Source: Candidatus Ratteibacteria bacterium
GTDB taxonomy: Bacteria > Ratteibacteria > UBA8468 > B48-G9 > DTJG01
NCBI GenBank assembly: GCA_049971295.1
Contig: JBMFLH010000031.1
Coordinates: 1 to 20,043 of the forward strand
Length of the DNA stretch: 20,043 bases
Direction: 5' to 3'
Below are positions 1 through 20,043 of the stretch, one piece after another; positions within the stretch are counted from its first letter, which is position 1, and each line of letters begins with the position of its first letter. The position numbers were made by a program, and so were the translations under genes. A model generated the notes under the pieces. That model was given only the letters and a program-made list of their open reading frames with translations. It was not told the origin of the DNA and searched no databases.

Positions 1-61
1 ACATACACCCATCCATAATTTTTGTCATATCTATCCCCCAAACTTCTTTTGACTGCTCCAT
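1..61 (-). CDS. Possible 5' end of a divergently transcribed gene running off the left edge (product unknown)
   Basis: Minus-strand frame is open from ATG at 61 (MEQSKEVWGIDMTKIMDGCM...) to the window edge. An in-frame ATG at 28 follows a GGGGGA SD-like run resembling those before 5026 and 6022. A TGTGGTAAAA motif lies just upstream (74-83). Too short to identify. Confidence 0.3.
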   Translation of the reverse strand, partial: MEQSKEVWGIDMTKIMDGCM

Positions 62-115
62 TTTCTTTTCCATTTTTACCACAAAAAGTGAATATGTTGA
101 AATTAAGATAGGGTA

Positions 116-144
116 TGGATATGAAAGGTAAAATGTAGTAGAAT
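116..144 (+). promoter_or_regulatory. Putative sigma70-type promoter for the sugar-nucleotide operon
   Basis: TGGATA (116-121), 17 nt spacer, TAGAAT (139-144), 40 nt upstream of ATG 185. Pattern match only. Confidence 0.3.
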
Positions 145-184
145 AAACAGGGAGAAAATTAGAATTTTCAACGGAGTAAAATCA

Positions 185-1156
185 ATGGATGGAGCGAAAA
201 TTGCAGTAGTTGGCGGTGGCTATTGGGGCAAAAATCTTATACGCGTTTTTTATCAACTTGGCGGGCTTTCAGCGATATGTGATTTAAATCATTCTTTGAG
301 AGAAACTTATGAATCCAGTTTTAAGAGGGTAAAATTTATATCTGATGTAGAAGAGCTGCTCGGCGATGACAGTATCAATGGTGTTGTTATAGCAACGCCC
401 GCGGCAACTCATTATGAAATTGGAAGGAGATTTCTTGAGGCAGGGAAAGATGTCTTTATTGAAAAGCCCCTTGCATTGACGAAGGCAGATGGAGAAAAAC
501 TTGTTGAACTTTCTAAAAAAAACAATTGTATTTTAATGGTGGGCCATATTCTCCATTATCATCCGGCAGTCGTAAAGCTAAAACAGTTAATAAAAGATGA
601 TGAACTTGGCAATCTGCAATATCTGTATTCAAATCGGCTCAATATTGGTAGAATAAGGCATGAAGAAAATATTCTCTGGAGCTTTGCCCCACACGATATT
701 TCATTGATGCTATCACTGGCAGGAGAAATGCCTGATTCTGTAAATGCATTTGGCAAACCATATCTTCCCCATCCAGTGGAAGATGTGACAATCACTTTCT
801 TTTCGTTTCCATCTGGTATTACAGCCCATATTTTTGTCTGCTGGCTGAATCCATTTAAGGAACAGAAATTTGTTGCGATTGGAAGTAAAAAGATGGCTGT
901 ATTTGATGATACAAGTAAAACCAATAAACTTGTCCTTTATCATCATAAAATCAACTGGTCAGAAAAAGAAATTCCATCAATCGAAAAGGACGAAGGGATT
1001 TCTGTAGAAATTGAAAATTATGAACCGTTGCTTGAAGAAGCAAGACATTTTTTTGAATGTATCGAAAAAAGAAGAAAACCCATTACAGATGGTGAAGAAG
1101 GATTACGGGTACTCGCCGTTTTAGAAATGGCGCAAAATTCATTGCATAAGAAATGA
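185..1156 (+). CDS. wbpB: Gfo/Idh/MocA family NAD-dependent oxidoreductase, WbpB/WlbA-like (UDP-GlcNAcA 3-dehydrogenase type)
   Basis: Rossmann motif IAVVGGGYWG, ATPAATH, diagnostic VFIEKP, LMVGH and WSFAPHD. GGAG SD at 173-176. The specific call rests on the adjacent WbpD- and WbpE-like genes. Confidence 0.85.
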   Translation: MDGAKIAVVGGGYWGKNLIRVFYQLGGLSAICDLNHSLRETYESSFKRVKFISDVEELLGDDSINGVVIATPAATHYEIGRRFLEAGKDVFIEKPLALTKADGEKLVELSKKNNCILMVGHILHYHPAVVKLKQLIKDDELGNLQYLYSNRLNIGRIRHEENILWSFAPHDISLMLSLAGEMPDSVNAFGKPYLPHPVEDVTITFFSFPSGITAHIFVCWLNPFKEQKFVAIGSKKMAVFDDTSKTNKLVLYHHKINWSEKEIPSIEKDEGISVEIENYEPLLEEARHFFECIEKRRKPITDGEEGLRVLAVLEMAQNSLHKK

Positions 1157-1740
1157 GGAAAAATGTGAAAGATTATTTTGTTCATGAGTCCTCGTTTGTT
1201 GATGATAATGTAATAATTGGAAAAGGAACAAAGATATGGCATTTCTGCCACATTTTGAAAAATGTACGAATTGGTGAAAATTGCGTACTTGGACAGAATG
1301 TAATGGCAGGACCTGATGTTGTTATTGGCAATAACTGTAAGATACAAAACAATGTTTCAATCTATAAGGGTGTTACTCTTGAAGATGATGTTTTCTGCGG
1401 GCCATCCTGTGTTTTTACTAATGTCATCAATCCCCGGGCATTCATTGAACGGAAGAATGAATTTAAACAAACTTTTATAAAGAAAGGAGCAACCATAGGA
1501 GCAAATGCTACCATAGTTTGTGGAAATATTATAGGCAGGTACGCGCTTGTTGGCGCAGGCGCGGTTGTGACTCATGATGTGCCGGATTATGGGCTTGTTG
1601 TTGGAGTTCCTGCAAAACAGGTGGGCTGGGTGTGTAAGTGCGGTATAACCCTGGAATTTGACAGAAATATTGCAAAATGTGTTTGTGGAAATGCTTACAA
1701 AATAGAATCAGGAAAATTAATGGTTCTACAAGAAAAATAG
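1153..1740 (+). CDS. wbpD: Hexapeptide-repeat (left-handed beta-helix) N-acetyltransferase, WbpD/WlbB-like
   Basis: IGKGTKIWHFCHI, KIQNNVSIYKGVTLEDDVFCGPSCVFTNVINPRA, GATIGANATIVCG and VVGVPAKQVGWVCKCG are typical of WbpD. C-terminal CxCG...CxCG tail. ATGA overlap with the upstream stop. Confidence 0.9.
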   Translation: MRKNVKDYFVHESSFVDDNVIIGKGTKIWHFCHILKNVRIGENCVLGQNVMAGPDVVIGNNCKIQNNVSIYKGVTLEDDVFCGPSCVFTNVINPRAFIERKNEFKQTFIKKGATIGANATIVCGNIIGRYALVGAGAVVTHDVPDYGLVVGVPAKQVGWVCKCGITLEFDRNIAKCVCGNAYKIESGKLMVLQEK

Positions 1741-1748
1741 GAGAAATA

Positions 1749-2906
1749 ATGACCATACCAATGCTTGACTTGAAACGAGAATACGAATATATGAAAAACG
1801 ATATTGACCGGGCGATAAGAAAATGCCTTGAACATCAGAAGTGGATTCTGGGTTCTGAAGTAGAAGAACTTGAAAAGAAGATTTCTGATTATCTTGGCGT
1901 AAAATTCTGCGTCGGCGTATCGTCAGGAACAGATGCGCTTGTTCTTGGCTTGAGAGCGCTCGCGCTGAAAACCAGGGGAAAAGAATTCTTTGAAAGTACC
2001 AGTGAGATTATTACCACTCCTTTTACCTTTACTGCTACAGGAGACGCTATTTTGAGAAGTGGCGCGATACCAGTATTTGTTGACATAGACCCTCAAACTT
2101 TTAATATAGACGTAGGCAAGGTTGCAGAGTATTTGGAAAATCAGGGAGATAAGGTTGTTGGGATTCTTCCTGTACACCTTTATGGTCTTGCCTGCAATAT
2201 GGATGAAATAATGGGACTGGCTGAAAAAAATAAGGTATTCGTGTTTGAAGATGTTGCCCAGGCATTTGGGGGAAGATGGAAAAATAAGAAACTTGGCAGT
2301 ATTGGACAATCTGGCGCCTTCAGTTTTTTCCCTTCAAAAAATCTTGGTGGGTTTGGTGATGGAGGAATGGTCGCTACAAATGATAATGAAATTGCTGATA
2401 TTGTCAGGATACTGCTGAAACACGGGGGAAAGGATAAATACAATGTTGACTATCTTGGATATAATGCAAGATTGGATACAATCCAGGCGTCTGTGCTTGT
2501 GGCAAAGTTCAAGTATCTTGACCAATTTAATGAAAAGAGAAGAATGATTGCCAATTTTTACAATGAGAATCTGAAAGAAATTGAACAGATTGTTACTCCT
2601 GAAATTATTCCGAATGCTTATCATGTATATCATCAGTACACAATCAGAGTAAAAAATGGAAAAAGGGACGGGTTGCAGAATTATTTGAAAGAAAAAGGAA
2701 TTGCAACAATGATTTATTATCCAGTATGCTTGCACAGGATGAAACTTTTTGAAGGAAAAAGTAAAGTGTTCAAAACTTTAATAAATGCAGACAACATCAC
2801 CTCTGAAGTGTTAAGCTTACCCATCGAACCATTGATGAAAAATGAGGAATTACAACAAATCGTTAGCGAAATAAAAAGTTATTTTGCCAAAAATGGGGCG
2901 CAATAA
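1749..2906 (+). CDS. wbpE: DegT/DnrJ/EryC1/StrS family PLP-dependent sugar aminotransferase, WbpE/WlbC-like (385 aa)
   Basis: SSGTDAL, PVFVDID, PVHLYG, EDVAQAFG, PLP-lysine motif FSFFPSKNLGGFGDGG, GYNARLDTIQA. Start moved from 1677 to ATG 1749 because AGGAGA lies at 1739-1744 and the N-terminus then reads IPMLDLKREY. Confidence 0.9.
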   Translation: MTIPMLDLKREYEYMKNDIDRAIRKCLEHQKWILGSEVEELEKKISDYLGVKFCVGVSSGTDALVLGLRALALKTRGKEFFESTSEIITTPFTFTATGDAILRSGAIPVFVDIDPQTFNIDVGKVAEYLENQGDKVVGILPVHLYGLACNMDEIMGLAEKNKVFVFEDVAQAFGGRWKNKKLGSIGQSGAFSFFPSKNLGGFGDGGMVATNDNEIADIVRILLKHGGKDKYNVDYLGYNARLDTIQASVLVAKFKYLDQFNEKRRMIANFYNENLKEIEQIVTPEIIPNAYHVYHQYTIRVKNGKRDGLQNYLKEKGIATMIYYPVCLHRMKLFEGKSKVFKTLINADNITSEVLSLPIEPLMKNEELQQIVSEIKSYFAKNGAQ

Positions 2907-3050
2907 AGATTGGTTTGACGAAGCAATCAAGTTGATATCATTAGATTCTGCGATGTATTTAGCAAAGTTTCAGCCCCTTTTATTGAGAAAGTAGATAGAA
3001 CAGTGTATTGGGTCCTGAAAACTCAATAATGAAATTTTAACTAAGAAATT

Positions 3051-3872
3051 CTAATTCAAGGCAATAAAGGAAAAATTGAGATTGAGCGTAATTCTCATTG
3101 GAACAGGCAAAAATTTTTCTTTCTTTTCCGGGTCAGGCACCTGAAACATGTAATTGACATCAAGGTTCAATTTCCCTGAGGTCTTTGCAATGACACCTTT
3201 CGTAGTATCAAATAGTATTTCTCCATCTGAATTGTTTTTCCCGGTTATTTTGACTTCTGTATCCTGCTGCTTTGAAGTCGTTTTTATAACTTGATTTGAA
3301 AGAAACCTGATTTTTTCGTAGCCCTTTGATGGACCTTCATAGATGTATGTGAATTCAAGTTGAGGAATTTTACCGGATGGAAAATTAAACGATTCAATTT
3401 TTTGAACCCATCGTGTTCCCTGTGTCATGGTTTCAGGAAAAACTGGGAATAATCCGATAAATGGTGCGAAATCAAGCAGCCCTCTCTTAAGAACCGCGGT
3501 TTTATGAATCCTGCCCTTTTTATCTATTTGAAGAAGCAATTGCGGAATAAATGAGGATATTTCAGTATCAGACCATGTTGTATCCTCAAAAATGTCCTCA
3601 TTAACCTGTATTTTTGATTTTTTTGCGGTTAATTTCAACTGATACAGCCCTTCTGATTCTCCAAGATTGACAAGTTCCATTAAAAAGTCAGCCCTGACTT
3701 TGAAATTTGAAGGTTTTTCATCAAATGAAGACCAACCAGCGTTTCCATTGATGTTGACCCGGTATGTCAATCTTTCAAGAGCAGGAAACTTATAACTGAA
3801 ACCTGTTTCCTGAGCAATCACTACCTGAGTAAGAAAACAAATGCTGCACGATAAAAAAAGTTTTATTTTCAT
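3051..3872 (-). CDS. Hypothetical secreted/periplasmic protein (273 aa, beta-strand rich)
   Basis: Long ORF with a signal-peptide-like N-terminus (MKIKLFLSCSICFLTQVVIA-Q). ATGA overlap (3872-3869) with the aminotransferase stop. No catalytic motif recognised. Confidence 0.75.
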   Translation of the reverse strand: MKIKLFLSCSICFLTQVVIAQETGFSYKFPALERLTYRVNINGNAGWSSFDEKPSNFKVRADFLMELVNLGESEGLYQLKLTAKKSKIQVNEDIFEDTTWSDTEISSFIPQLLLQIDKKGRIHKTAVLKRGLLDFAPFIGLFPVFPETMTQGTRWVQKIESFNFPSGKIPQLEFTYIYEGPSKGYEKIRFLSNQVIKTTSKQQDTEVKITGKNNSDGEILFDTTKGVIAKTSGKLNLDVNYMFQVPDPEKKEKFLPVPMRITLNLNFSFIALN

Positions 3873-5026
3873 TCTATCCTCTCAGCAAACTGGTTCAACC
3901 GCTTAACGGTTTCTTTCACATTTTCCATGCTTGTTGCAAAAGATATCCTGATGAACCCCTGAGCGCCAAAGTCATCTCCTGGCACAGTGGCAAGTTTTTC
4001 TTCCATCAGCAATTTTTCTGCAAGTTCCGTAGAACTGGTATTACCAATTTTCAAAAACACATAAAATGCTCCGTCGGGTTTACAGTAATGAATCAATGGA
4101 GAAATATTCTCAACGATGTAATTGCGTCGTTTTTCAAACTCTTTTACCATATCCTGAACGAAACTCTGGTCAGCAGTCAGTGCAGCAAGCGCTGCTTTCT
4201 GCGCAAATGAAGTAGGATTTGATGTTGTTTGACTTTGAATGTTTGCGATGGCTTTTGCCAGCGGCAGTTCTGCAGCAAGATACCCAATTCGCCATCCTGT
4301 CATTGCATAGGTTTTTGAAACCCCATTAACCACAACCGTCAATTTTTTCATCTCCTGGCTCAGAGAAGCAATACTGATATGCTTCAGGCCACCATAAACA
4401 AGATGTTCATAAACCTCGTCAGAAATCACGACAATTTGATGTTTGAGCGCAATCTCTGCGATTTGTTCAAGTTCATCTCTTGTATAAACGATTCCTGTTG
4501 GATTTGATGGACTGTTGAGGATGAGTACCTTTGTTTTTTCAGAAATAATTTCTTCTAAGTGGTTGAGGTCCATTTTAAAGTTTTCTTTGTACCTGCAGAT
4601 TACAGGAATTCCACCAGCAAGTTTTACCATTTCAGGATAACTGACCCAGTATGGGGCAGGAATAATCACCTGATCTTCTTCATCACACAGGGCAAAAAGT
4701 GCATTGAACAAACTATGTTTTGCTCCGCATGACACAACAATTTGATCTGGCAGGTATTCAAGGTTATTGTCCCTTTTGAATTTTTCGCAGATTGCCTGTC
4801 TGAGTGGCTTGATACCTGAAGAATCCGTATACTTAGTAAAACCTTCATTCAATGCCTTAATTGCAGCATCCTTTATGAAATCAGGTGTATCAAAGTCAGG
4901 TTCTCCCACAGAAAGATTGATAATTTTTTCGCCAGCAGCCACAAGTTCCATTGCTTTCTTATTAACCGCGAGCGTGCTTGATGGTTTAATGTTTTTTGCC
5001 TTCTGCGAAATTTTATTTTCAATCAT
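3869..5026 (-). CDS. aspC: Class I/II PLP-dependent aminotransferase, aspartate aminotransferase-like (385 aa)
   Basis: LSVGEPDFDTP, GFTKYT, CGAKHSL, PAPYWVSYPE, LNSPSNPTG, ISDEVY and PLP-lysine GVSKTYAMTGWRIGY. Start moved from 5155 to ATG 5026 (preceded by AAGGGGGG), which removes the overlap with the gene at 5115. Confidence 0.92.
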   Translation of the reverse strand: MIENKISQKAKNIKPSSTLAVNKKAMELVAAGEKIINLSVGEPDFDTPDFIKDAAIKALNEGFTKYTDSSGIKPLRQAICEKFKRDNNLEYLPDQIVVSCGAKHSLFNALFALCDEEDQVIIPAPYWVSYPEMVKLAGGIPVICRYKENFKMDLNHLEEIISEKTKVLILNSPSNPTGIVYTRDELEQIAEIALKHQIVVISDEVYEHLVYGGLKHISIASLSQEMKKLTVVVNGVSKTYAMTGWRIGYLAAELPLAKAIANIQSQTTSNPTSFAQKAALAALTADQSFVQDMVKEFEKRRNYIVENISPLIHYCKPDGAFYVFLKIGNTSSTELAEKLLMEEKLATVPGDDFGAQGFIRISFATSMENVKETVKRLNQFAERIE

Positions 5027-5042
5027 ATCCCCCCTTTTGGTT

Positions 5043-5059
5043 ATTATTTTATCACAAAA
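5043..5059 (-). promoter_or_regulatory. Putative extended -10 promoter element for the aminotransferase operon
   Basis: Minus strand reads TTTTGTGATAAAATAAT, containing TG-n-TAAAAT. It matches 15503-15519 at 16 of 17 positions. Confidence 0.45.
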
Positions 5060-5080
5060 AATTTTTTCATCACTTTTTTC

Positions 5081-5108
5081 TTGACAAGTTGAAATGAAAT
5101 GATACAAT
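5081..5108 (+). promoter_or_regulatory. Near-consensus sigma70 promoter for the surface-protein cluster
   Basis: Perfect -35 TTGACA (5081-5086), 16 nt spacer ending in TGn, -10 TACAAT (5103-5108). The predicted start site falls at about ATG 5115. Confidence 0.7.
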
Positions 5109-5114
5109 TTTCTT

Positions 5115-6008
5115 ATGAGATTAACAGTTATAAAAGTACTTGCTTTGTGTTGCATTTTTAATTGTATTTATCTTTTTGCGGAAAATTATGCTATCAGGGA
5201 TTTGCCTGAATTTTACACGCCAGGAACAAATATAACAGTGTCAATCACGGTATACACATTTCCCGAAACGCCGACCAATGGAATTATTGTAACTGAAACT
5301 CTTCCATCTGGCTGGATCCTGACTTGGTCAGATCCGTCCTGGAGCAAATATATACCATCTACAAACACCTATAAATGGCTTGCATTTAGTCAGTCTTCAA
5401 TTCCTCCTTTCACCATTAAATATAGAGTATATGTTCCAGCAGACGCAGCGGGTACATATAACTTCAATGGTGGATTTTCCGATGGTTATTCAGCAGAAGA
5501 GAGAGAAATTACTGGCGATAAATCCATTTCCCAGTTAACAGCGCAGGTTGAAAAACCAGTGTTTTCTCCTGAACCTGGCGTTTTCTATAATTTCTTTCCA
5601 GACGTTGAAATCACAACATCAACACAGAATGCTGTAATTCACTACACTGCTGATGAAACTGAACCTACAATTAATTCTTCATTATATTCCCAGCCATTGC
5701 ACATCAGTGCTACAACTACGATAAAGGCAAAGGGATTTAAAGACGGTTTTCAACCGAGTGAGATGGCAACTGGAACATATACAGTTGAGATTCAAAAAGG
5801 AGATATCAATAGAGACAGTATCATTGACATCCTGGATGTAATTCTTTGTCTTCGCATGTCTATCGAACTGGACATAGTAATCAATCAGCGGTCGTATGCC
5901 AGCCCATATACTGACTGGTTGATAACTGTGGCAGATTCTAATAACGACGGAACTATTGACATTTCAGATGTGATCAAGATTTTGAGGAAGACCGTTAACC
6001 TGAACTAA
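5115..6008 (+). CDS. Secreted modular protein: beta-sandwich (cohesin/DUF11-like) module + chitobiase/beta-hexosaminidase C-terminal-like (Fn3-associated) domain + type I dockerin
   Basis: Signal peptide aa 1-22. Module aa 26-139 (AIRDLP...GIIVTETLPSGW...ITGDKSI). aa 145-224 has PVFSPEPG...AVIHYTADETEP...TTTIKAKGFKDG. Paired Ca-loop repeats GDINRDSIIDILDV and ADSNNDGTIDISDV. Confidence 0.82.
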   Translation: MRLTVIKVLALCCIFNCIYLFAENYAIRDLPEFYTPGTNITVSITVYTFPETPTNGIIVTETLPSGWILTWSDPSWSKYIPSTNTYKWLAFSQSSIPPFTIKYRVYVPADAAGTYNFNGGFSDGYSAEEREITGDKSISQLTAQVEKPVFSPEPGVFYNFFPDVEITTSTQNAVIHYTADETEPTINSSLYSQPLHISATTTIKAKGFKDGFQPSEMATGTYTVEIQKGDINRDSIIDILDVILCLRMSIELDIVINQRSYASPYTDWLITVADSNNDGTIDISDVIKILRKTVNLN

Positions 6009-6021
6009 AAAGGGGGAGAAA

Positions 6022-9000
6022 GTGAAAAGTTTGAACGGTTTTAAATTTTTGTTTGCTTTACTGATCGTTGCTTCATTTGTTGTACACGCAGCAACCGTTT
6101 CAGGTCCATCACCAATTCGCGTAAGGGCAGGTGGAACATCAAGCTCTACTGCTGTTGATTACACTGCTGCATATGGCACTGGCGATAGTGGAGATTTTAC
6201 CTGGACTGAAACTGGCACATTGCCTGCTGGTTTGGTTACAATTTCCAGAATAGGGGGTTCACCATTTACCACAGCAAGACTTTCTGTGTCTGCCACTCCT
6301 TCAACCCAGCCTGCCTTATATCCAATTACAGTCAATGCATATCCAGCCACTGGCACTCCTGGGTTTCTTCCTGTTAATATTATAGTGGTTGAAGGACTTG
6401 GAAGTATTTCTCCAACAGCACTTAGTGCCGGTAAAGAAAATTCACCTGTTAATGTGCAATTCACAGTTTCAAGTGGTACTGGAAACTATACCTGGAGTTT
6501 ATCGGGCGCGCCAAATGGCGTTTCAATTAATCCTGCCACTGGGCTTCTTTCAGGGACTCCCCAGCCAGGGACTGCCGGAAGTTATACCCTGACAATCTCA
6601 GTGACTGATAACACGGCGCCTGTAGTCAGTACTCAGGTTATTATTCCATGGCAGGTATTTCCTGCTTACATTCCTTTGATTGATGCAGGCCAGATTTGCT
6701 ATGAAACAGGTATTGTCAGGAATGTCAATGGTGATATTACAAGCACCGGCGATTTGTATGTAAAAAATCTTGAGACAAATACTGAAAGAAGGGTGACAAA
6801 CTACGGTACAACAGGCACTGGTGCGATTTTAAATCCTATGTTTATTTCTGATGGTTCAAAAATTCTTTATACTTACAGTCCAAATCCTGCTACAACGAAT
6901 TTCAAGGTTTATCTTGTTAGTACCCAGGCGACAGTGTCTGACAGGAACCAGGGATTGATTTTAAGGAAAAACAATCAGGAAGCAATCCCACCGGCTGCAA
7001 ATGTAAAATATGCGACAATTTCTCCTAATTACAATGGGACGCAGGGACTTCTTGTATTTACATGGGAAAAAACAGATAGAACAGAACTATGGACTTATGA
7101 TTTTGCAACCGAGGCACTCTCCCAGATTAGATCAGAAGCAAATCTTGAAATCCGTCATCCAGTATTTTTAAACTCAAGTGTGATCGCATTCCTTGGAATT
7201 AAAAATGGAATGCAGGATATCTATGTGATAAACATTGATGGTTCGAGCTACAGAAAAATTACTGCGAATGTTCCAAATACTCCTTTTTATGGAAGATTGC
7301 AGAGTTCATGGAGAAACGGGACTCTCAGTAATCCACTCCTGATTTATTCAAAAAGAATTTATGAGGGATTTGGATATGGAAAATGGGATGTTTTTGTGGC
7401 TGAAGTTAACTTTGTAAACGGTACCCTCACTGAATACAATGTGACAAATACAAGGGACATTGATGAATACAGCCCGAGTTTTTTTGGTGATGACCAGAGT
7501 AGAACCTGGGTCGTGTTACAGCTTTCTGATGGTCAAATGTTCTATGAGGCAGAAGTTGTCCCTGGTTATAGGGAACTCTGGCAGGCAAACTACAACACTG
7601 TAAATCAGGCAAATAGCAATTCTGTCAAAACCCAGAGAGCAAGAAACGGCAACCTTGGACTTGCAAACTGGTCTCCAGTGCCAGCCGCAGAGGCAGGAGA
7701 GGTCGTGACCATTGACCAAACCCGTCTTATTTATCTCAAACAGGTTGGTTCTTACAGGGAAGTTTTCAGGTCAGACTATGTTGGTGGCGCATTTGACACC
7801 AATGGTGTTCAATTGACTCCATCTTCACTCAATGTTAATAAGTCCAATCCCTCAATTGCAAGAAATGGCGGAACTATTTCATTTACCATGGAATCAGTTC
7901 CCACAGCAATCAGCAAAATGAATCACGATGGTTCAGGGCTTATCCAGTTTGCAACGCACCTGAGTCAGAATCTGGACTTTTCGAGTGTGTCTCCTGATGG
8001 AAGATGGATCGTTTATGCAAGAAGAACAGCCCCTAATGTTTATGGAATCTTCGCAAAAAGGACCACCCGTGATGCTACCTATGGAGAATCGACTCTCGTT
8101 ACAAACATCCAGGCAACAGCAATAGATGCGCCTGTATTTAACCCTGACATGACGAGAATCGTTTACGCTAAACAGGACCCGGGAGGGAAATTTGATATTT
8201 ACTATGTACCGATAAAAGTTGATAGCACAGTTGATGATAGTATGATTGCGGTGGGTTCTCCAGTAAATTTAACAAATACTCCGGCAGTCCATGAAAGAAT
8301 GCCGTCATTCTCTAACACAGGCACAAAAATTATCTATTGTTCAAACAAAGAACTTGGCATAGAAGATTACGAGATTTTCACGATGGATATTAATGGTTCA
8401 GGGATAGAAAAGGTTGTTTCTGGTCCAGGCCACAGGTGGCCTGTTTACAGTCCGGTATCTGATGCCGTAGCAGGAACAGATATCATTGGCTATGTTGAAA
8501 ACAACCAGATTATGTATGCAACGCTCTCACGCATAGCACCACCAGGCACTCCTTCAGGACAGAATCCCGTAACAAATGTTGTTGCCACAGGAATAAATGT
8601 GCCCGCAGGTTATGAAAGATTTTCCTGGGGTAGAAATAGAGCAAAAGGAACGATTTTTGCGTCAAGAACCCTTGGGGCAACCACTGCTGCTGGTCAGTCA
8701 ATTACATACCAGATTACAATTGATGTTGATGAAGCAAGTATACCAAACTCATATACACTTAATGAAACCTTCTCTTCCTCGTTTAACGATATTCATGCAT
8801 TTGTAGATGGAGTGAAGGCAGATACCACACTGTATTATGATTATCCATCCACAGGAGTTCAGACCCTGAAACTTTTGTTTATGTCGGGTAAGAATGGTGG
8901 CGTAATGGACCACCTCGTAAGAGTTATCCTCAAAACGCCTTCAACGACCGGAAGCCAGGCATTTATTGGAAATGTGAGCTACACCATTGATGGTGTTCCA

Positions 9001-9348
9001 AGGGCAGACATAATTACAGGCAATGGTTCTACGATGATTCAAAATCCATATCTGCCTGTGGATGTTTATGACAGTAGCAACCTTGTTGCGTCTGATGGTA
9101 TCATTCAGGATTTTGACCTTCTTTATGCAATTGATGCCTGGGCAAGGGATGCTCAACTTACTGGGTATGGCATCGTCTGGCCTCAGAACATTAATAACTG
9201 GGATAAAATTCTGATAGGTTCAGGTGGCAACTCTGGTATTATTCCAATATGGGCGAATTCAACATACATGGGTGGTTATAAGTATGATGTGACAAATCCA
9301 GGTTCTGTTTACGAAATGTTCTGGGTGCCCGGAGAATTTCAGCAGTGA
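6022..9348 (+). CDS. Large secreted protein (1108 aa): Ig-like/He_PIG domains + TolB-like (PD40) beta-propeller repeats + C-terminal beta-sandwich module and dockerin/EF-hand-like tail
   Basis: GTG start after AGGGGGAG; signal peptide ending VHA. He_PIG-like YTWSLSGAPNGVSINPATGLLSGTP...YTLTISVTD. PD40-like repeats NPMFISDGSKILY, VSPDGRWIVY, PVFNPDMTRIVY and PSFSNTGTKIIY. Tail SDGIIQDFDLLYAIDAW. Confidence 0.85.
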   Translation: MKSLNGFKFLFALLIVASFVVHAATVSGPSPIRVRAGGTSSSTAVDYTAAYGTGDSGDFTWTETGTLPAGLVTISRIGGSPFTTARLSVSATPSTQPALYPITVNAYPATGTPGFLPVNIIVVEGLGSISPTALSAGKENSPVNVQFTVSSGTGNYTWSLSGAPNGVSINPATGLLSGTPQPGTAGSYTLTISVTDNTAPVVSTQVIIPWQVFPAYIPLIDAGQICYETGIVRNVNGDITSTGDLYVKNLETNTERRVTNYGTTGTGAILNPMFISDGSKILYTYSPNPATTNFKVYLVSTQATVSDRNQGLILRKNNQEAIPPAANVKYATISPNYNGTQGLLVFTWEKTDRTELWTYDFATEALSQIRSEANLEIRHPVFLNSSVIAFLGIKNGMQDIYVINIDGSSYRKITANVPNTPFYGRLQSSWRNGTLSNPLLIYSKRIYEGFGYGKWDVFVAEVNFVNGTLTEYNVTNTRDIDEYSPSFFGDDQSRTWVVLQLSDGQMFYEAEVVPGYRELWQANYNTVNQANSNSVKTQRARNGNLGLANWSPVPAAEAGEVVTIDQTRLIYLKQVGSYREVFRSDYVGGAFDTNGVQLTPSSLNVNKSNPSIARNGGTISFTMESVPTAISKMNHDGSGLIQFATHLSQNLDFSSVSPDGRWIVYARRTAPNVYGIFAKRTTRDATYGESTLVTNIQATAIDAPVFNPDMTRIVYAKQDPGGKFDIYYVPIKVDSTVDDSMIAVGSPVNLTNTPAVHERMPSFSNTGTKIIYCSNKELGIEDYEIFTMDINGSGIEKVVSGPGHRWPVYSPVSDAVAGTDIIGYVENNQIMYATLSRIAPPGTPSGQNPVTNVVATGINVPAGYERFSWGRNRAKGTIFASRTLGATTAAGQSITYQITIDVDEASIPNSYTLNETFSSSFNDIHAFVDGVKADTTLYYDYPSTGVQTLKLLFMSGKNGGVMDHLVRVILKTPSTTGSQAFIGNVSYTIDGVPRADIITGNGSTMIQNPYLPVDVYDSSNLVASDGIIQDFDLLYAIDAWARDAQLTGYGIVWPQNINNWDKILIGSGGNSGIIPIWANSTYMGGYKYDVTNPGSVYEMFWVPGEFQQ

Positions 9349-10493
9349 AAAAATTACCAATCTTATTTGCGGTTTTGTTGTTTCTGGGATGCTTAAATTC
9401 ATTTGCCCAGAGAGTTGACCTGATATTTCTCATTGATGGCTCAGGAAGTATGGGGGGGCAACCATTTAATACTGAAAAGGAAGGGCTTGCCAGTGCCATT
9501 GAAGACCCAACTGTTGTGCCTACAGATGGTTCAGTGAGTGTAACGGTCATCCAATTTTCAGGTGGAAGTCCACCTGATCCTGATGCGAGAATTGAAGTTT
9601 CGCCGACTCTTATTACCAGTCCCGCTGTTGCACAACAGGTTGCAAGCTCGATTAGAAATATTTCTATTCTTGATCATTCAACCTATTTTGCGCCAGCGTT
9701 TGACCTTGCTGTCAGCACAATTATGTCCTGGCCACAGAGGGCTCAAAGGCAGGTTATTAATCTTATTACAGATGGTAACAATTCTGATCAATCAGAAACA
9801 GCAACTGCTGTAGCCAATGCAATGGCTGCTGGTATTGACCTTATCAATGTGATGGGTGTGGGATATGGGCTTGACGAAAATAATATGTGGACTATTGCAA
9901 ACCCACATTACCCGGGATATCCTGATCCATCGAGAAGACCTGCATCTCCAAGCAGGGATTATGGTTATGTATGGCTACTAACTGGATGGGAACAATTTGG
10001 ACCTGCTGTGAAACAGAAGATTTTGACAGAGATACATATTACCGTCAATTTTCACGATAATTACGCTGGTATTCCTTATCTACCTGTTACAATTACTGCT
10101 TCTGGAGGGGTTTCACCATACAGGTTTCAGGTTGTCAGTGGTATTCCTGGGCTTAATCTTGTTCAGATCAGTCCTGACATTGCAGAGTTAAGAGGGGTTC
10201 CGAGCACGACTGGGTCATATAATGTAAATATTATGGTGACTGATTCTTCAACTCCACCTATTCCGACAGTCGTTCAGGGTCCGGTGAATATTCTTCCTCC
10301 ACCCTATGTTGCTGTTCAAAGGACAGGTGGGAAAATTCTTTATGTGAAAAGCATTAATCGTGGAATTGACGGAGAACTGATGTCAACCGGTAACCTTTTT
10401 GTTAAAGACATTGCGACAAAAGTTGAAAATCAGCTGACAAATTACACGGGAAATTTATTATTAGAAATCCATTTTTCTCATCAGATGGGCTAG
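9345..10493 (+). CDS. Secreted vWA (MIDAS) domain + He_PIG-like Ig domain protein; N-terminal part of a frameshifted paralog of 6022-9348
   Basis: GTGA overlap with the upstream stop and GGAG at 9331-9334. Signal peptide ending SFA-Q. vWA motifs DLIFLIDGSGSM, VIQFS, ST and LITDG. Ig-like TITASGGVSPYRF...LRGVPSTTGSYNVNIMVTDS. The last residues before the break (STGNLFVKDIATKVENQLTNY) align with the paralog (STGDLYVKNLETNTERRVTNY). Confidence 0.85.
   Translation: MKKLPILFAVLLFLGCLNSFAQRVDLIFLIDGSGSMGGQPFNTEKEGLASAIEDPTVVPTDGSVSVTVIQFSGGSPPDPDARIEVSPTLITSPAVAQQVASSIRNISILDHSTYFAPAFDLAVSTIMSWPQRAQRQVINLITDGNNSDQSETATAVANAMAAGIDLINVMGVGYGLDENNMWTIANPHYPGYPDPSRRPASPSRDYGYVWLLTGWEQFGPAVKQKILTEIHITVNFHDNYAGIPYLPVTITASGGVSPYRFQVVSGIPGLNLVQISPDIAELRGVPSTTGSYNVNIMVTDSSTPPIPTVVQGPVNILPPPYVAVQRTGGKILYVKSINRGIDGELMSTGNLFVKDIATKVENQLTNYTGNLLLEIHFSHQMG
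10448..10457 (+). other. -1 frame junction with two overlapping X_XXY_YYZ slippery heptamers (G_GGA_AAT, A_AAT_TTA)
   Basis: Zero frame reads ACG GGA AAT TTA TTA TTA. The -1 frame reads GGG AAA TTT ATT ATT AGA AAT CCA, is open from 10427 to 13015, and restores homology to the paralog. Confidence 0.6.
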
Positions 10494-10522
10494 AAATCGT
10501 ATATACCAGCAACATTAGTGGA

Positions 10523-13015
10523 ATGTGGCAGATATACATCATTAATGTTCAGGATCGTATTGGGTCGCCACTACAGAAAATCGTGTGCAACAACGGTTAT
10601 CCTCATCCTTATGCATCCCTTTCGCCCGACAAGAATAGTCTCGCATTTGTTCAGGAAATAGCGGGTAAGACAGAACTTTTGGTTTATAACAGAACTACAA
10701 AAAGTTATTCATTGATTTTGGGTAATGCAGAGATCTCGGTAACTCATCTTGCTTTTCTTGATAATAGCACCATAGCATTTATTGGAATAAAAGATGGCAT
10801 CCAGGACATATACAAAATCACGATTGATGGAAAGGACTTTGTGAATTTGACAAAAAATATAAGTATCACTCCGCGGTACGGCAGAATTATAACCACTTTC
10901 AGAGACAAAAACAGAATCAGCTTTTATGATGACCTGAACAATCGTACTTACCAGCTGAATGAGATTATTTATGCCAAGCAGGTCTGGCAGGGATTTGGCT
11001 ATACAAACTGGGATGTGTATTCGTACAATATTGAACTTGGAACAGAGGTAAATCTGACAAAAACTCCTGATATGAATGAATTTGACCCATGCTATGGTAA
11101 TATAGCAGATCTATGGCGTGGAGATATGTTTTATTCTGCCTCAATTCTTGCAGGTTATGATGTCTGGATGACAAACTACGAATGGTATGACTGGTACACA
11201 ACTACAAATTCAATAAAAATGCCATTGACAGGCAGTGCTACGACCACTGAAATGGCTGGACTTATTGATTTCATACCATCCACTGACATTGGTGTGATAC
11301 CAGGAAAACCAATTGCAATGCAAGACACGAGGATTGTTTACTACGGAGGAAATGGAGTCATATACAGGTCGGATTTTGACGGAACAAACTGGTACAACCC
11401 AGGAACGACGATTTCAGTAGGAACAGTTGAAAAAAGCGTGTGTTGTTTGGATCCGAAAGGTGGAAAATTTGTTTACACCGTGAACTCTGTTCCTCAGACG
11501 CTTGGAAAGAGCAACCATGATGGTAGCGGAGAAACCATATTTTCATACGGAACACCAGCAGGAAATGAAATCAAGGATGCATGTTTCAGTCCTGATGGAA
11601 GATGGGTTGTATTTGTAAAAAGGGAAAAACCAGGCAGATACGGACTTTATGCAAAAATGACAAAGCAGGACTTTACATATCCTGATACACCACTATTGAC
11701 TAATATTAATTCAACCGATGTCGCATACCCTTCGTTTTCACCGGATGGAACAGTACTTGTATTCAGCATGAAGCAACCAGGAGGCACAAGCGACATATGG
11801 AAACTTACTGTAAGAACCGATGATAGCACCTCAATTACAACAGGAATTTTGCAAAACCTCACAAACACTCCTGCAATCAGTGAAACAAGCCCCTCTTACT
11901 CACCTGATGGCAAAAAAATTATCTTCATTTCAAACCATCCCGAAGGAATAAATCAGGTTTACACCTGTGATACGAACGGAACCAGCATTGAACTCGTAGT
12001 TGAAGGCAAAGATTCAGCCACAGGATTGAATCTTGACATTAACAGAGTGTTATTTGGAGATGTCAATGTGGAAACTTCTGTTTACTACATTGCCTATGCG
12101 AACACGGATCCTGCAACTGGTACAAAAACAATAAAAATCGCCAGGTTTGAAAAAGTAGACCCAACCCCTGGCGATGGTAAAAATTTGGCAACATTATACA
12201 TGGACACAGGACTTATTCCAGCAAGCGATAAATTTGACTGGGGAATCAAGAGGGAAAAAGGAACCGTTGTCGGGCAGAGAACACTTAACAGGCGAGCAGC
12301 AAAAGACCAGTATTTCCAGTATGGAATTGCAATTGATGTTGATGAAGCAGCGCTTTCTTCTGCATATACCCTTGAAGAGATTATTTCGTCAGATTTTTCA
12401 ACAGCAGACATTTCAGTTAGCATTGACGGTGGAGTTTTTTTCAATCCTACGATTTTTGAAAATTCCTCTGAAGGGCTTAAAACAATAAAACTTGTTTTTG
12501 GTCCAGGTCAAAACGGCGGAGCAGTTGACCACTACATAAAGGTAAAAATGAAGGCACCATCCTATACAGGCAATCAGGCAATAGAAGGCAGGGTTAATTA
12601 TATTTTGAATGGAAACCCTACTTCATCGACAATCAGCGGCAATTCCAGTATTTTTGTCTCAAGCCCGTATCTTCCAGTTGATGTCTATAATGAGACAGGA
12701 CTTGAAGGAAGTAATGGCATCGTAGAGGACTGGGACTTGCTTTTTGCGATTGATGCCTGGTGCAATGACAGGCAGTTGTCGGGATATGGAATAAAGTGGC
12801 CTCAGGACATTTGCCACTGGGATAATATCATTCATGCCATAATCCACATATGGGCAAGCCCTGCTGGAACCATAGGTTATCATACCAGTGGTACCACTGC
12901 GGCATCAGAAGTTTCAGGTCAATATCAATACGTTGGTCCGAACCAGTACAAATCGTCGCCATTAATTTCTGAGGTTCCAGAGATGTACTGGACGCAGGGC
13001 ATCTGGATTGATTGA
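10523..13015 (+). CDS. TolB-like (PD40) beta-propeller protein with C-terminal beta-sandwich module and dockerin/EF-hand-like tail; C-terminal part of the frameshifted gene starting at 9345
   Basis: Repeats SLSPDKNSLAF, CFSPDGRWVVF, PSFSPDGTVLVF and PSYSPDGKKIIF. Collinear with 6022-9348 (FIGIKDGIQDIY, IDVDEA, PYLPVDVY, DLLFAIDAW, EMYW). The frame continues upstream as FIIRNPFFSSDGLEIVYTSNISG. There is no signal peptide or well-spaced SD at 10523, so that ATG is probably internal. Confidence 0.85.
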   Translation: MWQIYIINVQDRIGSPLQKIVCNNGYPHPYASLSPDKNSLAFVQEIAGKTELLVYNRTTKSYSLILGNAEISVTHLAFLDNSTIAFIGIKDGIQDIYKITIDGKDFVNLTKNISITPRYGRIITTFRDKNRISFYDDLNNRTYQLNEIIYAKQVWQGFGYTNWDVYSYNIELGTEVNLTKTPDMNEFDPCYGNIADLWRGDMFYSASILAGYDVWMTNYEWYDWYTTTNSIKMPLTGSATTTEMAGLIDFIPSTDIGVIPGKPIAMQDTRIVYYGGNGVIYRSDFDGTNWYNPGTTISVGTVEKSVCCLDPKGGKFVYTVNSVPQTLGKSNHDGSGETIFSYGTPAGNEIKDACFSPDGRWVVFVKREKPGRYGLYAKMTKQDFTYPDTPLLTNINSTDVAYPSFSPDGTVLVFSMKQPGGTSDIWKLTVRTDDSTSITTGILQNLTNTPAISETSPSYSPDGKKIIFISNHPEGINQVYTCDTNGTSIELVVEGKDSATGLNLDINRVLFGDVNVETSVYYIAYANTDPATGTKTIKIARFEKVDPTPGDGKNLATLYMDTGLIPASDKFDWGIKREKGTVVGQRTLNRRAAKDQYFQYGIAIDVDEAALSSAYTLEEIISSDFSTADISVSIDGGVFFNPTIFENSSEGLKTIKLVFGPGQNGGAVDHYIKVKMKAPSYTGNQAIEGRVNYILNGNPTSSTISGNSSIFVSSPYLPVDVYNETGLEGSNGIVEDWDLLFAIDAWCNDRQLSGYGIKWPQDICHWDNIIHAIIHIWASPAGTIGYHTSGTTAASEVSGQYQYVGPNQYKSSPLISEVPEMYWTQGIWID

Positions 13016-13051
13016 AATTTACTTATGGTGCGTATTTTGAAATCCAGTATT

Positions 13052-13657
13052 ATGAAAAATATTCTTGCAATAGGTATCTTTGCCTTTGTTTCATTTTCCT
13101 TTTCCCAGACCGCGGCATTTCGCACTCTTCCAAAGACCTACCGACAGGGACAACTGATTTCAGTAAAAATTGATGTGAATGTTTTGTCCGAAGTCAGTGG
13201 AGTGATTGTGAAGGAATGGTTTCCTCAGGACTGGGTAATTCCAGAAACAATGATTAAAACAGATTATCAGACATTTTTGAAGATTGAAAATGACATTGAA
13301 AATCCTGGATACAAAATTTATAGTTGGGCTGCATTCGGAAACCCTGTTCCATCATTTACAATAAACTATAAGGTGCAGCTTCCGCAATCAGCTTCAGGCG
13401 ATTTATTCTTTTATGGAAAAATCATCACTCTTGACAATCCATGGGGAGCAGATATTGGCGGAGATAGTGTTATCAGTGGCAAATCAGGAGACATTGATGG
13501 CGATGGCAAGGTAGATATTATAGATGTGATTCTATGTCTGCAAATGGCGATTGGCAAATTGCCAGCAGACCTTCAAAAAGCAGATATGGACTCCAGTGGC
13601 GAAATTGATATTGTTGATGTCGTCATAATCCTAAGGGTTGCCATCGGGCTTTATTAA
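13052..13657 (+). CDS. Small secreted protein: beta-sandwich (cohesin/DUF11-like) module + type I dockerin; paralog of 5115-6008
   Basis: Signal peptide MKNILAIGIFAFVSFSFS-Q (alternative start 13025). Module AFRTLPKTY...GVIVKEWFPQDW...FTINYKVQLP...IGGDSVIS. Dockerin repeats GDIDGDGKVDIIDV and ADMDSSGEIDIVDV. Confidence 0.82.
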   Translation: MKNILAIGIFAFVSFSFSQTAAFRTLPKTYRQGQLISVKIDVNVLSEVSGVIVKEWFPQDWVIPETMIKTDYQTFLKIENDIENPGYKIYSWAAFGNPVPSFTINYKVQLPQSASGDLFFYGKIITLDNPWGADIGGDSVISGKSGDIDGDGKVDIIDVILCLQMAIGKLPADLQKADMDSSGEIDIVDVVIILRVAIGLY

Positions 13658-13768
13658 CGTCGGATCCTATGCTCTAAGAAATATTGCTTTATCATGGCTT
13701 TGGGTTCAGGGTTTAGAATTTTTCAAAAAATGGAAAAGGTGGAGAGTAAAATCATCTTCCTCACGATG

Positions 13769-14413
13769 TCATCCAGCAAGAATTTTCTTTGCGAAAAAGG
13801 TTAATGTCATTAGTTCAGTTGCCATATCCACATTGAGCACATGTATTGTTTGAGAAAGATTCAGGTTCACTGGAGCAAAATTGAGTATCCCTCGTATTCC
13901 GCAGCTTTCAATTTTTTCTGCAACCAGTTGAGCTTTTTCTGAGGGAACAGCAAGAATTGCAAGTTGCACGCCAAGATGCGGAACAATTTTTGCCATTTTA
14001 GAAACATCATATACCTTAATATGTCCAATGGTTTTTCCAATTTTTTCTTTATCACTGTCAAACGCAGCAACAATGTGAAAATTAAAATTTGAAAATCCTG
14101 GATATGCAAGCAGCGCAGAGCCAAGTTTTCCAACGCCAACGAGAATAATCCTGCATTCTTTGTCGATGCCCAGTATTTTCTCAAGATGACGAATTAGATT
14201 ATCAACCCTGTAGCCAACTCCTGGCTTACCGATTGGACCGAAGTAAGAAAGGTCCTTACGAAATTGTTCAGGGCTAACATTGAGATAAGCAGTAATTTTG
14301 TTTGAGGAAATAATATGAAATTCTTTCTTTTTCAATTTTTTCAAACTTCTCAAATATAACGCCATTCTTCGTATGGTTTCCTGCGGGATTCTCGTGAGTT
14401 TTTTTCGCCTCAT
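13769..14413 (-). CDS. rex: Redox-sensing transcriptional repressor Rex
   Basis: IPQETIRRMALYLR, winged-helix QFRKDLSYFG..GKPGVGY, NADH-binding ILVGVGKLGSAL, AILAVP and GILNFAP. Start ATG 14413 chosen because AGGA lies upstream (alternatives 14422, 14434). Confidence 0.95.
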   Translation of the reverse strand: MRRKKLTRIPQETIRRMALYLRSLKKLKKKEFHIISSNKITAYLNVSPEQFRKDLSYFGPIGKPGVGYRVDNLIRHLEKILGIDKECRIILVGVGKLGSALLAYPGFSNFNFHIVAAFDSDKEKIGKTIGHIKVYDVSKMAKIVPHLGVQLAILAVPSEKAQLVAEKIESCGIRGILNFAPVNLNLSQTIHVLNVDMATELMTLTFFAKKILAG

Positions 14414-14423
14414 GTCGCACATC

Positions 14424-15464
14424 CTATGGTTCAATAATTGCCTTGATTACGCCGTCGCTTCTTGTGGAAACAATTTCAAGGGCGTCCTGAATTTTTTCAA
14501 GAGGAAATCTATGAGTGATGATAGAAGAAAACCTGATGGCGCTTTTACACATAAGGTCCAGGGCCATTTCTGTCGTGAAAGATGACCTTCTTACACTAAA
14601 AATTGGAAGTTGTTTTCTTCTGACCATGTGAGGGTCAAAATAAACCTGGGCTTCTGCGGGTATTCCGAATACGACGGCTTTTCCGCCAATTGCGGCAATA
14701 TCAATCATCTGGGTGATTGTTTCCTGCTGACCTGCGCATTCAAATGCAATGTCAACGCCCCTGTTAGAGGTACTATGTGCAATCAATTTCTGAATATCCT
14801 GTTTGTCTGCAAGATAAACCTCGTCTGCGCCAAGTTTTTTAGCCATTTCTGCGCGTTTGTTAATAACCTCTGTAACAAAAATCTGCCTTGCGCCGCCTGT
14901 CCTGCAACAAAAGAGGACTGAAAGTCCTATTGGACCAGCACCAAGAATGGCAACATTATCACCTATCAGAAAATTTGCAAGTCGTACTCCATAAAGCGCT
15001 ATCGCCAGAGGTTCAGCAAGCGTGCCTTCTTCAAACGACAGAGTATCTGGAAGTTTCACCACATTTTTTTCAGGCATCACGATGTATTGTCTGAATGCAC
15101 CCAGAACAGGAGGAGTACCGAGAAATTGTACAAATGGACACAGATTTGGCCTACCAGTAATGCAGAATTCACATTTCCCGCAGGAAATACCGGGTTCTAT
15201 TACTACCCGGTCTCCTTCCTTAACGGAATTCACATTTTTCCCTGTAGCAACAACCTCGCCAGCCGCTTCATGACCAATAATAAATTTCTCTGGCACAATC
15301 TGATCCCCAATTCTTCCATCAAGAAAATAGTGTACGTCTGAACCGCACACTCCAATTGCCCTGATACGAATCAATACTTCATCGTCTTTACAATCAGATA
15401 TTTCAAGTTCATCAATGACAAATCTTTTCTTTTTGAGAAGATACGCTGCTATGCCTTTTTTCAT
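14424..15464 (-). CDS. Zinc-dependent medium-chain alcohol dehydrogenase, sorbitol/L-iditol/threonine dehydrogenase-like
   Basis: Catalytic Zn motifs GVCGSDVH and IGHEAAG, structural Zn motif CGKCEFC...NLC, EPLA, ILGAGPIGL. CAGGAG SD. Substrate cannot be determined. Confidence 0.92.
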   Translation of the reverse strand: MKKGIAAYLLKKKRFVIDELEISDCKDDEVLIRIRAIGVCGSDVHYFLDGRIGDQIVPEKFIIGHEAAGEVVATGKNVNSVKEGDRVVIEPGISCGKCEFCITGRPNLCPFVQFLGTPPVLGAFRQYIVMPEKNVVKLPDTLSFEEGTLAEPLAIALYGVRLANFLIGDNVAILGAGPIGLSVLFCCRTGGARQIFVTEVINKRAEMAKKLGADEVYLADKQDIQKLIAHSTSNRGVDIAFECAGQQETITQMIDIAAIGGKAVVFGIPAEAQVYFDPHMVRRKQLPIFSVRRSSFTTEMALDLMCKSAIRFSSIITHRFPLEKIQDALEIVSTRSDGVIKAIIEP

Positions 15465-15468
15465 TTTG

Positions 15469-15528
15469 TTCTCCTGTGGTAAAATAATAATGCCGGTAGA
15501 AAATTATTTTACCACAAAACCAGGAGAA
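15469..15528. repeat. Nested inverted repeats spanning the divergent dehydrogenase/lonC intergenic region
   Basis: Perfect 14 bp arms TGTGGTAAAATAAT (15475-15488) and ATTATTTTACCACA (15503-15516) with a 14 nt spacer. Outer 8 bp arms TTCTCCTG (15469-15476) and CAGGAGAA (15521-15528) are the two SD sequences. Confidence 0.85.
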
Positions 15529-15531
15529 ATA

Positions 15532-17958
15532 ATGGCACTGCAGCCAATTCCTCCAGAAAAAGCAAGGGCAATCTGTAATTTAGATTGGCTTGACTGTCAA
15601 ACAACAAAGGACATACCACCAATTGAGGGTATTATCGGACAGGAGCGTGCTGCAAAAGCACTTGAATTTGGCCTTCAAATGGAACAGGATGGCTACAATA
15701 TTTATGTATCAGGCATACCTGGTAGTGGAAGAACAACTTCAGTGGAAGCAGCGGTTAAGGAAATTGCAAAAACAAAACCAACTCCTGACGACTGGTGTTA
15801 TGTGTATAATTTCTCTTCACCTGATAATCCCAGGTGCCTGAGATTTCCGCCAGGAATGGCTGAAGTTTTTAGAAAGGATATGGAAAGCCTGATTGAAGAA
15901 CTTAAAATGGATTTGCCAAAAGCATTTGAAAGTAAAGTATACGAAGAACAAAGAAACGCAGTGATAAGAAAATTTCAAAAAAGAAAAGAGGAACTTATTT
16001 CTCAACTTGAAGAAAAGGCAAAAAACGCTTCATTCGTTCTAAAACATACGCCCTCAGGTTTTGTATTTGTTCCATTGATTGAAGGAAAACCCCTTACAGA
16101 AGAGGATATGGAAAAACTTACTGATGAGGCGAAAAATGAAATCAAAGCAAAAGAAGAAATACTCGTTTCAGAATTGTCAGGGGTTTTGCGCGAAATCAGG
16201 CAGGCAGATAGGGCAACGCGAGAAGAACTTCAGAAGATAGAACACGAAACCACTATGTTCACCGTAAGTCCAAGAATCAATGAATTAAAAGAAAAATATG
16301 CGAATTTTCCAGAAGTTCTGAAATATCTTGATGAAGTCCAGCAGGACATTGTTGAAAATCCTGGCAATTTTGAAGAAAAAAGAGAAATTGAACTTCTTCC
16401 TGGATTAAAAATGCCTACGAGGGAAAACCAGCTTTACAAGTATCAGGTAAATGTACTTATTGATAACAGCAAGACAGAGGGAGCGCCTGTTGTAAAAGAA
16501 ACGCAACCCACATGCTATAACCTGACAGGAAGAATTGAGTACAGACCCACGCTTGGCGCAATGTTTACTGACTTTACCATGATAAAACCCGGTTCACTTC
16601 ATAAAGCCAATGGTGGATTTTTGATTCTCAATGTGCTTGATGTACTGCGCAATTACTTTTCATGGGATACATTGAAAAGAACAATAAAAAACAGGGAAAT
16701 CAGTATCGAAGATTTGAACGAGCAATTCAGAATTATCAATACTCCAACACTGAAACCACAGCCAATTCCGGCAAATATCAAAATTGTCCTTATAGGAAGT
16801 CCATTGCTTTACTATCTTCTGCACAGATATGACGAAGATTTCGAAAAACTTTTCAAGGTCAGAGCTGATTTCAGTTCTTTAATGGACAGGAATACTGAAG
16901 GCGTCAGGCAGTACGCAAGATTCATCAGTAAGAGGGTAAAGGAAGACAAACTCAAGGAATTTGACAGAGAAGCCATCGCGAAGGTTGTTGAGTACGGTTC
17001 AAGAATTGTTGAAGACCAGAAAAAACTCTCAACAAGATTCATGGAAATATCTGACCTGTTGAAAGAAGCAAATCACTGGGCAGATGTAGACGGCTCAAAC
17101 ATAGTGAAAGGAATTCATGTTCAAAAGGCAATAGAGGAAAAAATATACAGGTCCAATCTCATTGAACAAAGGATTGAAGAATTGATTAAGGAAGGTGTCA
17201 TTATTGTTGATACTGAGGGAGAAAAAGTGGGTCAGATTAATGGACTCAGCGTTCTTTCTCTCGGTGACTATCAGTTTGGAAAACCATCGAGAATTACTGT
17301 GAGTGTCTCAATGGGTAAAACAGGACCTGTACACATTGACCGTGAAGTGAAAATGGCTGGTACCATACATAACAAAGGTTTTTTAATTTTGAAAGGCCTT
17401 CTATTTGAAAAATTCGGGAAAAATTACCCTCTTTCATTTTCAGCAACTGTTTGTTTTGAACAGGTATACGAAGAGATAGAAGGAGATAGCGCCTCATCCA
17501 CTGAATATTATGCGCTAATTTCAGGTATATCAGGAATTCCATTGAAACAGGGTATAGCCGTAACAGGCTCAATCAACCAGAAAGGGGAAGTTCAACCAAT
17601 TGGTGGCGTCAACGAAAAAATTGAGGGATTCTATTCAGTGTGCAAAATTAAAGGACTGACTGGAAATCAGGGTGTCATTATTCCTGAGAAAAATATTTCG
17701 CATCTGATGTTGAAAGAGGAAGTTGTTGAAGCAATCAGGCAGAAAAAATTCCATGTATGGGCTGTGAAGGATGTAGACGAGGGTATAGAAATCCTTACAG
17801 GAATCCCTGCAGGAAAACCAGATGCAAATGGCACATATCCAGAGGGAACAGTTAATGCTGCTGTTGCGAAAAAACTGATGGAACTTGCAAAGAAATCCAG
17901 GGAGATTGAAAAGCAACTTTCGCCAAAGACAAAGAAAGAGAATAAAAGTACTTCTTAG
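15532..17958 (+). CDS. lonC: Lon-like protease of the LonC/YcbZ type (AAA-like domain with coiled-coil insertion + S16 protease domain), 808 aa
   Basis: IIGQERA, YNIYVSGIPGSGRTT, DWCYVYNF, IKPGSLHKANGGFL, VGQINGLSV, catalytic Ser in EGDSAS and Lys in IGGVNEKIEGF. Start moved from 15415 to ATG 15532 (CAGGAG at 15521-15526). Confidence 0.92.
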   Translation: MALQPIPPEKARAICNLDWLDCQTTKDIPPIEGIIGQERAAKALEFGLQMEQDGYNIYVSGIPGSGRTTSVEAAVKEIAKTKPTPDDWCYVYNFSSPDNPRCLRFPPGMAEVFRKDMESLIEELKMDLPKAFESKVYEEQRNAVIRKFQKRKEELISQLEEKAKNASFVLKHTPSGFVFVPLIEGKPLTEEDMEKLTDEAKNEIKAKEEILVSELSGVLREIRQADRATREELQKIEHETTMFTVSPRINELKEKYANFPEVLKYLDEVQQDIVENPGNFEEKREIELLPGLKMPTRENQLYKYQVNVLIDNSKTEGAPVVKETQPTCYNLTGRIEYRPTLGAMFTDFTMIKPGSLHKANGGFLILNVLDVLRNYFSWDTLKRTIKNREISIEDLNEQFRIINTPTLKPQPIPANIKIVLIGSPLLYYLLHRYDEDFEKLFKVRADFSSLMDRNTEGVRQYARFISKRVKEDKLKEFDREAIAKVVEYGSRIVEDQKKLSTRFMEISDLLKEANHWADVDGSNIVKGIHVQKAIEEKIYRSNLIEQRIEELIKEGVIIVDTEGEKVGQINGLSVLSLGDYQFGKPSRITVSVSMGKTGPVHIDREVKMAGTIHNKGFLILKGLLFEKFGKNYPLSFSATVCFEQVYEEIEGDSASSTEYYALISGISGIPLKQGIAVTGSINQKGEVQPIGGVNEKIEGFYSVCKIKGLTGNQGVIIPEKNISHLMLKEEVVEAIRQKKFHVWAVKDVDEGIEILTGIPAGKPDANGTYPEGTVNAAVAKKLMELAKKSREIEKQLSPKTKKENKSTS

Positions 17959-17960
17959 AG

Positions 17961-18028
17961 TTTCGGATTTAGGATTGCCGAAAAGCGCTCCTTCCTTCTA
18001 TATTCTCTCGCACTGAGAGAAAAGAAGG
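17961..18028. terminator. Hairpins between convergent lonC and era; possible terminator or 3'-end structure
   Basis: TTTCGG/CCGAAA (17961-17983). TTCTCTC-GCACT-GAGAGAA (18003-18021), extendable by CCTTCT/AGAAGG. No canonical downstream U-tract on either strand. Confidence 0.35.
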
Positions 18029-18041
18029 TGAAAAAAATCTC

Positions 18042-18932
18042 TTAAATTGAACCATAACCAAATCTACCAGAAATGTCAGGTCTGTCCCGCCATTTTTCAA
18101 TGGTTTTCACCTTCAACTGCAAGTATACTTTTTTCCCGAGAAGTAGTTCTATTTCTTTTCTTGCACTGATACCAATGACCTTCAGTTTTTCTCCTTTTTC
18201 TCCTATGACAATTCTTTTCTGATTATCCTTTTCAACGATGATGTTTGCCATGATTACCACCATATTAGGATTTTTATCTCCTGGCTTTATTTCTTCAATT
18301 TCTACTGCAACAGAATGTGGAACCTCCTGATAAACCTGTTCAAAGACCTTTTCGCGGATGATTTCACTGATTTTATATGTCTGCGGAAGAGAATCAGTAA
18401 ATTCTGGAGGAAAAAGTTTTTCACCTTCTGGAAGGTACTTCACGATCGTTTTTTCCACATCATCAACATTTTCACCTGTTAATGCAGAACATGGAATAAT
18501 TTCCTGAAAACCAAACTGTTCATTCAATTGTTCAATCAAAGCAAGGACTTTTTCTCTGGGGCTGATTCTGTCAATTTTGTTAGCCACAACGATGACATTT
18601 TTTTCTGATTTTTTTATTCTTTCAAAAATTTCCCTATCCTCCAGATTATATCTGGAGGCATCAATTACTGCCAGAATTAAGTCACACTCGTCAATCGCAG
18701 CAATAACATTTTCCTTCATTATTTCCCCGAGTTTGTGGCGTGGTTTTTCGTAACCCGGGGTGTCAACAAAAACAATTTGATAATCCTGAGTTGTTTTCAC
18801 TCCCATAATGCGAAACCTGGTCGTTGCAGGATGCCTTGAAACGATTGACACCTTATATCCGACCAGGGCATTTACAAGTGTTGATTTTCCAACATTTGGC
18901 TTACCGACAACTGCGACTGTGCCTGATTTCAT
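18042..18932 (-). CDS. era: GTPase Era (296 aa)
   Basis: G1 GKPNVGKST, G2 TTR, G3 DTPG, G4 NKID, G5 SA, EIIREK...EVPHS and KH-domain VIGEKGEKLKVIG. Start moved to 18932 (MKSGTVAVVG), with ATGA overlap on the upstream stop. Confidence 0.97.
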   Translation of the reverse strand: MKSGTVAVVGKPNVGKSTLVNALVGYKVSIVSRHPATTRFRIMGVKTTQDYQIVFVDTPGYEKPRHKLGEIMKENVIAAIDECDLILAVIDASRYNLEDREIFERIKKSEKNVIVVANKIDRISPREKVLALIEQLNEQFGFQEIIPCSALTGENVDDVEKTIVKYLPEGEKLFPPEFTDSLPQTYKISEIIREKVFEQVYQEVPHSVAVEIEEIKPGDKNPNMVVIMANIIVEKDNQKRIVIGEKGEKLKVIGISARKEIELLLGKKVYLQLKVKTIEKWRDRPDISGRFGYGSI

Positions 18933-20043
18933 TTTTTGTCCAATAAAGGAATTACCCAATCATAAACTTTAAATAGTTCCCTCTTCTTTTCAAGATAATA
19001 AAGGTAATTTTTCAAACTCACATCAGGTGGAACCCTGTGGTCAACATGAGGAATATAGCCACCTTCTTCCACCACTGGCTTAATTCTTTCAAGTTCTCTG
19101 TCAATTGCTGAGGGCCCCTCAATTAATGCCTTTTTGTCAACACCACCCATCAGAAGTACTTTTTTCCCAAATCTTTTTCTCAATTGAACAGGGTCTGAAC
19201 CACTATTGATTTCAAGTGGAAACATAATATTGATTCCTGCATCCAGCCACAATTCAACCAGTTCATTAATGTTACCATCACAATCTATGAAAATCAGATC
19301 TATCCCGGCCTTTCTGAATCGTTCTGATAGCTTTTTATATCGCGGAACAAGATATTTTCTAAATAATGCTGGAGATATCATTGGCTGAGTCTTAAAAGCC
19401 ATGTCCTCCCACATACTCACAGCATCAATTTTTATTTCGTTCAATGCCCTTTCATCCACCTTTAAAACAAATTCACACATGTATTCTATCATCTCCTCTA
19501 TTAAATCTGGTTGGTCGTAAAATGCCATAAGACAGTTTTCAAATCCCATCCAGTTTCTGAGCCACCCGAATAAACTACCCCCACCTATAATCACAGGATT
19601 TTTACAATTTTCAGCGATTTTTTTGAATTCCTGCCACTGGTCTTCTGGTGGGTACCTGTTTGAATCAGGATTCAATCTTTTCTTAAATTCAAGCCAGTCG
19701 CTTCTGTTTTCTATGGGAAATTTTATGTAGTGAGGAATTGAACTTGTGCCATCTTTAAATTGCTTTGCAATCACACCGGTTGAATCTCGTGTAATCACGT
19801 ATTTTTCTGTTTCTTCAATAGTTTCTGTCTTAAAAACAGGGTCAAGCCCTAAATTAACTGGCACAGAAAGCATTCTATCGAAACCAAAAAATAGGTCTCC
19901 TTTTCCAATTGAATCTATCTCTTTCGGTAATCCTTCATTATGCCACCTTATCAAAGTATCAGTCCACCAACCGAATTCCATATTGAAAATTCTGTCAACT
20001 GGCCTGAAATGAAAAACATTCTGCCATCTTTCTCTCGGCGTCA
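18929..20043 (-). CDS. Uroporphyrinogen decarboxylase (URO-D)/MtaA-CmuA methyltransferase superfamily protein, 5' end at the window edge
   Basis: The frame is open to the edge: (xTG)TPRERWQNVFHFRPVDRIFNMEFGWW. This fits the family's MTxRER start, so the ATG probably begins one base outside the window. Motifs LRNWMGFE, WEDMAFK..PMISP, DCDGN, GGVDK and GGYIPHVDHRVPPDV. Not a canonical HemE. Confidence 0.85.
   Translation of the reverse strand, partial: TPRERWQNVFHFRPVDRIFNMEFGWWTDTLIRWHNEGLPKEIDSIGKGDLFFGFDRMLSVPVNLGLDPVFKTETIEETEKYVITRDSTGVIAKQFKDGTSSIPHYIKFPIENRSDWLEFKKRLNPDSNRYPPEDQWQEFKKIAENCKNPVIIGGGSLFGWLRNWMGFENCLMAFYDQPDLIEEMIEYMCEFVLKVDERALNEIKIDAVSMWEDMAFKTQPMISPALFRKYLVPRYKKLSERFRKAGIDLIFIDCDGNINELVELWLDAGINIMFPLEINSGSDPVQLRKRFGKKVLLMGGVDKKALIEGPSAIDRELERIKPVVEEGGYIPHVDHRVPPDVSLKNYLYYLEKKRELFKVYDWVIPLLDKK

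Follow-up and report, generated by a model that had tools for sequence, protein, structure and literature searches.

Four adjacent genes on a contig from a probable Candidatus Ratteibacteria (JBMFLH010000031.1; the window, the whole stretch of DNA analysed, measures 20,043 nucleotides) raise the question of how their secreted products are joined to each other and to the cell. A preliminary description had seen in them a non-cellulolytic, cellulosome-like surface assembly, and had considered the dockerins as partners of a module common to all four proteins. The four genes, the two dockerins, the vWA/Ig heads, the double TolB-like propellers, the shared module and the tail all proved to be real, and are located in the window as follows:

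5081-5108, plus strand: sigma70-type promoter-like site with extended -10, 6 nt 5' of the ATG of gene A
5115-6008, plus strand: gene A (297 aa); signal peptide, shared module, Fn3_assoc, canonical dockerin
5181-5534, plus strand: shared module of A; DUF11-related R/E/G subfamily, predicted socket
5796-6005, plus strand: canonical two-repeat dockerin of A, with a long linker (lineage profile, alignment)
6022-9348, plus strand: gene B (1108 aa, GTG start); signal peptide, one probable Ig domain and one of He_PIG type, two TolB-like propellers, module, tail
6661-8637, plus strand: tandem homologous TolB/PD40-like beta-propellers of B (approximate boundary; HHalign of halves)
8650-9039, plus strand: shared module of B; predicted beta-sandwich of CnaA/cohesin/integrin-calf type
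9040-9345, plus strand: C-terminal tail of B, rich in Trp; contains a single Ca-type loop and two related helices
9345-13015, plus strand: gene C; signal peptide, then a vWA domain with MIDAS, an Ig domain, two propellers, module and tail; as read, two ORFs (9345-10493 and 10523-13015) by loss of one base near 10458
12263-12658, plus strand: shared module of C (iterated profile)
12659-13012, plus strand: tail of C (lineage profile, alignment)
13025-13657, plus strand: gene D (210 aa); signal peptide, module (13106-13480), canonical dockerin (13484-13654)

The distances between A and B, B and C, and C and D are 13, -4 (GTGA) and 9 nt, the last becoming 36 nt if the second ATG of D is the start; the gaps described earlier thus match the ORF coordinates. 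The promoter proposed in front of A was the best promoter-like site of the region (11/12 positions, with a TG motif); overall, such sites were as numerous as expected by chance (27 versus 23.1 ± 4.4 in shuffles). A similar site was also present 5' of 5/5 other A orthologs inspected by eye, at 5–9 nt from the ATG in 4/5. Because the site lies so near the ATG and recurs in the orthologs, the A transcript is probably leaderless. Hydrophobic 19-residue windows were confined to the N-termini and the dockerin helices, in agreement with the reported lack of a transmembrane anchor. Counting the split gene as one was justified: C lacks one base near 10458, by a real frameshift or an assembly error, and is uninterrupted in three relatives (1231 aa in G005, 1125 aa in G006 and 1134 aa in G011), with dN/dS values of 0.15 and 0.10 on either side of the break. 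No sequencing run was on record for this DNA, and a metagenome search with a pattern spanning the break gave no match.

In a Pfam search, B matched He_PIG and PD40, and C matched vWA (PF00092, E 1e-16) and PD40. The MIDAS motif (DxSxS...T...D), read from the sequence, is intact in C and in 3/3 orthologs inspected. The propeller region consists of two homologous halves (HHalign 98.8%, E 4.6e-17), and the window proteins did not reach the TolB (TIGR02800) cut-off (56.8 and 80.9 versus 343 bits). Near full-length B orthologs occur in 8 other genomes of the genus (60–88% identity). A likeness to integrins (propeller, vWA, calf-like fold) was discarded as a common fold shared widely.

The four window genes make up about a third of a larger system, which comprises five classes of propeller paralogs, module-only lipoproteins, proteins anchored by a CFI-box and two GspC-like genes. 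No literature on the term CFI-box was found, and none of the Ratteibacteria papers listed (mostly freely accessible ones) deals with the system, judged by the listing.

An iterated profile found the shared module in all four proteins, with E values of 5e-37 to 2e-26, among 78 instances in total; BLAST between the small and large proteins could not detect it at this divergence. Several lines point to DUF11: weak Pfam matches in 14/78 modules, an iterated search that drifts into DUF11 repeats, a single weak hit in a PDB sequence search (9IFR, E 0.008), the same fold as in that DUF11 structure (Z 11.0, rmsd 2.8, 113 aligned), and the ESM Atlas, where DUF11 was the nearest named family (TM 0.80–0.82) and no cohesin was among the listed clusters. 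The window proteins did not reach the Pfam cut-off for DUF11 (PF01345). At the isopeptide positions the modules carry Arg (98–100%), Glu (90–100%) and Gly (95–100%), whereas DUF11 repeats have Lys (86%), Asp (88%) and Asn (87%), residues that are not universal within the DUF11 family. The preliminary description had set a generic Ig/DUF11 domain against its own proposal; by its sequence the module is indeed a DUF11-related sandwich, but of a distinct subfamily and not a generic stalk repeat. Adhesin stalks are given as the usual setting of DUF11 in 10.1101/2025.04.25.650565, as far as that preprint was available.

The AlphaFold model of the B module (pLDDT 92) was compared by Foldseek and a second-look alignment. 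It aligns with cohesin 2vo8 (Z 12.2, rmsd 3.2, 124 aligned), and in the ranking of folds cohesins (Z 10.4–12.2) were tied with CnaA pilin and integrin domains (Z 11–13.3). None of the 78 modules matched the cohesin family PF00963 at E<=0.05, and HHalign between module and cohesin was not significant (1%). Position 67 in strand 6 is a large hydrophobic residue in 80–88% of the modules versus 7% of DUF11 repeats, and adjoins a conserved Lys. This conserved hydrophobic patch probably faces outward, the orientation of positions 36, 65 and 67 being taken from strand alternation and not from coordinates. According to the available part of PMC5429695, cohesins engage dockerins via the 8-3-6-5 sheet.

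The Trp-rich tail of B and C, which has a Ca loop in its first repeat and not in its second, is predicted from its model to be a weakly dockerin-like domain with one loop, an atypical dockerin-like plug. In the wide structural search, which used the tail only, the best of 48,161 chains was a dockerin, at a very low score (Z 3.0, rmsd 2.9, 53 aligned), and 6 dockerins were among the top 25 rows (Z at most 3.0); Foldseek gave no match at E<=0.001. None of 38 tails matched PF00404, HHalign between tail and dockerin was not significant (2%), and PDB sequence searches with module plus tail, the short-tail alignment and the propellers gave nothing useful. Precedents for dockerins with one loop are described in PMC12270676, which was available in part.

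We tentatively propose, at somewhat less than an even chance, that module and tail form a second socket-plug pair besides cohesin and dockerin. Among the observations that count for it are the dockerin as best match of the tail, the strand-6 patch, and the occurrence of the module in the places that cohesin takes, namely as lipoprotein-only, N-terminal on CFI-box stalks, beside a dockerin, and in tandem arrays. Against it count DUF11 as the nearest family, the non-significant HHalign results and the low tail scores. The tail was found in 22/65 genomes, the stand-alone module (E<1e-15) in 21/65 and both in 20, but clustering and kinship would by themselves lead to such co-occurrence, which also counts against the pairing.

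The main competitor, which we consider unlikely but by no means negligible, is that the module serves passively as a DUF11-type spacer or as an X-module-like stabiliser, while the propeller paralogs assemble into an S-layer-like coat by other contacts (tail-tail, propeller-propeller, or tail with another partner) and are tethered by dockerin and cohesin. X-modules stand directly before some dockerins. In Ratteibacteria the tail always directly follows a module, and the two adjoin each other in each of the 38 long proteins that were aligned, so the module could stabilise the tail in the same way; the DUF11 relationship agrees with a spacer, and the five conserved paralog classes suggest a lattice. 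A spacer hardly explains, however, that module-only lipoproteins are core conserved members of the system, nor that the hydrophobic patch is kept in modules and absent from DUF11 repeats, nor that short tails occur without a preceding module (in 7 proteins the tail stands free of a module). Tandem arrays of 2–5 modules were seen among the 150 listed matches of a wider search, with a short tail in 15, a CFI-box in 3 and a dockerin in 3; the search was seeded with module plus tail and is biased toward joint finds. Two of the module-array clusters are named Ca. Altiarchaeota, and in an Altiarchaeota-like locus (L086) the array gene lies among housekeeping genes with no partner nearby. Literature searches combining Altiarchaeota with dockerin gave nothing relevant, and those combining DUF11 with dockerin or cohesin mentioned DUF11 once among the matches listed (20 of 631).

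For the dockerins of A and D a different partner is predicted. Both C-termini contain two Ca-loop/helix repeats as in type I-like dockerins (PF00404). That of D exceeds the Dockerin_1 cut-off (25.4 versus 22.9 bits); that of A was below detection in the Pfam domain search, probably due to its long linker, and was recovered with the lineage profile (E 5e-26). They align with 44 others, with helix motifs common to all, including one from G040, a genome with a cohesin and without a tail or strong module match. Cohesin matches were present in 21/41 genomes and dockerin matches in 23/41, all 21 cohesin genomes having dockerins; the source genome (G000) has 2 cohesins (PF00963) and 8 dockerins, besides 11 modules and 5 tails. 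Proteins with a cohesin, CFI-box and beta-barrel occur in five genomes (G005, G009, G016, G045 and G048), and in G000 the two ends of such a protein match separate contigs (C47 and C109). At most two cohesins per protein were seen in the loci read, the assemblies being fragmented. G013 (93% complete) contains no cohesin and no dockerin, and retains 3 tails and 5 module matches: its anchor protein ortholog is without cohesin, and in its A ortholog a C-terminal CFI-box anchor replaces the dockerin. Here cohesin and dockerin were lost together, and modules and tails were kept. Because dockerins track cohesins across genomes and G013 lost both, we pair the canonical dockerins with cohesins, and predict from sequence that those of A and D bind them in a Ca-dependent manner.

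That A and D instead bind the shared module through their dockerins, forming a self-contained complex as the preliminary description had it, is therefore improbable. The genes are co-located and the module fold ties with cohesins, but true cohesins are present in the same genome and track dockerins, four genomes (G019, G023, G029 and G040) have cohesin and dockerin without a tail or strong module match, and G013 has modules without a dockerin.

Taken together, a surface scaffold with two pairs, dockerin with cohesin and module (socket) with tail (plug), is our working explanation, to which we give close to, though below, an even chance. What was observed are the domains, the family of paralogs, cohesins and anchors encoded in the genome, and the way the parts co-occur. 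The proteins would be exported by Sec and then pass through the type II secretion system, aided by the two GspC-like proteins of the cluster. True cohesins would be the partners of the A and D dockerins, one of these cohesins being carried by a membrane-anchored protein whose gene lies elsewhere. D has the layout (module and dockerin) of cohesin-dockerin adaptors in relatives (e.g. L071:17497-18165, with cohesin 23-154 and dockerin 156-223), and A is likewise predicted from sequence to be an adaptor; both would point the dockerin down to the anchored cohesin and the module outward, as a second socket for the Trp-rich tail that the double-propeller proteins carry. Further anchored sockets would be provided by the module-only lipoproteins and by proteins with module and CFI-box, and propeller proteins, each with module and tail, could chain into a mesh. 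In a broader version, to which we give a slightly lower chance, the R/E/G module and the one-loop tail would be an unrecognised pair derived from a DUF11 stalk domain and used from Altiarchaeota to Ratteibacteria: the Altiarchaeota proteins would be five-socket scaffoldin-like proteins, and Ratteibacteria subunits with both halves would polymerise into a propeller mesh displaying adhesins and proteases, tied to the outer membrane by the separate canonical cohesin-dockerin link.

The N-terminal heads of the propeller subunits vary (Ig, vWA, gingipain C25, subtilase S8), and these interchangeable heads would be the displayed functions, most likely adhesion to, and digestion of, proteinaceous particles or cells. 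Since some relatives fuse proteases to propeller subunits, the system is not enzyme-free; the reported absence of proteases holds for the window and not for the system as a whole. Dockerin-tagged peptidases of families M14 and C11 occur in G000, and C25 and S8 in relatives or homologs. No dockerin-bearing cellulase or hemicellulase was present among the dockerin proteins scanned, a set exclusive of several fragmentary dockerin ORFs of the source genome, and no glycoside hydrolase in the cluster proteins scanned. An S-layer identity of a 1786-aa neighbour was rejected (48 versus 1400 bits, far below the cut-off).

There is little to recommend a periplasmic complex, in which the proteins would serve the type II secretion or envelope machinery as an accessory scaffold and the TolB-like propellers would bind envelope partners. 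Lipoprotein members, adjacent GspC-like genes and the propellers themselves fit such a role, and passage of the outer membrane is a deduced step; yet the TolB scores are far under the cut-off (57–99 versus 343 bits), vWA, Ig, gingipain and subtilase heads are typical of exoproteins, and the module-tail unit occurs in archaea too.

Synteny in related genomes showed that the homologous genes co-occur: throughout one order they lie in clusters that also hold paralogs, anchors and GspC-like genes, and about ten gene types stay together across three families. Purifying selection acts on them (dN/dS 0.10–0.24). A non-cellulolytic surface assembly of several proteins is thus supported; it is not confined to these four genes. 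It is most improbable that B and C are independent secreted adhesins from local duplication with no common complex, for although the genes are ordered differently from genus to genus and several genomes have no C beside B, the ten or so gene types remain together and B and C lack an anchor of their own.

Non-cellulosomal cohesin-dockerin systems have so far been known mostly as domain lists; here an order of an uncultured phylum conserves a whole parts list, comprising the anchor, the adaptors, the subunits and the genes for export, and in G013 one linking pair was lost and the other kept. If the proposal is true, module and tail would be a new affinity pair of small size that does not depend on cohesin-dockerin, DUF11, a widespread family, would include a branch with a receptor function, and archaeal scaffoldin-like proteins that cohesin searches miss would come to light. 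The module-tail question can be reduced to two small recombinant domains.

Among known systems, cellulosomes with adaptor scaffoldins (Ruminococcus flavefaciens ScaA/ScaB/ScaC/ScaE), as described in the available parts of PMC5429695 and PMC12270676, share canonical dockerins and cohesins, small adaptor-shaped proteins, a cell-anchored cohesin, several specificity classes and a precedent for the one-loop dockerin. Here, in contrast, the host is diderm, the anchor is a CFI-box/beta-barrel, at most two cohesins per protein were seen, glycoside hydrolases are absent from the cluster proteins scanned, and the predicted second socket is DUF11-related. TolB (TIGR02800) shares the PD40-type blades, but the present proteins have two tandem propellers and extra domains, and score far under its cut-off. 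DUF11/CLIPPER CnaA-like domains (PF01345; PDB 9IFR; 10.1101/2025.04.25.650565, available in part) are related to the module in sequence and fold; K/D/N is replaced by R/E/G, and the module occurs singly or in short arrays with tail, dockerin or anchor instead of in long stalks. The planctosome (PMC6461901), the Ca. Stygibacter complex (PMC8542988) and the ANME scaffoldin-like proteins (PMC9012536), all predicted from genomes only, share dockerin-tagged peptidases on a diderm surface; the available parts of their descriptions do not include the double-propeller family, the module/tail pair, the GspC-linked cluster or the CFI-box/barrel anchor that distinguish the system described here.

The window contains four co-oriented genes, A to D, with the following matches to Pfam:

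5115-6008, co-oriented with B, C and D: gene A, Fn3_assoc and EF-hand-like matches
6022-9348, co-oriented with A, C and D: gene B, He_PIG and PD40
9345-13015, co-oriented with A, B and D: gene C, in two frames, vWA and PD40
13025-13657, co-oriented with A, B and C: gene D, Dockerin_1

The preliminary description had proposed four co-oriented genes with a common module, which was confirmed by the ORFs, their spacing (13, -4, then 9 or 36 nt) and an iterated profile that recovered the module in all four proteins. The profile gave 78 matches among 1510 ORFs, every one in proteins of this system. All four proteins start with a hydrophobic segment; the only other hydrophobic windows were the dockerin helices. 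The propeller region (in B and C) consists of two halves homologous to each other. From their translations, we take the flanking ORFs to be aminotransferase-like (divergent) and Rex-like (convergent). Gene A is apparently leaderless (window 5081-5117), and four of the five further orthologs that were inspected share its promoter-to-ATG layout. A 273-aa protein encoded at 3051-3872 (minus strand) is probably secreted; a Pfam/NCBIfam search gave no match for it.

Gene C lacks one base near position 10458 compared to the relative genome G005. Since its orthologs are unbroken in G005 and two other relatives (G006 and G011), and both sides of the break are under purifying selection (dN/dS 0.15 and 0.10), the break is either very recent or an assembly error.

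The window is one part of a larger system. Three further paralogs with propeller, module and tail (the Trp-rich C-terminal domain of B and C) are encoded elsewhere in its genome, which in total has 11 modules, 8 canonical dockerins, 2 cohesins and 3 CFI-box proteins; some of these dockerins are carried by an M14 carboxypeptidase and a clostripain. In one relative (G009), nearly all components lie within a single locus of ~35 kb. The Ratteibacteria, to which the window's genome probably belongs and which are often filed as Omnitrophica (10.1101/2023.11.21.568195), were sampled with 65 genomes, of which 22 contained the tail, all from one order and three families. In a quick tree (37 sequences), propeller proteins fell into five paralog classes, apart from a few unplaced long branches. 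Their body is constant and their N-terminal head variable: none, Ig, vWA, gingipain C25 or subtilase S8 (protein cluster P0090). The C25 head was found in all four long proteins tested (G013, G016, G018 and G048), with the His and Cys motifs present in all 3 sequences printed. The window's genome also encodes Omp85 and three secretins, and therefore belongs to a diderm whose channels serve type II secretion or type IV pili; two GspC-like genes matched below cut-off.

Several other proteins accompany the system. In genus g5, a gene for a papain-family C1 protease that has lectin-like and Ig domains is inserted between the module lipoprotein genes (L040:1377-4340, L036:1407-4346). A 3423-aa protein (L071:7214-17485) with papain-like, FG-GAP, Kelch and RCC1 repeats and an internal dockerin adjoins a cohesin-dockerin adaptor gene. 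A cluster protein of 1636-1786 aa with many CarboxypepD_reg-like repeats (C9:11265-16175 in the window's genome; L029:3-5363) weakly matched an anammox S-layer model, with a score well under the cut-off. The only module-bearing system gene found in G049 encodes a conserved lipoprotein (L047:7491-8369 and orthologs) that has one C-terminal module and a long tether rich in Ser and Pro. In several genera an ORF that we take to resemble a Y1 (REP-associated-type) transposase (C9:17170-17853 in the window's genome; L034, L036, L091, L092, L097, L101) lies inside or beside the cluster, and may be related to cluster rearrangements.

In the structure predicted with confidence for the module and tail of B (pLDDT 92, 38 sequences), the module is a beta-sandwich. 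Its fold matched cohesins (C. perfringens, Z 12.2; type I, Z 10.4-11.0) in a tie with integrin (Z 13.3), CnaA pilin domains (Z 12.0) and CLIPPER (Z 11.0). Judged by sequence the module is not a cohesin; its nearest family is DUF11, in sequence comparison as well as in the ESM Atlas, and relative to DUF11 repeats the isopeptide positions K/D/N have become R/E/G. Module plus tail scored 0.92 against unnamed clusters; against cohesin/dockerin clusters it scored 0.80-0.83, lead level only. Strand 6 of the module carries Lys and a large hydrophobic residue at alternate positions in 80-88% of 218 modules (three groups) versus 7% of 203 DUF11 repeats; the shift in strand 3 is smaller (65-88% versus 44%). 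Cohesins bind dockerins through one sheet (PMC5429695). Assuming equivalent strands and outward orientation, strands 3 and 6 of the module would lie in that sheet.

The tail is built from a single Ca-type loop and a pair of related helices with Trp at the end; it is not a two-loop dockerin. Dockerin profiles did not match it and a Foldseek search found nothing. In a wide structural search with the modelled tail, a dockerin ranked first and the best 25 included six dockerins, none scoring above Z 3.0, a likeness that is suggestive only. Propeller proteins made up 47 of the 48 tail matches in the 90% database. A deeper search gave 260 matches (150 listed) and contained a 40-residue short form in other lineages. 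The short-form profile, which may contain some long-tail leakage, placed 32 long tails of Ratteibacteria at the top of 1510 ORFs; the next ranks were largely taken by canonical dockerins. Among the matches listed, 15 proteins have two to five modules in tandem, frequently with Thr-rich linkers, and then a short tail; in 7 proteins the short tail occurs without the module; other arrays end in a CFI-box (3) or a canonical dockerin (3). Two array clusters, the only ones with an organism name among 30 clusters looked up, were named Ca. Altiarchaeota. Some arrays are scaffoldin-like, with four or five modules plus short tail (P0105, P0113, P0100, P0096, P0097; L086:1-1704); those tested received no name from NCBIfam.

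Of 41 genomes, 23 contained dockerins; the 21 with cohesins were all among these. The 46 dockerins collected, from A, D, enzymes and cohesin-dockerin adaptors alike, follow one common pattern. Several genomes encode an anchor protein in which an N-terminal cohesin is followed by a CFI-box and, at the C-terminus, a barrel-like domain; its gene adjoins module lipoprotein genes in G045 and G048, and in the window's genome its two ends match contigs C47 and C109, which would join there. We also observed two-in-one proteins (L067:3796-6741, L070:7728-11528, L092:2077-7026, L100:382-3204 and C109:2-2422), in which a passenger, choice-of-anchor U, a CFI-box and a hydrophobic segment are followed in frame by a second signal-peptide-like stretch and a barrel-like domain (weak TraB match) with Phe or Leu as last residue. 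Cleavage may separate an outer-membrane barrel from the anchored passenger.

Neither cohesin nor dockerin was found in G013 (93% complete). Its anchor ortholog is without the cohesin and its A ortholog has a CFI-box at the end, while modules and tails are kept. The reverse was seen in G019, G023, G029 and G040, which have cohesin and dockerin and no tail or strong module match. This distribution, representing one loss event and kin that are not independent, separates the canonical cohesin-dockerin pair from the predicted module-tail pair. It also argues against the binding of the canonical dockerins of A and D to the shared module, as implied initially.

Domain content and distribution were observed directly; the favoured reading of them is a scaffold with two pairs, predicted to be exported and to lie at the cell surface. 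A and D would be adaptors whose dockerins bind the anchored cohesin, and their modules (sockets) would receive the tails (plugs) of propeller proteins. Because module and tail occur together in every propeller protein, these subunits could chain, and would display their heads. In the main rival explanation the cohesin tether is kept and the module is a spacer. The gene system itself is real and conserved, and apparently an undescribed variant; no description was found in the literature searched. The layouts of the module arrays mirror scaffoldins, anchoring scaffoldins and adaptors. With its predicted binding, the system would work like the non-cellulosomal cohesin-dockerin complexes that have been proposed for Planctomycetes, Cloacimonadota and ANME.
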